From IMG/VR virus record IMGVR_UViG_3300025132_000026, positions 1-64,000 of that record: a stretch of DNA of 64,000 bases; one strand, given 5' to 3'. This document shows, in pieces, positions 1-64,000 of the stretch; within the stretch, counting starts at the first letter, position 1; every line of letters begins with the position of its first letter. Origin of the DNA: a virus. The notes beneath the pieces were generated by a model, which was not told the origin of the DNA, did not search any database, and saw nothing but the letters and a program-made list of their open reading frames with translations. A program made the position numbers and the translations under genes.

Positions 1-1955
1 GCCATGTTGCGGTTTAGATCGGGATTCTCTGTTCTCGGTGGGCTAGTGCGAGACATTGGGCTACCAAAGATTCTGCTGTATAGCTCCGTTATATTCCTAT
101 CGTAATCTTGCCCGTACATCTTAATCACTTGTGGGATTTCGCCGCCGTCATTGATTACGTTCTGGGAGCCGTCGCTTCTCCAAGCAAACTCCAGCGAACC
201 ACCACTACCTTCTGTGACGTCCCAGTGTTCGAATGTCTTATCAACTAAGTCTCCACGGGTTCTGTCGTATGCGCCCTTGGCTATGTACTCGCCATCAACC
301 AACTGGCTTCTGACTGCTTGTATGTAGTCCTCCATACTTTCTTCAAGGTTGCGAAGCTCTCTCGCGATAAACTCGACTTCACTAACGGCATCGTCTGCAT
401 TGTCGGCGCTCACGCTCTCGTTGGATCTGATCAGCACGCGCAAGTGTGCGGTTTGCTTCTCGGCACCAGCAGGAACGTCATCCGGCTGGGCGCCCACAAG
501 CATTACTACTTCATACTCAACTTCAGCATCTTCACCGGGTAGTTCATAGCCGAGATCATCTAAACCAATCTCAGATACAAAGGCCCGGGCTTCTCTGCCG
601 TATGAATCAAACGGGATGGAGTCCAACATATCGTTAATGTCACCAGAGTCAACTTCGTCGGCAGAGTAGAAGTCATTATCTCGCCTTACAATGTCGGGCC
701 AACCTAAGTCAACTTCGAAGCTCATCTCACTTTGAATGGAGATATATGCGTATTGTCCGTCGCCACCCCAGTCGTTAGGATCTTGAACCTCTACGTAAAG
801 ACTTGTGTAATCTCCCTCGTAGTTATTAACAACTTCATCGACTGCTTCTTGAATGTCGTCGATATTTATCATCCCTTCGAAATTAACGTCAGGGTTCTCG
901 CCTTGAAGGTACTCGTTCATCTCTTCGAAGCCGGACAGATCGCTGGAGTGTTCGCCAGTTTCATGGACTGAATTGATAGGTGCGTTCTGAATAAACCAGC
1001 TAATGTATTCCCAAAGTTCCGAGTCCGGTGCGTTGTTGCCTCGTCCTTTAATTTGATAGAGTATTTGATCGTCTTCGTTCCAAGTCATAGTCACATAAGA
1101 CGATGATGCCTTGCGCTTCTCTTTGCGTTCACGGAGCGATACAAGCACACCACGCGAGTCTGATCCGCAGTGCCCCATACGCTCACCTTCGATAGAGCAA
1201 TTGTATGTGTTCAGGTTATACCAGTAAAGACCATTATCAAACTGGTGGATAACCATATTTGGATCTTCTCTATTCTCTAAATCTTCTATTGCAGTCTGGA
1301 AGGCAGTCTCAATATTGTCGCTCTTGATTAACTCATAGTTGGTGGGCTCGTCGTTAAGCCAAGCAAATAGTTTATCATAGTTATACCACCAACCTTTAAA
1401 CTCGCGTAACATTGTTGCGGCAAGTTCTTCTTTTACTTTCTCGACCTTTTCGGATTCAACGCCTGCTTTGCTCAGAGCCTTAACTGCTTTCATAAAGGCT
1501 TTGCGCCAAGCGCCAGAAGGCTTTGCCAAGACATTCAATACATTTTGAGCCACGAAAACAATGCGCTTGTTTTGCTCAATCATTTCGTCGTCGTATTCCT
1601 TGCGGACAACTGGCTTGTCATCAACACCACCAACATAATACGGAGTCATTGTTCTAGCTCTATACGGTGCGTTGCCGGCGGCGGATCTATCCTCGGGAGG
1701 TATAACTTGAATCTCGTCCTTGAAGGTTCTTTCCATAAAGCCTTCCCAATTTCTTTGAGCAAAGGTTCTTCCGTTGCGGGGCAACTCGTATTTCTTCCAT
1801 TCGTTGCCTGCGTATGTCTTTGCTTTCTCGGGTGCGTTCGGCATAGCTGACTCAATAAAATCAACAACGCTCTCGGGCAAGCCTATGTCTCGCAAACCCT
1901 CTGTTAAAACTTCTTCGCGAAGATATTCAAACCAATTGCCTGTAGATATATCCAT
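1..1955 (-). CDS. Large acidic protein with PcfJ-like domain (runs off window start; missing from ORF track)
   Basis: Manual translation from ATG at 1955 (MDISTGNWFEYLREEVLTEG...) stays open to position 1; contains EGERMGHCG...LVSLR...YVTM...YQIKGRGNNAP, matching the PcfJ-like motif pattern. Confidence 0.75.
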   Translation of the reverse strand, partial: MDISTGNWFEYLREEVLTEGLRDIGLPESVVDFIESAMPNAPEKAKTYAGNEWKKYELPRNGRTFAQRNWEGFMERTFKDEIQVIPPEDRSAAGNAPYRARTMTPYYVGGVDDKPVVRKEYDDEMIEQNKRIVFVAQNVLNVLAKPSGAWRKAFMKAVKALSKAGVESEKVEKVKEELAATMLREFKGWWYNYDKLFAWLNDEPTNYELIKSDNIETAFQTAIEDLENREDPNMVIHQFDNGLYWYNLNTYNCSIEGERMGHCGSDSRGVLVSLRERKEKRKASSSYVTMTWNEDDQILYQIKGRGNNAPDSELWEYISWFIQNAPINSVHETGEHSSDLSGFEEMNEYLQGENPDVNFEGMINIDDIQEAVDEVVNNYEGDYTSLYVEVQDPNDWGGDGQYAYISIQSEMSFEVDLGWPDIVRRDNDFYSADEVDSGDINDMLDSIPFDSYGREARAFVSEIGLDDLGYELPGEDAEVEYEVVMLVGAQPDDVPAGAEKQTAHLRVLIRSNESVSADNADDAVSEVEFIARELRNLEESMEDYIQAVRSQLVDGEYIAKGAYDRTRGDLVDKTFEHWDVTEGSGGSLEFAWRSDGSQNVINDGGEIPQVIKMYGQDYDRNITELYSRIFGSPMSRTSPPRTENPDLNRNM

Positions 1956-1974
1956 TAATTAAACTCCATCACTA

Positions 1975-1982
1975 TAAATAGT
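1975..1982 (-). promoter_or_regulatory. Putative late promoter motif ACTATTTA
   Basis: Same motif recurs upstream of most structural genes. Confidence 0.6.
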
Positions 1983-1997
1983 TGTTTTTATCAGTAT

Positions 1998-2756
1998 CTA
2001 CGCAAAAGGCTCCGTCTTTAACAACTCTGCCGTATCTTGCCACGTTTCAACCTCATGAGCAGACCCGTTAGGATGTTGTCTTAGGGCCGTTGCTAGCGCA
2101 TAATCGTTGCCAGGAAACGGTATCCTATCGCCGACAAAAATTATCTCATTATGCTCTAAGGCATCTTTAAAATATCTCTCAACTATCTGAGACTTATCTT
2201 TCCCAACATTGAATATGTCGATGCTGACAGCGCCGCCGATGACAAAATCTAGTTTTGGATATTCCTCTTTTAGATCCTCTACAATCTTTTCTCTTTCGTT
2301 GTGTTCTGGATCGTATTCTTCGTAAGCTTTTCTTTGTTCTGGGGTTGCCCTTCTTCCAACAATTGAAAAGTTTACCATACCTACTCTTTCTTCATAATGA
2401 TTGCCGGTCTTTATTGGAAATTCTGATTCGGCAACAATCTTGTCCAAATCCGCATAGAGGCCGCGAGGTGCACGGAATTTATTTTCATACACTGTCTCCC
2501 ATTCATTGTATCCGGTAGCATTAACAGTCTCAATTTTTTGATGAAATATGTTTCCCATACAAGCAAAGACACCATCGACCTTATCAACAATCCTACTCCC
2601 CAATTGGTCCAGAATCCTAACAAAAGAGCCGCCCGATACGATGTACACCTCTTTGTTTTCCATCCATCTCAAAAATTGCTTTTGAAATTTTTTATCTATC
2701 TTAGATTTTGCCGGAGTAAGCGTTCCATCGACGTCGAAAAGAAATATTCTACTCAT
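1998..2756 (-). CDS. HAD-IIB phosphomannomutase-like enzyme
   Basis: FDVDGTLT motif I, GGS, EER.GMVNFSIVGR, GGAVSIDIF, FVGD...GNDY as in eukaryotic-type PMM. Confidence 0.85.
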   Translation of the reverse strand: MSRIFLFDVDGTLTPAKSKIDKKFQKQFLRWMENKEVYIVSGGSFVRILDQLGSRIVDKVDGVFACMGNIFHQKIETVNATGYNEWETVYENKFRAPRGLYADLDKIVAESEFPIKTGNHYEERVGMVNFSIVGRRATPEQRKAYEEYDPEHNEREKIVEDLKEEYPKLDFVIGGAVSIDIFNVGKDKSQIVERYFKDALEHNEIIFVGDRIPFPGNDYALATALRQHPNGSAHEVETWQDTAELLKTEPFA

Positions 2757-2759
2757 TTA

Positions 2760-3110
2760 TCATCTCCAAAAAAGCTGGACACCTATTATCAGAAAGGATA
2801 GAAATACACAGATCATTGTCCTTACCGTAAACATGGTTTCGTTTAGAAAGTACCACGTCAATATCGGGAAGGTCAGATAGGACATACAAAAAATTAAAAA
2901 TCTAGGACCCCAAACTTCTCCCCATTCTTCATAGCAAAGTTTTATACCATACCAAAAACAAATACCAGTCGGCACAGAGTATAAAACTGCTGCCAATACT
3001 GGCTTATCCTTCCACCAATCCCATACAAATTGGGAGTTCAATTGAAACCAGCCTAGCGTCTGACCAATCGCAAAAAGCGTGCACGCTAAAACTATATTAA
3101 AAGTTGGCAA
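2760..3110 (-). CDS. Small 4-TM membrane protein (SMR/DMT-like topology)
   Basis: Four hydrophobic segments in 116 aa. Confidence 0.55.
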   Translation of the reverse strand: MPTFNIVLACTLFAIGQTLGWFQLNSQFVWDWWKDKPVLAAVLYSVPTGICFWYGIKLCYEEWGEVWGPRFLIFCMSYLTFPILTWYFLNETMFTVRTMICVFLSFLIIGVQLFWR

Positions 3111-3870
3111 TTATCAAATCCTCACATTTAGAGACTTCTTGTGTTGGTCGACCGAATCTGTCAACCATATTGACATTAAAATCTTTATATAAATTGGCGG
3201 CAGCTGGATGATATTTATACAGAATCACGCTTTTCTTTTTTAGACTTGAAAATTTGCGATTTAACATGTGATGATCCACAGTGGTTTCTTCGACTCCTTT
3301 ATTCTTCCCTTCTTCAAAGAAATTATAACTAAATTTTCCTGCTGGTATGATTAGATATTCACCGGGAATGTCTTGCTCATCAAGAGATTTTACGAAATCC
3401 TGGTTCGTGAGCCAGCTAATATCGAAATTGACTGGCTCGCAGTTAACCAGATAAGAAATTGAAAGCACATTCACTCCCTCTGGTTCAAAATCTCCGGAAG
3501 AGATATAGCCAGTGCTTGAGCATCTATTTAAAAGAAAAAACATCGCTGCTCTCATAAAAGGATCTCTGTAAGATACCCACTCTTTCTGAAAATGTAAGAA
3601 CATCTTTTTGTCGTCTTCCGCTCTGCGGTGCATGAACTTTACCATCTCGGCAATTCTAAAGCTATCTTCCAGAAGATATTTCCAAAACTCATACACCACA
3701 TAGCTGTTAGTAAATGACGTAACATTCCGGCCAGATTCTGCCAGATTAAGCTCTAGATTTCCGCCGTAAAACAAAACCGTTGAAACTTCAGCCTGCTCTG
3801 GGATTATCTTTTTTAGATGAGTCAGACACCCTGATAACGAAGGGCCCGGATCTTTAATCGGGGTTCTCAT
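3097..3870 (-). CDS. Degenerate D12/Dam-class adenine methyltransferase homologue
   Basis: RAAMFFLLNRCS..G target-recognition segment and Dam-like layout; no DPPY motif. Confidence 0.6.
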   Translation of the reverse strand: MRTPIKDPGPSLSGCLTHLKKIIPEQAEVSTVLFYGGNLELNLAESGRNVTSFTNSYVVYEFWKYLLEDSFRIAEMVKFMHRRAEDDKKMFLHFQKEWVSYRDPFMRAAMFFLLNRCSSTGYISSGDFEPEGVNVLSISYLVNCEPVNFDISWLTNQDFVKSLDEQDIPGEYLIIPAGKFSYNFFEEGKNKGVEETTVDHHMLNRKFSSLKKKSVILYKYHPAAANLYKDFNVNMVDRFGRPTQEVSKCEDLIIANF

Positions 3871-4130
3871 TCAAATAGTTCCTCCATGTGGCTCAAAAAT
3901 TCCTGTAATCCACCAATCAGTTTAAAATTGAAAAAATCTCTTTCTCCATATTCAAAAATCAAAGGTAATTTATCAAGTTGATGTTGATCTTTTAAGTGAT
4001 AAAAATAATCTGGACAACCATCCACTAGAGTAAGAACATATTCAAGCCCGAAGTCTTCTAATAGCCTCAAGGCTTTTAAACAATCTGCATCACTACCTTC
4101 TGCAATCAGGTGATATCTTTTACTGAGCAT
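3867..4130 (-). CDS. Glutaredoxin-fold protein with degenerate CxxC
   Basis: LP.IF...LIGG C-terminal signature; DADC at the CPYC position. Confidence 0.55.
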   Translation of the reverse strand: MLSKRYHLIAEGSDADCLKALRLLEDFGLEYVLTLVDGCPDYFYHLKDQHQLDKLPLIFEYGERDFFNFKLIGGLQEFLSHMEELFE

Positions 4131-4653
4131 TCTTTATGGTTCGTTTAAACTCCTCAAGTTTCTCAGCCAAGACTTCTGGATCTATGTCAGGAGGCAGCGG
4201 AATGGCGCCGTTTTTAATCGTTTCATGAAGCTGATTGGCCGCGGCCTCAAGCTGGTCAGGTTGGCCGGCCTGGAAGTTTGGCGGGTAAATATCAGAGGCG
4301 TACGGATTTGGTACCGGTGTGGGCGCCTGTTGCACGCTCTGCTGTGGGGTCTCGCTGTACTCTTCTTCATCTTCTGATTCTTCTTGGCCAAGCTGATACG
4401 TGACGTATGAGCCGATAAGGCGCGAGATATCAGAAAGCGTGAAGTCGACTCTAGCCATATTCTCCCTTATCTCTGAAATTTTGTTGGCCGTGTCAGAGCT
4501 AAGGATTTTATCCCCCTTGGCGTGGCCTGTGAGATTGTTTAGCTCTTTGTTTGTTTCGTTTAGACACTGCCTTGATCTTGCTAGCAACCTCTCTAGTTCA
4601 AGATCTAGCTCTTCCATGTCAATTGAATATTGAATATTTACTCTTTGGTTCAT
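4120..4653 (-). CDS. Hypothetical coiled-coil protein
   Basis: 177 aa ORF coupled to neighbours. Confidence 0.7.
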   Translation of the reverse strand: MNQRVNIQYSIDMEELDLELERLLARSRQCLNETNKELNNLTGHAKGDKILSSDTANKISEIRENMARVDFTLSDISRLIGSYVTYQLGQEESEDEEEYSETPQQSVQQAPTPVPNPYASDIYPPNFQAGQPDQLEAAANQLHETIKNGAIPLPPDIDPEVLAEKLEEFKRTIKNAQ

Positions 4654-4654
4654 T

Positions 4655-4945
4655 TTATCCTCTTAATAGTTGTTTTTGTTGGTTAAGGGTGGATTCGATA
4701 ACATCAGGTGCCCCTACCACCACAATTTCTGTGCCCGTGTGCCCTCGATTAATCGTCAATTTAGTAAATCGATGAGAAGACTCTAGGTCTGGCATAAGTC
4801 GGCTTTGTTCGTTCAGTTGTTTTAGGCGTGCCTCTTCTCTTATCATTATAACATGTTCTGGGTTTACAAAAACCTCCCTTAGTGTGTAATCTTGCCGGCT
4901 CGTTACAGTGTTGCTTTGGCATATTTCAGTAAGTTTTACTAGCAT
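4655..4945 (-). CDS. Hypothetical protein
   Basis: 96 aa ORF in operon. Confidence 0.7.
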   Translation of the reverse strand: MLVKLTEICQSNTVTSRQDYTLREVFVNPEHVIMIREEARLKQLNEQSRLMPDLESSHRFTKLTINRGHTGTEIVVVGAPDVIESTLNQQKQLLRG

Positions 4946-5142
4946 GCTTTCTCCATAGGATATACATCCCTTCTTTTAAGTTTCCACTCTTGACCATTAG
5001 CATAAACCTGATAAACGGTATTGGTTCCACCCATATAAACACCAACGGTGGGTCTCTCGGTCATTCGATGCCTCATACCCTTTTCCGATTCACTCCACAA
5101 TTCAACACCTTGTGGTATGTGAACTAAGTCACCTTGTTGCAT
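4939..5142 (-). CDS. Hypothetical protein
   Basis: 67 aa ORF abutting the groEL stop. Confidence 0.65.
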   Translation of the reverse strand: MQQGDLVHIPQGVELWSESEKGMRHRMTERPTVGVYMGGTNTVYQVYANGQEWKLKRRDVYPMEKAC

Positions 5143-6726
5143 TTAATCAGTCTCCGTCTGAATAATACCAAAATTGGTAGTAATTAGCGTGGCGGCGGTG
5201 CTGGCACCGTTCTGTAGTGCTGTTCTGGATACCTTTACGGGGTCTATAATACCACATTTAAACAAATCTGTCAACTCAGATCTGCGGAAATCCCAGCCGT
5301 TTCCATCTTTTGAATTCAAAACCTTTTGTACAATAATGTCAGGGGAATCTCCAGAATTCAAAGCCATCTGCCTGATTGGCTCTCGGCATGCGTTCTGCAC
5401 TACTACGGCTCCCACCCCTTGGTCTGTGTGGCCATCCTCTGTGGAAATAATTATTCTTTCTGACGCTCTGAGTAATGCCACTCCACCTCCGGGTACAATA
5501 CCCTCTGCTTGGGCCGCCTTAACAGCCTCAAGTGCATCCTCAATGCGGTGTTTCTTTTCAATCATCTCAACTTCTGTTGTTCCACCGACCCTAATTACAG
5601 CTACTGCAGATCCTAGTCTGACAATCCTGCTCTGGATTCGACTACACTCCTGCAAGTCGTCTGTTTGTGTTATCGAATCTTTTAGGTCCTCAATTTTTTG
5701 TTCTATCAAATCATAGTCTGCGGCGCCTCCAACAATCGTTGTCAGTCTTCTGTCAGATTCTATAAAGTTTGCAGTACCAAAATCCACCAACTCTATGTTT
5801 TGTAGTTTCCTTCCGCTTTCTCTTGTTATGAATGTTGCTCCAGTTGATAGCGCCATATCGTTCAAGATATTTCTGCGGTCTTCTCCATATAAAGGTGCTT
5901 TTATTGCGGCGACCTTTAGTGAGCCTCGCATAGAATTCATAATCAGAGCAGCCAGCGCTTGGCCCTCGATATCCTCTGCGATTATCACCAGTGGTCTGTT
6001 CTCTCTCGCAATCAACTCCAAGGCTGGCAAGATTTGTTCAACTGTTGCTATCTTGTGATCAGTGATAAGAAACAGTGGCTCTTCATGATGCATCACTCCC
6101 CTTCTTTCGTCAGTTATGAAGGCTGATGCACAGTATGTACCGTTAAACCTAAACCCTTCGGTTATATCCAGTATAGTGTCCACCGAGCGTGACTCTTCAA
6201 TTGTGATTGTCCCGTCTTGACCTACTCTATCGACAGCCATCGAAATAAGCTTCCCGATAGATTTATCATTATTAGCCGAAATTGTTGCGATATGTTCAAT
6301 ATCTTCTACACTCGTAACCGGACGCGCAAGATCTTTCAGGTTTTTGACCACCTCTCTCACAGCCAGATCGATTCCTCTTTGCAACTCTGTTGGAGATATG
6401 CCAGATGTTATATACCTCTGCGATTCTCTGAGGATTGCTCTTGCGAGAACTGTTGCGGTGGTTGTACCATCGCCGGCTTCGTTGTTAGTCTCAATTGCAG
6501 CTTGCTTGATTACTTGTGCTGCAGCATTCTCAAAAGGATCTTCGCATTTTACAAATGCTGCGACTGTAACGCCGTCCTTTGTGATAAATGGGTTCTTGCC
6601 TTTTTCTTGTAGAAGGACATTTCGACCTCTTGGCCCAAGAGTTGAAGCCACGTTATCGGCAAGCTTGTTGGCGCCGGCCATTATCTTTTGTTGTAGTGTT
6701 TGATTGTCGTCATATGCGCGACTCAT
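5143..6726 (-). CDS. groEL: Group I chaperonin GroEL
   Basis: TLGPRGRNV, ITKDGVTVA, AGDGTTTATVLA, GIVPGGG, GIIDP.KV motifs. Confidence 0.97.
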   Translation of the reverse strand: MSRAYDDNQTLQQKIMAGANKLADNVASTLGPRGRNVLLQEKGKNPFITKDGVTVAAFVKCEDPFENAAAQVIKQAAIETNNEAGDGTTTATVLARAILRESQRYITSGISPTELQRGIDLAVREVVKNLKDLARPVTSVEDIEHIATISANNDKSIGKLISMAVDRVGQDGTITIEESRSVDTILDITEGFRFNGTYCASAFITDERRGVMHHEEPLFLITDHKIATVEQILPALELIARENRPLVIIAEDIEGQALAALIMNSMRGSLKVAAIKAPLYGEDRRNILNDMALSTGATFITRESGRKLQNIELVDFGTANFIESDRRLTTIVGGAADYDLIEQKIEDLKDSITQTDDLQECSRIQSRIVRLGSAVAVIRVGGTTEVEMIEKKHRIEDALEAVKAAQAEGIVPGGGVALLRASERIIISTEDGHTDQGVGAVVVQNACREPIRQMALNSGDSPDIIVQKVLNSKDGNGWDFRRSELTDLFKCGIIDPVKVSRTALQNGASTAATLITTNFGIIQTETD

Positions 6727-6749
6727 TAATACCTCGCAGTTATGTATAT

Positions 6750-6778
6750 ATTATAATCATTTTTTAGATAAATGTCAA
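6750..6778 (-). promoter_or_regulatory. Sigma70-type promoter for groEL operon
   Basis: Perfect TTGACA-N17-TATAAT on minus strand. Confidence 0.85.
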
Positions 6779-8112
6779 ACTTTATTTTCATCATCAGGCT
6801 CACTTAATTGTGCCTGGAGAGTTTGTTGAATTTTAACAGAGTCTTGGATTGCCCTGTTGCCCGAATTGATGGCAGAACTTCGCTTTTCTACCAAAAAGTA
6901 TTTGTTTACATTCTCTGATAAAGCTTGCGTGGCCGTGAATAGTTGCATAACTTCTTCGTTTAGTTTGTTCATGTGACTTCTTGCAACGTTCAAAATTTGT
7001 TCTTCGGTAAATGGCAGTTCTCCTAATTGCTGATACTCCACAAAGTCATAGCTAATTAATTGTGCTGGGCTGATATGCCACTGTGTTCCACCGGCTTTTT
7101 CGAGCAGCAAGTTCCACTCCTCAATAATTGCCTCGTTAAGATCTTGTTCTGCCGCAGCTTGGTCGGGTGCCTGCGCAGCTGTTTCGCGCTTCTTCCTAAC
7201 CCTTTCGGAATACCCAGCGGTCCTTTGAAGTAGGTTATACTTTGATTCCCAGCTATCATCAGGTAATTTAAGTTCACCCCCTTTCGTTCTCACTGTCTCA
7301 CCCTTTAGGAGACGAATAGAGTCATCTGGACTAAGACCCTGAATTTGAAAGAGTTGCGCTCCTTTAGTTCGGCCGCCGCGAGCAGAGGTCGAGAGTGCGT
7401 CGATGAAATTGTTTTGATCAAATCTGAATTTTTCAATTTTAATTCCGCCTACTTCTTTGTCTTTTCTGGCAACTATATAAACCATTTCACCAAACTCATC
7501 AAGACCGTCAACTAGGTTGGTGTAACTACCTTCGATATTCGTAGTTTTATTAAGCAACTTCAAACTAATTGGCACCGCCTTATCACTATCCGAGAATGCT
7601 ATTAGATCCTGAATGGGCAGATTACCCTTTGCGGAGATCTCAGCCTCTTGTGTTCCCTGTAAAAGTGCCGACAGCCAACCCTCAAATACAAAGCCCGCAG
7701 AAGATGCATTAAAACTCTGGATGACTGCCTTTAATGACTCTAGTATAATAAGTGATGATATGATTCTTCGCGGTGATGTAATTCTACTATTCGGATCTAC
7801 AATTCGCTGCAAGAACTGTAGTTTTCCTTCGATTGTTCGGCCGCCGCCCATAACATTAAAAAGTTTTGTTATCTGCTGGCGTTCCATACTATTGGGATCA
7901 CCCCAAGCCTCCGTGGGTGTAAATTTTGGTAGAGACAGAACAAATTCTCTCGCTCTATCTTGTGCCATCTCTTGTATCGGCTCAGGCTTATGAGCAAACT
8001 CTTCATATATTTCATCAAGAGTATGCTCCACCATCTCCATCAAATCAGTCGGCCTAACCTTTTTGGACTCGCGAGAATACTCTTCTTCTAATATACTTTT
8101 TAAATTGAACAT
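6775..8112 (-). CDS. Hypothetical protein, possible PD-(D/E)XK-like domain
   Basis: 445 aa; AGFVFE...PIQD...ISLKL spacing resembles restriction-fold nucleases. Confidence 0.45.
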   Translation of the reverse strand: MFNLKSILEEEYSRESKKVRPTDLMEMVEHTLDEIYEEFAHKPEPIQEMAQDRAREFVLSLPKFTPTEAWGDPNSMERQQITKLFNVMGGGRTIEGKLQFLQRIVDPNSRITSPRRIISSLIILESLKAVIQSFNASSAGFVFEGWLSALLQGTQEAEISAKGNLPIQDLIAFSDSDKAVPISLKLLNKTTNIEGSYTNLVDGLDEFGEMVYIVARKDKEVGGIKIEKFRFDQNNFIDALSTSARGGRTKGAQLFQIQGLSPDDSIRLLKGETVRTKGGELKLPDDSWESKYNLLQRTAGYSERVRKKRETAAQAPDQAAAEQDLNEAIIEEWNLLLEKAGGTQWHISPAQLISYDFVEYQQLGELPFTEEQILNVARSHMNKLNEEVMQLFTATQALSENVNKYFLVEKRSSAINSGNRAIQDSVKIQQTLQAQLSEPDDENKV

Positions 8113-8121
8113 ACAAAAACC

Positions 8122-8778
8122 TCAGATAATTATATCAGCTATACCTAATTTTACAGCTTCTTCTGCAGATAAATAGACATTAACTTTGCGTTCTAACATC
8201 TTTTTAAGCTGACTTTGTGTCATTTTTGTTTCGTTCAACAATGCATCTGTATACATCTTCTGCAATTGCTCGACTGCTTCCATTTCATTTATTAAATTGT
8301 GCAAAGAACCATGATTACCAGCAATGACCGAATGGAGCATAACGCGACAGTTTTTACCTATCTTTCGTTTGCCTTTCGTGCCTGCCGCTAAAAGGAGAAC
8401 GCCGGCAGACATAACTTTGCCAAGTCCAATCGTGTGTATCTCTGTTTGTGTTTCAATACTCTTCATGACGTCATACAGCGCGAACATATCATCTGCATTG
8501 CCGCCGTACGTCGAGAGATAAAACTCAACAGGCAAGCGCTTATCTTCAGGTACTCCGTTGTTGGATTTATCTAAAAACAACAATGCGTGAACTAGTTCTG
8601 CAATTTTTTCCTCATGCACGTCTGAAAAAAGGCCTATTACTCTTAGTTCTTCCTGTGGAGGCCCAAGAAGCTCTTCTCCGATCTCTCCTGGATCAATTAA
8701 AATTATTCTTTTGCCATCTTCATTTGCGGGGCTCTCGCCAACAATTGAATTAATTTTTTGTTTTATTTTGTCTATCAC
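8122..8778 (-). CDS. clpP: ClpP-family protease subunit (paralogue A)
   Basis: YLSTYGG, GKVMSAG (Ser), MLHS (His), YLSAEEAVKLGIAD. Confidence 0.9.
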   Translation of the reverse strand: MIDKIKQKINSIVGESPANEDGKRIILIDPGEIGEELLGPPQEELRVIGLFSDVHEEKIAELVHALLFLDKSNNGVPEDKRLPVEFYLSTYGGNADDMFALYDVMKSIETQTEIHTIGLGKVMSAGVLLLAAGTKGKRKIGKNCRVMLHSVIAGNHGSLHNLINEMEAVEQLQKMYTDALLNETKMTQSQLKKMLERKVNVYLSAEEAVKLGIADIII

Positions 8779-9181
8779 TGTACCTGTCCTCCAAGAAAAA
8801 TGCCTGTACTGCGCCGCGGTGGGTCTCTAAATAACGCATCGCTGATTCCCAATCTTCAAATTTTATCATGTCCTTAAACACGCCGGAGTGATTGTGGACA
8901 ATTGCCCTTATCGATCGATGTTTAAATTCATCTAACTCTGTTTCAAATTCTTCTTTGAAAGAATTTATCTTAATATCGCTAAAGCCAGTTTTGGATAGCT
9001 CGTTAAGCCTGTATGTTGATGCGTAATGGAAACTCTCCATAGACTTCGCCAAAACCCCGAGGCTTATTAGTTGGGCCGCTCTTATAAGTTGTAAGCTTGT
9101 TCTGGCCGATCTAACAAAATAGAAGGTTCGACATGTCACGTAGCCAAATATAAAAACCAAAAGATATAGCAATATTTCCAT
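8750..9181 (-). CDS. Hypothetical protein with N-terminal TM segment
   Basis: 143 aa, hydrophobic N-terminus. Confidence 0.65.
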   Translation of the reverse strand: MEILLYLLVFIFGYVTCRTFYFVRSARTSLQLIRAAQLISLGVLAKSMESFHYASTYRLNELSKTGFSDIKINSFKEEFETELDEFKHRSIRAIVHNHSGVFKDMIKFEDWESAMRYLETHRGAVQAFFLEDRYSDRQNKTKN

Positions 9182-9192
9182 AAATCATCCAT

Positions 9193-9230
9193 AAAAAAAT
9201 AACCACCAAATACAAAAAGTATCCGGTGGC
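9193..9230 (-). terminator. Intrinsic terminator
   Basis: GCCACCGGATAC/GTATTTGGTGGT stem followed by TATTTTTTT. Confidence 0.6.
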
Positions 9231-9233
9231 TAA

Positions 9234-9262
9234 ATTATAACTTCTCGTAAGATTATTGTCAA
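9234..9262 (-). promoter_or_regulatory. Sigma70-type promoter
   Basis: Perfect TTGACA-N17-TATAAT. Confidence 0.8.
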
Positions 9263-9263
9263 G

Positions 9264-9890
9264 TTACTTTGTGAGTCTGCTCATGATTCTCTCTGCGAGA
9301 GTATCAGCCAGCTCTTGTTTCTGAGCTTTTTGTGCAAGGCGCTCAGCAACCCGACGAGCAACTTCTGCTACAATCTGGTCTTCTTCCATATATGTGTCAC
9401 GTCCACCGGGAACAGGCTCATCTTCAATTGCACCAAGCTCTACTTCCTCTTCACCTCCAAGTCCGGCGGGCTCTCCCATGTCATCCATAGGGTCGCCAAG
9501 ATCTTCGTCACCCCCTTCTTCGCCAGAGCTATCCATCGAAACTGGAACACCAGTTACGTCTGAAATAGTGTCAACAAGTGCTTGTACAAGTGTTTCTACA
9601 CTTGCCTCGTCTGTGCCGTCGATATCTGCGCCTTCGTCGTCCATATCGCCAAGCTCCATTTCTGTTTCTCCCCCTTCCTCTTCGCCGGGGAGATCTGCCA
9701 TCTCATCACCAAGTGCATCTTCGTCTTCAAGTTCTTGAAGCTCATCCACTTCTTCTTCGAGAGATTCTTCTTCTTGCTCTTGTTGAATATCCGTCATCTC
9801 TTCGATGCGAGTATCACCAACGGCTGGCATGCTAGCCAGTTTTAAGAAGCGACGAATCTCAGATTCTGTTAATAAAGTCTTACGAGCCAT
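9264..9890 (-). CDS. Highly acidic protein, candidate prohead core/internal protein
   Basis: D/E-rich 208 aa; AGGAG RBS; late motif at 9926-9933. Confidence 0.55.
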   Translation of the reverse strand: MARKTLLTESEIRRFLKLASMPAVGDTRIEEMTDIQQEQEEESLEEEVDELQELEDEDALGDEMADLPGEEEGGETEMELGDMDDEGADIDGTDEASVETLVQALVDTISDVTGVPVSMDSSGEEGGDEDLGDPMDDMGEPAGLGGEEEVELGAIEDEPVPGGRDTYMEEDQIVAEVARRVAERLAQKAQKQELADTLAERIMSRLTK

Positions 9891-9963
9891 TATGTTTCTC
9901 CTTTAGAATAGTCTAAAACTCACAATAAATAGTATTGATTATTATTAAAATCCCTTTGGGTGC

Positions 9964-10224
9964 CTAAAAAAACGCCTCTAGGGAAGTTCCTCTTTTTTTT
10001 ATCTTCTGTAGCGCTGCTGTTTCGATCTGTTTAACTCTTGCGAATGAGATACCGAGACGATCGGCAACTTCTCTTAAAGTCATCGAACCATGTTCGAATA
10101 TTGATATTAAACAGCAGTTCTTATCTTCTTCAAAATTTATCCAATGCTTGCATTCTTTGGATTTGCAATTTTGATTGTTCTTGATACAAGCTCTTGAACA
10201 GGAAAGTAAACCGTCGGTTTTCAT
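9964..10224 (-). CDS. Cys-rich protein with sigma70 region-4 HTH
   Basis: MTLREVADRLGISFARVKQIETAALQKI; six N-terminal Cys. Confidence 0.8.
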   Translation of the reverse strand: MKTDGLLSCSRACIKNNQNCKSKECKHWINFEEDKNCCLISIFEHGSMTLREVADRLGISFARVKQIETAALQKIKKRGTSLEAFF

Positions 10225-10547
10225 AATTCTGGGTATTCCTCCTCAAGCAAATCGAATATATTTTCAATCTCATTATCGTTTAGCCCTAAGTTTTTTGAAT
10301 TTTCCTTGCCCTGTTTGATAAGCCTGCTAGATTTGTATTTATGACGCAGAGATTGTCCTTTTGTGTCATCAACAAATTGCTGAATTCTCTCATCACCGTC
10401 AATATATCCCTTTATTAGGCTTCGAAAAAATGCCGCCTGTGTCAATCCGTCATGTTTAAGCCTAATTATGAGCTTTGCATGGTTGTGGTCTGTCTCGGTA
10501 AAAACAACTCTCTTTGTCAGGTTACCATATTTTACTTCATCAGACAT
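10221..10547 (-). CDS. Hypothetical protein (possible RHH-type DNA binder)
   Basis: 108 aa ORF coupled to the HTH gene. Confidence 0.55.
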   Translation of the reverse strand: MSDEVKYGNLTKRVVFTETDHNHAKLIIRLKHDGLTQAAFFRSLIKGYIDGDERIQQFVDDTKGQSLRHKYKSSRLIKQGKENSKNLGLNDNEIENIFDLLEEEYPEL

Positions 10548-11573
10548 TTACCATTCCCGGGCCAAAATGTGTGTGCGACTCTCAGTGATACCAGAAGATG
10601 TTTGCTTTACAAATTCTGCCCTAGATTGTAGTTCTGCTATGGTTCGCGCCCCAGAATAAGATAAACCAGATCGGATTCCTTTTTCTAGATCCTCAAGTAT
10701 TTCTTTTGCTGGGCCGCGATATGGTACAGTTGTAGACACGCCTTCAAAGGAAGAATATTTACCTCTCCAATCTACCTGAGCCTCTTTGCTAGCCATACCT
10801 CTATAAATTTTCCATTTATGACCATCCTTGTCTTGCAATATTTTACCAGGAGTCTCATCTGTACCTGATAACAAGGAGCCAACCATAACAGCATCAGCAC
10901 CCGCAGCAAGAGCTTTGACCATATCTCCAGAAGTTTTTATACCTCCATCAGCAATTATTTTTACATCCCTATCGGTTTTTGCACATTCAAAAATTGTCTG
11001 TAGGCCCGGTAAGCCATGGCCGGTCTGCACTCTCGTTGAGCAAATCGAGCCGCCTCCAATATTGCAGCGTACACTATCGGCACCCCAATCTGATAGATCG
11101 TTAATGCCATCTAGAGTTGCGACATTGCCGGCCATAATGTGAAGCTCGTCACCAAGGGCGCGGCGCAAAGTTTCAAGTGCCTCCTTCATCAAAATATGAT
11201 GACCGTGAGCAACATCGATACATATAAAACTAGCTCCGATAGCACGCATTACAGACGCTCTATTTAAGAAATCTCCACTGATTCCGACTGCTGCTCCTAC
11301 AGTACCACCCTCTTCTAATACTCTTGAGACAAGCCTTGTTTGCTCTTCAATGGTGTTATACCTGTGTATAACAGAACATCCACCGACAGAAGCTAAACTA
11401 ATTGCCATATCTGCTTCTGAGATAGTATCCATTGGGGATGAAATAATCGGCAAAGCTAGCTTGAGACCGTTGCCAAGATCTGCGCTTGGATCAATTTCTG
11501 ACCGAGAACGAATATTCGAATATTGCGGCCTCAGCAGTATGTCATCATATGACAGAGAATCAGCTATCTTCAT
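10548..11573 (-). CDS. IMP dehydrogenase / GMP reductase family, no CBS domains
   Basis: SSPMDT, IDVAHGH, GNVAT, IGGGSICSTR, IADGGI, YRGMAS, EGV. Confidence 0.92.
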   Translation of the reverse strand: MKIADSLSYDDILLRPQYSNIRSRSEIDPSADLGNGLKLALPIISSPMDTISEADMAISLASVGGCSVIHRYNTIEEQTRLVSRVLEEGGTVGAAVGISGDFLNRASVMRAIGASFICIDVAHGHHILMKEALETLRRALGDELHIMAGNVATLDGINDLSDWGADSVRCNIGGGSICSTRVQTGHGLPGLQTIFECAKTDRDVKIIADGGIKTSGDMVKALAAGADAVMVGSLLSGTDETPGKILQDKDGHKWKIYRGMASKEAQVDWRGKYSSFEGVSTTVPYRGPAKEILEDLEKGIRSGLSYSGARTIAELQSRAEFVKQTSSGITESRTHILAREW

Positions 11574-11949
11574 TTTTCTTAGTGCTCTTTTTCTTCTTTG
11601 GTGCTGAGCGAACAGAACTTCTAATTTTCTGCTTCTCTACCTCTCTCTTGTAACTCGGAGACATCTCCGGAGTGACCTTGATCGGAGGATCATCATTAAC
11701 CGCAGCCGCGGCGGCTGGCTGTTGTGGCGCCGGTACCGGGGCTGGTGGGGCATATCTTTGTCCAAAGTATTGCTGCAGAGTAATCATTGAGGCTTCTTTT
11801 GTTGCTAATTTTTCGGCCTGCTCCATTATCAATTCAGCGGCATTGGGATCCGGCGAATGGCTCGACAAAAGGCCATCGATCACAGACATCGCAGTTAGTG
11901 CTTCGCCTCTAAGCCTTTGGATGGCAGCCTCATATGCTGTTTTTGACAT
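11560..11949 (-). CDS. Hypothetical protein (paralogue of 11949-12395)
   Basis: Helical domain + APPAP linker + basic tail. Confidence 0.7.
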   Translation of the reverse strand: MSKTAYEAAIQRLRGEALTAMSVIDGLLSSHSPDPNAAELIMEQAEKLATKEASMITLQQYFGQRYAPPAPVPAPQQPAAAAAVNDDPPIKVTPEMSPSYKREVEKQKIRSSVRSAPKKKKSTKKNEDS

Positions 11950-12395
11950 TATTTACCCCCGTACAGATCTTCTTTCTTGCTATCTGTATTCCCACGATTT
12001 CTTTTTCCTCCTCTTTTTCTTACCGCATTCGCTGCAGGGTTTTCTTGCGATAGAGGGCCGGCTAAAGGGACGCTACCTCTTGCCTCCGTTAGCTTTTTTA
12101 TTTGTTCAGCAATAGCCTTCCTGTTTTTTATATTTGGGGCCGCGGGGTTAGTCTCGGTCTGTTGTGACTCGTCAGGCCCCGGTGCGGGTGGTGCATGATT
12201 GGCGTTCATATGCTGTTCAAATATCTCGATTGCAGCTTGTGACGTGGCCAGTTCTCTGGCCTGTGCAACAATCTGATCGGGGTCTGCTGCTTCGTTAATC
12301 AGCCTTTCTAAACGAGCTACCTGTTTTGCGGCATCTGCATGCAGTTGACGATGGGCGCCCACTACTGCAAATCTTTTTTGTGCTTCTGTTGACAT
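11949..12395 (-). CDS. Hypothetical protein (paralogue of 11560-11949)
   Basis: Helical domain + APPAP linker + basic tail. Confidence 0.7.
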   Translation of the reverse strand: MSTEAQKRFAVVGAHRQLHADAAKQVARLERLINEAADPDQIVAQARELATSQAAIEIFEQHMNANHAPPAPGPDESQQTETNPAAPNIKNRKAIAEQIKKLTEARGSVPLAGPLSQENPAANAVRKRGGKRNRGNTDSKKEDLYGGK

Positions 12396-12760
12396 TATTT
12401 CTCCTTATTGATGAAGCTTCTGATATCTGACGTTTTATACCACGTCATATCGTTGGGGTTTTCGGGGTCCGACAATACTCGAATTTTTGGCTTGTTACCA
12501 CCTGTCTTTACGAGCGATATGGTCGGCACTCCGTTAAAATTTAATATTCTTTCTGCGGTCGGATAATCATCAATATTGAACGCAAAAAAATGTATATCGG
12601 AAAACATCATATCATCCGATATGTCTTGGTAATATTCCTTTAGATTGTGGCACATATGACAACCGTTGGAATAAAATTTAATGACGCAGGTAGATTCTTC
12701 GACAACACTGCCGCGAAGAATCTTTTGTAACGCGTCTTTTGAAAGTCTACTGACTGGCAT
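12395..12760 (-). CDS. Thioredoxin
   Basis: IKFYSNGCHMC and GVPT cis-Pro motif. Confidence 0.85.
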   Translation of the reverse strand: MPVSRLSKDALQKILRGSVVEESTCVIKFYSNGCHMCHNLKEYYQDISDDMMFSDIHFFAFNIDDYPTAERILNFNGVPTISLVKTGGNKPKIRVLSDPENPNDMTWYKTSDIRSFINKEK

Positions 12761-12992
12761 CTATAATCTCCTTTGCTTTGTTAACACACTCTGGGCAGAA
12801 CAGCCTAACAACTTCTTGTTTGACTACCACAGACCAAGAGTTTACCATATCTTTATCTTTCTTGTCAAACTCTTTTTGACAAACATTGCACATTTCAGGA
12901 AGCTTACCAAACAGCGCGACTTGGCCGGCCATTTTCTCTTGAGCGTCCTGCCCTATGTGCTTTTTTATTGCTCTTCTTTGTTTTCGGTTCAT
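12747..12992 (-). CDS. Small Zn-finger protein
   Basis: CNVC...CPEC; NRKQRR N-terminus. Confidence 0.7.
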   Translation of the reverse strand: MNRKQRRAIKKHIGQDAQEKMAGQVALFGKLPEMCNVCQKEFDKKDKDMVNSWSVVVKQEVVRLFCPECVNKAKEIIDASQ

Positions 12993-13462
12993 CGATTCAG
13001 GGCTCCGAATATCTGCCTCTGGTTTGAACCATCGAAAACGACGACTGCTGATGGAAACGGGGCACTGTTATCGCTATCGCCGAACTTAAGCCTTCCCTTG
13101 ACAAAGTGAATCTCATCTGCTCTCATGACATACTGGTGCCAGTACTTTGTATCCGTCCTTGCGGGAATAAGCATCACCACCTTAGTACCTTCCTTGCGAG
13201 ACTCTTCGTAGCCCTTCTTAATCCACTTTTCAATGCCGCGGCCATATGGAGGATTGACAAAGCTTGTGAAGCCCTCCCAATTTTTCGATAGACCATCCTC
13301 TGCTTCGGTGTAGAAATTGGCACACTTCGTGTTTGTGCAGTCCGCACAAGGGTCTAGATCAAATGGGCCGAATCGCCAGTCTAGTTTGTTAAAGAAGTCC
13401 TGTGGTGTAGCCCACTGTCCTGTCTTAGACGAGAACATCACTACTTGTGTTTGTTTATCCAT
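12989..13462 (-). CDS. Phage Dam-family N6-adenine DNA methyltransferase
   Basis: WATPQ, FDLDPCA, FVNPPY, LIPARTDT, GRLKF; start moved to ATG 13462 (GGAG RBS). Confidence 0.9.
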   Translation of the reverse strand: MDKQTQVVMFSSKTGQWATPQDFFNKLDWRFGPFDLDPCADCTNTKCANFYTEAEDGLSKNWEGFTSFVNPPYGRGIEKWIKKGYEESRKEGTKVVMLIPARTDTKYWHQYVMRADEIHFVKGRLKFGDSDNSAPFPSAVVVFDGSNQRQIFGALNR

Positions 13463-14345
13463 TTTTAATTCTCTCCATAGATTTAATATAATATGTTTTA
13501 TCCATCTCGCAACCAATAAAGTTACGATTTGTGTTTTTTGCTGCGATTGCAGTCGTGGCAGATCCTGCAAAACAGTCTAAGACTAGATCGCCTTCGTTTG
13601 AATGTTTTCGGATCAATTCTTCAAATAGCGGCAAGCTTTTCTGTGTCGGGTGGAATCTAAATTTACCCCCCTGCAGTGGAAATTTGTACACGCCGTTATC
13701 ATACTTGCTATTGAACGTTGGTTTTGATTTCTTAATGCCCAATAGTGCTATCTCTCTGCAGTTAGTCAAGTAATTGACGCTGCTATTAATCGGCTGTGGG
13801 TTGGTTTTAATCCAAGATATTAGTCTGATCTGTTTAAACTTTTCCGATTCTAATATGTCTTTTAAGTTTGTTATCTTCCACAAATCGAAGAAAACTATAC
13901 ATGTGCCGCCGGGTCTCAATATCCTATGGAAGTGCTTAGTGAATAACTGCAATTGCTCCATAGTAAACTGAGAATCCCAGTCTCCATAGTTTGTCTTGAC
14001 TGCATATTTTTTGCCGTATATGCTACCATACTTCAAGTAGTCTCTTTTATATGCTTTGAGCTTTCTCTTGACAAGGCCGCTTTTAACTTTGTCGTTTTCA
14101 AACAAAGAATTATCCTTGTTTAAAAAATCTATCCAACCTCTCAAAGTTTTAAGACCCTTCCAGTCGTTCTCTGTTCGTAAGTTTTTGGCGCCCTCTTGAT
14201 CTTGTTTCGCAACATGATCTACCCACTTATCCATACCTGAATCTCGCGAAGTAATATAAGGAGGATCTGTCAGGATAAGATCCACAGAATTGTCGGGAAT
14301 ATCCGACAAAAACTGTAGACCCTCCTGGTTTAGTAGCTTGATCAC
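13455..14345 (-). CDS. Beta-class N4/N6 DNA methyltransferase
   Basis: LILTDPPY before HPTQKS and VLDCFAGSATT. Confidence 0.92.
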   Translation of the reverse strand: MIKLLNQEGLQFLSDIPDNSVDLILTDPPYITSRDSGMDKWVDHVAKQDQEGAKNLRTENDWKGLKTLRGWIDFLNKDNSLFENDKVKSGLVKRKLKAYKRDYLKYGSIYGKKYAVKTNYGDWDSQFTMEQLQLFTKHFHRILRPGGTCIVFFDLWKITNLKDILESEKFKQIRLISWIKTNPQPINSSVNYLTNCREIALLGIKKSKPTFNSKYDNGVYKFPLQGGKFRFHPTQKSLPLFEELIRKHSNEGDLVLDCFAGSATTAIAAKNTNRNFIGCEMDKTYYIKSMERIKNG

Positions 14346-14348
14346 TAT

Positions 14349-15815
14349 CTATGCCGCTTTATAAAGCAGATTAGCAGTCAGGCGGCTAGATTCTTCAAAC
14401 GGAATCAAAGTTTTACCGTCCAACTGTGCGTGATTGACGAGCGCATTGACTGCTGCCAGTGTTCTTGCCTCATGGTTCTTCGAGTCCTTGTTGGAATTCA
14501 TCAAAGAAGAGATAAAGTAATTGGAATTATTGTAATAAATAATCTCTTGCTCATCATCGTATCTTGAAATCTCGTCCGAAGTTTCAAACTTACCAGCTTC
14601 AATAGACTTCACCTTTCCAAAGAATCGACTGCGCAAAGTCTTTGAAGAGCCAAAAATATTCTTGTCTGTTCGGAATATCTCTGCAAACTTCATCGATGCT
14701 TCCATACGCGCTTGTTGAGACTTGATAGCCTTTTCTGTGTCCGACGCGGCCTTGCGTCGGGCAGCTTCTGCAATAAAGAGTTTGCCCAGTTCAGAGTCCC
14801 TTAACCAGTCGCCAAAAGCAGGATCTTTTAGTTTGACATCATGCTTGTGGGATGTAAACTCAAAGACTTTGTTAAATTCATCTTTGTTTGTGAATTCAAT
14901 TTCTGCTCGTAAGTGCCATCGGTATGAGTGAGAAGCACCCTCTTTAAACATTCCAAAAAGAGTGTCCCGATCTTTGTAGATTGTAATTCCATTTACCTTC
15001 AGATAAATACCAAAATCATTGCTTGACCCTTCTGGCATCCGAGTAGCGGTAACATCAAAAGACGCGCCTGTTTTCTTCCACTGTTGGGTGGCAGTGCGCA
15101 TTATGTAATTGTCATCCGGAACCTCATCACGCGAGAGTGGATCATTAAAGTCAATGGGGTTTGGTGCACCCTTGTTGCCGTTGACTGTGAATATCTTCAA
15201 GCTTCCTGACTTAATCTTGTCACAATATCGTGTTGCGAGCTTACCTGAATGTCGAATTCCTGCCTTTTCTTTTCCGATAAATGTTTTGCAATCTTGATAT
15301 TCTGTTTGAATTAAATCTTCAAGGATAATAACCGTTCCGGAGCTTTCTGGGTATTGTGAATGCTTGTTCCACAACTTCAGTGCTCTCTCATCAGTTCCCT
15401 GATCAAAGGGCCCATCATATTCTTGGCAGTTATTAATTCTTCCACGTTCAAGAAAAGAACCGCAGACAGAACCTTCTTCATCTCTCGTTATCACCGCAAA
15501 GCGATTTGCCAGAGAAAATGCTGCCGCTTTCAAACCGACCCCAAACTCTGATACCTCATGGATAGAGCGCTGGCGAATCTCGCCGGCAAACTCCATTGCT
15601 GCTAGAAGTTCTTCGCGGGTCATCCCGTTACCATTATCATAGAATATAATAGTATCAAGAGGCTGGGTTGAGCCTTTTAGTGCGCTGATATAGATCTCCG
15701 TAGCGTCAGCTGCTTCTGAGTTATCAGCGAATTCATATAGTGCCTCTACAACTTCATAAGTTCCAGAGGTAAATGCGTTTAGTGTGCGCTCCACATTCAT
15801 TTTAAATTGTGCCAT
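14349..15815 (-). CDS. MORC-type GHKL ATPase
   Basis: ALYEFADNS, DNGNGM, EFGVGLKAA, GTVIIL Bergerat motifs; S5-like GIYLKVNG. Confidence 0.85.
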   Translation of the reverse strand: MAQFKMNVERTLNAFTSGTYEVVEALYEFADNSEAADATEIYISALKGSTQPLDTIIFYDNGNGMTREELLAAMEFAGEIRQRSIHEVSEFGVGLKAAAFSLANRFAVITRDEEGSVCGSFLERGRINNCQEYDGPFDQGTDERALKLWNKHSQYPESSGTVIILEDLIQTEYQDCKTFIGKEKAGIRHSGKLATRYCDKIKSGSLKIFTVNGNKGAPNPIDFNDPLSRDEVPDDNYIMRTATQQWKKTGASFDVTATRMPEGSSNDFGIYLKVNGITIYKDRDTLFGMFKEGASHSYRWHLRAEIEFTNKDEFNKVFEFTSHKHDVKLKDPAFGDWLRDSELGKLFIAEAARRKAASDTEKAIKSQQARMEASMKFAEIFRTDKNIFGSSKTLRSRFFGKVKSIEAGKFETSDEISRYDDEQEIIYYNNSNYFISSLMNSNKDSKNHEARTLAAVNALVNHAQLDGKTLIPFEESSRLTANLLYKAA

Positions 15816-15907
15816 TATGGACTCCGTTAAATGTCCAGGCTATGCCCAGACTGTTGATTAATGTAAGTTTTAATCCAGATTAATTCCAGACTTTTTCTTA
15901 CTTTGTT

Positions 15908-15936
15908 AAGATACCATTTTTAGATTGGTTTGTCAA
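15908..15936 (-). promoter_or_regulatory. Sigma70-type promoter for MORC/MTase genes
   Basis: TTGACA-N17-TATCTT with TG extension. Confidence 0.65.
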
Positions 15937-15943
15937 CAACATA

Positions 15944-16441
15944 TTATAATATTTTTATTCCATGTTGTTGAATCTCTGACCAAGTAATGGTTGCACTTAG
16001 TCTCGGATCTTTCTTGTCCAAAACATTTGGATAAGATTTCTTCAGTTTAGGTCGTAGGGTATTATATACATCTATCCCGCTCATCATCCAGCTTTCAGCC
16101 ATACGGCCACCCTCAAAACGATTGTAGTAGTGCTCGGGATATTTCGCTATCTTCTCTTCGAGCAAATAACGATCTTGCTCCTCCCAAGTATCTTGCACAG
16201 AGATGCCTGTATATGCACCTTGGCATCGTGGACCAATTGTAGATTTATATTCACATTCATTGTTATTCTCGTTGTTTATCGCATCTGCACCAGAATAACT
16301 GCCGGCAACTGAGTGTCCCAGAACGCATGCGGCATAAATCTCTTTGCTGCGTGCATAGCTGAAGGGGTCGCCCCAACCCTGCTCTTCGCAGACGCGAGCC
16401 ATTTCTTCGTATAGCTGTTTATAGCGTTGCTCAGGAGTCAT
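15944..16441 (-). CDS. PvuII-like restriction endonuclease
   Basis: Colinear with R.PvuII as recalled: GADA..ECEYKS vs GNDA..EYELKS, IAKY, C-terminal QHGIKIL vs EHGTKIY; start moved to ATG 16441. Confidence 0.7.
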   Translation of the reverse strand: MTPEQRYKQLYEEMARVCEEQGWGDPFSYARSKEIYAACVLGHSVAGSYSGADAINNENNNECEYKSTIGPRCQGAYTGISVQDTWEEQDRYLLEEKIAKYPEHYYNRFEGGRMAESWMMSGIDVYNTLRPKLKKSYPNVLDKKDPRLSATITWSEIQQHGIKIL

Positions 16442-16685
16442 CGGACTCTCCAGAAATAATCCCAAAGTTTTCTACAACCTCATCGATATTTACTTTGCCT
16501 CTGAATAGACGATAAGCCTTCACTGCTGCTCTAATCTCGTCGGTGTTCAGCCACCCGTTGTTACGAAATTCTGAGCGTAGTTCGCGCTTTTGTTCCTGGT
16601 AAGGCTCAATGCAATCTTCGATTGCCTTGAGGGAACGGATATACTCTTTAACGTATTGCTGCTTTTGCTCGCTTGATGTGGCCAC
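16431..16685 (-). CDS. GapR/DUF2312-like dsDNA-binding protein
   Basis: 84 aa helical pattern YIRSLKAIED...KRELRSE...IRAAVK; AGGAGG RBS. Confidence 0.55.
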   Translation of the reverse strand: MATSSEQKQQYVKEYIRSLKAIEDCIEPYQEQKRELRSEFRNNGWLNTDEIRAAVKAYRLFRGKVNIDEVVENFGIISGESDDS

Positions 16686-16711
16686 GGGCCCTCCTTTTGT
16701 ATTACTCTAAT

Positions 16712-16740
16712 AGTATAATGTGTTATGAATCAGAAGTCAA
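16712..16740 (-). promoter_or_regulatory. Sigma70-type promoter
   Basis: TTGACT-N17-TATACT. Confidence 0.7.
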
Positions 16741-16753
16741 CTGTTTTTTATCA

Positions 16754-17449
16754 TTAAATTCCAAAAAGTCTATTTAAAAATCTTCTTATCAATTCATCTT
16801 TTCCCCAATCGGGACATTCAGAAAAAATGTAGTTATAGGTATTTTTTTTCTCTAAGATTTGGGCGCCGACTCTTTCTGATTCTTTGCGAAACCATTTTGA
16901 TTGTCGGGCATAGTTGTCTGGCGGATATATGTCGTATTTTTCCGCTATCTCTATCAGCACAAAGTATCTTCTTTCCTCGTAAGCCTTCTTTGCTGTTTTA
17001 AATGCTTCGATCATCTCTTGTGCTAAGAACGGGCTTATGTCCAGAGAGCTGACTTTATCGGGATGCAATGCTATCGCTATTTTCTTAAACAGTTTGTTAA
17101 AGATTTCATGAATCTGCTTATCTTCTTCCGTGGCAGGATCTGGATTAATCTTGTCTTTCTCGGGAATATCAACAGCCATCAGAGCGCCGGGCATTGGGTC
17201 TATTGCCTCCTCGGGCTGTTCTTCTGCTTCTTCCTTGGCGCCAAATATTTGCACAAGGCGATCGTTATGCTGCCTCTCAAGCTCTCCGATATCTATTCCC
17301 ACCTCTGGGCGCGAACAATATTCCCTGTAGTATGTTTCAAAGTCACGGCCGGCGGCCTTACAAGTTTCGTTTACAAGTTCCAGCTCTTCATAAAGAAACT
17401 TAAGCTCGTTAATAGATCTTCTCCATTTGAGTTTTTTTGATATAGACAT
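16754..17449 (-). CDS. J-domain-containing protein
   Basis: KLFKKIAIALHPDK...F..AK.AYE. Confidence 0.75.
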   Translation of the reverse strand: MSISKKLKWRRSINELKFLYEELELVNETCKAAGRDFETYYREYCSRPEVGIDIGELERQHNDRLVQIFGAKEEAEEQPEEAIDPMPGALMAVDIPEKDKINPDPATEEDKQIHEIFNKLFKKIAIALHPDKVSSLDISPFLAQEMIEAFKTAKKAYEERRYFVLIEIAEKYDIYPPDNYARQSKWFRKESERVGAQILEKKNTYNYIFSECPDWGKDELIRRFLNRLFGI

Positions 17450-17464
17450 ACGCTATAAATAGTA

Positions 17465-18076
17465 TCATCCGAAGTCGAATTTTATATCAGTTCTAATTTT
17501 TAACTCTGGTATGTGCATATGATTTGTTAGGTTGTGCTTTTTGGCTTCATCAACATCCAAAAACCAGTCCGCGTGGCCCTTTTCGTGTATCAGGTCAAGG
17601 AAATAATTCTTACGGTGGCCACAATTTTTTGCCATCATTTGATAAACTTTTTTGTTAAGTCGAGATGTTTCTTCCGCGGAAGCCTTAATTTCTTCAACCT
17701 TACCCCACTGCATCGAACTTACGTCATGAATCATCAGCGTGGCATCAGGATCCATATAACGGTATCCGTCGGCACCAAAACTAAACAAAATTGCACCGCA
17801 CGACATAGCCTTGCCCTGTACAATGGTGGCCACAGGAATCTTTGAATGGCTGATATCTGAAATCATAGACATCAAGCTATACACTTGGCCACCATAGCTA
17901 TCGATTATAACAGGAACCACTGGTTGGCCAGTGTTCTGGGCCTTCATCATAGCTGTTGTAAAGCCCTTAGCAGATGATTCATCAAACTTATTAACTCTTA
18001 TAATAGTCGGAAGCCCATCAATCAAGTTTGGCTCCTTTAGCAGTGGGCTAAAATATTTCATTACATTCATTACCAT
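17465..18076 (-). CDS. clpP: ClpP-family protease subunit (paralogue B)
   Basis: IDSYGG, GKAMSCG, MIHD, ADWFLDVDEA (Ser-His-Asp intact). Confidence 0.88.
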   Translation of the reverse strand: MVMNVMKYFSPLLKEPNLIDGLPTIIRVNKFDESSAKGFTTAMMKAQNTGQPVVPVIIDSYGGQVYSLMSMISDISHSKIPVATIVQGKAMSCGAILFSFGADGYRYMDPDATLMIHDVSSMQWGKVEEIKASAEETSRLNKKVYQMMAKNCGHRKNYFLDLIHEKGHADWFLDVDEAKKHNLTNHMHIPELKIRTDIKFDFG

Positions 18077-18480
18077 TCCTCCGTTTGGCCAACCCAGTCT
18101 TTATATTGTTCGTCGCCGCCGCGGGCTTTCCAGTCTGAGTCTATTGTTAATTTTGAACTGATGCCGCCTCGCGCATTACAAACCATTACGAGTCTTAATC
18201 TTTCTGGTTCGTAAACTTCCATCATATCATCGAACACAACATTAATTAGTCTTTCATAAGAATAAATTTTGCTGCGAAATTGATAAAAATATTCCTTCAT
18301 AGATTTTAACTCAATCACCCTATTCTTGGGATAAAAGGTGATATAAAGAAGTGCAAAATCTGGCTGGCCTCGTACGCCTTCAAAAGTAATTTCTGGCGCT
18401 TTTAGCTTTATTTCATATGCTCCTGAAGACGGGTTTGGTATAGATTTTAGTATTGTCTTGTCTGACCATTTTCTTGACAT
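18070..18480 (-). CDS. queF: QueF-like T-fold protein lacking the catalytic Cys
   Basis: PEIT....GQPDFA, IELKSMKEY, ARGGI motifs. Confidence 0.75.
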   Translation of the reverse strand: MSRKWSDKTILKSIPNPSSGAYEIKLKAPEITFEGVRGQPDFALLYITFYPKNRVIELKSMKEYFYQFRSKIYSYERLINVVFDDMMEVYEPERLRLVMVCNARGGISSKLTIDSDWKARGGDEQYKDWVGQTEEW

Positions 18481-18482
18481 GT

Positions 18483-21400
18483 TTATCCTAGTTGTCTGAA
18501 AGTTTTTCCTATTGCATAGGTGCTAAAGCCCCAGTTTGGATCGTACTTGAGGTTTGCCATATAAGGCCGGTTTAGGTGAATACGATCTTTTTCTGGCTTG
18601 ACACCCCAGCATCGAATCTTGGTAAGCTCATTGTTCGAATCAATAACCTCGACAATCCAATAGAGTTTCCCATTCTTGGTTTTTTTGGGGATGATCTTTC
18701 GAGGAATAAACCAGCACAACTGTAGTTCTGGTTCGAACTCAGAAATTGGTGGTACAAACTTTTCTTGTAGTTTTTCGATTGTTTCTGGGCTAATCACCAA
18801 GTTCATCGGAAACATTCCTGTCAAATCTGATTTAAATTGAATAATCTCTTCTTCTGTGAAGTCACCCTCTGGGCGGTACAATTCTAGGTTTTCCCCGAAC
18901 TTCTTAAGGCTCTTCGGCCTTTCGACGATACAGGCCGACCAAAAATGCTTTCGTCCAGTAAATCGATCATCAACAATGTTGTCTAAAGCTCCCCCTCTAC
19001 AGAGGGCGTCGAGAGCTTTCTTGTTGAGTTTACTATAAGACACCCCCTCCCGGAACAGGAGGTCTTCGGCATTTATAAAAGGCCTGTTCTCAAGTAATTG
19101 CTCGATAGCAGCCATTCCTAAGCCCTTGATGGAGGTAAGCGGCTGGATGAGAGTCTTGCCGTCGTCACTAATCTCCCACACAACTCCAGATTTATTCACA
19201 TCTAGTGGCTCAATATCGAAACCAAATTTCTTTGCGATGTTAATAGCCTTCTCTTTTCGACTCTCTGGTTCCTTATCTAGAAACGCAGCCATCCACTCTG
19301 CTGGGTAGTAGTTCCATAGCCAGGCGCACTGGAACGAAATGATCGAGTAGCTTACAGCGTGAGACTTGTTGAAGCCATATCCCGAGAAGTATTCAAACTT
19401 GTCCCAGAGTGCCTGTGCTTCGTCTCTATTGATGCCGTTCTCGCCACAGCCTGTGATAAACTTATCATGTAGTTCACCCTTAACTGAGCCCTTGCCAGTG
19501 CCCTTCTTGGTAAGCACCTTACGAAGCATGTTGCCTTCGTCAAGGGTTAGACCACCGAGCTTGTGGGCCAACAATGCAATCTGTTCTTGAAAGATTAGAA
19601 AGCCAAATGTTTCTTGTGTAATATCATGCGCATCATCGTTCAAATACTTGATGTAGTGTGGGTTCTCCTTGGCCTCCACATACTCATCGTGGACGTTTGC
19701 AGCGAGCGGGCCCGGGCGATAGATAGAGGTAATAGCAGACACATCAATAATATTCGTTGGCTTTGCTCTCACACAGAATTGCTGTGCTCCCTGCTCTGTA
19801 AACTGGAAGACCCCAGCCCACTTGCCCGTGTGAAAGACGCTTTCGTACACCTCCTGATCGTTTAGATCTATAACATCTGGGTGCAGGTTCTTCTCGTAGT
19901 ATTCTCGGATCTGTGCGAACGTAGGTTCTTCGACACCGTGATGGCGCTTCAGAATATGGTAGATCGCGCCCTCCATCATCTTGAGTGTGGAGAGCCCAAG
20001 CAAATCGAACTTGATGAACCCCATTGGTTCAAGGTGCCGGACGTTCTGGCCTTCGGCCCACGGAGCCTGACGGACGCCGCCTGAATTAATCAAGGGCATA
20101 CTCTTGTCTAGATTCTCTGCGATAACCACACCGCCGGCGTGTCGCGAACAAGAGCGAACCTGACCAACAAGCCCCTCGACGTGAGTTTTCACTGTTGGGT
20201 ATTTATTGAGGTAGGCGGCCAACGTTGGAGAAAACTCCATAACCTCTTCCCAGGTCGGGGCGTAAACGCCGGCCTTGATGCCGTGCTTACGCTTTGCCTC
20301 GGGCGTTGCCTCTCGAATCATGATAGAAGTGACCGTGTTTACTTCCGTGAAGGGAATATCGTATAGTTTAGAGATATCTTTGATTAGACTTTTAAGCTGT
20401 AGTGTGTTCCAATTAGAAATTGGAGCAACACAGTCCTCACCCCACATCTCGACAAGCTTTTCCTTTAGCGCCATTGAGTCAGACACATCATAATCGATAT
20501 CAGGGTAGTCTTTTGCATCTGAACGCAAGAAGCGAGAGAACAGAAGTCCGTGCTTGATTGGGTCGACCTGGGTAATGTTTAACGCATATGCAACCAAAGA
20601 GCCAGCAGCGGATCCGCGGCCGGGGCCCGTCAACATCATACCCGTTGCCACATCGACGATAGATTTCATTGTCAGAAAGTATTTCGAGAAGCCGCGATCA
20701 TCGATGACATTTAATTCCTCCTGCAGGCGCTGGGTATATACCTTGTTGGTATGCAAGCCCTTGTCCTTGAGTCCTTCAAGTGCGAAGTTCACTAGCGCCT
20801 GTGTGGCCGTAAAACCGGCCGGTACGACGAATTCGGGGAGGCGTACTGTATTGTCGGGCAGGAAAGACTCGATGCGCTCGAAAGCGATCCTGTGAGACTC
20901 CTCAATACTTTTCAAGACTACATCATCATCATACTCAAACCCCGTGGATTGCGAGTACTCCTTGTAGCTTTCCCAGATCTGGTCACCATTTTTTGGATAC
21001 AGCTCATATCCAATTTCTTCAACTCCTTCCGGCAGTTGAGATTCCTCCTCGGCCCAGGAGGGTCGACCCTTACCAAGCCAACCAAGGCGCTTGTAAAGTT
21101 CACGGTCCTTCCAAGCGTCAGGGTTGGGGTAATGGCTGTCGGCTGTCGTGACCAGTCCAACGCCAAACTCTTTAGCAACTTGAATTACGTATTGGTTAAG
21201 TTCATGCTGCTCTTTAATGTTGTTCCATTGTATTTCGGCATACCAGCGATCACCGAAAATGTCGACCATACGACGTGTGGATTCGCGCATCGCATCCAGT
21301 ACTGCTTCATCCCCATCTTCTCGGTTCTCCCAATAGTTTCCGGCGTACACCCCACCAAGACAAGCAGAAGAAGCAATGATGCCTTCGTTGTACTTCTTAA

Positions 21401-21914
21401 GTAGTGCATAGTCGATACGTGGATAGCGATAGAAATTCTCCGGCTGATATGACTCTGATACCAACTTAAATAGGTTGTTCAGCCCAGTTTGGTTCTGAGC
21501 CAGTAAAACAAGGTGGCGCCGGCGCTTGAGGATACTCTGGACCTTCTTACTGTCTCCCTCATCCTCAACGGTGGCGCCAGATTGGGCATCCTTCTTGATG
21601 GCCCGGGCCTTTTTCTTGTCTTCCATCGCCTGATTGTAGGCCTCTCGCCATTCTGCGATTGAAGGAGTGAAGTACGCCTCACATCCAAAGATGGGCTTAA
21701 AATCCTTACCGGCCTCTTGCATCTTCTTAGCGTGCAGCACTTGGTATGCTAGGCCGTTCATATTGCCATGATCTGTTAGTGCTAGCGCATCACACCCATT
21801 CTCATATGCAAAATCCATATGATCTTGGGGATACCCAATCGCATCAAAAATAGAACCTGCTACGCTATGTGCGTGCAAGCCAACAAACTTAATATCAGAC
21901 TCTTTTCGAATCAC
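18483..21914 (-). CDS. dnaE: DNA polymerase III alpha subunit
   Basis: PHP motifs (HAHS, TDHG, DSHY), GRGSAAGSL, PDIDYD, KFDLLGL, YGFNKSHA. Confidence 0.97.
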   Translation of the reverse strand: MIRKESDIKFVGLHAHSVAGSIFDAIGYPQDHMDFAYENGCDALALTDHGNMNGLAYQVLHAKKMQEAGKDFKPIFGCEAYFTPSIAEWREAYNQAMEDKKKARAIKKDAQSGATVEDEGDSKKVQSILKRRRHLVLLAQNQTGLNNLFKLVSESYQPENFYRYPRIDYALLKKYNEGIIASSACLGGVYAGNYWENREDGDEAVLDAMRESTRRMVDIFGDRWYAEIQWNNIKEQHELNQYVIQVAKEFGVGLVTTADSHYPNPDAWKDRELYKRLGWLGKGRPSWAEEESQLPEGVEEIGYELYPKNGDQIWESYKEYSQSTGFEYDDDVVLKSIEESHRIAFERIESFLPDNTVRLPEFVVPAGFTATQALVNFALEGLKDKGLHTNKVYTQRLQEELNVIDDRGFSKYFLTMKSIVDVATGMMLTGPGRGSAAGSLVAYALNITQVDPIKHGLLFSRFLRSDAKDYPDIDYDVSDSMALKEKLVEMWGEDCVAPISNWNTLQLKSLIKDISKLYDIPFTEVNTVTSIMIREATPEAKRKHGIKAGVYAPTWEEVMEFSPTLAAYLNKYPTVKTHVEGLVGQVRSCSRHAGGVVIAENLDKSMPLINSGGVRQAPWAEGQNVRHLEPMGFIKFDLLGLSTLKMMEGAIYHILKRHHGVEEPTFAQIREYYEKNLHPDVIDLNDQEVYESVFHTGKWAGVFQFTEQGAQQFCVRAKPTNIIDVSAITSIYRPGPLAANVHDEYVEAKENPHYIKYLNDDAHDITQETFGFLIFQEQIALLAHKLGGLTLDEGNMLRKVLTKKGTGKGSVKGELHDKFITGCGENGINRDEAQALWDKFEYFSGYGFNKSHAVSYSIISFQCAWLWNYYPAEWMAAFLDKEPESRKEKAINIAKKFGFDIEPLDVNKSGVVWEISDDGKTLIQPLTSIKGLGMAAIEQLLENRPFINAEDLLFREGVSYSKLNKKALDALCRGGALDNIVDDRFTGRKHFWSACIVERPKSLKKFGENLELYRPEGDFTEEEIIQFKSDLTGMFPMNLVISPETIEKLQEKFVPPISEFEPELQLCWFIPRKIIPKKTKNGKLYWIVEVIDSNNELTKIRCWGVKPEKDRIHLNRPYMANLKYDPNWGFSTYAIGKTFRQLG

Positions 21915-22792
21915 TCTGCCTCCTTAATATAAGGTAATTTAACATGTGTGCGTGGCTTTGTCAATTCATTTTTAGGAAGTTTTATAGTATTATCTGAGCC
22001 AAGATAATTCCTATATCCACTCCAATTAGAAATATCGTAATACCAGGGCAAAGATACTTTTTCAGAATTTTCTTCATTTACCTCTCCAAAAACTTCTTGT
22101 AAACTGAATTTTTTAGCGGACCACCGCTCGTGGAGGGGCAGTTTCTCTGACGGGTATTGCTGGCCGGGTGAAGGGGGTAAATACTCCCTTGTTGTCTTTT
22201 CGTTTATCGCTCTTCGACATAATTTAAAATCTTCTCCAAACATTGTGAATGATATTGGAATCCCATCTTTTACAGTTTTGCCGTCATGCATCAGAAAAAA
22301 ATTGGATTCTTTATTGGATATTGCACGCCGGTGTTCTCTTACGCTGTGTATATCATATGCACTGAGTGGGAATGAAATAAAATATTTCTGGGGTACTACC
22401 CACTGTGATATGTTATATGCAGTGCGCCAAGCGGAATGCATCCCATATAACGCCCCCCAGCCATAAGAATCGCGGCGATTGCGGTCTTTAGGATGAATAG
22501 GGACATAGTAAATAGGTATCTCTCTCCTAGATTCTGAACTAAATTTAGATAATTTATTATAATATGCAGGATCGTAGACCCATTCACCCACATTTTTTCT
22601 AACTATTGGCGCCAAATCATCGTTTGCAACAATCCAAATGGTATTGCAACCCGCTAATGCGCATTCAAAAACAGACTTTTGAATCGCGGTAAAACCTTTC
22701 TCAACCGGTATTAGTATTTCCGGCACCAGCCAGTCGAAGTCTGACTCTAAGTTTGCTACCGGTATAATTCCGGCCAAATGATATTTGCTCAT
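21911..22792 (-). CDS. Divergent nucleotidyltransferase-like (GT-A fold) protein
   Basis: LAGIIPVAN...PEILIPV...CALAGCNTIWIV, C-terminal YYDISNW. Confidence 0.55.
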   Translation of the reverse strand: MSKYHLAGIIPVANLESDFDWLVPEILIPVEKGFTAIQKSVFECALAGCNTIWIVANDDLAPIVRKNVGEWVYDPAYYNKLSKFSSESRREIPIYYVPIHPKDRNRRDSYGWGALYGMHSAWRTAYNISQWVVPQKYFISFPLSAYDIHSVREHRRAISNKESNFFLMHDGKTVKDGIPISFTMFGEDFKLCRRAINEKTTREYLPPSPGQQYPSEKLPLHERWSAKKFSLQEVFGEVNEENSEKVSLPWYYDISNWSGYRNYLGSDNTIKLPKNELTKPRTHVKLPYIKEAE

Positions 22793-23673
22793 AAATACCT
22801 TAAAAATCTATCGTAGGCCACACAAGCCTGTGGTAAATCTTTGAGCAGGTCATTCTGGCTATATTGCGCAACCTTAACATTGCCGGCTTGGGGTTCCTCT
22901 GTAACTCTTCGCTTATGAGTTTTGCGTCCGATGCAAGTCGTTCTAAATTTGTAATGTTTTGGTTTTCCGGCTTTTGTGTAATCATGTGCAAAGGCTCCTT
23001 TCATTCCTCTATGTTCCATTTCGTGTACCACCTTAAAGCGGGACATTGTTTCAGAATAATCAAAATCTAGTAACTGTGACTCCGTTAGTTCTGATACAGC
23101 ACAAGCATCTCTAACAGGAGTATTTCCATCAATACGATCGGAACTGTAAAACCATATCTCGCTGACAAAATCATCACCTGTGTGGATGTAGTCGATATCA
23201 TGTTTTCCTCCCTTATTGAATCCTATATAATCATAACACAGGTATACGTTCTCGTCAAGAGATTTTTCTTCCACAAATCCAGTAGAAAACGAATCTCCAA
23301 AATAATGACATTCTTCAAATTTAAGTTCCATTATCTTTGAGTACTCGTTTGAGCAAACAACCCTATCACCATCATATCGTATATTGTGACAAAGATTGGA
23401 AAGCGGAACGTTACCATCTAAAGACAGCAAAAAAAGCAACCGCTCCCAAAGTAATTCTTTAGGTATGCCGACCTCTTTATCTCCCTCAAACGTCGTTAAA
23501 CTTTTCCGCATGGCTGGAATCTTTAAATTTGCCATGGTGTGCGCATGGGGCAAATAATCGAATCTAAACGGACGTTGGGGATTGGTGAATAGAATCGGGC
23601 AGCAGTTGTTGAATGCGAATAAAGCCGCCTCCAAAGAGCTGCCTACTACTATCTTATCGTACTCGAATATCAC
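22789..23673 (-). CDS. Hypothetical protein with degenerate FAD/NAD Rossmann start
   Basis: YDKIVVGSSLEAALFA. Confidence 0.5.
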   Translation of the reverse strand: MIFEYDKIVVGSSLEAALFAFNNCCPILFTNPQRPFRFDYLPHAHTMANLKIPAMRKSLTTFEGDKEVGIPKELLWERLLFLLSLDGNVPLSNLCHNIRYDGDRVVCSNEYSKIMELKFEECHYFGDSFSTGFVEEKSLDENVYLCYDYIGFNKGGKHDIDYIHTGDDFVSEIWFYSSDRIDGNTPVRDACAVSELTESQLLDFDYSETMSRFKVVHEMEHRGMKGAFAHDYTKAGKPKHYKFRTTCIGRKTHKRRVTEEPQAGNVKVAQYSQNDLLKDLPQACVAYDRFLRYL

Positions 23674-23706
23674 TTTGTTTTATTATAAACCAATAAATAG
23701 AATATG

Positions 23707-24243
23707 TTAATCGTTACGTAGGCCAGTATGATCGTAGCCTCCGCCTTGCCAATTTGGATACATTATGTGAAATTTTTTGTTGTAATGAGACCAGCCGAGT
23801 GCGTGACCAAATTCGTGTTCCAACACTCTTTCTTTCCTTCCATTTTTGGGTAGTATAAATATCTTAGCCATTACAATTTTACCAGTTCGATTACTTGTGT
23901 ATAATCTTGTCGAGGCCATATGGTGTGGTGCAAAACCGCCCTCTGGAAGAGTTATTATTATCTCCCCATATCTGGGATTCATACAGTCTATAACAAAATC
24001 TTTGTACACATAATTAAATTCGTACCCCAGGCGTTGCCAATATCTAACCGCAGCATCAACGCGCGACATCATTAACTTGGTGCTCGCACAGACTCTTACT
24101 TTTGGCTTTGTTTCCCACTCGGCTTTTCTCTTCGGCTTGCCTATTGCAAACGCTTCAACAGGTTTTTGTTCAGAAACAAAAATTATATTTTGTAATTCTG
24201 TACCTGTAACGCAACTTAGCAAAAATAGTAAAAGTAGCCCCAC
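23707..24243 (-). CDS. Matrixin-type zinc metalloprotease, possible lipoprotein
   Basis: HEFGHALGWSH, Met-turn IMYP, lipobox-like LLSC. Confidence 0.85.
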   Translation of the reverse strand: MGLLLLFLLSCVTGTELQNIIFVSEQKPVEAFAIGKPKRKAEWETKPKVRVCASTKLMMSRVDAAVRYWQRLGYEFNYVYKDFVIDCMNPRYGEIIITLPEGGFAPHHMASTRLYTSNRTGKIVMAKIFILPKNGRKERVLEHEFGHALGWSHYNKKFHIMYPNWQGGGYDHTGLRND

Positions 24244-24266
24244 ATATTATATAGTAGGCTAAACTA

Positions 24267-25442
24267 TTACAGCGGTAGATAGCGATCTACAGCGAGTGCT
24301 TCAACCTTTTTGTTGCCGGACTTCTTAATTCCGTTTGCTCCTTGCGCGAAGGTAATTCCGTTATTAGAGCTAGCGAAAATATCGCCACCACTGCTACCAC
24401 CTGATGTTTCACCATCGGAGCCGATCCACCAATTACCTTCACCATCAGTAGCTATGCAATTAGCGCTGCCATTAGTGCGAACTGAGTTATAAGAATCTAA
24501 AACAGTAAATGTTTTACCATTGACATCGGCAGCTAGGCTGTTGTGTGTGTCGATAAAAACAACCCTGCCATTGCCTGCGGCACACCGGTTTGTCTTGGAT
24601 GAGTGCAATGAATCACTACCGTATATTAAATGTGTGGCGGTACCCCAGTCAGTTGTGTCACTAGATGCAGCTGTAATAACACGCGCCTGATTAGTGCCGC
24701 TACCGTCATTATAATGATATAAACAAATAACGGAATTATTTGTAAAAACAAGATCTTTAATGCCGTTGCCAGAGGCCCCCATATCAAGTGTATGTTCTAA
24801 CGACCACGACGCCGCATTATCTGTAGATTTATATATTTTGGTTCCGACACCAAACCACCAAGTTCCAGAACCGTCGCTAGTAAGTGCTTTAATGTTAGTT
24901 GCGCCGGCGGTGTCGATGCCTGTTAGGCCTGAAATATTAACTGAACTCCAAGTACTACCATCGGTTGAGCGCCATATTTTGAAGGTACCCGTCAGCTGCC
25001 CAGCTACTACCCAAACATTGTTGCCCCACAACACCGTGTACATAATAGGGCCCTGACCTGTATCACACAAAGTCCATGTGCCGGCTGAATCGATAAAATT
25101 AGTACTTGTAGAGAATATTATATTTTGCGTGTCCGTCGCCCTTACTCCCACATAAAATGGGTTTCCGCTATCGTCCTTTCCGTATGCTATATCTCTAAAA
25201 TCCCAATCGCTTTCGCCTCTTGATGCATAGGCATTATTTTCCCAAGTGAGGGTCGTGGGTATATTAGCTGTTGGGGCGTAAGAAACAAACTTGTCATCGA
25301 ATCCGGCCACAAGTCTACTCATTGCTGGGTTGGAATCGCATGCGTCCAGGCCATCGACGTTGTTGATAGAAGATTTGGAAACGCCATTTACAGACGTCAC
25401 GTTATCGCAACTAATGCCATTAAGCGACGTAAAGTTTGCCAT
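24267..25442 (-). CDS. Beta-propeller (BNR/Asp-box) virion or receptor-binding protein
   Basis: Repeated S.DG.TW / STDN..SW boxes. Confidence 0.65.
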   Translation of the reverse strand: MANFTSLNGISCDNVTSVNGVSKSSINNVDGLDACDSNPAMSRLVAGFDDKFVSYAPTANIPTTLTWENNAYASRGESDWDFRDIAYGKDDSGNPFYVGVRATDTQNIIFSTSTNFIDSAGTWTLCDTGQGPIMYTVLWGNNVWVVAGQLTGTFKIWRSTDGSTWSSVNISGLTGIDTAGATNIKALTSDGSGTWWFGVGTKIYKSTDNAASWSLEHTLDMGASGNGIKDLVFTNNSVICLYHYNDGSGTNQARVITAASSDTTDWGTATHLIYGSDSLHSSKTNRCAAGNGRVVFIDTHNSLAADVNGKTFTVLDSYNSVRTNGSANCIATDGEGNWWIGSDGETSGGSSGGDIFASSNNGITFAQGANGIKKSGNKKVEALAVDRYLPL

Positions 25443-25948
25443 TACTCAATTACCAAATAATCTGCGCTTGGGTTGAAGTAAATAATTTTTGATGTATCCG
25501 TACATACCCCAACAACCCTCAAAATTTCAGTGCTAGTTGAGGGTACCGTCGTGGTCAGTTGGCCATCGGCAGCCAAGTATACAGTTGTGCCAGAAGTAAA
25601 TGTTCCAGTAAGATATGAAGCAGCATCAAAAAATCCACGAACAAGCATTCCGCTAGATGACGGTGACGTTCCCAGCGCAATTGCAAGAATGCCTTTGCCT
25701 CCAATTCCTGCCGATGAGACGCCTGCTTCTGCCCAGTTGCCGCTACTATTTAAATAATATGTTTTACCAGCAGTTGTTGTCCCGCCGCCAAATGTGACAA
25801 TCTCTCCGTTTCCAGTGTTATCGCTGAAATCTGCTCTAAAGTATTCTAATTTTAAGTTTGAAAAAATTGATCCATTTAGATTAAGTCTTCTGGCTAAGGC
25901 TTCAAGTAGTGCTTGGAACCGCGGCAAGCCCATATTCTTCTCGCCCAT
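25442..25948 (-). CDS. Putative capsid decoration/fibre protein
   Basis: N-terminus shared with 54766-55251; late motif at 25979-25986. Confidence 0.55.
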   Translation of the reverse strand: MGEKNMGLPRFQALLEALARRLNLNGSIFSNLKLEYFRADFSDNTGNGEIVTFGGGTTTAGKTYYLNSSGNWAEAGVSSAGIGGKGILAIALGTSPSSSGMLVRGFFDAASYLTGTFTSGTTVYLAADGQLTTTVPSTSTEILRVVGVCTDTSKIIYFNPSADYLVIE

Positions 25949-25996
25949 TGCAAACTCCCCGTTTGTGTGTGTTTTATATAAATAGTGATCTCTAAA

Positions 25997-26899
25997 TCAA
26001 TCTTCCTCGACTTCTTCCAGTAAAGATTTTATATCCAAACCTGCACAATCAATCTTAGACTTGCTGACATGATAATGGCTGACAAATCCTGTAAAATTGC
26101 CGTAGGCTACGTCTTGAACATATTTTGTTGATGTTTTCCCAAACTGACTGGTGGGCGTTTCATAGGGGATGCCCGTTGAGTTGTGTATCGCCTTCCAAAG
26201 AGCCTTCAAGGCCTCTAATTGTTCTGGATAGAACCCCAGGAACGGTTCAAGTTTGTTACCGTGAACCCAGGAGTTCTCTATTAGTGGCCTCTCGCCAAAG
26301 CCGTTTTTCACATACCAAGCTTGATACTTGGGATAGTAGGCGTTAGTTATTTCAACCCCCACAGATGGACGATTGGATCTAGATGAGCCAGCATGAAAGG
26401 CTGCGTGTTGCATATCGAGTGTCTGATAGATCGTTCCGTCATTATCAATCAAGAAGTGAACAGATATACCCCTCTTATCCAAAACTTTTTGGCAAGACGT
26501 TGAGGTAAGACACACATCCCAATGATTTACGAAAAATCTAATCTTTCTTTTTGGGCGTGCTGAATAATCGTAGTAGTTTCCAGATTTGGCGATGTGGCCG
26601 CCTTTTTCCGACCAAAGAACAACCTTTTCCCACTCAATCGGATAAAACTCTCCATTATAAACAATATAATTTGAGTATTCACACTCGTTCGGTTTGAAAT
26701 TCGAGATCTCCGCTTCTCTTTCGGTCCACAGTCTCCTGAAGGTCATGGGCCCACAGAGTCCGTCGCCAGACAAGCCTCTAGCCTTCTGCCATTTTTTAAT
26801 CGCTCTTACAAGCTTATCATCAAAGTATTTCTCGCCAAACCAACTTGGTTCCCAGCCGAGTTTTTTGGCCGAGGCTTCGTTGTAAAAATGCTTGTCCAT
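25997..26899 (-). CDS. Endolysin: peptidoglycan-binding domain + amidase_2
   Basis: AIKKWQKARGL.GDGLCGPMT; NHWD, SVHFLID, AFHAG, GVE, VSHY, KIDC. Confidence 0.9.
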   Translation of the reverse strand: MDKHFYNEASAKKLGWEPSWFGEKYFDDKLVRAIKKWQKARGLSGDGLCGPMTFRRLWTEREAEISNFKPNECEYSNYIVYNGEFYPIEWEKVVLWSEKGGHIAKSGNYYDYSARPKRKIRFFVNHWDVCLTSTSCQKVLDKRGISVHFLIDNDGTIYQTLDMQHAAFHAGSSRSNRPSVGVEITNAYYPKYQAWYVKNGFGERPLIENSWVHGNKLEPFLGFYPEQLEALKALWKAIHNSTGIPYETPTSQFGKTSTKYVQDVAYGNFTGFVSHYHVSKSKIDCAGLDIKSLLEEVEED

Positions 26900-26916
26900 A
26901 CATGATGTGCTCCCTT

Positions 26917-27189
26917 TTATTCAACTATTCCTATAACATAGTTGTCTAGAATGACATTATAAATAGTTCCGCCAATGTTTATCTCCTCAATCATTGAACG
27001 ATCAACAACGACTTTTGAGCCCTTCTGAATATCGAACCTAACATCGGCTGCAGCGCGGATCGCAGAAACTAGCAAATGGCTCTCGTCTGGGGCCCTATAA
27101 TCTTCCGGCAGTATTATCGAAAGAGGCGAGGCCTCTTCATTTGGTCTGGGAATATCTATTAAAATATATCTATTTACTGGTTCAAACAT
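26917..27189 (-). CDS. groES: GroES-like co-chaperonin
   Basis: PVNRYILI, mobile loop SIILP, G.KV.V, C-terminal VIGIVE; 90 aa. Confidence 0.75.
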   Translation of the reverse strand: MFEPVNRYILIDIPRPNEEASPLSIILPEDYRAPDESHLLVSAIRAAADVRFDIQKGSKVVVDRSMIEEINIGGTIYNVILDNYVIGIVE

Positions 27190-27409
27190 TTTCTATCTCT
27201 CTTTGTATTAGTTTTTGTTGCGTGAAATACTCCTCACGACTTAAAAAAATATCTTCTCGTTTTCCGCATTTTTTGCAATACATTGTTACGTGTACGTTAT
27301 CTCCCTGTGTGGAGCGTACATTCCCGGCTGGAATGAAATAACACTCTACATTCGTGGACGCGCACCTTCTCTTTACAAGGTGGGACTCCATTAAGTGATT
27401 AAAATTCAA
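27182..27409 (-). CDS. Small Cys-containing (Zn-ribbon) protein
   Basis: C...C...CKKC. Confidence 0.65.
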   Translation of the reverse strand: MNFNHLMESHLVKRRCASTNVECYFIPAGNVRSTQGDNVHVTMYCKKCGKREDIFLSREEYFTQQKLIQREIENV

Positions 27410-27417
27410 TTTTCCTC

Positions 27418-29385
27418 CTATATCTCACAAGTATCGTTTGTGCAGAATTTAGACCCAACACCACCTTCATCAAAATGAAATCTTTGAATAGGCTTGATAT
27501 CTTTACTAATTTTATCGTATTCTTTTTTGGTGATTGCCTCATAAGGTGCTTGCTCATATCCAGTCTCTTCGTACTTCAAAAAAGAAACAGCCTTAAGTCT
27601 AGATTCGTACATCTCTAAAGCTCCTTTTATTTGGCTAGCCTCTGAGGGTGTGAAAGATACTGTCACTGAGACTGAATTATCGGCCCAGTAGTGTTGGTAC
27701 TGTGCTGCTATTTCCAGCTGCTCCCATAGAGATACATCTCTTTTGCTTTTTTCATAATGTGGTTCATGAACAGGAAATTCAACACAAACTGTATTTGGAG
27801 AATATTTGTCGTCTTCAATTTTGTACCCTGCCTTTTTCAAATCTGGCAATAATTTTGAAGTACTAGAAAACCTAATTCTCCTAATGTAATATTCACTCTC
27901 CGGAAAGTGAATTCCTGGAGTTGAGCCGTTCAGAAGAGAGACTGTTCCGGAAGGTTTGATAGACGTCATACGAACAGACTTAGGTATGCAAAGCCAGTTT
28001 GAGTACTCTTCGTCTAAGTGCTTAACGTGTTCATATGCCTTATCGCACATATCGTACAATGCTCTGCGACCAAACTTATTAAACGCCTGGACCACACCAG
28101 ACTGCGAAAGGCCAATCCTGCGATTCTTCAACATCTTTGCATTGGTCTCAGGCCAGTGAGTGTTGGAGAGCGTAATTGTTTTTCCGTAAAGATATGCAAT
28201 CTTCAAAGTCTTAAGATAGTCATCGATATCATCGTGTTTGGCTGGGTATGTCTCCACAAGACAGCAAAGCTCTGCGTCCTCTAATTGTTGTTCAACACAA
28301 GGATTAAAACCAGCTACGTTGATATCATCGAATCTTTCTGGATCCTTGAATCTGCCTCTTGTTCTCGCATTATTAAGCCAAATATATCCAGGCTCCCCGT
28401 TTTTTTGTGACTGTTCTGCGTGCCACGTATAGTTCATTCCAACCTCTGCATTGAAAGAGTTGTTTGAGCCCCATCGATGATGGTATAGCTTTTCTTGATC
28501 GTTCTTCATTTCAAGATATCTCATATCGTCATGACGACCCATAGCCAGCGCTGCTGACCGGCGGACATTTCCGGATACAACACAACGACCTATGAGGTTT
28601 TCCGTGTCGACAATATCTACAGATGTGATCGCTTCTCCAACCTTGCTAGAGAACATCTCTGTGAGGTTTTTGTGTAGCTCGATCAAGGGTCCAGGTCCAG
28701 AAGAAGTGCCGCCGAATCCTTTTATCTCCGCTCCTAACTCTCGGATGGCTGAGTAATCAAACTTCGGTACCTTACCGCCGAAGAAAAACCCATCCAACAG
28801 AGTGTGGACAGAATTAACCCACCCTTCCCGGGAATCATCAATAACAAGAACATCGCCGGTATATTCAGGTTCCTGAATCGTAACCGTGCCAGCACCTTCG
28901 GTGTCGAAACCAACGCCGACGCCGACCATCAGGGCATCCATCATCCAAGCAAACAAATATCCACCCTTGGAAGCCAGATCGCGTGTAGACCTGAAGGCAC
29001 AATTAAAGAGGCCTGCGGCAGTGCGTTCTTCGATAAACTTTGTTCCCATCATCCACAATCCGCGGCCGGGAGGTGTCCACTTAAGATTGAACAATCGATC
29101 ATAGGCATCCTTAGCGGTTTTTTGTGCCTTGTTGTCATTCCATTCCAAGCCAAGCTGAAAAACGTGCTGCTTCTGCATATTAAACATGCCTTCAACTACG
29201 CGCCGACAAGTTTGCCACCATTCCTCTGATCCTGTGGCGTCCGGATCGAACTCATTTAAGCGTCTTGCGTATGTTCTTTTAAAGGTAACATACCCTAAAG
29301 GACCCCAAGGTACCTGTGACGTTTTGTAAGGCTCCACAAAAGTGTCTGATAGCCTAAATCTGCGAATGTTCTCAATTGTTCTCAT
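27418..29385 (-). CDS. nrdJ: Class II (adenosylcobalamin) ribonucleotide reductase, monomeric RTPR type
   Basis: PPGRGLW, LFNC, GNVRRSA, NPCVEQ, KPSGTVS, C-terminal FCTNDTCEI. Confidence 0.95.
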   Translation of the reverse strand: MRTIENIRRFRLSDTFVEPYKTSQVPWGPLGYVTFKRTYARRLNEFDPDATGSEEWWQTCRRVVEGMFNMQKQHVFQLGLEWNDNKAQKTAKDAYDRLFNLKWTPPGRGLWMMGTKFIEERTAAGLFNCAFRSTRDLASKGGYLFAWMMDALMVGVGVGFDTEGAGTVTIQEPEYTGDVLVIDDSREGWVNSVHTLLDGFFFGGKVPKFDYSAIRELGAEIKGFGGTSSGPGPLIELHKNLTEMFSSKVGEAITSVDIVDTENLIGRCVVSGNVRRSAALAMGRHDDMRYLEMKNDQEKLYHHRWGSNNSFNAEVGMNYTWHAEQSQKNGEPGYIWLNNARTRGRFKDPERFDDINVAGFNPCVEQQLEDAELCCLVETYPAKHDDIDDYLKTLKIAYLYGKTITLSNTHWPETNAKMLKNRRIGLSQSGVVQAFNKFGRRALYDMCDKAYEHVKHLDEEYSNWLCIPKSVRMTSIKPSGTVSLLNGSTPGIHFPESEYYIRRIRFSSTSKLLPDLKKAGYKIEDDKYSPNTVCVEFPVHEPHYEKSKRDVSLWEQLEIAAQYQHYWADNSVSVTVSFTPSEASQIKGALEMYESRLKAVSFLKYEETGYEQAPYEAITKKEYDKISKDIKPIQRFHFDEGGVGSKFCTNDTCEI

Positions 29386-29390
29386 TTAAT

Positions 29391-30758
29391 TTATTTCCTT
29401 TTTCTAAATTTTTCATATTTGTGTTGCAAAAGATCCTTTTGCATGCCAGTAGTTAAGGCCACCGGATTAATAGGAACCATCGCGCTGTTAACCACACGAG
29501 GCATAATTTTTATTTTAACGTTAGATGGATCCATAAAAATGTCGTACACCATTCCATCCGGCCCGTTACGATTTTTTGCAATAAAAATCTTACCTTGATT
29601 GTTCTGCTTATCTTCAACCGTTCTGGATACCGACATGATAAAGTCTGCTACAAAGCACTTGTTGAATGCTTCTGAAATTTGTTCCATAGTAATCACCTCA
29701 GCGTTTAAGCCGGAGCGATTGGTTTGTGACGCGGTCCAAACTGGGCATTGAAACTCAGTAGAGATTGCACGCATTTCTTCGTATATAGATTCCAATTCGT
29801 TTCTCTTTTCTTTTCTTACAACTATCGGCTTCAAAAGATCCCCATAGTCTATGATTATCATTCCCGGCTTGATGCCTCTCTTTAACAACTTGGTGAGGTG
29901 AGATTTAATAGTATTAGTTGTTGCAGATTTGGTGGGATACTCTTTTACAATCAGTTTGCCTTCGATTTCTTTAATCTCTTCAAATACTTCTTCTTTGAAA
30001 TTAATAATATCAGATAACGGATATCCTGTTAAGCAACTATCATATCGAGTAGCGATAATTGTGTCTTGAAGCTCCAGAGTGTAGTGGATAACTGTCTTTC
30101 CCTCTCTTAAGGCTTGGGCCCCAAGATGAACAAGAACCATACTTTTGCCAGCTCCAGTCGGTGCGACGACCACTCCAAGCTCACTTTTCCCGAGTCCACC
30201 ATTGCAAATATGATCAATATCCTTCCAGCCCGTAGTCACAGGTAGTCTGTGTTTTGGTATAAATCTTTCTTCAAAATCTGCAAAATAATCGTACCCGAAG
30301 TTGTTGTCAGAGCCAAGCTTGAGAGAGTCATTTATAACTTTAGATATTTCATCAAATGAGCAGGTCTGGAGCAAATTAACAGACTTTAGCATTGCCTCTT
30401 TTAGGTTTTGCTTGCGACAAAAATCTAAGGACTGCTCTTTTATATATTCAACATCTGTTGGCTCTTTGGATGAGATCTTTGCAAAGAACTCTCTTACCTG
30501 CTTTTGGACAACTTCGTCCTCGTCATCCAGATCAGTTCTCAACATGGTGATAACTGCTTCGGCAGAAGGGTGAGTCCCGTAACGGTTTCGATACGACAGA
30601 ACTTTATCAACAAAAACACGAAGATATTCAAGCTCTAAAAAGCTGACATCGAGCACTTCAGTTATCTGATCAGCAAAGGGTCTGTCCTCATATATGAGTT
30701 GGATCAGACCCTCTTGAAAAGCTTTTCCATATCTAGCAAAACTAGCTTCGTTTGTCAA
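29391..30758 (-). CDS. Replicative SF4 helicase (T4 gp41/DnaB-like)
   Basis: APTGAGKS, YTLE, IDYGDLL, TASQTNR, KNRNG. Confidence 0.93.
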   Translation of the reverse strand: MTNEASFARYGKAFQEGLIQLIYEDRPFADQITEVLDVSFLELEYLRVFVDKVLSYRNRYGTHPSAEAVITMLRTDLDDEDEVVQKQVREFFAKISSKEPTDVEYIKEQSLDFCRKQNLKEAMLKSVNLLQTCSFDEISKVINDSLKLGSDNNFGYDYFADFEERFIPKHRLPVTTGWKDIDHICNGGLGKSELGVVVAPTGAGKSMVLVHLGAQALREGKTVIHYTLELQDTIIATRYDSCLTGYPLSDIINFKEEVFEEIKEIEGKLIVKEYPTKSATTNTIKSHLTKLLKRGIKPGMIIIDYGDLLKPIVVRKEKRNELESIYEEMRAISTEFQCPVWTASQTNRSGLNAEVITMEQISEAFNKCFVADFIMSVSRTVEDKQNNQGKIFIAKNRNGPDGMVYDIFMDPSNVKIKIMPRVVNSAMVPINPVALTTGMQKDLLQHKYEKFRKRK

Positions 30759-30786
30759 TTTACACCCCTATTGTTCGCCCAGAATA

Positions 30787-30814
30787 ATTATAACATTACA
30801 GTCCAGAAAGTCAA
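30787..30814 (-). promoter_or_regulatory. Sigma70-type promoter
   Basis: TTGACT-N16-TATAAT with TG extension. Confidence 0.65.
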
Positions 30815-30819
30815 GCAAA

Positions 30820-31788
30820 TTAACACTCTGAATTTATTTTATTAAGGTGAAGTTCGAGGTCCTTCCAGTTTAATTCGCCAAAACCATCATCTCTCATTTT
30901 CTTAATAATTTCTATCTTATTGAAATTGCACTCGAAGTTCTCAACAGCGTTTCTAACGAAATCTTTTGACTGTGGTGAAAGCATGGGAGAATATAATTGC
31001 ATCATTTTGTAATTATGTTCGATCGTCTCTTGACCTTCCAAGATATTATCGTGAAATTTTAGCTTTTTGTCGACATTCTCGCAATAGGTAATTACGTCAT
31101 CAATCGTGTAATCCTTCTCAGCTGCAAGAAATCCGAGGCGGCGCTGGATTGTTTTAAATCCAACTGCCTTAATTCCCGGCAGATTATCTGAAGCATCTCC
31201 CACAAGAGCCCTGGCAAGAGCCATATTTCTGGGATGGACCCCCAGCTCTTCCACAATCTTCTTCTTGTTGTAAACTAAGTCGCTAGTCGGGCGATATACC
31301 ACAGTCTCTTCGTCACATAACTGATAGAAATCCTTATCATTAGAGACGATCACCTTTTGCCATCCATCGTAGTAGGGCATTCTAGTCAAATAGGAAATAA
31401 CATCGTCCGCCTCCACCTCTGGTAGCATTACCTGCACAATTGGCATTTCATTAAAATACTCAATTGCTCTACGTTGCTGCCATACGCGGTTTTGCATCTC
31501 TTCAATTTCAGTCAGTGCCTTAACGTTCCTATTGAGTCTGATTGGTTTGCGGCCCTCTTTATAGTTTTTATCCATAGTTCTGCGCTTGCGAGAACCATCC
31601 GGGCCGTCCCACACAATTACAATCTCTTCTGGGGTTGTCATTCTAACCAACTTCTGGACAATCTTTAAAGAACCTTTGAAGCCTCCGATTGGTTCCCCGT
31701 TGGTTGATAAACTTGGGTCAACAATATATGCTCTTAGAAACATGTTAAGTGCATCAATAATCAAAACTCTCTTCATTCCTTCACTCAT
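30820..31788 (-). CDS. 5'-3' exonuclease (FEN / T4 RNase H-like)
   Basis: IIDALN, VWDG, YKEGR, EADD, SNDKDFYQL, GDASDNLPGI. Confidence 0.93.
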   Translation of the reverse strand: MSEGMKRVLIIDALNMFLRAYIVDPSLSTNGEPIGGFKGSLKIVQKLVRMTTPEEIVIVWDGPDGSRKRRTMDKNYKEGRKPIRLNRNVKALTEIEEMQNRVWQQRRAIEYFNEMPIVQVMLPEVEADDVISYLTRMPYYDGWQKVIVSNDKDFYQLCDEETVVYRPTSDLVYNKKKIVEELGVHPRNMALARALVGDASDNLPGIKAVGFKTIQRRLGFLAAEKDYTIDDVITYCENVDKKLKFHDNILEGQETIEHNYKMMQLYSPMLSPQSKDFVRNAVENFECNFNKIEIIKKMRDDGFGELNWKDLELHLNKINSEC

Positions 31789-31948
31789 CTATTTGTTCCT
31801 CCAATTTGCTAATTTGTTCCATAACATAGGCCAATCCACGCAAATTACCATTACGTTGATAAATCATTGCCTGTTCTTGTAGATTAGATATTTGTTTTGT
31901 AATCTTGTTTTGTTTTCTTTTACTAAAGAAGTCAGTTAAAAATTTCAT
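31781..31948 (-). CDS. Small 55 aa protein, DUF6435-like (missing from ORF track)
   Basis: Manual translation MKFLTDFFSKRKQNKITKQISNLQEQAMIYQRNGNLRGLAYVMEQISKLEEQIDE; ATGA-coupled to uvsE stop. Confidence 0.7.
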   Translation of the reverse strand: MKFLTDFFSKRKQNKITKQISNLQEQAMIYQRNGNLRGLAYVMEQISKLEEQIDE

Positions 31949-32880
31949 CCTGCCATCCTTCCTTTACTCATCACTTGTCTGTATTCCAGGAGAGCTTGTT
32001 CTTTGTGCTTGGCCTCGATCATTACATCTAAATCATGGCCATAGTCATTGAACGGGTTGCGAATCATATCCGAGTGTGCTTGCGGTTTGATTTTCGGATT
32101 GTTATGCTCAACAGAGCGAGACTCTGCATAGTGTACAACTGGCTTGATATCGCCCCACGTAGACAGTGCAAGTTCTAGAGCTTCTTGCTCAGTCTGACCA
32201 CCGGGGTGGAGCATATGGTGATGATAGTCGAACACGATAGGAATACCGATTCGCTTGTATACGCTCTCATACAGTTCAAGTGTTGAATATAAAGACTCTT
32301 TGTCATCATTCTCAACGGTCAGGCGTGACCGTACATTTTCAGGCAAACGCTCAAAGTTGCGACAGAAGTTGTCAAGGGCGAACGGCTTATCGCCATAGGC
32401 AGCGCCAACATGAATGTTTAGCTTTGCATACGGTGTACGAGGCAAGCCAATAAGATCAAACAAATCACCGTGCACAGACAAATCAGTCTTAGTGAGCTGA
32501 AAAACGCGCTCTTTCGGTGAAGCCAATTTGTTGAATGGGCCTGGGTGCGAGGTGAGGCGCATATTGTGTTGTCTTGCAAAATTACCAGCAGACAGGGCCG
32601 CGGCGTGTATAGCGCCGTAGTTTGGCATCTCAGTCAATTCGTACTCACTAGCCCACGGAATAATGTCGGACGACAGACGATAAAAATAAATGTCGTTCTC
32701 AAGATTCCACTCAAGAATAGTTCGCAAATCACGCAAATTCTGCAGTGCTAGCTCCGAAGCATACTCGATACCGCGGTCTTGGAACGTACGCTTGATCATC
32801 GTACGATTAGTTGTGATGCGCTGCGATTTTGGCAGCGACGAGAAACCCATATTGATACAGGCATAACCATAATTACGCAT
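31945..32880 (-). CDS. uvsE: UV damage endonuclease
   Basis: GYACIN, YRLSS, RLTSHPG, NIHVG, LTVENDD, FDYHHH, AHSD, MIEAKHKE. Confidence 0.95.
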   Translation of the reverse strand: MRNYGYACINMGFSSLPKSQRITTNRTMIKRTFQDRGIEYASELALQNLRDLRTILEWNLENDIYFYRLSSDIIPWASEYELTEMPNYGAIHAAALSAGNFARQHNMRLTSHPGPFNKLASPKERVFQLTKTDLSVHGDLFDLIGLPRTPYAKLNIHVGAAYGDKPFALDNFCRNFERLPENVRSRLTVENDDKESLYSTLELYESVYKRIGIPIVFDYHHHMLHPGGQTEQEALELALSTWGDIKPVVHYAESRSVEHNNPKIKPQAHSDMIRNPFNDYGHDLDVMIEAKHKEQALLEYRQVMSKGRMAG

Positions 32881-32906
32881 AAAGCCCTCCTACAAGCTTA
32901 TACTTT

Positions 32907-32935
32907 ATTATAACCCCTCATCCAGGGGTTGTCAA
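32907..32935 (-). promoter_or_regulatory. Sigma70-type promoter with inverted repeat in spacer
   Basis: TTGACA-N17-TATAAT; AACCCCT-N5-AGGGGTT at 32912-32930. Confidence 0.8.
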
Positions 32936-32940
32936 GTGCT

Positions 32941-34056
32941 TTAATTGGGATCTGAATAGAATTGATCGGCAGAGCCCTCTCTTCGATCAAACTTCTGCAC
33001 AACTTCCTCATCCATCAATTCCAAGATATTTTTTCTAAATTCCTCGTCTGTTTGAACCATTTGCGTCCATTTAGACGGCTGAAACTTCTTCTCGTATCCG
33101 CTGGGCATCTTAAGTGTGTACCAAGCGCCGGCACTTGTAAGGCGATCCGAACTCTTCACGGCCTCAAACCATGACTCTTCATCACGAATGCCAATATCTT
33201 CAGTGCCCCACAAGATTCGAAAAGCACAATTTCTTCCTTGTGTTCCAAATCTAGATTTTTCTAGCTTAACTTTAACTTCAGAACCGATCCGAAAACCCTT
33301 GTCGTCTTCGATAAAAGCAGACTTGGCTTTTCGCCCAGTCAGCCAAATTCGCAGAGAATAAGAGTAATGCATTGCTTTTCCGCCCGGGGTCATGTATGGA
33401 GTTGTCATTGCAACAATACGTGCATTAGGGCCGCTTGGGATATTTGTCTTAAGCTGATTGAGAACTATGAATGTGGCCTTTTTATCTGCAATCGGAATCA
33501 GCAACTTAGACATTCCTTTTGCCAGAATGCGGGCTTTGACGGCCATTGTTGACTGAGGGTTGAAGTCTCCCTCGACATCCGATACGGACGGTGTAAGCGC
33601 CAATGAGTCCCAAATAAAGAGAAGTTGCTCGTCGGTGGCTCCGAGAAGTTCTTCTACAGTCTCCAGTACAAACTCCACAGAGGATGCTTGAACGTACATT
33701 AAGCGTTCCAGGTCGCATCCTGCTCGCTCCAAAAAGGTTGGGTCAATAGCAGACTCGGAATCGAAGTAAACGACCATCTTGTCTGATTTCTGAGCGTTTG
33801 CTGCAATTTGCGCAGCCATATAAGATTTACCCGTACTTTCAAGACCAGCTAGCTCAGTTACCTTACCAACAGGAATACCTGCAACTTGTCCCTTGCAAAT
33901 AATTGAATCTAGCCAGCGAGAGCCAGTTGATATCCACTCTTTAACCTCTGTAGGATTTTCACCAGTTAAATCATGTGCGACATTTCTGCCGGCTTTTTTG
34001 TTAACGATTTTCATCAGGTCTTGCATTGAAACACGACCCGGCTTAGCTTTTGCCAT
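32941..34056 (-). CDS. recA: RecA/UvsX recombinase
   Basis: STGS..LD, GLESTGKS, FDSE, IWDSLA, NQ, TPGG; start moved to ATG 34056 (AGGAG RBS). Confidence 0.95.
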   Translation of the reverse strand: MAKAKPGRVSMQDLMKIVNKKAGRNVAHDLTGENPTEVKEWISTGSRWLDSIICKGQVAGIPVGKVTELAGLESTGKSYMAAQIAANAQKSDKMVVYFDSESAIDPTFLERAGCDLERLMYVQASSVEFVLETVEELLGATDEQLLFIWDSLALTPSVSDVEGDFNPQSTMAVKARILAKGMSKLLIPIADKKATFIVLNQLKTNIPSGPNARIVAMTTPYMTPGGKAMHYSYSLRIWLTGRKAKSAFIEDDKGFRIGSEVKVKLEKSRFGTQGRNCAFRILWGTEDIGIRDEESWFEAVKSSDRLTSAGAWYTLKMPSGYEKKFQPSKWTQMVQTDEEFRKNILELMDEEVVQKFDRREGSADQFYSDPN

Positions 34057-34080
34057 TGGCTCTCCTTTAAAATAAAAATA

Positions 34081-34110
34081 CAGCAGACTTTTTACCGGTC
34101 TGCCAGCGGC
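34081..34110 (-). promoter_or_regulatory. H-type RNA pseudoknot A, leader of recA
   Basis: GCCG-CU-GGCAGAC-CGGU-AAAAA-GUCUGCU. Confidence 0.65.
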
Positions 34111-34115
34111 TTTTT

Positions 34116-34226
34116 TCACTCTGCTGCTGTATCAGCAGAGCTAGCGGTGTCGGCCGCGGTGTCATCATCCTTATCCCCGCATCCCATCAATAGGGTAGCG
34201 GCAAGGACTGGTAGAACGAGTCTCAT
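34116..34226 (-). CDS. 36 aa lipoprotein (missing from ORF track)
   Basis: MRLVLPVLAATLLMGCGDKDDDTAADTASSADTAAE; AAGGAG RBS; lipobox LMGC. Confidence 0.75.
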   Translation of the reverse strand: MRLVLPVLAATLLMGCGDKDDDTAADTASSADTAAE

Positions 34227-34246
34227 TTTCTCTCTCCTTAAAATAG

Positions 34247-34276
34247 CGGCAGACTTTTGACCGGTCTGCCAGCGGC
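34247..34276 (-). promoter_or_regulatory. H-type RNA pseudoknot B, leader of small lipoprotein gene
   Basis: GCCG-CU-GGCAGAC-CGGU-CAAAA-GUCUGCC. Confidence 0.65.
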
Positions 34277-34282
34277 TTTTTA

Positions 34283-34555
34283 CTACTCAGTTGTTTCAGT
34301 AGTGGTGGTGGTTGTGTCACCGGTTGTCGTAGTCGCCGTGCCGGTTGTTGTGGTAGTGGCGGTCGTTGTTTCCGCGGTTCCAGTGTTAGTGGTGGAAACT
34401 TCAACAGTTTCTGTCGCTTCAGTAGTCGTAGTAGATTCTGATACTACTTCTGGATCAACAGTACATGTACCATATGATGTTGCGATTACAAGCGCTCCGC
34501 CTGCCAAGGCAACCTTAACTTTCCAGCTAGCTAATAGTGTTTTCAACCATTCCAT
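34283..34555 (-). CDS. Membrane-anchored Thr-rich small protein
   Basis: Hydrophobic N-terminal segment then T/E-rich tail; AAGGAG RBS. Confidence 0.75.
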   Translation of the reverse strand: MEWLKTLLASWKVKVALAGGALVIATSYGTCTVDPEVVSESTTTTEATETVEVSTTNTGTAETTTATTTTTGTATTTTGDTTTTTTETTE

Positions 34556-34583
34556 AATTATATCTCCTTATTATAGAAAATTG

Positions 34584-34619
34584 CGGCGCCCGATATTAAC
34601 GACCGGGGCGCCGACGGTC
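34584..34619 (-). promoter_or_regulatory. H-type RNA pseudoknot C, leader of Thr-rich gene
   Basis: GACCG-UC-GGCGCCC-CGGUC-GUUAAUAUC-GGGCGCC; compensatory changes relative to A/B. Confidence 0.7.
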
Positions 34620-34635
34620 TCTTTACAAGTTTAAC

Positions 34636-35400
34636 CTAGTTTGCCATTAGTTCATCAAACGCTCGGTCCACGTCGCTTTTCTTATCGTATCGAGTGGTCT
34701 CACTTGAGCGTGATTCTGCGCTTCCATTGCCAGCCAATTGCTCATCTAGGATTGCGTCAACTTGCTCTGGAGTCAACCTCTCAAAGAGAGTATTGAATTC
34801 AGGGATACCATCAAGGAGGGCGGGGATGGCCTCTGAGTCCTCCAGAAGCGGCGAAGTGTTACGACGCATCTTTAAACTTGTCTGTGGGTAAGCCCCCGGT
34901 TTGGTGGGCTTAGTGTAAGTAAGTGTAATATCGGTGCCCTCTTGCACATCTGTGACATCACCGTACTCGGGGTCAAGAATATAGCCCAAAAGAAGCTCAT
35001 AAGCTGTCTTTCCGTAACCGTATATCTTGGCTCCTTCGTCTTCTCTTCCTCTCACAACAACTGGTGAGAAGAAACGGGTTCGAACAAACAATGATTTTGC
35101 AAGTTTCTTGCTTTCTTCATCGTTTTGATCGACGCCTTCGCGCCAAAGCTGCGAGGCGAAATCACAAATTCCGCAGCGTTCTCCAAAGTTGCGCTTAGGA
35201 CAAAGAATTCCGCCCTTATGATCGCCAACATTATAGTGGAAGAACATCTCCTTCAATGGGTCACCATCATTTGTTGGTACGATACGAATATCTGTATCGC
35301 CCTCATCGGGTTTAAACCAGACCGAAGCCTGCCCGGAGTCCCGATTTTCTCCGCGTAGTGTAGCGAGCTTTCGTCGCATAAGTTCCATGTCAATTGCCAT
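34636..35400 (-). CDS. T4 gp32-like single-stranded DNA-binding protein
   Basis: WFKP, IRIVP, H..C..C..C Zn site (FHY, LCP, RCGIC), G.D.TL, acidic C-terminus DVDRAFDELM. Confidence 0.85.
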   Translation of the reverse strand: MAIDMELMRRKLATLRGENRDSGQASVWFKPDEGDTDIRIVPTNDGDPLKEMFFHYNVGDHKGGILCPKRNFGERCGICDFASQLWREGVDQNDEESKKLAKSLFVRTRFFSPVVVRGREDEGAKIYGYGKTAYELLLGYILDPEYGDVTDVQEGTDITLTYTKPTKPGAYPQTSLKMRRNTSPLLEDSEAIPALLDGIPEFNTLFERLTPEQVDAILDEQLAGNGSAESRSSETTRYDKKSDVDRAFDELMAN

Positions 35401-35451
35401 TTTATTTCTCCTTGTTTTTGGCTAAAGTATACCAAGCGTTCCTTGGTATCT

Positions 35452-35480
35452 AATGTATCACCCTTGATCTATCTTGTCAA
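35452..35480 (-). promoter_or_regulatory. Sigma70-type promoter for ssb-recA operon
   Basis: TTGACA-N17-TACATT, followed by ATACCAAG/CTTGGTAT 5' hairpin. Confidence 0.75.
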
Positions 35481-36318
35481 GGTTATTTTGTTGTATCGCG
35501 TTTGTGTGGGCCACGACATACCCAAAGTCTTGATGTGGTGTTTCGTATATTGCATAAGATATCTTACGAAATGCATTCGTATTCTTCTTTTTTAGCATGT
35601 CTACTAAACGCCTGTGTAATGTGCCTTCCTCTTTTAATCTTTCTTCATTTATACACATATAATAACATAACTCTCGATCGATGTCAAGCTCGAAAAACCA
35701 ATTTTCTTCAAGATTCTTTAAGTTGAGTGCGCCGAGAGTTCTGATTCTGCTTACTTCCGAAGGCTTTGAAACTTGGCCAATTTCAGGCTCGGTATGAGTA
35801 AAATAATTTAAATAATGCACCGCAGAAAAGATTGCATTATTGATGGTGTCGTAATAATTTTTAATTGGCACGTTTCCTAGTGTTTTTTCAATCTCTTGGT
35901 TTGAAAATATTGTTATTGATTCAAATAGACCAGACCTGGCATATTGCTGTAGTATGCCGAACGCTGCAGCTTCCAGCATTCTTGGTAAGCCAGTTAACAA
36001 CTCTGTGTCGGGCTTGACATAGAAAATTTCAATTTTCTTTTCTTTTATTTGCTCCAATATACCAAGAGCATAATTTGAACTGTAAGATGAGCCCACTATA
36101 AAGACCTGTACATGTTCTCTTAAGTCTTCAAAAAACTTCTTAACGTCTGGAATATTTTTTTCGTATTCCTCCGGCTCTGAATGCTTCTTTAGTTTGAATT
36201 TATACTTCGACTTTCTCTCTATATTGTCGTTCATCAGGTAAACTTCATACTGCGATACCTCAGAAAACTTTTCGGCGATTGCAGAGGCGCCATTTCCAAT
36301 CCCAACTATCGATATCAT
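35458..36318 (-). CDS. Divergent tubulin/FtsZ-like protein
   Basis: IVGIGNGASAIAEKF N-terminal loop, KPD, FSN, YYDTINNAI; GGGTGSG signature eroded. Confidence 0.6.
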   Translation of the reverse strand: MISIVGIGNGASAIAEKFSEVSQYEVYLMNDNIERKSKYKFKLKKHSEPEEYEKNIPDVKKFFEDLREHVQVFIVGSSYSSNYALGILEQIKEKKIEIFYVKPDTELLTGLPRMLEAAAFGILQQYARSGLFESITIFSNQEIEKTLGNVPIKNYYDTINNAIFSAVHYLNYFTHTEPEIGQVSKPSEVSRIRTLGALNLKNLEENWFFELDIDRELCYYMCINEERLKEEGTLHRRLVDMLKKKNTNAFRKISYAIYETPHQDFGYVVAHTNAIQQNNLDKIDQG

Positions 36319-37499
36319 ATATTAAGCTCCTTTAAGTCTAAATAATTTTTGCCGCATCTTAAGTTTACCATATATTGCGCCAATTTGTTGCTGGAGAAAA
36401 TAGATTTTATTTCTGCTAAGATTTCTCGCTCGTCATCTGCCAGATCTATTACAATCTCATCATGGACAATATGAGATATAAAAGACTTCTTATCTTTTAA
36501 GAATTTATCAATTACGGTTGCCCGTTCGAGAACCAAATCAGAAGTTGTGCTTTGAATCAAATAATTTAAGGCCCTTCTTTGTTCTACTTTGATTTTTCTA
36601 TTGAACGGCGTTGTAATATATTCCCCATCGTACCATTTTGCTAAAGCCTTCTCTTTGCTGTATAGTTCCGTGGATATTGCATCGGATGCTGGATCGTATA
36701 ACCACGCAAAAAATCTGGTCTTGCATTCGTCGCGGGTTATTTCTTGCTCAAAGAGATTAAGAGCGTTCCAATCATGAATATCTATATCTGGTTGTTCCTC
36801 GCCGGTGAGAGACAACAGAGTTCTAACTTCTGCCCCATTATAATCAAATGAAACAAACCACTCATTATGAGGTTTGATAATTTTTCTAAACTCCTTTTTC
36901 AAAGTCAAAATCGGAAAGGAATCTGGCATTGTTGTTAAGCGGCCGGTAATAGTGCCGAATAGGTTATAATCAATGTAGGTATCATCCGACAAAAGATTGC
37001 TCATTGTTTTTCGATGTGTAGACGTTAAAAACAAATTCTTGCAGTCTGATACATTTGTTTTCAATTTTTGGGATTTTATCTTCTGTAATAGAGAGTGAAC
37101 ATTTATGAGGTGTTCGTAGTTATCAGGCTTAGGATATTTTTCGAATACATGTGCTGATATCTCGTTTTTGGTCTCGCAGTATTTTTTTAAAAAATCTTGT
37201 GGCACCATATCAAAAAAACAATGTTCCCTCAAATTTATTTTTGCCAATTCAAAAGCTTTTAAGTACGCTCTGAGTTTTCTCGTCGACGAGTCTAATTTTT
37301 CCAATAAATTTTGGGGTGATGCATCTTGCAAAGACTTACCGCCAGAATATATCCAAGCTGATTGTACTTCTTTATCCGTGTCTATCGTAGTTATTTTCCA
37401 CGTGTGCGTCAAATCATCGGGCAAGTCCTCGAAAAATAGTTTTCCATCAGCATACACACCTATACACTCGGTTTTGTCATCTAAGGTTTGAAAAAGCAA
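36315..37499 (-). CDS. Minimal family A DNA polymerase-like protein
   Basis: TITGRLT, motif A FDYNGAEVR, motif B RDECKTRFFAWLY, ALNYLIQST, motif C VHDE. Confidence 0.85.
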   Translation of the reverse strand: MLFQTLDDKTECIGVYADGKLFFEDLPDDLTHTWKITTIDTDKEVQSAWIYSGGKSLQDASPQNLLEKLDSSTRKLRAYLKAFELAKINLREHCFFDMVPQDFLKKYCETKNEISAHVFEKYPKPDNYEHLINVHSLLQKIKSQKLKTNVSDCKNLFLTSTHRKTMSNLLSDDTYIDYNLFGTITGRLTTMPDSFPILTLKKEFRKIIKPHNEWFVSFDYNGAEVRTLLSLTGEEQPDIDIHDWNALNLFEQEITRDECKTRFFAWLYDPASDAISTELYSKEKALAKWYDGEYITTPFNRKIKVEQRRALNYLIQSTTSDLVLERATVIDKFLKDKKSFISHIVHDEIVIDLADDEREILAEIKSIFSSNKLAQYMVNLRCGKNYLDLKELNI

Positions 37500-37511
37500 G
37501 GTATCTCCAAA

Positions 37512-38828
37512 TTAAGACAGATCTATCTCTTCGTCGGGGGCAAGAATGCCGCGGCCAGCACCAGGTGAGCCAAACCGGCCAATTGAGGCGCCGTGTGACG
37601 CATTGCCGGTCGGATCCGGTCCAATTTTTTTAGTGTTTTCTTCATCCGCAAGCATTATCTTGGTATTATAATCCAATGAACCGTTATAGTCAAACGTTTT
37701 GTTAATAATTTTTTCAAAATACGACAAAGCAGCTGCTGGGCCTTGAGTATTGTATGCTTCTTTTGCCTCACTTGAAATAACAGCTATTTCACTTTCCGAT
37801 AGTTTAGCCTCCTCTTCCATCATTCTGATTTTCATATAAATCTCAAATAAAAATTGATCCGGAAATTCTTTTGCAAATTTTTGTGGACTATAGGCTACGC
37901 TTTTTCTGAATTTTGTTACTATTCTGCCGTCGCACTCTTCAAGTTCTTGATAAACATCTCTTCTAATTCTATTATACATTCTTGGAAGCTCTCTTAGGAG
38001 AAAATCAAAATATCTTGCATGAACAGAGATAAAGCGATTATTTAAAATCTGGTCTTCGGAGCGGAGGCCATACCTTTTTGAATAAACCTGCATTGGTGCT
38101 CCGGCAATGTCAGCAACTAGTCTCCAGGGCCTATGCATATCAACCATAAAACCATAATTATTGCAAGCATTTACATAGAAATTCCAATTGTTGCTATTGA
38201 TAAACTCGTTCATTTTTTCTTCGTCATTCGCATAGTCAGCAGTTGCTATCTCTATTGTAAGACCATTGGTATACACCGGGCAAAATCTAGATTTTATGAA
38301 CGCAGTCTTTGTGAACGGAAATTCTCTTACCAAAACTTCTAACATTCCCATAAAATGAGTCAAAAATTCCTGAAAATTTCTCACCATCAAATTTCTTTTT
38401 TTAAATTGTAGCTCAATGCGGCCTAAATAAGTTTTTAAATAATCTTTGTAAGCCTTGCTGTGAGAAACGTAGGCCTTGTGAACTTCTAAATTAGACAGAA
38501 AGGGATCGGTGTCATCTATTAGTCCGCTAGCGGCGCATTTTCTAAAATTAGCAGCCATAGCTTCAAAGGCGTCAACAACAAAATCTATTGCGCTCATTGG
38601 CCTTTCGGGGGCGTTAGTTGTATTAAATCTTTTGAGAATATTAGTGCTGCTAATATGTATCGGAACGTAAACCCGGCTTACTCTGCCATAAAGATATTTT
38701 TCTGCAAAATTAAAGTCGACCAGGTTTGTGTGATCCTGATTTCGATACAAATTGCCTCGATATATAACTCTTTTTTGGAAAAGATCTTTCGTTGATTCAT
38801 CATTCCCCTCTGCGAAAAGAAAAGACAT
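37512..38828 (-). CDS. Hypothetical protein (end of tail operon)
   Basis: 438 aa ORF, AGGAG RBS. Confidence 0.7.
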   Translation of the reverse strand: MSFLFAEGNDESTKDLFQKRVIYRGNLYRNQDHTNLVDFNFAEKYLYGRVSRVYVPIHISSTNILKRFNTTNAPERPMSAIDFVVDAFEAMAANFRKCAASGLIDDTDPFLSNLEVHKAYVSHSKAYKDYLKTYLGRIELQFKKRNLMVRNFQEFLTHFMGMLEVLVREFPFTKTAFIKSRFCPVYTNGLTIEIATADYANDEEKMNEFINSNNWNFYVNACNNYGFMVDMHRPWRLVADIAGAPMQVYSKRYGLRSEDQILNNRFISVHARYFDFLLRELPRMYNRIRRDVYQELEECDGRIVTKFRKSVAYSPQKFAKEFPDQFLFEIYMKIRMMEEEAKLSESEIAVISSEAKEAYNTQGPAAALSYFEKIINKTFDYNGSLDYNTKIMLADEENTKKIGPDPTGNASHGASIGRFGSPGAGRGILAPDEEIDLS

Positions 38829-38851
38829 GTTTTAGGATCTCCTTGTTTTAA

Positions 38852-41800
38852 TTAGGGGCTTTCTCCAGAATCTTCTGTTGGAGGTGCACCAACATTATCC
38901 GTCGCATCGCCCATAGCATTACTGATGGCGCCCATTATTTTGTCAAGCAAGCCTCCACCGGATGCAGCGGACTTTCTTCCTCCGTGTCTTGCCTTGCATT
39001 TTTTAGCTTTTTCTGTGCCACCTTGCTGGTTGTCGCCGCCTTTTTGTCGACATTCTTCTTCATAATCAATTTGTGCCACCCACTTGGCGTGTATCGTAGA
39101 TTCGGCGCGGCCGGTTCCAAAACTGTGTTCTGATTTCCAAATCATATGATAGCCTCCGATTCCATATTTTGTTAAATCTGATATAGAATCATCCAGAACT
39201 GTCATATCTGGAGCAAAGCCTCTCGGATCTAGAAAAATATATGTGCCTGGGAATGTGTGCACATTGGCGTAGGTTTTAATTTTTATATTATAGACTTCTC
39301 TTAACTGTTCCAGATCGTCATAGCCCTCTTGCATAAATCTGGTTTCTTTGAGGCCCGGCGTGTTGGTCCGCTCCAGATCTACGGTTTTAACTATTCCGTG
39401 TGGTTTACCTAAAATATAATGAAATATGCCTCTTTGCTCATCAAATTGTCTTTCACCTTTCATAAGTTCCGTTGGCTGTGTGCGGCCGGCGAAATAAATC
39501 AAAAAATTTGTTTCTTTTTCTACTCCACCATCTTTAATTGGTGTCCTGCTGACACCAGAGGTGTTGAGTATTGGTTGCTTATTTGCTTCTACTATGTTTA
39601 TTGGCAATCTTGATAGTCTTTTTTCGCCCTTTGGATCCAATTCGTTCGATATGCTTCTTATAAGTGCTGTGAATTCGTCTAGCTCGCCATCCTTGTAAGA
39701 AGTAACGGAAGCCTGATTTAATCGGGTTCTCTGGCGACTTTCTGTTGAAAAACAGTCATCATTGTTTAGAAATTCTCTGAGTAAGTTGTTAAATAAGTCG
39801 TTTAAAAATTTGGGAAGAGGGTATACGACTTGATCTCTTTTAAGTGTTTGGCCAGTTAACCAGGACATGAAATACTTTAAGGATATTGGGACATCCCCAA
39901 AATTAACAAATGTGCTCGCCTGATCTGGCCTAATAATCTCCAATGGGCCCATTAATACTCTGAATTTTTTAAACTGCTGGTGGAAGGCTTTATACTTGTC
40001 GACCTCTCTTTGCACATCGGAACCACTTACATTTTTGTCAGCCGCAAGTCTAGCTAGTCTTTTTGGGAGTCTTTCTAAGTTTCTTTCTATTGACGCCAAT
40101 ATAACATCGATCAAATCACTTACATAGAAATATGCGATATTTTGGCTTTTTATGTTCGCCAAAGCGGTATCAACCTCTAGTTTTATTTCTTTCACAGACG
40201 CGTCTTTTGTTTTCTTTGGATCAAGCGCAGAGCCCAACGCATCATCAAGTTTTTTACTCAGGTTTTTTGTGTTTCCAGCATCTTCGTGAATTTTAAGCTT
40301 TTTGCCTTCTTTAAAATATGGGCCCGCTTTTTTAAAAGACGCTATGTCATTTTCATTCATCGTTATATAATAAATGCGGCCGGTTGCCATCATTGTTGTT
40401 ATAAAAGTTGATAGGGATTCCTTTTTTTCTCTCTCAATCGTCCCATCTCCAAGTAACTTCTTTTTATCGGCGGCTATTCTCTCTGCTCCGCAGTCGTCTT
40501 CATCTGTCCAGTAATTATATTTTAATTTTCTATGGATTTGTTGCTCTGTAATTTTCGTGTTTGTGAAAACATTGAAATTTGGTTGATCAAAAAAGTCTTC
40601 AACGTAAGCTAAATATTTGATCGTAAAATTTACTCTACCTTGTTGATCAAAATTAAATTCGTGGGTAGTCGGTGTTAAATTCAGCGTTATAAACGAATCG
40701 TTTAGAGCATCAAAAACCGCTGAACCTATTGTGGTCCTGTCACCGGGCATAGCCCACCCCACAAGCGCTTTTAGTCTAAAATTCAGCTTTCTCAAATTTG
40801 CATCGATTTCATCATCAGATGGACATTTTGGGTTTGCCTTATTTACACTGTCTTCTCCGTCTGCGGTTGCGGCTGCTTTTATTTTTTTGCCGCCGGTCTT
40901 CATTGCAAGATCCACATACTTGAAGCCCCTATGGTCCTCCAAAAGCTCTTGAAAGCTATTCGCGAATATAGTCAATTCTGCCGAAATACTCTTTTTGGCC
41001 GCAAACGGGTTGTTTCCGTCATAAGTAAATTTAAAATCTTTTATTCCGACCCCGAAGCCTCTACGTTTCTTTTCTTTAAAGATGTTTTCAACATCTCGGC
41101 CCGAAGCATAAGAATCAAAAAATATTCTTTGCTGTTCCTCGGTTCCATTTTTGTTTCTGATAATCTTATATAATTTTATCATCGGCTGGAGGTTTGATAT
41201 CTCGTCCGTTTTCATGTTAAAAAACGCGCTTTGATTTGGATGTTGGGTTAGCCTGTTCAAGAAGCCATAGGGATCACCATCAGCCATCAAGCAGGCATTA
41301 ACATTTCCAAACCCAGAGGTACCTACGTCATATGGCAAACCTTTAGGGTTCTTTTTTTCTATTACAAGCTTTTTGTAATCGGATAATTCGTCTATTTTCG
41401 CCAACAAAAAGCACTGATGCCTGAAAACATACCTTTCTGCGTAATCACCCTTCAATTGAGATGGGAAAAGCTTGTCGAAGGCTTTTGCCGCAGCATCTGC
41501 CTCGGCATATTTGTTCTTAAGCTCTTCATCGCTCATGAGGCCCATTTTGTTTAGCCAATAATCTCCAGTTCGTTCCATCATACCGCCAAGATCAGTATGT
41601 TGAATAGCTGCCGTGCACGCGTCTCTGGCCAATTGGAATTCTTTTACTAATTCGACTATTTGGGTTGACAAACCGAGAGGGCTATTGGGATCCGCAACAG
41701 TCGCGCCATCGGATATCTCATCTTTTAAAAAATTTTGCCAGATTGCTGAATTTTCTTTACACCAAGCTACTACTTCGGAGTCTCTTACTTGGCCAGGTTT

Positions 41801-42292
41801 ACCGCCAGATAATGTACGCATTTGATTTAGATAAACTAAGGCTTTTGGAGGTAATTTTAGAAAGTCTTGCTCCTGATCTGGTCCAGCATTCTCGTATACG
41901 AGGTCTATTTGTTCAATAAATGCCTTACTTTGGCTGGCCATAAGCATCGACATCCAGTCGGATAAGAGATAATCCATCTCTTGCATTTTAGCTTCAACGT
42001 TGCCTTTTCCATCACCATCGCTTTTTTCTTCTGCAAGCTTGCCAAATTGTTCATCTAGCTTTCTAACTGCATCGTTGTAGTTGTTTGTTATTTTATATTT
42101 AACTTGGGGCCCACGAACACGGGAATCGCCTTCAATTTCAGCATTATACTTAGCTATTTTTTCATCTAGTTTCCTTAGTGAATCTTTTAATGGGTCAATT
42201 AGCGCTTTTACTTTTGGATAAATTTCCTCTGCTAATAACTCAACCTCTTCAACACAAACATGTTCTTTCCCGGTGCTTACATCTTTTGACAT
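38852..42292 (-). CDS. Large baseplate hub-like protein
   Basis: Position after LysM-like gene; C-terminal TFPGTYIFL...GIGGYHMI..SEHSF pattern of hub proteins. Confidence 0.55.
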   Translation of the reverse strand: MSKDVSTGKEHVCVEEVELLAEEIYPKVKALIDPLKDSLRKLDEKIAKYNAEIEGDSRVRGPQVKYKITNNYNDAVRKLDEQFGKLAEEKSDGDGKGNVEAKMQEMDYLLSDWMSMLMASQSKAFIEQIDLVYENAGPDQEQDFLKLPPKALVYLNQMRTLSGGKPGQVRDSEVVAWCKENSAIWQNFLKDEISDGATVADPNSPLGLSTQIVELVKEFQLARDACTAAIQHTDLGGMMERTGDYWLNKMGLMSDEELKNKYAEADAAAKAFDKLFPSQLKGDYAERYVFRHQCFLLAKIDELSDYKKLVIEKKNPKGLPYDVGTSGFGNVNACLMADGDPYGFLNRLTQHPNQSAFFNMKTDEISNLQPMIKLYKIIRNKNGTEEQQRIFFDSYASGRDVENIFKEKKRRGFGVGIKDFKFTYDGNNPFAAKKSISAELTIFANSFQELLEDHRGFKYVDLAMKTGGKKIKAAATADGEDSVNKANPKCPSDDEIDANLRKLNFRLKALVGWAMPGDRTTIGSAVFDALNDSFITLNLTPTTHEFNFDQQGRVNFTIKYLAYVEDFFDQPNFNVFTNTKITEQQIHRKLKYNYWTDEDDCGAERIAADKKKLLGDGTIEREKKESLSTFITTMMATGRIYYITMNENDIASFKKAGPYFKEGKKLKIHEDAGNTKNLSKKLDDALGSALDPKKTKDASVKEIKLEVDTALANIKSQNIAYFYVSDLIDVILASIERNLERLPKRLARLAADKNVSGSDVQREVDKYKAFHQQFKKFRVLMGPLEIIRPDQASTFVNFGDVPISLKYFMSWLTGQTLKRDQVVYPLPKFLNDLFNNLLREFLNNDDCFSTESRQRTRLNQASVTSYKDGELDEFTALIRSISNELDPKGEKRLSRLPINIVEANKQPILNTSGVSRTPIKDGGVEKETNFLIYFAGRTQPTELMKGERQFDEQRGIFHYILGKPHGIVKTVDLERTNTPGLKETRFMQEGYDDLEQLREVYNIKIKTYANVHTFPGTYIFLDPRGFAPDMTVLDDSISDLTKYGIGGYHMIWKSEHSFGTGRAESTIHAKWVAQIDYEEECRQKGGDNQQGGTEKAKKCKARHGGRKSAASGGGLLDKIMGAISNAMGDATDNVGAPPTEDSGESP

Positions 42293-42630
42293 TAATATGC
42301 TCCTAATACATTCAGCGCATTTTCAATATTTACTGGTATTTGTATTATGTCTCCCGGCTTCATATGAGCCTCTGTGGGGGCTGCATTCCATTGCGCAATC
42401 ACCCACCAATACCTAACGTCTCCGTAAAATTTGTGTGCCAAATTATAATACCGATCTCCGAGTGTCCAAATGTGAGAAGTTGTCACTATTGAAGCACGGT
42501 CGGCGATTCCGGGGGTATATACCACGGGCGTTTCATAGTGCCTTATTGTTTTAAGTTTTCTTTTCTTGCGTAAGCTTTCATAATACTCACTAGAATTATT
42601 CAATATTCTTTTTTTACTATATCTTGGCAT
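42292..42630 (-). CDS. Baseplate wedge LysM/gp53-like protein
   Basis: GDRYYNLAHKFYGDVRYWWVIA..N...PGDIIQIP. Confidence 0.8.
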   Translation of the reverse strand: MPRYSKKRILNNSSEYYESLRKKRKLKTIRHYETPVVYTPGIADRASIVTTSHIWTLGDRYYNLAHKFYGDVRYWWVIAQWNAAPTEAHMKPGDIIQIPVNIENALNVLGAY

Positions 42631-42632
42631 TT

Positions 42633-43772
42633 TTAACCTTTATCCTCCCCGGTTGCGATTCCCTCAAGGTATCTTCTTTCGGCTTCAGTGTACTTGCTTT
42701 TCCCCGTGCCTTTTCCAGCATGTTTTGCATCATATTCATTTGCGTTTTGCAGTTTATTTCTTGCTTTTTGGGCACTAGGGGCCCCAGTAAAGATGTTTCT
42801 AAATTTCGACTGGGCCGCTTCATATTCTGCTTGTGCTTTTGCGGCATCTCTCTTATCTTGTTCAACCTTTTCAATTATCTGATCAAAGCTCATTCCAGGA
42901 TTTTCTTGAGTTGCTTTCTTGAAAGGATCCTGCATTGCAACACCATACGGGAAAAATTCGTTTGAAAAGTTGCTTTCTTCGTCCCATCCGAGTGCGTGCT
43001 CATGAATTACATCATAATCAAAGCTAATATTTATCAATTTTGGAAGTATTGTATTCGAAGCTTTGATATACGCACCTTTGCTATCTATGTTATGTTCTAT
43101 GGTTAGATTTTTTAAAATGCCCAACAGACCTTGCGATGATGCAGCATCGGATGCATATCCTTGGAAAAGCTCAAAAGGCTTCTTCTCTAGGTCTATATCT
43201 CCGTTCTGTGCTTTTTGCGCTAGGTTCATTACTTTTAGTCTAAGAAGCGGTGATTGTGATATCGTTTGAGCTTCTAAGTCGGGCTGACCCGTCACGGGAT
43301 TTGTTAATTTAGTATAATTTGGATATAAAAACTGCGCTAGTTTTTGCACTTTTCCTAGATTCTCATATGCTTCTTGTTGTGTGGCTGATGGGATTGCAAT
43401 TCTAAGTGAAAATGAGCGTGTTGTGTTTTCATAAATGTAAACAGGATCTGCGCGGCCATACAAATGCTCTGATTTCCAATTTGGATTAAAGTTTTCTACA
43501 AAGTTTTCAATAAATGCTTTGAAAAATATTGATCTACCGCTTGGAACGTGCTGAAGGGATACAAAAGTTTTTCGAAGGTTTGCAAACGCATCAGATCCGT
43601 CGAAATACCGGAGCATTTTCTGCCCATCGGATCCCGGGGCTGCAAATGGATCATCTAATTTTTCTCCAACCTCAACAGCGCCGTCTTCGGTGTATTTTGT
43701 AGTATCAAAAGTACCGTTAAAATAATCATGCAGTGTACTAGCATCATTTTTATTGGTTTTGTCTCCAGCCAT
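42633..43772 (-). CDS. Tail tube initiator / baseplate junction-like protein
   Basis: W.....GRADPVYIYENTTRSFSL, YP.Y, PLLRL, LPK; located after tape measure. Confidence 0.65.
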   Translation of the reverse strand: MAGDKTNKNDASTLHDYFNGTFDTTKYTEDGAVEVGEKLDDPFAAPGSDGQKMLRYFDGSDAFANLRKTFVSLQHVPSGRSIFFKAFIENFVENFNPNWKSEHLYGRADPVYIYENTTRSFSLRIAIPSATQQEAYENLGKVQKLAQFLYPNYTKLTNPVTGQPDLEAQTISQSPLLRLKVMNLAQKAQNGDIDLEKKPFELFQGYASDAASSQGLLGILKNLTIEHNIDSKGAYIKASNTILPKLINISFDYDVIHEHALGWDEESNFSNEFFPYGVAMQDPFKKATQENPGMSFDQIIEKVEQDKRDAAKAQAEYEAAQSKFRNIFTGAPSAQKARNKLQNANEYDAKHAGKGTGKSKYTEAERRYLEGIATGEDKG

Positions 43773-43776
43773 TTGA

Positions 43777-46437
43777 TTATCCTCCTCCTATTCCCATTAT
43801 TGCATTTTTGGCTTTTCCTGCTAGCAACTGAACTGTGCTTGAGCCAACGGTGCTTCCGTCCATCTCTACGTTTATTGTTACATTATACGGGCGCTCATTT
43901 GCTTGTTGCGCTGGTGCTGCAGCCGTTGTGGCGCCTCCAGACGCCATTGTAGCTGACGTTCCGGCAGTTGCGGCTGCCGCAGCAGCAGCAGGCGCTGTAG
44001 CCCTTACTGTGGGTGCCTCAATCTGCACTTTATCCATAACGGCTGTCCAAGCAATCACTTTGACAAGCGGAACCTTATCCATTGCTGCTTGTATCTTCTC
44101 AAACTCTTTCGTAAAATTTTCTAAAGCTGTCGTATCGATTGTTCCGGTTGATTTGAACATCGCGGTCATTGCGTTTGCTGCGCCCTCAATTGCCGCACCT
44201 ACCACATAAAATGCCGTGGCCAGACTCAAGACGCCTGCGGCAAGCAAACCTATTCCTATCGCACCAACCTTACCAGACGCGGCAAGCGCTACAACTGCTC
44301 CAGCTAAAGCTATTGCTCCGCCGGCTAATGCGTATAACATGCTAGCTGGGGCCCTATCCCAGTGGTTCACCAGTGTACCGAATGCGTCTGCTGCCATTTG
44401 GGCACCATAGCCCATCGCTAGCAGGGCGGCGCCAAACGCTAGTACGGCGAGGACAGCCACTCCGCCAGTTTTAACAGCCAACACTGTAAGTGTGACAAAC
44501 AGACCCAGTACAGTCGCTCCCATGATGGCCAGTGTTGTATTTAAGTCTTTTGTTTGGGGGCCTAATTTAATAAGCGAATCGGCAATATTATCTATAGCCA
44601 TAGATGCAAGATAAAACGCACCGCCAAGAGCTACCGCAGCCAAAGCAAAACCAGCAAAGCTAACGCTGTTTTTCTTTACAATAACTCCCATTACCGTCAT
44701 CGCAGCCATCAATGCCGTAGCTGCCCCAACGAACTTCCACATACCATCAATAAAGTTAGACGCATATTGCTTTTCGTATAGAATGTAAGCAACTAGGCCC
44801 AAGGCTGCAGCAAAGGCCAAAAATTTAAGATTGGTGACCGCTTGTACTACATTGAATGCCATCATTAATCCCTTATATGCCATAAGAGACTGTAAAATCG
44901 GAGTAATGACTTTTTGGTTTTCTTGTAATAGTTCTACAAAGCTCCTAAGACCGTCAATTAAAGGCGTTAGCACAGGGGTAGCAGCAGCTATCAATCCATT
45001 GAATTGCTCCTGAAGAGACTGCACAGCTTGTGCCTGTTTCGCCATAGCTTCATAGTCGTCACTTGTTTTATTTAGGTTACTGCTCATTTCCTCGGTGTTG
45101 CCGGACATAACTTGCGCAAGTTCCGCGACTGAACTAAGACCAAGCGACTCAGCATACATTTTTCTTTGGTAATACGACATGTTATCGAATTCTAAACCAG
45201 CGTCTGAAAGCGCATCGCGAATCATTCCAAATCGTGCGGCAGGATCCGTTTCCATCATCATATCCATAGCATTGACAAAGTTTCCACCCAACATTGCATT
45301 CAGTCTTCCTGACATCTCCGCGGCTTTGTCGAATGTATCAAATTGATCAGTAATCTTCAGCAATTTTTCAACTTCCATACCTGTGACCTTGGCTGCGATT
45401 GCCAAGTCTTTAAATGCTCGGGGGCCGTTGGTACCAAGTTTCGCTAATTCTCCGCCAACCTTGCCATAATCTGCCACCATCTTCTCTGGTGCAACTCCAA
45501 TATCTTTTGCCATGGCGACCATTGAGCGAGCAGTGTCAGCTGACTGTTCTGCGTTTTGACCCATTGCTTTTGTGGTCAGCTGTATAGCAGCCGCATAGCT
45601 CTTGTTGCTTACTCCGAGTTTTTCAAGTAAAATTCCAGTTTCACCAACAGATTCTCGCTGATCCTTAGAGAGCATTGTGAAATCAGTAAATGTCGCTCTG
45701 AGTTCCGTGTATGCACTATTGACTTCGGCTGCGGTTGTTCCTAATTGTCTTGTTGCTTCGTATGAGTTTGTTAGCGAACGTGCAAACTCTTCGTTTGCAC
45801 CCGTTGTTTTCATAAAAGCGTTTTCCATATCATAAAGCATAAATGGCATTTTTATGAAATTATTAATCATTGCCGCACCAACACCAAGCGCTGCTTTGTG
45901 GAGGGCGCCGAATGGATCACGTGCAGCTTCTATTGTCTTGGTAAGCGTAGCAATAGAGGGTGCGAACTTAGACTCTATGACATTGAATGTATTATTTATA
46001 TGGTCTTTATGTGTGGACAGTAAATCCGATCTTTTTTGAGCTTGTTTGTTGCTTTTCTTTTGTTCTTTGATCTGCTTTTTAAGAAGCTCTACCTCTTTCT
46101 CAAGTTTTTTGACATCATCTTTGCCGAGATTTTTTTTCTTGAAAAGATCTTCGTTTTGCTTTTCTATCTGCTGGCTTTGATTTTTTAGTAATTCAGTTTT
46201 TTGTTTATTGAATAAGTTGTCGCCTTTTGCAGCGCGATTTCTTTTTTCGTAGGCTCCGACCATTTTTGTGACCGCTTCTTCTTCTTGCTTAAGCTGATCT
46301 AAATTAGTAGGATCACCGGCGGCGCCAGTGCCACCACCATCTCCAGAATCGGCGCCACCCTCCATTTGTTCTCTGAGTTTGACAATTTCTTCTGTTAATT
46401 GTTGTAATTCCGCTTTAAGCTCGTCGCTGGTCGCCAT
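43777..46437 (-). CDS. Tape measure protein
   Basis: 886 aa helical Ala-rich protein with hydrophobic block, downstream of tube and chaperones. Confidence 0.85.
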   Translation of the reverse strand: MATSDELKAELQQLTEEIVKLREQMEGGADSGDGGGTGAAGDPTNLDQLKQEEEAVTKMVGAYEKRNRAAKGDNLFNKQKTELLKNQSQQIEKQNEDLFKKKNLGKDDVKKLEKEVELLKKQIKEQKKSNKQAQKRSDLLSTHKDHINNTFNVIESKFAPSIATLTKTIEAARDPFGALHKAALGVGAAMINNFIKMPFMLYDMENAFMKTTGANEEFARSLTNSYEATRQLGTTAAEVNSAYTELRATFTDFTMLSKDQRESVGETGILLEKLGVSNKSYAAAIQLTTKAMGQNAEQSADTARSMVAMAKDIGVAPEKMVADYGKVGGELAKLGTNGPRAFKDLAIAAKVTGMEVEKLLKITDQFDTFDKAAEMSGRLNAMLGGNFVNAMDMMMETDPAARFGMIRDALSDAGLEFDNMSYYQRKMYAESLGLSSVAELAQVMSGNTEEMSSNLNKTSDDYEAMAKQAQAVQSLQEQFNGLIAAATPVLTPLIDGLRSFVELLQENQKVITPILQSLMAYKGLMMAFNVVQAVTNLKFLAFAAALGLVAYILYEKQYASNFIDGMWKFVGAATALMAAMTVMGVIVKKNSVSFAGFALAAVALGGAFYLASMAIDNIADSLIKLGPQTKDLNTTLAIMGATVLGLFVTLTVLAVKTGGVAVLAVLAFGAALLAMGYGAQMAADAFGTLVNHWDRAPASMLYALAGGAIALAGAVVALAASGKVGAIGIGLLAAGVLSLATAFYVVGAAIEGAANAMTAMFKSTGTIDTTALENFTKEFEKIQAAMDKVPLVKVIAWTAVMDKVQIEAPTVRATAPAAAAAAATAGTSATMASGGATTAAAPAQQANERPYNVTINVEMDGSTVGSSTVQLLAGKAKNAIMGIGGG

Positions 46438-46476
46438 GCATAAAGTTCCTTAATCGCTAATGTAATTAGTTTAGTC

Positions 46477-46501
46477 AAAAAAAAGACGGGTTATCCCCGT
46501 C
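46477..46501 (-). terminator. Intrinsic terminator
   Basis: GACGGG/CCCGTC stem + T8. Confidence 0.75.
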
Positions 46502-46508
46502 CTTATCC

Positions 46509-46745
46509 TTAGCCTAATCCAGTGGGCATCGCCGGCTGGTTATGTGCGCTCAAAGTTTGAGTCCTGCTTCCACCTCTGCCGTTGCCTTTGCTAGCCTTCT
46601 CTATTGCTTCTTTTTCATCTTCTAGTTGCTTAACTAAACGCTTTACAAACCAGTTTCTGAGCCCAACAGGAAGATTGTATGCTTCTGAAAATGACCATCC
46701 GCCAGAATATTTTAAAAAGAAAAACTGTTCATATATGTTTTCCAT
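46509..46745 (-). CDS. Tail assembly chaperone, downstream part (probably reached by frameshift)
   Basis: GGWSFSEAYNLPV.LR motif; frame open upstream through T7 run; weak RBS. Confidence 0.65.
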   Translation of the reverse strand: MENIYEQFFFLKYSGGWSFSEAYNLPVGLRNWFVKRLVKQLEDEKEAIEKASKGNGRGGSRTQTLSAHNQPAMPTGLG

Positions 46746-46749
46746 ATAC

Positions 46750-47604
46750 TCATGAGTCAGGCCAAAAAAAGTCCGCGGTGAGCGGCACCTCCATATCTTG
46801 TTCGTGACTACAATGTGCGCATTGAAATACTTGAGTTAAGTCCACATTGGGCGAAGCTAGCTTGACAGCCATTCTCAAATGACGAGAATCAATTGATGGA
46901 ATATTAAGAACTAAATAATTTATTGCATCAGCAGAAGTATCACCGTTAACTGCAACAACGGTGTTTACGAGCTGCCTTGTAACAGTTTTCTCGTAGGACT
47001 TAGACTTCCTATCTTTTTCCATTCCGGAAAGCAACTTCTTCTCATCGATACCATTTAAAAGCTTGAATGTTACTGTAACCCCTGTTCTGGGTAAAGTAAT
47101 GTCAAATGTTCCATTTTCGTTGTCTGTGATGCCGGCATCTTGAAGCTCTTCTCCATGTTGTATTTCTGCCTCGTTTAAATCAAAAGAATATTTTTGCTTT
47201 TCTTCACAAGCGGGACAAGTTACTTGCGTAGTATATTCACTTCCATATCCCGAAACCCTACAAGCAATAACAATTGCATTTCTATCGCCAACCAATAGCG
47301 AATCAGGGTTAATCTTTCGATCAACTATAATATTTTGGATCACACGATCCAATGCCACACCCTTTTTAAGAAGAGTTCTCGAAGTTAAGATATCCTCTTC
47401 TTTTGCAGTCATCTGCTTTATTTCAATGCTATCGGCATTGTGAAGCGGATGATTTTCTGGGTAATACCTTCCTTTTGATGGTAATTCCACAAATTCAGTT
47501 GGAACTACGAAGGAAAACCCGTCCGATGCTGCATCTTGCAGTGCCTGCGGCGGAGGGCTCGTATCTACGTTCTGAGCGCCTGTGCGCTCTTTATTTCTAG
47601 ACAA
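46750..47604 (-). CDS. T4 gp26-like baseplate hub / tail assembly chaperone
   Basis: VELPSKG..Y, MTAKEEDIL, GDRNAI, CPAC, CAHC, FFWP end. Confidence 0.8.
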   Translation of the reverse strand: MSRNKERTGAQNVDTSPPPQALQDAASDGFSFVVPTEFVELPSKGRYYPENHPLHNADSIEIKQMTAKEEDILTSRTLLKKGVALDRVIQNIIVDRKINPDSLLVGDRNAIVIACRVSGYGSEYTTQVTCPACEEKQKYSFDLNEAEIQHGEELQDAGITDNENGTFDITLPRTGVTVTFKLLNGIDEKKLLSGMEKDRKSKSYEKTVTRQLVNTVVAVNGDTSADAINYLVLNIPSIDSRHLRMAVKLASPNVDLTQVFQCAHCSHEQDMEVPLTADFFWPDS

Positions 47605-47634
47605 TATACACCTCTCGTTTTGTTTGTCTTATTA

Positions 47635-48216
47635 TTAAACCTTGAAGAACTCAGAACCGCCACCAATAACTGCGGAAGAGTTGTTGTCTGTGGTAATACG
47701 GGCCCAATCGTACGCTAATGAAATCTGAACTGTTGAAAGCTCGGTATCTCCGTATGCAAGGTCGCCATAGTTTACGCTTGCAATCCAAGCATTCCAAAGC
47801 GTCCAAGTCTCAAGAGGGTTACCATTCGAATCAAACTGAGTGATAATAACGGTGCCCAATGCGCCCACAGATTTTGCTTTTGACATGGTTGCTAAAGAGT
47901 TTACGTCCGTAGGGGGAGCATAACCAGAAGCTTCGATAATATCTGAAACTGTGGCAGCCACGTCGGGATCGACCGGGTCGATGACTTCTATATCCAAAGG
48001 GCTCCACTTAAGGTTGCTTGGGTAATAGAATGTATGGTTAAGATATTGGTGCTCAGTTGACTCAATCTCGAATTGAGGTTTTTGCGCCGTCTTTGCATAC
48101 CATAAAACTGCGCCTCCCGGCCCATCGATTCCTTGGAATTCTACCGTAAATCGAAATTTTCTTTTAGGATCTTTTAACGTTGTGTCGTTCTTGAAATTTT
48201 GTGACCAGAAAGCCAT
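47635..48216 (-). CDS. Tail tube protein (gp19 family)
   Basis: DPKRKFRF, W.P..I...DP, ETWTL.NAW, LAYDWA; follows sheath. Confidence 0.88.
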   Translation of the reverse strand: MAFWSQNFKNDTTLKDPKRKFRFTVEFQGIDGPGGAVLWYAKTAQKPQFEIESTEHQYLNHTFYYPSNLKWSPLDIEVIDPVDPDVAATVSDIIEASGYAPPTDVNSLATMSKAKSVGALGTVIITQFDSNGNPLETWTLWNAWIASVNYGDLAYGDTELSTVQISLAYDWARITTDNNSSAVIGGGSEFFKV

Positions 48217-48279
48217 TTTTTGGGGTACTCCTTGTTCTTACTTTTAATTAGTGGTCTGAGGGGAAAATCCCCTCATATT

Positions 48280-51200
48280 TTAGTCGTCGAATGATGCACC
48301 CGTGGAGAGAATGACGAAGTCGATGGCAATATATTCAATTGCGCGAGCGGGCTTAATCATAATCTTTGCGTACATTACGTTCTGATCGATAAGATCTGGT
48401 GTTGTGGTTGTTTCATCCAGGATGAGTCTGTAATCCGTGATACCAAATCTGGTCTTAACTGTCGCCAGGAAGGGTTCAACGAGTCCCTTGAAGCGGTTCC
48501 AAGTAGCTTGTACGTTTTGTTCGAAAAGCACTTGAGTTGAAAGAATGGCGATTTGCTTCTTCATGAAGATTACCAATCTTCTTACATTAATCCTGTCAAG
48601 AGCAGACTGACGCTCTTGGAGAGTCTTTTGTCCGAAGACCACAATTCCGGTGGATGGGAATGAGGCGATTGGGTTAACCTTACCGTCGTAAAGCTGATCT
48701 CTTTGCCTGGAGGTAAGCTTCTCGGTAATTCCGGTAATCGGAATTCCTGCGGCGCCGTCGGAGAGGCCTCCGCGGTTGAACCCTGCAGGTGCGAACCATA
48801 CATCAGAGCGCGACTCAGAGGAACCAAAGACACCCAACATCGCAACAGAAGGCGGAATCCAGAGTAATTGACCTGTTTCATCGTCCCTTGTTTGAACCCA
48901 AGGATAGAAAGTGCAACCATAGCTGGAGTCAATTCTACGGTTCTTGAGAGCATCAACGGCCTGCTTAGGTGTCGAGGTGATTCGAAGAGGCTTGCTTGTT
49001 TTGAACTCCTCATGCATCGGAGTGTAAACATCTGGCAAGTCGATAACTGCTAATGAATCTGCTCTGTCTTGGCATACATCAATCATTCTCTTGGTAAGAG
49101 ATGGCAGTGTTAATCCTGGAGCAGCCAATACGTTCATATCGAGTTGTTCAGGATCTGTCAGGGAATCAATAGCTCTGCCCCAAGTGTTGTAAATGTAGTT
49201 ATTCTTTTCAGTCGAAGTTCCATCCACCATTCCCTTGTTATAGAGGGGATCTGGCTTGGTAATGTCGAATCCGTCGAATCCGCCCCAGAATGGTGCCGTG
49301 AATCCGTTGTAGCCACGAAGCAACAAGTCGTTCAGCGAGCCTGTCGCAGTGAGCGACACGTTGCGCTGACGCGAGCCGGATTCATAGTAATAGTTCGAAG
49401 TTGAACTTACTTGTACGTCGTCGAGCGAGAAGACATAACCATACGCATCGTATGGGTAAGCTGAACCGACTACTGGGTTTAATTCGCCGGCAGAAGTTGG
49501 ATCATCTGGCATATCTGAGTACAGATATCTATGTAAGTCTCCTAGACCTTGCGCGGCTCGGGACGAACCGTGTGTGCGGTTTGACATGAAGCCAAAGTTT
49601 GCATCTCTAGGATCTTGAAGACCGGCATCGGATGCGGATCTAACAAGCAAGTCGGTTGGGAAATAGAGGCTAGCTGTCAAACCTTGCTCAAACGCGTAGG
49701 GGAAGGACGCAGAGATGAAGTGTCCATCGGCGCCGCCGACTTCGTGATCATGAATTTGCGCTCTTGGTACTTGTGCAGTCGAGCCTGAGAGTCCGATAAA
49801 GCCCATGTTTGTCGCCGTGTCAATCGTAGCGGCGTTGCCAGAGACTGCACTCTTCCAGCGCGGAGGTCCGAAGTAGCCAACTGGCAGAAGCTCTGCACTA
49901 GTTGCGCCGGCTTCGACGTCTGCGTCCATTTCGACATAAACAAATTTTGAATTAGTGTTGTATTCTCCATAAGTTCTTAGAGTTTTCGATGTATCATCCC
50001 ATTGCGTAAATTTGTTACCAATTTTTCTTGCAACAAAGTTAGGAGAAGTCGGATCTAAGTTACAGTTATCGAAGCGCTCCATTACTTGCTTGGCGCTATC
50101 TGTGTCATGTAGACTCCTAAAAACAACCGAGAATGAACCGTAACCACCGCCGAGTGCGGGGCTAGGTTGGATTCTTTCGATGGAGACCTTCACGTTTTTG
50201 TGAAGCCATTCTCCACCGCCCAGTGCTTTAAGGCGGAAAAGCTTTTGCGAATCTTGAGGCTTATAAGCAGTTGCGGGGCCCTGATCTTGAGCAATGAACC
50301 ATCCTGCTTTCGCTTTCTGTGACGCTGCTCTCATAGCAGCCGCACTGCGAGTCGTAGAGCCCTTTTCTTGAATTTGCATTATAACTGCTTGAGCTTCTTG
50401 TCCAACAATACTAGAACCTGAGATATTCCAGTTTAAAAGGGTTTGCTCGAATGTTTCGCCAAGCCAGACGGGTTCAAGTCGTGGATAAAATTGCGTTGCG
50501 CTATCTTTAATCATTTGTGGGTTAGTGTTGAACTTTGTGCGAATGAAGTCTGGAGAGTCTGGATCAAAGTTAAATTGAACCTTGGTAACAGTACCATCTG
50601 AGTCTGTGACGTGTGCTGTGAACAAGTTTGTTCCTGTGGCCGAGCCGACAATAACACCGTTAACACCAACGCCAGCTTTCATCCCGTCATAGGCTGGGGC
50701 ATTTGCCTTAAACGTCGTGTTGGTGCCGGCGCCATTTCCTGCAATTGTTCCAGAAAGAGAAACTGAACCAGAGTTCATATAGAAGATTGCAGCGAGTACG
50801 CCGCCTTCGTCCATCGCTGCGGGAGCTAGCGCATCTGGCGTGCCGGGTGTGTCGCCGTTATTACCTTGACCTTGAGAGATAGCATATGTATCGGGATACA
50901 CGTTTCCTGAGATGCGACCTGGGGTGACAACATGAGGCGCAGCACAACGAACTTGCGCGGAACCAGACCGGAACAAGAACATTCCATACGCACCGCCGGC
51001 ATTAGGACCGATACCCGGCACACCAGGGGTTGCTTTGCCGGTCGCGTTGTCCTTACCGATAGGGTTGGTTGTTTGCCAGCCGGCTTTTCCGGCGGTCGTA
51101 GCACTGGTGTGCTCTTCGCCAAGTACGCGTATATAAGTAAGAGGAGCAACGTTCGAACGCAAGAAGGCTTTTGCTGCGTACGTTCCGTACATCGGAGAAA

Positions 51201-51432
51201 CTAGGTTTCCATCGCGATATACATCTGTTCCACCGTTACCGGGGACTGCTTCTCCATATATTTCTACAAATTGAGAATAGGATTCAACTCTTGTCGGTAC
51301 CCACGCTGGGCCTCGACGGGCGCGTCCAACAATAACTGGACCGATATTTTCTGCTTGTTTTGGTCTAAAGGATTTGTCTATCTCGTTGATAAACACCCCT
51401 GGAGATACAAATTTGAAGTTTTTTACTGACAT
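48280..51432 (-). CDS. Contractile tail sheath protein
   Basis: FVSPGVFINEID, WFAPAGFNRG, GQKTLQ, DRINVRRL, KPARAIEYI. Confidence 0.95.
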   Translation of the reverse strand: MSVKNFKFVSPGVFINEIDKSFRPKQAENIGPVIVGRARRGPAWVPTRVESYSQFVEIYGEAVPGNGGTDVYRDGNLVSPMYGTYAAKAFLRSNVAPLTYIRVLGEEHTSATTAGKAGWQTTNPIGKDNATGKATPGVPGIGPNAGGAYGMFLFRSGSAQVRCAAPHVVTPGRISGNVYPDTYAISQGQGNNGDTPGTPDALAPAAMDEGGVLAAIFYMNSGSVSLSGTIAGNGAGTNTTFKANAPAYDGMKAGVGVNGVIVGSATGTNLFTAHVTDSDGTVTKVQFNFDPDSPDFIRTKFNTNPQMIKDSATQFYPRLEPVWLGETFEQTLLNWNISGSSIVGQEAQAVIMQIQEKGSTTRSAAAMRAASQKAKAGWFIAQDQGPATAYKPQDSQKLFRLKALGGGEWLHKNVKVSIERIQPSPALGGGYGSFSVVFRSLHDTDSAKQVMERFDNCNLDPTSPNFVARKIGNKFTQWDDTSKTLRTYGEYNTNSKFVYVEMDADVEAGATSAELLPVGYFGPPRWKSAVSGNAATIDTATNMGFIGLSGSTAQVPRAQIHDHEVGGADGHFISASFPYAFEQGLTASLYFPTDLLVRSASDAGLQDPRDANFGFMSNRTHGSSRAAQGLGDLHRYLYSDMPDDPTSAGELNPVVGSAYPYDAYGYVFSLDDVQVSSTSNYYYESGSRQRNVSLTATGSLNDLLLRGYNGFTAPFWGGFDGFDITKPDPLYNKGMVDGTSTEKNNYIYNTWGRAIDSLTDPEQLDMNVLAAPGLTLPSLTKRMIDVCQDRADSLAVIDLPDVYTPMHEEFKTSKPLRITSTPKQAVDALKNRRIDSSYGCTFYPWVQTRDDETGQLLWIPPSVAMLGVFGSSESRSDVWFAPAGFNRGGLSDGAAGIPITGITEKLTSRQRDQLYDGKVNPIASFPSTGIVVFGQKTLQERQSALDRINVRRLVIFMKKQIAILSTQVLFEQNVQATWNRFKGLVEPFLATVKTRFGITDYRLILDETTTTPDLIDQNVMYAKIMIKPARAIEYIAIDFVILSTGASFDD

Positions 51433-51482
51433 TTTGCTTTCCTCTTATTAATCACTGCATAAATGATAGCGTAATCATTATC

Positions 51483-51490
51483 TAAATAGT
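51483..51490 (-). promoter_or_regulatory. Putative late promoter ACTATTTA (sheath)
   Basis: Recurrent motif. Confidence 0.65.
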
Positions 51491-51536
51491 ATTTTCAAAT
51501 CCAAAAGGATGTCAGGAACTAATAAAATATGCCCTT

Positions 51537-52424
51537 TCACTTCAGGATGTCACCAAAAAGATTGGGAAGACCCTGTGGAGCAACGTTTTCTTGTGGAAAT
51601 GTTACCTCCACGATGTTCTCATCGATCCTTACTATTGGTCGATCATCATTTTCTCCTTCGCCAATTAAATATCCCAGAACTCTGATGGTTATTTCTGTGC
51701 TAAACATTCTCATGTCTTCGTCTAAGTTGCTGGAATTGTTATTGTGTGTGAAATTCTGATCAATGAACGCTTCGTATAAATGGCCGTTTCTTTTCATTAC
51801 AAATGAGTTTATTTGTCCTGTTCTAGCAATAAATGGGGCCATTAATTCATTCATTTGCTGTTGGTATTCTGTTTTTATGACGATCTTATATTCTACATTG
51901 ACATATACTGGTATTGGAATCGAAAGTGTCTCAATAACGACCTTCTTGTTCACTCTTGGTGAAAAAGGCTGCTTCTTTGTTCCAAATGCTGCATTTCTAG
52001 TGCCCGTCGCTGTTGCATAATTGGTGGTTTTGTCTTGTTTTATCCTTTTTGCTATCGTCATTCGGCCAGATCTGCCGTTTTTATCTGTAGAATAGATGTG
52101 TGCTTGGTATGCTCCCTTCATCTCAGGATCTTTAGTTATGCCTGTTCTCTCAATACTAATAAGTGGCATTTTGAGTGCGCCGGCGTCGTCTCTGAGGTCT
52201 TCGTTGTTTTTTATTTGGTATGCTCGCTCTGGCGCTTGCCACAAAACCGGCACTCTCCGGAAGCCCTCATTTGTTCTTGCACTTAAATCAAGATCTTTCT
52301 TTAACCAAGAAACAAGAGCATAATCTATTGTCTCAATTGAAGAGTCTAACATCCCGATTTCTTTTAAAGTTAAACTATCTGCGTCTTTAGGTAGCATTGC
52401 AAAATCAAAGTTATCAGGTAGCAT
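51537..52424 (-). CDS. Tail terminator / sheath stabiliser (gp15-like)
   Basis: VPV....PER, MPLISIER, P.YVNVEY, QQMNELM; start moved to ATG 52424. Confidence 0.65.
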   Translation of the reverse strand: MLPDNFDFAMLPKDADSLTLKEIGMLDSSIETIDYALVSWLKKDLDLSARTNEGFRRVPVLWQAPERAYQIKNNEDLRDDAGALKMPLISIERTGITKDPEMKGAYQAHIYSTDKNGRSGRMTIAKRIKQDKTTNYATATGTRNAAFGTKKQPFSPRVNKKVVIETLSIPIPVYVNVEYKIVIKTEYQQQMNELMAPFIARTGQINSFVMKRNGHLYEAFIDQNFTHNNNSSNLDEDMRMFSTEITIRVLGYLIGEGENDDRPIVRIDENIVEVTFPQENVAPQGLPNLFGDILK

Positions 52425-52902
52425 CGAATAATCCCTTTCTTGCTCTTCTGCATCGTGCAGATATTTCAAAACCATGTTCAACTTGGCCAAAAAGCTTGCG
52501 AGGCTCAGACAATTTTACAATTTCATAAAAATAATCACCATAAAGCACAAAATCGCCCTCCCTTACATACATATCTTGATCTTCTTCTAATCTTCTTTTG
52601 TGGAAGTGTACGTTAATTTCCCAAGTCTTGTCAATTCCACCGCTTTCAAGGTAATCCGTTGAATAATCTGTGAATTCTACAAGTGCATAAATTCTGACGG
52701 GTGGCAAATATGTCTTTTCTATTGCCTCACCGTATAAATCGTGAAAATTGGTGGATGCCATGTCAATTGGGTAATATAAAATTTGCTGTCCGATGACTTT
52801 TTCAATAAGCTCATCGTTAACCTGCTTTACAAGATCGCGCTCTTTCTTGCCAAGAAACAAGGGAGGGGGCGGTGCAGCTGGTTTTTTCCATTCATCTCCC
52901 AT
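52414..52902 (-). CDS. Neck / head-closure protein (gp14-like)
   Basis: ELIE..GQ.ILYY, DLYGE, EGDFV. Confidence 0.75.
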   Translation of the reverse strand: MGDEWKKPAAPPPPLFLGKKERDLVKQVNDELIEKVIGQQILYYPIDMASTNFHDLYGEAIEKTYLPPVRIYALVEFTDYSTDYLESGGIDKTWEINVHFHKRRLEEDQDMYVREGDFVLYGDYFYEIVKLSEPRKLFGQVEHGFEISARCRRARKGLFDAT

Positions 52903-52908
52903 TGTTCA

Positions 52909-54204
52909 TTACCCCACAAAAATCGGCAGCGGCGAATTCTTCAGCGTAGCAGTCGCCGAATCAGCTTTTTCACTGTCTTGTTTCGCTAAGGCCGTATATT
53001 CCATTTCTTTCAATATCTCCATCAGCTTGTCTTTAAGCTGTTGTTGCTCATCTTTCGCTTGAGAAAGCAGCTCTGAGTGATTCAGCGTCACGTTGTCTCC
53101 AGGAATCGGTAGGGTTTGGAATTTACCTCGAATTTGACCAAGCATTTCTTTACATAAGGCCAATGAATACTTTCGAATCCACTGTTTACCAATTGCATTG
53201 ATATTTTCATACGGAAGATTTCCGAATGGCAGTGTGTTCATGTTATTGACACCTTGTGCTCCGGACTCATATCGACCATCATCATCCCACGAATTGGCAT
53301 CTACATAAAATTTAACCCAAATCCTATCATCCATACCCGATAAACCATACGTACTTGGTGGAGGGAATAACCTCAATTTGTTATCTACCAATTCATATGA
53401 ATAATGTGATGTTCTCGTATATATTGCATCTTCATACATTATGGCCTGCATTTTGTTTTGCCAGGTAGGTACCAATTCAAATGTTGAGTCATCAGCGTAC
53501 ATACCGTAAGTTGACATGTTTCCAACCATGTTTATACCACCATAATAGCCGTAAAAACGCCACATTGCCCTCGGAGACTTATAAAATACTCTTGTGACAA
53601 CAACACGTTTGTTTCCGACTTTATTGGCAAAGTCTATAGTGTTTCCTGCTGAATCAGTGCCCGAAGTAGATGCAGTTTCTATAATTGCTTGTAAATCGTA
53701 GTCTTGCTGATCTTCTTTTGGTGCAAAAGAAGCAGAGTATTGTCTTACTGTACCACCGAAACCCGCAACAGAGGACATTCCGTCGCCGACTTTCTTTGAA
53801 TAAGAAAACTGGAACCTTGGATATTTTAACTCGACTCTCGATGGTCCTAAGCTGGCAGAGAACGAACTAGATTTCATCATACCCATATGATCAAACGTTC
53901 CAGTTGCGTCACCGAGCGCATCAGAAAGCATGTTTTTGCTTTGGTGTAGATTGACGATGTAAGAATATTCTAATACCGCTTCTTCGTAGGCGGCATATAC
54001 GTTTGCTGGTGTAAGTTCAATATCGACAACATCACCACCAAGTTTCTTAAAAACATATGCAACTTGAGATTCTGCTCCGCTAAGGAAATCAACTGATGCT
54101 GTGTACATTCCAAATGGAACAGAACCAGCCACGTCGTCATAACTTCCGGTCGAAGTTAGGACTATTGCGCTCGTTTCTGAATTTGGACTAAGATTTGTTG
54201 GCAC
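52909..54204 (-). CDS. Neck / head-tail adaptor protein (gp13-like)
   Basis: KLGG.VVDIEL, WIRKYSLAL.KEMLGQIRGKF, TLN..EL, PIFVG. Confidence 0.8.
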   Translation of the reverse strand: MPTNLSPNSETSAIVLTSTGSYDDVAGSVPFGMYTASVDFLSGAESQVAYVFKKLGGDVVDIELTPANVYAAYEEAVLEYSYIVNLHQSKNMLSDALGDATGTFDHMGMMKSSSFSASLGPSRVELKYPRFQFSYSKKVGDGMSSVAGFGGTVRQYSASFAPKEDQQDYDLQAIIETASTSGTDSAGNTIDFANKVGNKRVVVTRVFYKSPRAMWRFYGYYGGINMVGNMSTYGMYADDSTFELVPTWQNKMQAIMYEDAIYTRTSHYSYELVDNKLRLFPPPSTYGLSGMDDRIWVKFYVDANSWDDDGRYESGAQGVNNMNTLPFGNLPYENINAIGKQWIRKYSLALCKEMLGQIRGKFQTLPIPGDNVTLNHSELLSQAKDEQQQLKDKLMEILKEMEYTALAKQDSEKADSATATLKNSPLPIFVG

Positions 54205-54269
54205 ACGTGGGCCCTCCTATTTCATAAATAGTTTTGTTGAAGACAAACAGCGTAGATGACGTCACTTTA

Positions 54270-54590
54270 TTAGGATGTCTTCTTTTTGGTGCTCTTTGTG
54301 CTCTTAATTGTGGCCTTAGTGGTCTTTTTTGTCGTATTTTTGGTTGTTGCGGTTGTTGTCGTTTCCGTCACTTTAATTTTGGGTGCTGTATCGGTTTTGG
54401 TAGTTGCACCGGCGGTCGTCACAGCTGTTGTGCCTGTTGTCGTGTTGGTGGCTGTTACAGTTGTTTCATCTGTTGTTGTGTCAGCTGTTGTGGTAGTTTC
54501 ACTAGTTACATTCAACCCTTTGATCGTTGGATGATTTGAGTGTTTGGTTTTGAATTTTGCCGAAGCTATAATTCTGCGTTTTTTGCCCAT
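54270..54590 (-). CDS. Lys/Thr-rich low-complexity late protein
   Basis: AAGGAG RBS, late motif at 54615-54622. Confidence 0.65.
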   Translation of the reverse strand: MGKKRRIIASAKFKTKHSNHPTIKGLNVTSETTTTADTTTDETTVTATNTTTGTTAVTTAGATTKTDTAPKIKVTETTTTATTKNTTKKTTKATIKSTKSTKKKTS

Positions 54591-54702
54591 GATAGGTGCT
54601 CCTTGTGTGTATAGTAAATAGTTTGAAATCTTGAAAACGAAAATCTCAAAAAATTGCCGGGGAAAATTTTTGAAGGATCACCATATTAAGATCTTTTGTT
54701 TC

Positions 54703-54730
54703 AAATAAAAACCCCCTCCGAAGAGGGGGC
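54703..54730 (-). terminator. Intrinsic terminator
   Basis: GCCCCCTC-TTCG-GAGGGGGT + T tract. Confidence 0.85.
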
Positions 54731-54765
54731 AAAACATAAGAGATATATTTTAAATTTACTAAATC

Positions 54766-55251
54766 TTAGCTGTCGCTAAAAACAATACCATTAGCTTTCA
54801 CCTTGGATGCGCCATTGACGAACCACAAGGAACCATTGCAGTGCAAGTAAAGATAATCCCCAGCTAATGTGGCGGAGCCAAAAGTAGCAACAAGGTGGCT
54901 GCTTCCGTTAGCTTCGTTACCGTGGTTACTGTCCATTGCAATTGCGTGGCCGGCGAAGAATTCACCCGCTTTTGCTGTAACTGTGCAAGAGGCTGTTGAG
55001 TAATCACCTGCGAGAATGATTTTGAATGACAATCCTGCTGCTGCGTCTGGCAATGCAATCGCAGATGCGTTTGGTGTCATCATGATAACTTTGCCGCTAT
55101 CAGCAGCACTTAATGTGGTTGTCGCATCCGCTGTCGTTGTTAAGACAAAATCTTTAACACCGGCCAGTTGACTTCCTCCCAAGTTTAAATCTCTCTTTAA
55201 GTTTTCGATTAGTGCCTGGGTTCTAGCCAAGCCTACTCTTTTTGATCCCAT
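54766..55251 (-). CDS. Putative capsid decoration protein
   Basis: Directly after MCP; TLSAADSGK..LP.AAAGL.F..GD......NGSLWFV domain. Confidence 0.6.
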   Translation of the reverse strand: MGSKRVGLARTQALIENLKRDLNLGGSQLAGVKDFVLTTTADATTTLSAADSGKVIMMTPNASAIALPDAAAGLSFKIILAGDYSTASCTVTAKAGEFFAGHAIAMDSNHGNEANGSSHLVATFGSATLAGDYLYLHCNGSLWFVNGASKVKANGIVFSDS

Positions 55252-55340
55252 AGTTTAAAACCCTCCATTTTTAATCATGTTAAAAACACAATAGGAAAGA
55301 CAGAGGAAGCACCCCTGCCTTACATATAATTAGTTTTGGC

Positions 55341-55374
55341 AAAAAGAAGACCCCTGCCTCTTTCGAGGCAGGGG
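55341..55374 (-). terminator. Intrinsic terminator after major capsid gene
   Basis: CCCCTGCCTC-GAAA-GAGGCAGGGG + TCTTCTTTTT. Confidence 0.88.
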
Positions 55375-55430
55375 CTTTCTGTGTCACGATTAGCCGTGGA
55401 ATTTACTTACTATGCTCAAATGAGCTTATA

Positions 55431-57266
55431 TTAGGAAGTAGCTCCGGCTTCTCCGAGGAGTCCTCGTACAACAACTAGACCGTACATATCTGGACGGACC
55501 ATCTTCTTGCCGTAACGAGTCATGACTCCCTTACGTGGCACGAAGTCTTCTGGTCCGAAGATCGTAGGTGTAGTTTGCAGTGGTACGTATGGTGCGTACA
55601 CATATCCGCTTTCAAGGAAAGAGGAGCCGCGGCGACCAACAAGGATCACGTTACGGAGGAAGTATGGATCAACGATAACGTCGAACTTCTTAGTCAAGGA
55701 ACCAACCTTAACTGCTCCAATTGAACCCTTCTCGTCATCATGTGTGACGGAAGCGCGGAATCCAGCGGTAAACTCAAGGATGTTGGCAACTTCAGGTCCG
55801 CAGACGATGAAGTTAGCGCCACCACGCAGAGTCTTGCGGTGGATTTGTGCAGAAACATCGTTGATAGTTTCAACGAGAGTTTCATACCACTCGGACACGG
55901 TACCTGTGAAGTCAGGAGCCGCAGAGCTTGCACCGATTTCGGCACCAGTATCGCGGTTCACGAACAAGCCAGGTGAGCGTGACCAGTAGTAGGTAGCAGC
56001 CTTAGCACCGTTGATGAGGTCCGCAAGGATCTCACGGTCAATCTCAAGAGCAATTTGCTCAGAGAGGATGCTTGTAAGCTCGACCTCTGCATCAAGGTTG
56101 TGGTAAGCGTTGAGGTCTTGACCCAACTCTGGTGTCCACTTCGCCTTGAGCTTCTTGGTACGCGCAGTAATCGCCGAAGAATCGACCTTGATGTCGATCT
56201 CTGGGATGTTTGCCTCACCTTCAAGGCCCCACTCAGCTTGACCAATAACAGCACCAAGCGTTTCTGCTTGAACGATATCATCAGTTTGTTGCCAGCTAAC
56301 TTGAGCCTTAGCACCAGTAAGTGCGAGAGCAACCGCCGTAGCAAGATGGCCAGCCTGCTTATCACCCGAAGTGTGACCAGTATGAACAACATTTCCGTCT
56401 GTACCTGGGCCGGTGAAGAATGCCAACAGACGAGTGCCGTCGGAACCACTTGCGCGAGTAAGACGACGAATTTGACGTGCAACAACCTCATCTTCACCGT
56501 TTATAAGGAATCCATCACCAACGGAGCTAGAGACCGTGAACGACTGAGGACCAATGTTGTCCCTGTCGACTTGATCAAGACCGCTAAGAAGTACGGATAC
56601 AACAGCAACAACAGTTGAACCAGAAACAAAGTCTGCATCATAACGAGCCAACTTGTCTACTGCAGAACCGGTTGCGTGTCCCCAAGCACTCCAGCTTACC
56701 TTCTGTGGTGTAAGCGTTACACCATTACCAGCGGCTGAGCCCGTCGGAGACGAGTAGCCGTTTGCCAAGTTGTAAGGAGCTTGATCAGCGAATACGCTGC
56801 CTTGATCCTTAAGAATGGCACCACTGATGATATCGGAACCAACCCGACCGCCACCATAGAGTGAACTCGCCGAGACATATCCCAAACGGGTCATGTCGTT
56901 GTTGTCATCAGCGCTGCTGATTGGAGTTGCGACTGTAAAGTCGAGGAAGAAGATGAGACCACTTGGCAGACTCATCGGCTGAACGGAAACGAGATCGTTT
57001 GCGATCAGTCCTGCGAAAACGCGACGGACGATGGGGAATGCGACGGCTGCGAAACCTTCGACGTCACCACCAGCCATGCTGCTGCTCTCGCGAAGAAGCT
57101 CTTTAGCTTGGTTTTCAAGCAAACGAGCCATAGTGCTACGGGTGCGACTGCTATCAAGTCCTTCGAGAAGACCAGTCTTTTCCCATTTGTTTAACAATGC
57201 ATGTCCTTCGGCATGCATATCACGATTGACCATACCTTCGGTCAAACGTTCAATAATACTAGACAT
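55431..57266 (-). CDS. Major capsid protein (T4 gp23 family) with large insertion
   Basis: LLENQ, VSVQPM..PSGLIF, KLKAKWTPELGQDL.A.H..DAE.EL, YAPYVPL, TRYG. Confidence 0.96.
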   Translation of the reverse strand: MSSIIERLTEGMVNRDMHAEGHALLNKWEKTGLLEGLDSSRTRSTMARLLENQAKELLRESSSMAGGDVEGFAAVAFPIVRRVFAGLIANDLVSVQPMSLPSGLIFFLDFTVATPISSADDNNDMTRLGYVSASSLYGGGRVGSDIISGAILKDQGSVFADQAPYNLANGYSSPTGSAAGNGVTLTPQKVSWSAWGHATGSAVDKLARYDADFVSGSTVVAVVSVLLSGLDQVDRDNIGPQSFTVSSSVGDGFLINGEDEVVARQIRRLTRASGSDGTRLLAFFTGPGTDGNVVHTGHTSGDKQAGHLATAVALALTGAKAQVSWQQTDDIVQAETLGAVIGQAEWGLEGEANIPEIDIKVDSSAITARTKKLKAKWTPELGQDLNAYHNLDAEVELTSILSEQIALEIDREILADLINGAKAATYYWSRSPGLFVNRDTGAEIGASSAAPDFTGTVSEWYETLVETINDVSAQIHRKTLRGGANFIVCGPEVANILEFTAGFRASVTHDDEKGSIGAVKVGSLTKKFDVIVDPYFLRNVILVGRRGSSFLESGYVYAPYVPLQTTPTIFGPEDFVPRKGVMTRYGKKMVRPDMYGLVVVRGLLGEAGATS

Positions 57267-57287
57267 TATATAAATACCTCCTTTTAA

Positions 57288-58499
57288 TTATGATTTAATA
57301 CCTGCTAGTTTCTTCATTCTCAGTGAGAATGTGTCGGTAGGTTGCGACTCTTGGCGAGTCGCTCGAATAACAGATGAACGATTTGTTATTGCTTCGCTCA
57401 GTGATTTTGGTCCACTCTTAGGAGTTGACTCCACTGCGCTTTCAAGCGTGTTGTAAATCGTACGCGCTTCTGTTACAGAACCAGCTTTTGAAATGGCTTC
57501 GACAATCTTAGATTTTTGTCGCTCATTTAGGGAGGCATTTTTCAAAATGCGGTTCGTATAGAGCAAGCGAGCATTCGAGAGATTTACTTCTTGTAAAGTT
57601 CCCTTCAACTCTTCTAATACTTGTCTATATTGTGAATTTTGCTCTTTGATTTGGTTATTTTCGAAAACCAATTCTTCTTGAGCCTTCTTCAAGTCTTTTA
57701 AATCTTCTTCCACCTCAGTACTGCGGCGATGAGCTAACTCTCGCTCCATCTCGTACTTGGTGTCTTCGCTTGGGCGGCCGGCCCACCCAGATAACTCTGC
57801 AGACATGTCAACGGTAAGTTTTTCCATAATTGCATCGACAAGCTCGTCGGTGTCAATTTCTTCATTGGTTGACATTGTGCCAGCGTTTACCTCGTCCTCT
57901 TCTGAATCAGAGTCTGAATCTTTTGGAGAGTCCTCAAGATCTTTCATTTGCTCTGCGTCTGCGGCAGCTGCTGCTGAGCCAGCAGTGGTAGCTTCTTCAA
58001 GTTCTTCCTCTTCTTCGGAAAGAACGTTTGCGATAGCTTCTTCGCTAATTTCAATTTCTTCTTCAATTTCTTCCTGCATTTGCTGGATTGCTTCTTGAAG
58101 TGCGCCCAAGTCAATAGTAACTTCGGTTTCTTCACCTTCCTCGGGAAACCTTTTAAGGTTCTCACCCTCCATTTCTGCAAGGCCGTCCGTTGCTGCAAAA
58201 GATGTTCCTGGCGCAACGTCGTCTGCTGTTACGCTGGGGGTGCTGGCCGGGTCGTCCCCAAGAGCATCGGCGCCTAAACCCAAATCGGGCTCTGCTGGCG
58301 CTTCAGCATCAAGGCCGAGGTCCATTTCTGGCTCGGCCGCAGTGTCATCGAGAGGCATTTCTTCCTGCTCAATAAGTTTTTCTAATGTTTCTCTAACTTC
58401 GTTAGAATATTTATCGACAATTGCAGATTCGGCGCTTTTTAAAGCAGCTTCACGGAGTGCTTGCGCGTCTACGATCGCCTCTTTGAGTAAACTTGACAT
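57288..58499 (-). CDS. Prohead core scaffold protein
   Basis: Acidic/coiled-coil gene before MCP; EVNLSNARLLYTN, RMKKLAGI; start moved to ATG 58499. Confidence 0.8.
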   Translation of the reverse strand: MSSLLKEAIVDAQALREAALKSAESAIVDKYSNEVRETLEKLIEQEEMPLDDTAAEPEMDLGLDAEAPAEPDLGLGADALGDDPASTPSVTADDVAPGTSFAATDGLAEMEGENLKRFPEEGEETEVTIDLGALQEAIQQMQEEIEEEIEISEEAIANVLSEEEEELEEATTAGSAAAAADAEQMKDLEDSPKDSDSDSEEDEVNAGTMSTNEEIDTDELVDAIMEKLTVDMSAELSGWAGRPSEDTKYEMERELAHRRSTEVEEDLKDLKKAQEELVFENNQIKEQNSQYRQVLEELKGTLQEVNLSNARLLYTNRILKNASLNERQKSKIVEAISKAGSVTEARTIYNTLESAVESTPKSGPKSLSEAITNRSSVIRATRQESQPTDTFSLRMKKLAGIKS

Positions 58500-58532
58500 T
58501 AAATGTCTCCTAAGTTGATAATAGATCAAGAA

Positions 58533-58540
58533 TAAATAGT
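58533..58540 (-). promoter_or_regulatory. Putative late promoter ACTATTTA (scaffold-MCP)
   Basis: Recurrent motif. Confidence 0.65.
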
Positions 58541-58572
58541 ATTATATCATCCAAAAATCACTTATTTTACCT

Positions 58573-59706
58573 TTATGTTCCAACCGAGCCTATGATACAC
58601 CAGCTTTCTCCATCTGATTGTAAAATTCTAGAGGAGTAATTCATTTTTAGGACCACTGTATCTTTTAAGTCTATTGTGCCTTCTTCAACTTTGATGTTTA
58701 CGACATTTGAATTAATCTTATGTTTTTGTGAATTCGCTTTTTTGACAACAATTACCCTCCCCTTCGAATTACAAGCAGGAGGCAGAACAACTGTTATCTT
58801 GTTTTCTATCGTATCGCACACTACGGTATAATCGGTTTTTTGAACTTGATAAATCTTTGAGTGTACTTTTTTTATATTCTTTATTAGTTGGCCTTCTATT
58901 TCTAGACTACCATCAATTTTGACCGATGCCGCATTCACAGAACCATTCACCATGAGCACATTTTTTTCCGTGTCATATAACAAGTTAGAGGATGCTGTGA
59001 GATCGCGTCGACCTTTTATTTGTATTTCATTTAAGTTTCCTGCTGCCGTCAAGGATTTTGTTTTAATATATTTTTCGTATAAGTTTAAAAGAGTTGTGTG
59101 CTCGACAGTTCCCCTTGAAATATCTGCCACCAACAATAAGTCTTGATCACTCAAATTTTGTCCGTGCCTATTAATTGCTTCTGTTTTTCTTGGATCTACT
59201 GATAACTTATCTGATTCAAGCGAAAGTCCTCCGTTGGGCGAAATATCGACGGATATGCCATCCACGGATAACCTAATCCCGGATGAAGATTTTACCTGCA
59301 GGTTGCCTCTGATATCTTGGAGCCCCAAGTCATAGTTTATGTTATCTGCGTTTAACTTACCAACTACGGATTGGGCTTGTAGGTTTCTAAGCCCCTCCGC
59401 GGAGCCTTCAAAATTTTGGGCAGATATTTTTTTAGCCAGGAGAGTTTGATTTTTCTTATCAAACTTAAGAGTGTGATGTGTATATGCATCATTGCCATTG
59501 CCATGTATAATAATAGAATCACTGGCTCTCGGCTTAATCTCCCTTAAAGCCACTTCTTTTATTGTGGCACAAGGGCTCTGAGCGCTTGTATCATAAAAAA
59601 CACTTGCACTGATAGTGTTTTTAAATATTTTTATTCCACCTATTTCTTGATCCGCGTGCTGATCAACAGAGCCCTCGACGGAGCCCTTAATAACATTGTA
59701 AGCCAT
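58573..59706 (-). CDS. Fibre/decoration protein
   Basis: MAYN start; shared C-terminal LP.A...G....K...W domain. Confidence 0.6.
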   Translation of the reverse strand: MAYNVIKGSVEGSVDQHADQEIGGIKIFKNTISASVFYDTSAQSPCATIKEVALREIKPRASDSIIIHGNGNDAYTHHTLKFDKKNQTLLAKKISAQNFEGSAEGLRNLQAQSVVGKLNADNINYDLGLQDIRGNLQVKSSSGIRLSVDGISVDISPNGGLSLESDKLSVDPRKTEAINRHGQNLSDQDLLLVADISRGTVEHTTLLNLYEKYIKTKSLTAAGNLNEIQIKGRRDLTASSNLLYDTEKNVLMVNGSVNAASVKIDGSLEIEGQLIKNIKKVHSKIYQVQKTDYTVVCDTIENKITVVLPPACNSKGRVIVVKKANSQKHKINSNVVNIKVEEGTIDLKDTVVLKMNYSSRILQSDGESWCIIGSVGT

Positions 59707-59829
59707 ACTTTACCTCACCAACATTAAATAGGCAATCGTATCTTTAATATCCACAAAAAAGAGGATGCCCCCACAAAGGAGGGCACCCAAGAATAAACAA
59801 TGAGTTTTGTCGAGACAAAACAAGATTGA

Positions 59830-61407
59830 TTAGATGATGAACCAGTGAGTTGCATCCATAGCAACCAAGGTAACAGCAGAGCCGGTTGATTCAAGGAAAA
59901 TTGAACCAGCGGCTGCGGAATCTTCGATTGAATCATCTGCAGCACATTTAAGAGTAACGTTCGCTTGTGAGCCCGAAAGCTTGACATGAAGAACCTTACC
60001 TTGAACAGCCGATGGAAGTGTATAGATAGCACCGCCAAGACCAGTGGTAGATCCAGACTTGATAAGAGCGAAGTCAGTTGAACCAGAGATGGTAGTTACG
60101 TACGGGGACGCACCATAGTGTCCAACATCCAAGGTCGTATCAGCACCAACGATTTCATCAGCGTAGATTTTTCTCCAGCGAAGAGCATCGGTACCTAAGT
60201 CACGTGCAGAGTCGGTAGAAGGAACGAGGTCCGAGTCGAAACGACCAGTAGCTGTGATGGTGTCAGAAGTTGCGTTACCAAGATCAATGTTTCCGTTGAA
60301 CGATGCAACGCCATCAACACCAAGATCACCAATACCGATAATGTTTTCACCATCAGCATCTAATTCAGCGCCAAGCTTAGGAATAGTAACGAAACCAGAG
60401 TTTGTTACACCAAAGCCGCCCGCTACGAGGAACGAACTACCAGTGATACCCGCCGAGCAGGATACTGTCGCGGTTGGGCCAACTGCCAAGTGTTGAGTAC
60501 CCAGGATAACTCCAGTGTTAGTGATGGTAGCACCTGTAGTACCAGCAGCACCGATTACGATTGAACTACCGGTAATACCAGTAGAAGCAGACAATGATGT
60601 TCCGATAACCTGACCTGCAGCGCCGTAGATTACACCTTTGCTGTTAACAACCGTGCCAGCGGATGAGCCGTCGAGTAAGTTAAGTTCAGCAGCAGTCGAA
60701 GTAACTGCGCCGTCAGCAAGGTTAAGACCACCAGCCTTAGCAACAGTTAAGTCACTGTTCGCTTTCACAGTAACGTTGGCTGCACCAAGTACCAGCAAGT
60801 CAGCGTTAGTTGCGTTACCAACTTCAGCGTCGTCAGGACCCTTGAAGCCAGTACCTTGCACAATACCACCAGCACTGTAGATAACAGCTTTGCTATTAAC
60901 AACTGTACCGGCCACCGCGGTGTCGAGCAAGTTAAGCTCTGCAGCAGTTGAAGTAACTGCAGCGCCACCATAGTTGAAGCCACCAACTGTAGCAACCGAG
61001 AAATCAACGCCATCTTTGACAGTGATTTCCGCAGCACCAAAATTCATTGCGTCTGCATTGCTAGCGTTACCGATATCGAATCCATCAGGACCTTTAAAGT
61101 CAGTAGCCTGAACAATACCAGCAGCACTGTAGATTACAGCTTTGCTGTTGACAACTGTTCCAGCAACCGCTGTGTCGAGTAAGTTAATCTCGGCAGCAGT
61201 CGAAGTAACTGCAGCGCCACCGAGTTGAAGCCCGATAGTACCGTTGTGTCGTGGAACGTCGACGTTACCATCCTCAAGGATAACTAAGTTTTTCAACCTA
61301 GTAATGTTTTCGCCTTCAGGTCCTTGACCATTAAGGAATGTAACTTCACCGGCTTGTTCAAGCGCACCTGAAAGTGCTGCTTGGCCGATTTGAAATTTAT
61401 AAGCCAT
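59830..61407 (-). CDS. Fibre protein with three 84-aa repeats
   Basis: AVTSTAAE(I/L)NLLD..AGTVVNSK repeated; shared C-terminal domain. Confidence 0.7.
   Translation of the reverse strand: MAYKFQIGQAALSGALEQAGEVTFLNGQGPEGENITRLKNLVILEDGNVDVPRHNGTIGLQLGGAAVTSTAAEINLLDTAVAGTVVNSKAVIYSAAGIVQATDFKGPDGFDIGNASNADAMNFGAAEITVKDGVDFSVATVGGFNYGGAAVTSTAAELNLLDTAVAGTVVNSKAVIYSAGGIVQGTGFKGPDDAEVGNATNADLLVLGAANVTVKANSDLTVAKAGGLNLADGAVTSTAAELNLLDGSSAGTVVNSKGVIYGAAGQVIGTSLSASTGITGSSIVIGAAGTTGATITNTGVILGTQHLAVGPTATVSCSAGITGSSFLVAGGFGVTNSGFVTIPKLGAELDADGENIIGIGDLGVDGVASFNGNIDLGNATSDTITATGRFDSDLVPSTDSARDLGTDALRWRKIYADEIVGADTTLDVGHYGASPYVTTISGSTDFALIKSGSTTGLGGAIYTLPSAVQGKVLHVKLSGSQANVTLKCAADDSIEDSAAAGSIFLESTGSAVTLVAMDATHWFII
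60600..61220 (-). repeat. Coding tandem repeat, 252-nt period (three partial copies)
   Basis: gcagcagtYgaagtaactgc at 60689, 60941 and 61193. Confidence 0.85.
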
Positions 61408-61579
61408 GTTTAAAAACCCTCCATTATTATAGTTTTATGTAGGCAGAGAGGATAAGCCTCTCCGCTCTTATATAGTGTCTTCTGGGGGGATCTTTTATTG
61501 GCTTTTTCGTAGCGAGTAACAAAACATAAGAACGTTTAGCTTTGATACAAAATACTATTATTTTTTGATATAAAGTATT

Positions 61580-62209
61580 TTACACCACCCACCAGTCGCT
61601 TGTATTAAAAGCGATCAAAGTAACAGCAGAGCCGGTTGATTCAAGGTAGATACTGTTGCCTGTGGTGCCTCCCTCGATCCTATCTCCACTGCTGGCAATA
61701 ACTGAAACATTCGCAACAGAGGCGGAAAGTTTAACAAATATTTTTTTACCTTCTGCGGCGGTTGGCAGTGTGTATATTGCACCCCCCAAGCCGGTCGAGG
61801 AGCCGGACTGAATTAAAGCAAAATCCACGGAAGAGGATATAGTAGTACCAAGAGGAGGTGCGCCATATTGCTCGACCTGTAAATCAGCACTTGCCAAGCC
61901 AGTGAGTCGACTGCCATCTCCTTCGAAAAAAGAAGCCTTCACTCCAATGCTGGCCGTGAGTTCCCCAGCTACAGTAAGAGCACTTCCATCAAATGTTAAA
62001 TTTGACTCACATGTAATATCATTAGCATCGCCACCAACATTTGTTATTAGAGCATTGTTTGTTGCGTTGGACAATCTGGGTACATTAATGATTGATTCTC
62101 CGTTGGACGTGCTCAAATTTCCGGAGACTATATTTTCTATTACAGTTCCAGACATTGGACTGTATATTTGAGCGGCCAGGATAGAGCCAGTAATTATATT
62201 GTAAGCCAT
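61580..62209 (-). CDS. Fibre/decoration protein
   Basis: MAYN start; C-terminal domain very similar to that of 59830-61407. Confidence 0.65.
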   Translation of the reverse strand: MAYNIITGSILAAQIYSPMSGTVIENIVSGNLSTSNGESIINVPRLSNATNNALITNVGGDANDITCESNLTFDGSALTVAGELTASIGVKASFFEGDGSRLTGLASADLQVEQYGAPPLGTTISSSVDFALIQSGSSTGLGGAIYTLPTAAEGKKIFVKLSASVANVSVIASSGDRIEGGTTGNSIYLESTGSAVTLIAFNTSDWWVV

Positions 62210-62234
62210 TTTATATCGTCTCCTATTACTTTAA

Positions 62235-62939
62235 TTAGAAGACGAACCAATTGCTTCCATTAGAATAAAGGTTAATCGCTGGGCGAGAACCTGTCATTGT
62301 GTAAGAAACACCACCGTCGATGTAACTGCTATTTTTTGAGCCCGTCACAATAATACTACCTGTGCCTCTGACTCCAAGCTCATCTTTGATAACCAATAAG
62401 CGCCCAGTATTGGAACCAGAGGGTCCGGGCAATGTTATGGTGACCGTGTTGGGTTCGAATACGCCAATGATATAATCCTTGGATTGGACAACATATGATG
62501 TGGAGGCCAAGATTTGGGTGTATTCACCACCAAAGCCCCTAACTCTTACGGATTCATCATGCGCAGAAGCGCTAAGGATATAGTCGGCGGTGCCGGCGAA
62601 GCCCACCTTTGAGACTGTTAGGCTACCGGTACGAATATGTACGTCATCGTTCGTATTACCGAAGAATGTCGAACCGGTGGTACCAATCTGAGTTATGTTC
62701 GCGATGTGATAACTGCTAGCTGATATAGCGCCTGTGACAATAAGTGTGCCGGTAAGATATAGAGTGTGCCCATCACGACCAAGGCCGGTGTGGGAACTAG
62801 TGTAATATGTAAGATAAGCTGATCCAGTAGTCGGACCACCAGACTCAGTTACAAACTGAATTGAATGTGGTGGACCAAAGGATCCCGAACCCGGAGTAAT
62901 TTCATCGCAGTCTACATATGCCCAACCGAACTTCGCCAT
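62235..62939 (-). CDS. Fibre/decoration protein
   Basis: GST.FGNTNDDVH.RTGS; C-terminal TLP...GRLLVIKDE...YSNGSNWFVF. Confidence 0.6.
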   Translation of the reverse strand: MAKFGWAYVDCDEITPGSGSFGPPHSIQFVTESGGPTTGSAYLTYYTSSHTGLGRDGHTLYLTGTLIVTGAISASSYHIANITQIGTTGSTFFGNTNDDVHIRTGSLTVSKVGFAGTADYILSASAHDESVRVRGFGGEYTQILASTSYVVQSKDYIIGVFEPNTVTITLPGPSGSNTGRLLVIKDELGVRGTGSIIVTGSKNSSYIDGGVSYTMTGSRPAINLYSNGSNWFVF

Positions 62940-62948
62940 ACCTTCTCC

Positions 62949-63407
62949 TTAAAATGTGCTACATGCTGCGAATACATTAACATTGGCGGCCGTAGCGGTT
63001 ACAAATGCAACTTTATCTATTCCAGTTATATCGTACCGCCGGTAAGACCTTTCGTCTGGAGTTTGGACCGCTGGATTGTTGCCAGAAGTACTAATGGCTA
63101 TGGAACTGGCAGCGGGTGATGCATTGGTGCCCCAGCCAGCAGCCTGCGTTACAGGTAGCGAGAACCACCGCTGAAAGGCGTGGCAGTATCCATAAACTTC
63201 TACTACAGTCGGTGTGCCCACATTGGTGTCCTCAACTAAAACATGTAAGTATCTTTGGTTTTCTGTTGCATAACCGGCGTTACTCGCCTCAACACCTTTC
63301 AGGGGAGTCGTGTTAGCCAAGGTCTCGACTGAGCCTCCCGGAGTGTTAACCAAGCTCTTAGGGCCGCGGGTTCTTCCCCAACTGCTATGTTTAAATGTCG
63401 ACATCAA
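62949..63407 (-). CDS. Hypothetical late (virion?) protein
   Basis: Late motif at 63436-63443; AGGAG RBS. Confidence 0.6.
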   Translation of the reverse strand: MMSTFKHSSWGRTRGPKSLVNTPGGSVETLANTTPLKGVEASNAGYATENQRYLHVLVEDTNVGTPTVVEVYGYCHAFQRWFSLPVTQAAGWGTNASPAASSIAISTSGNNPAVQTPDERSYRRYDITGIDKVAFVTATAANVNVFAACSTF

Positions 63408-63442
63408 AATTCTCCTAATTTAAATACATTCATTATAAATAG

Positions 63443-63688
63443 TCACCTTTTGTTTCTATTGCGCCTTTCTTGCGCTCTTATTCTTTTTCGCTCTTCTCGC
63501 TTACGAAGACGAGCAGCTCTTTTTTGCTTTTCTTTCTTCGCTATAGAGGGTTTCTTATAATACCTTCTTTCTTTAACTTGTTCAATGATTTTTTCTTTTT
63601 TGCATTTTTTAATAAATCTACGAATCATTCTTTCGTGATTGTTTTTGCATTCTCTTGATCTGACTACAACGTTGCTCGGCTTCTTCAT
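63443..63688 (-). CDS. rpsU: Ribosomal protein bS21 homologue
   Basis: ERMIRRFIKKCKKE.II..VKERRYYKKPS..K. Confidence 0.85.
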   Translation of the reverse strand: MKKPSNVVVRSRECKNNHERMIRRFIKKCKKEKIIEQVKERRYYKKPSIAKKEKQKRAARLRKREERKRIRAQERRNRNKR

Positions 63689-63698
63689 ATTTCTCTCT

Positions 63699-64000
63699 TT
63701 ATTTCATTGCATCCCACATTTTGGATGCACCTCCCACAAGGGAACTAATATCAACTCCCGGGTCTACTGGGCTTCCCAAATCTATTTGTCCCGGCTTGGG
63801 TTCTGACACTTCATGAGTTGCCATCGGGTTTGTTCCTTCGAAAAGATCTACACCATTGTATGCGTCAGCACCAATTGATTTCATAAGCTTTTCTCGGTGT
63901 TCGTTTATTTTTTGTGTTGCTTCTCTGCCAGATTGTGGCGCCTGTTGTGTCAACTTTTGAGTATTTTGTTCGACCACTAAGCCGGTCTGCATACCGCGAG
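63699..64000 (-). CDS. Hypothetical protein, 5' end probably outside window
   Basis: C-terminal AYNGVDLFEGT.P...DPGVDIS segment. Confidence 0.6.
   Translation of the reverse strand, partial: RGMQTGLVVEQNTQKLTQQAPQSGREATQKINEHREKLMKSIGADAYNGVDLFEGTNPMATHEVSEPKPGQIDLGSPVDPGVDISSLVGGASKMWDAMK

Follow-up and report, generated by a model that had tools for sequence, protein, structure and literature searches.

Predicted H-type pseudoknots mark the 3′ ends of SSB and major capsid genes in uncultured phages

Three short elements lie between the ssb and recA genes of the phage DNA analyzed here (a stretch of 64,000 nucleotides, hereafter the window). Covariation among relatives indicates that all three are genuine H-type RNA pseudoknots, and the same predicted knot recurs behind SSB genes and major capsid genes of many uncultured phages that are unrelated to each other. 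In the window, the elements stand at the ends of ssb and of two small inserted genes, and a control of recA by them is not supported. On balance, we favor the reading that the element, placed behind abundantly needed genes, terminates transcription in a leaky manner and/or protects the mRNA 3′ end.

Results

Three elements downstream of ssb

The genes and elements of the locus are listed below, with the parts of each predicted pseudoknot (two stems, S1 and S2, and two loops, L1 and L3) given along the minus strand.

34636..35400, minus strand: ssb, gp32-like ssDNA-binding protein (Pfam PF08804 gp32, E 4e-13); its 3′ end carries element C
34585..34619, minus strand: element C, predicted H-type pseudoknot, read from the sequence (36.9 bits with the relatives-built model R1); S1a GACCG 34619-34615, L1 TC, S2a GGCGCCC 34612-34606, S1b CGGTC 34605-34601, L3 GTTAATATC, S2b GGGCGCC 34591-34585
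34577..34584, minus strand: tail of C, read from the sequence; GCAA, then TTTT (34580-34577)
34283..34555, minus strand: ORF of a cassette gene for a small Thr-rich, membrane-anchored protein of 90 aa, with B behind it
34248..34276, minus strand: element B, predicted H-type pseudoknot, read from the sequence (model score 48.5 bits); S1a GCCG 34276-34273, L1 CT, S2a GGCAGAC 34270-34264, S1b CGGT 34263-34260, L3 CAAAA, S2b GTCTGCC 34254-34248
34240..34247, minus strand: tail of B, read from the sequence; GCTA, then TTTT, straight into AAGGAG
34116..34226, minus strand: ORF for a 36-aa acidic lipoprotein (lipobox LMGC), a cassette gene with A behind it
34082..34110, minus strand: element A, predicted H-type pseudoknot, read from the sequence (model score 47.4 bits); S1a GCCG 34110-34107, L1 CT, S2a GGCAGAC 34104-34098, S1b CGGT 34097-34094, L3 AAAAA, S2b GTCTGCT 34088-34082
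34069..34081, minus strand: tail of A, read from the sequence; GTA, TTTTT, A, TTTT
32941..34056, minus strand: recA-like recombinase (Pfam RecA, E 3e-35), downstream of A

The elements lie exactly where an earlier sequence-only reading of this DNA had placed them. An S2-based covariance model built from relatives and run with filters off recovered these three matches in 64 kb and no fourth, the next best hit scoring 11 bits. The core of the window copies is 28–35 nt long. Element C begins 16 nt past the ssb stop, B begins 6 nt past the TAGTAA double stop of the 90-aa ORF, and A begins 5 nt past the stop of the 36-aa lipoprotein ORF. As had been described, S2 can be extended to 8 bp in A, B, and C, each element is followed by an A/U-rich spacer (a T-run) and then an AAGGAG RBS, and the ssb leader holds a simple hairpin and no pseudoknot. 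Behind A, the tail leads to the RBS of recA with no promoter between them, and a promoter-like match (TTAATA-18-TATAAT, 10/12) overlaps the loop and tail of C. Because recA stands without a promoter of its own behind three elements in a row, the window elements, if terminators, must be leaky or overridden.

Elements A and B are duplicates of each other, and the 17-mer common to both occurs twice in the window versus 0.08 times expected. The variant of S1 and S2 seen in C is also present in two relatives (L003 and L004). The nested minimum free energy of the 7–8 bp stems ranged from -9.4 to -20.2 kcal/mol. The Rfam check suggested with the first reading returned no family: Rfam 15 gave no match at gathering score across the whole window, the elements themselves were unmatched even at E up to 10, and the only sub-threshold match lay inside the 36-aa ORF. 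Within the window alone, an S1 of 4–5 bp is unremarkable, since a generic scan found a dozen comparable flank-loop pairings per strand. Support for S1 comes from relatives.

Both stems covary among relatives

The ssb gene has 332 relatives in IMG/VR. For S1, 79 copies retrieved without any constraint on the 5′ flank were placed in a gapless alignment, which was used instead of a MAFFT alignment in which the GAGGCAT class and the fourth base of S1b were out of register, so that S1 pairing was understated. In this unbiased set, S1 pair 5-19 was GC in 35 copies, UA in 17, and AU in 10, and pair 4-20 was CG in 30, GC in 12, AU in 8, and UA in 6. The covariation score of S1 was 0.323 compared with 0.138 ± 0.017 after shuffling, a value that none of 500 shuffles reached, and slid registers scored at most 0.22. 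At least 4 bp of S1 could be formed in 51 of 80 unique copies versus about 2% expected (our own estimate, (6/16)^4). These results bear out the proposed H-type fold with a paired S1. The gene-32-like geometry held as well, with an S1 of 4–7 bp (modally 4–5), an L1 of 1–2 nt, a GC-rich S2 of 7–8 bp, an A-rich L3, and a hairpin loop of 8–14 nt that pairs with the 5′ flank.

Covariation of S2 was seen in the SSB family. Among all copies compared, its compensatory variants were GGCGCCC, GGCACCC, GGCAGAG, GGCAGGC/GCCTGCC, GGTATGC/GCATACC, and GAGGCAT. When S1 and L1 were held fixed, 43 of about 47 true copies had GGCAGAC/GTCTGCC as S2. The dominance of GGCAGAC is partly a sampling effect, since S2 was prescribed by most of the retrieval patterns. 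L1 was CT in most copies, its T being fixed by both retrieval patterns.

The upstream stop codon is the constant neighbor

A copy lies directly behind the ssb stop in 79 of 80 relatives, beginning 1–29 nt past the gene (the first copy of L080 was missed by the model and is visible by eye). Altogether 104 copies were found across the loci of these 79 relatives, all on the gene strand and within about 820 nt downstream of ssb, and no copy was found upstream of ssb or elsewhere in the ~4-kb flanks of the 80 loci. Nearly all copies sit in co-directional gene arrays, the apparent exceptions being wrong-strand readings of the palindromic stem, so that convergent gene pairs did not discriminate between a terminator and a leader. 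What follows a copy varies and may be the RBS of recA, a small ORF or gene, a sigma-70 promoter (TTGACA...TATAAT), or a tRNA. Such a promoter stands behind the last copy in L006, L007, L009, L015, L026, and L080, among others. The upstream stop codon is the single constant neighbor.

The distance from the stop codon to S1a is 0–10 nt in 85 of 198 unique copies, a spacing typical of recoding knots that stimulate read-through or frameshifting, here to yield a C-terminally extended SSB or capsid protein. However, no slippery heptamer precedes the capsid stop, the other frames close after 4–116 nt at unconserved positions (apart from a single frame open over 505 nt), the frame of the next gene varies, in-frame extensions are short and not conserved, and B follows a double stop. 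A recoding stimulator is hardly conceivable and was rejected on the missing heptamer, the unconserved frame closures, and the variable frame of the next gene.

The sequence-only reading had taken the elements as leaders of recA and the two small genes, forming a regulon with a LexA-independent, SOS-like switch on recA. Here, the knot would nucleate free SSB on the spacer and RBS of the next gene and repress recA and the small genes until ssDNA relieved the repression. The geometry is like that of the T4 gene 32 operator, in which a ~28-nt knot precedes an unstructured stretch that is over 40 nt long, carries UUAAA/UAAA repeats, and includes the RBS of the regulated gene (PMC535899). The operators of T2, T4, and RB69 share with the present elements the compact 28–35 nt H-type knot with its short L1, 7-bp S2, and A-rich last loop, the link to a gp32-type SSB gene, and an A/U-rich stretch after the knot. 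The next AUG is 24–32 nt away in the window, and the next start is 21–40 nt away in 70 copies of a wider set. Moreover, the element is enriched beside SSB genes of seven families, and M13 gp5, an SSB that controls translation of gene II, is a precedent for repression of the mRNA of another gene.

However, the downstream gene is not conserved, and promoters or tRNAs lie behind many copies, so that the main transcript of the next gene would exclude the knot. No element lies within 60 nt of recA in 38 of 63 relatives, and recA there has a promoter of its own or a different upstream gene. About 16 copies lie behind major capsid genes, in phages to which a logic of SSB control does not apply, and complete podovirus-like genomes have their sole copy at this place. 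Whereas the gene 32 operator lies in the 5′ leader of its own ssb mRNA, the present element lies downstream of ssb (80 loci), often has a promoter, a tRNA, or a longer gap in place of an RBS next to it in relatives, has spacers in the window that fall short of the length seen in T4 (more than 40 nt), occurs also behind capsid genes and non-gp32 SSBs, and shows no sequence similarity to that operator. The M13 case differs in that the target gene here is not conserved and the contact between SSB and RNA is hypothetical. An SSB operator on the next gene is quite unlikely. What stands of the earlier interpretation is the pseudoknot fold and a statistical link to SSB genes; the regulon of recA and the small genes and the switch on recA are unsupported, the copies following ssb stops and capsid genes.

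A catalog of candidate structured RNAs drawn from the same IMG/VR collection contains 12 motifs that precede gp32 genes, along with many that resemble terminators (PMC10690425). Going by the description in that paper, its gp32 motifs lie upstream, whereas the element described here lies downstream.

Copies accompany small genes inserted between ssb and recA

In relatives, the gap between ssb and recA can be as short as 76 nt and as long as about 3,480 nt, and a copy is found on each small inserted gene. Homologues of the 90-aa ORF, each with a copy behind it, occur in L003, L004, L006, L010, L015, L046, and L080, and this ORF belongs to a cluster of 19 upstream ORFs. Homologues of the 36-aa ORF, likewise each with a copy behind it, occur in L007, L067, L073-L078, and L080. 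L006 and L007 differ by one unit of lipoprotein gene plus element, with the junctions inside copies, and secondary copies are near-identical across phages in which the ssb-proximal copy differs. These observations, together with the strong promoter directly behind several copies, would suit a primary role as a cassette boundary acting at the DNA level, at which short homologous repeats would let small genes swap into an ssb-recA hot spot.

A comparable arrangement is known from the PeSLs, composite terminator/promoter motifs of T4-type phages (PMC2839356, PMC4122927). In both cases small variable genes of a hyperplastic region lie between repeats of a stem-loop, an early-type promoter often comes next (here behind the last copy in several relatives), and the junctions of insertions and deletions fall inside the motif (L006 versus L007). 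The present element differs in that the promoter is not part of the conserved unit (in the window, none lies behind A or B, and the promoter-like match overlaps C), in that the pseudoknot is under structural selection, and in that it occurs also in single-copy genomes with nothing to shuffle. PeSLs also belong to T4-type phages, and the window phage may not be of that type. Recombination requires identity and not compensatory changes, and the covariation of both S1 and S2 indicates selection on a folded single strand. Moreover, all copies are on the coding strand, and genomes with a single copy behind the capsid gene offer no recombination partner. A cassette boundary is rather unlikely to be the primary role of the element.

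The element occurs behind capsid genes and is nearly absent from bacteria

Outside the family, 88 upstream ORFs were found, including about 16 major head proteins (five PHROG families) and about 17 SSBs (seven PHROG families). Among 294 capsid relatives, the element lies behind the capsid stop and is followed by RCCC(A/C)T5-8, and S2 hardly changes even where protein identity has dropped to 72%. Exactly one copy, behind the capsid gene, is present in each of five genomes that are complete or nearly so, four of them with terminal repeats; the complete ones are 38–40 kb and podovirus-like. A terminator for a T7-type RNA polymerase was rejected, as no such polymerase is present in the single-copy genomes.

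The whole element was found in 57 of 79 viral loci with a 15-mer and in 1 of 80 bacterial loci with a 15-mer, suggesting that it is virus-specific and nearly absent from bacterial genomes. A blastn search of cultured phages with the 37-nt core gave no convincing match. The nearest cultured relative of the capsid family is pelagiphage HTVC010P (~40% identity), which has only 12 nt behind its capsid gene and no knot. In a search of the literature by sequence, only primers matched.

The near-fixed S2 and the prevailing CT of L1, along with the near-invariance in capsid relatives and the apparent virus specificity, are consistent with recognition of the element by a sequence-specific factor, which could be a protein of the host or phage or a folded ssDNA, the knot being only part of the target. 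However, S2 changes by compensatory pairs, its dominance and the T of L1 partly reflect the retrieval patterns, and no candidate partner was found, leaving this reading very unlikely.

A T-rich tail follows about half of the copies

The tail consensus is R-C-C-T-T-T-T-T, with T at 44–62% at positions +4 to +8. About 3 nt separate the stem from the T-run, and a run of at least four T is present in 92 of 198 copies (46%). The U-tract after the stem is strong in the capsid family; in the class in which ssb is followed directly by recA, the T-run is lost (ACCCTATTAATTAG) and the knot is retained. Termination is therefore not the sole role.

Highly expressed phage genes can end in Rho-independent terminators, an example being T-phi of T7, which lies after capsid gene 10. 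Like such terminators, the element has a GC-rich stem and a T-rich tail and lies on the coding strand directly behind a capsid or SSB gene. It differs from them in that its 8–14 nt loop pairs with the 5′ flank as a covarying pseudoknot, the T-run begins about 3 nt late and is absent from roughly half of the copies, and the stem sequence is near-fixed across unrelated phages.

Retention of the knot where the T-run is lost would also suit an RNA-processing signal, in which about 12 bp of coaxial S1 and S2 would mimic a tRNA acceptor/T arm or another nuclease substrate and be cut by RNase P, E, or III to separate the cistrons. RNase P is known to act on tRNA-like ends that contain a pseudoknot. 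The 7-bp S2 stacked on an S1 of modally 4–5 bp, the usual U 5′ of S2a, and the purine 3′ of S2b in 82% of copies are in line with such a signal. However, the +1 purine is explained equally well if it pairs with the U of L1 and so adds an eighth base pair to S2, and a tRNA-like CCA tail was rejected, RCCA being found in only about 6% of copies. We consider processing of this kind very improbable indeed.

Discussion

The fold of the element, its strand, its position after the stop codon, its gene associations, and its distribution were read directly from the loci compared. From these we infer termination or stabilization as its activity. In the explanation that we favor, a leaky terminator and/or protective 3′ end, a compact knot is built into the 3′ flank of the preceding gene. 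S1 pairs the 5′ flank with the beginning of the loop, the GC-rich hairpin is S2, and a pyrimidine- or T-rich tail follows. The element would raise and insulate expression of the upstream gene, SSB here and the major capsid protein elsewhere, while a fraction of transcripts would read on into the next gene. The contribution of S1 may be faster or more stable folding, or exonuclease resistance. In this phage family, each small gene inserted between ssb and recA brings its own copy, and the repeated copies would serve as recombination points for the gain and loss of cassettes.

A purely structural role does not explain the near-fixed S2 across unrelated phages, and protein abundance may not be all that lies behind the over-representation of SSB genes from seven families. 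We also entertain, tentatively and as a possibility short of the favored explanation, an undescribed virus-specific RNA class whose fixed S2 would be read by a conserved host or phage factor and which would act as a dedicated dosage device for the most abundant phage proteins and not as a generic terminator. Such a class would comprise a ~30-nt knot with a near-fixed S2 (GGCAGAC/GUCUGCC) and a freely covarying S1, located shortly past the stops of SSB and major capsid genes in many unrelated phages from marine and other environments. The factor reading S2 might be SSB or part of the machinery for transcription or RNA decay.

The outcome corrects the attractive but unsupported LexA-independent, SOS-like switch on recA. 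If the favored explanation is true, many uncultured phages, from 38-kb podovirus-like to large marine ones, would share one pseudoknotted module that ends or protects the messages of their most heavily used genes and doubles as a seam for swapping small genes. The module would also be an easily cloned part of 30–45 nt with a testable role of the pseudoknot in termination or RNA stability, and a marker for annotating the ends of SSB and capsid genes in viral metagenomes.

Three copies of the element in the ssb-recA interval

The gp32-like SSB gene is followed on the minus strand by genes for a 90-aa protein, a 36-aa lipoprotein and a RecA-family recombinase.

34636-35400 (-), gp32-like SSB gene (Pfam PF08804, E 4e-13)
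34283-34555 (-), 90-aa Thr-rich membrane protein gene
34116-34226 (-), 36-aa acidic lipoprotein gene
32941-34056 (-), RecA-family recombinase gene

Each of the three gaps holds an element exactly as the sequence-only reading had described it on the minus strand. In the order S1a-L1-S2a-S1b-L3-S2b, element C (after ssb) is GACCG-TC-GGCGCCC-CGGTC-GTTAATATC-GGGCGCC, B (after the 90-aa ORF) is GCCG-CT-GGCAGAC-CGGT-CAAAA-GTCTGCC, and A (after the 36-aa ORF) is GCCG-CT-GGCAGAC-CGGT-AAAAA-GTCTGCT. The copies start 5-16 nt past a stop codon, and all are followed by a T-run and then an AAGGAG ribosome-binding site. The 17-mer common to A and B has no further occurrence within the window, and a hairpin covariance model run with filters off matched only A, B and C in the 64 kb. 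Rfam, where the sequence-only reading had suggested looking, gave no match at the window or at the elements. Nested folding yields the S2 hairpin alone (-20.2, -13.5 and -9.4 kcal/mol for the three copies). A generic scan of the window found about 12 comparable 4-5 bp flank-loop pairings per strand, and such pairing is by itself unremarkable.

Some other features of the record were also noted. A promoter-like TTAATA-18-TATAAT (10/12 match; 34570-34599, minus strand) overlaps the loop and tail of C just 5′ of the 90-aa gene's ribosome-binding site; L003 and L004, two loci of SSB relatives, retain its TATAAT. A sub-threshold match to Transposase-1 RNA (RF03014; 34162-34214, minus strand; 29 bits vs gathering 42.8, E 3.6e-4) falls within the ORF of the 36-aa lipoprotein and probably arose by chance. 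The window belongs to a 75-kb IMG/VR virus record whose estimated completeness is 41%. Outside the window, G000:C1:69719-69943 (-) gave a weak, below-cut-off match to PF00940 (T7-type RNA polymerase; 19.8 bits, E 8.7e-6) within a 541-aa open frame.

The upstream stop codon is the constant neighbour

Related phages were searched, as had been proposed. IMG/VR holds 332 relatives of the SSB, and the best 80 loci (81-97% protein identity) were fetched. The model found 104 copies in 79 of these 80; the eightieth contig stops immediately past the ssb gene. Every copy is on the gene strand within ~820 nt downstream of ssb, and the scan of the 80 loci detected none upstream of ssb (~4 kb) or further downstream. 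A copy just 3′ of the ssb stop codon is a constant feature of these loci. What comes next varies: the recA ribosome-binding site where the ssb-recA gap is ~76-100 nt, a small ORF, a tRNA gene or, in some relatives, a near-consensus sigma-70 promoter (TTGACA-17-TATAAT). Small genes inserted beside ssb each carry their own copy 5-15 nt past the stop, a pattern seen for 90-aa homologues, 36-aa homologues and a few others. Only 25 of 63 loci have a copy within 60 nt upstream of recA; in the other 38, 0.2-3.5 kb of other genes separate the two, and recA has its own promoter or merely follows another gene. The element's constant neighbour is therefore the upstream stop codon, not the downstream start. 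Mainly for this reason, the proposal that the copies are leaders of an ssDNA-sensing regulon including recA is not accepted.

L006 and L007, two loci of SSB relatives, differ by one unit of lipoprotein gene plus copy, with junctions inside copies, and phages with differing first copies have almost identical secondary ones. SSB-family copies behave as cassette seams, like the PeSL motifs of T4-type phages, for which the same behaviour has been described (PMC2839356, PMC4122927). Such behaviour would be a side effect and cannot explain conservation of the fold.

Several insertions were observed at SSB-relative loci. As mobile units, the genes for the 36-aa lipoprotein and the 90-aa membrane protein recur in many of the relatives, each accompanied by its copy of the element. 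A tRNA-like gene (…GGGTAGAGCAGTTGGTAGCTCG…GGTTCAAATCC…) lies between the last element and recA in two close relatives (~L004:4404-4490, ~L005:3990-4075), indicating that the ssb-recA hot spot takes up tRNA genes too. Several otherwise differing relatives carry the same near-consensus promoter, CCTTGACATTTAAAATCAAGGTGTTATAAT, after their last element (~L006:3869-3910, ~L007:4685-4725, ~L015:5145-5185, ~L080:1946-1985), and element plus promoter resemble a PeSL-like terminator-promoter pair. A (CA)n run, ACATCACACACACACAGGAGAAAA, serves as leader to a small conserved gene (MSDSNKSGYELR…) that is inserted 3′ of ssb in several relatives (approximately L021:4872-4885, L031:4873-4886, L062:1480-1495).

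Covariation supports an H-type pseudoknot

Within the SSB family, compensatory S2 changes, noted earlier between C and A/B, extend to five variant pairs: GGCAGAC/GTCTGCC, GGCAGAG/CTCTGCC, GGCGCCC/GGGCGCC, GGCACCC/GGGTGCC and GAGGCAT/ATGCCTC. S1 pairs 1-3 (CCG/CGG) are invariant there, while pairs 4-5 vary partly in step (C-G, G-U, G-C, A-U, U-G; for example GACCG/CGGTC vs AACCG/CGGTT), with mismatches in some clades. This variation is suggestive of S1 pairing but no more.

The decisive test of S1 used IMG/VR scans without constraint on the 5′ flank, with the pattern TGGCAGAC-CGH...GTCTGCC, which selects copies with a non-G third loop base. In 51 of 80 unique matches the flank could pair with the first loop bases over at least 4 bp (chance expectation ~2%, estimated as (6/16)^4), and in 33 it could do so over at least 5 bp. 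The S1 sequences are wholly dissimilar, with cores TCG/CGA, GCG/CGC and ACG/CGT, and reach 7 bp (ACTCTTG/CGAGAGT, TCCCGCG/CGCGGGA). In A4, a gapless 79-row alignment of such copies, the third S1 pair is GC35/UA17/AU10, the fourth CG30/GC12/AU8/UA6 and the fifth CG18/AU11/GU8/GC5. The covariation score of A4 was 0.323 vs 0.138 +/- 0.017 for shuffles, was reached by 0 of 500 shuffles, and stayed at or below 0.22 in slid registers. This covariation shows that the element folds as an H-type pseudoknot, bearing out the gene-32-like geometry first proposed. S1 has 4-7 bp and S2 7-8 bp, with zero bases between S2a and S1b; L1 is 2 nt (mostly CU), shrinking to 1 nt if S2 forms an eighth pair, and L3 is 3-10 nt (55% A).

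The T4 gene 32 operator shares this fold, but its place is in gene 32's own 5′ leader, and its knot of ~28 nt is followed by >40 nt that contain UUAAA/UAAA repeats as well as the ribosome-binding site (PMC535899). The element departs from it in both positional respects and thus does not belong to the operator family.

Distribution and upstream genes

A wider IMG/VR scan with the 15-mer CCGNTGGCAGACCGG gave 79 viral loci beyond those already seen. The element was complete in 57, and 33 of these loci carry neither a gp32-like SSB nor recA; its distribution extends far beyond the window phage's family. Among 80 bacterial and archaeal loci with the 15-mer, only one element was complete, indicating virus specificity. 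It lies at L227:648-690 (-), on a Victivallis vadensis contig that may be a prophage. Sequence search did not find the element in cultured phages. Neither a literature search by sequence nor Rfam yielded an earlier description; 8,495 candidate IMG/VR RNAs have been catalogued (PMC10690425), and the element may be among them.

Outside the seed family, the identity of the upstream gene departs strikingly from randomness. Of 88 upstream ORFs compared with PHROGs, ~16 are major head proteins (five families), ~17 are SSBs (seven families, with gp2.5-like, Enc34-like and DDDIPF-tailed bacterial-type SSBs among them), two are minor tail proteins and one is a NinB/Orf protein; a tail tube protein precedes one copy outside this count. 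One capsid family has 294 relatives and shares ~40% identity with HTVC010P-type pelagiphage capsids. In nearly all members, CCCG-CT-GGCAGAC-CGGG-AAAT-GTCTGCC lies 7-14 nt past the capsid stop, with a tail of RCCC(A/C) and then five to eight T. Five complete or near-complete 38-40 kb genomes of this family, of which four have terminal repeats, each carry one copy and no more, located after the capsid gene, and a T7-type RNA polymerase was not found in these five.

Proposed role

On balance, and with moderate confidence, the element is best read as a pseudoknotted leaky terminator or 3′-end stabiliser doubling as a cassette seam. As such a module, it would boost and insulate expression of the upstream gene. 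This reading draws on the GC-rich stem, the T-rich tail (44-62% T at +4 to +8), the coding strand, the position right after stop codons, the single post-capsid copy in small genomes and the frequent placement before an independent promoter. SSB and capsid are the two protein kinds that a phage needs in largest amounts. The intrinsic terminator is the closest known kind, to which the element adds a conserved pseudoknot. No promoter for recA was found behind the three consecutive window copies, so the element must be leaky. Where recA directly follows ssb, the T-run is gone (ACCCTATTAATTAG) and the knot is kept, indicating that termination is not the whole role; resistance of a compact, stable 3′ structure to exonucleases after processing would be a natural second one. 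A closed loop created by S1 may pre-organise S2a and speed terminator-stem formation; S1 may also add stability, or may couple folding to the ribosome, which covers S1a when positioned at the stop codon, 5-10 nt upstream.

The element is enriched behind SSB genes from seven unrelated families, more than we would expect from abundance of the protein alone. We therefore retain, as unlikely, the idea that the element is an SSB operator and, as slightly less likely again, binding by a sequence-specific factor. The latter also draws on S2: with S1 and L1 held fixed, 43 of ~47 true copies have GGCAGAC/GTCTGCC and the infrequent variants are compensated (GGCAGGC/GCCTGCC, GGTATGC/GCATACC), and a near-fixed stem next to a freely varying one hints at sequence-specific recognition.

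Two further roles were considered. Recoding is rejected for lack of a slippery site, non-conserved frames and a double stop before B; a tRNA-like CCA end is unsupported by tail composition.

The original observation is thus confirmed and the fold is real, while its interpretation as a regulon is unsupported. New to this analysis are the unbiased S1 covariation, the association with capsid and multi-family SSB genes, the one copy per complete capsid-family genome, the virus specificity and the near-fixed S2.
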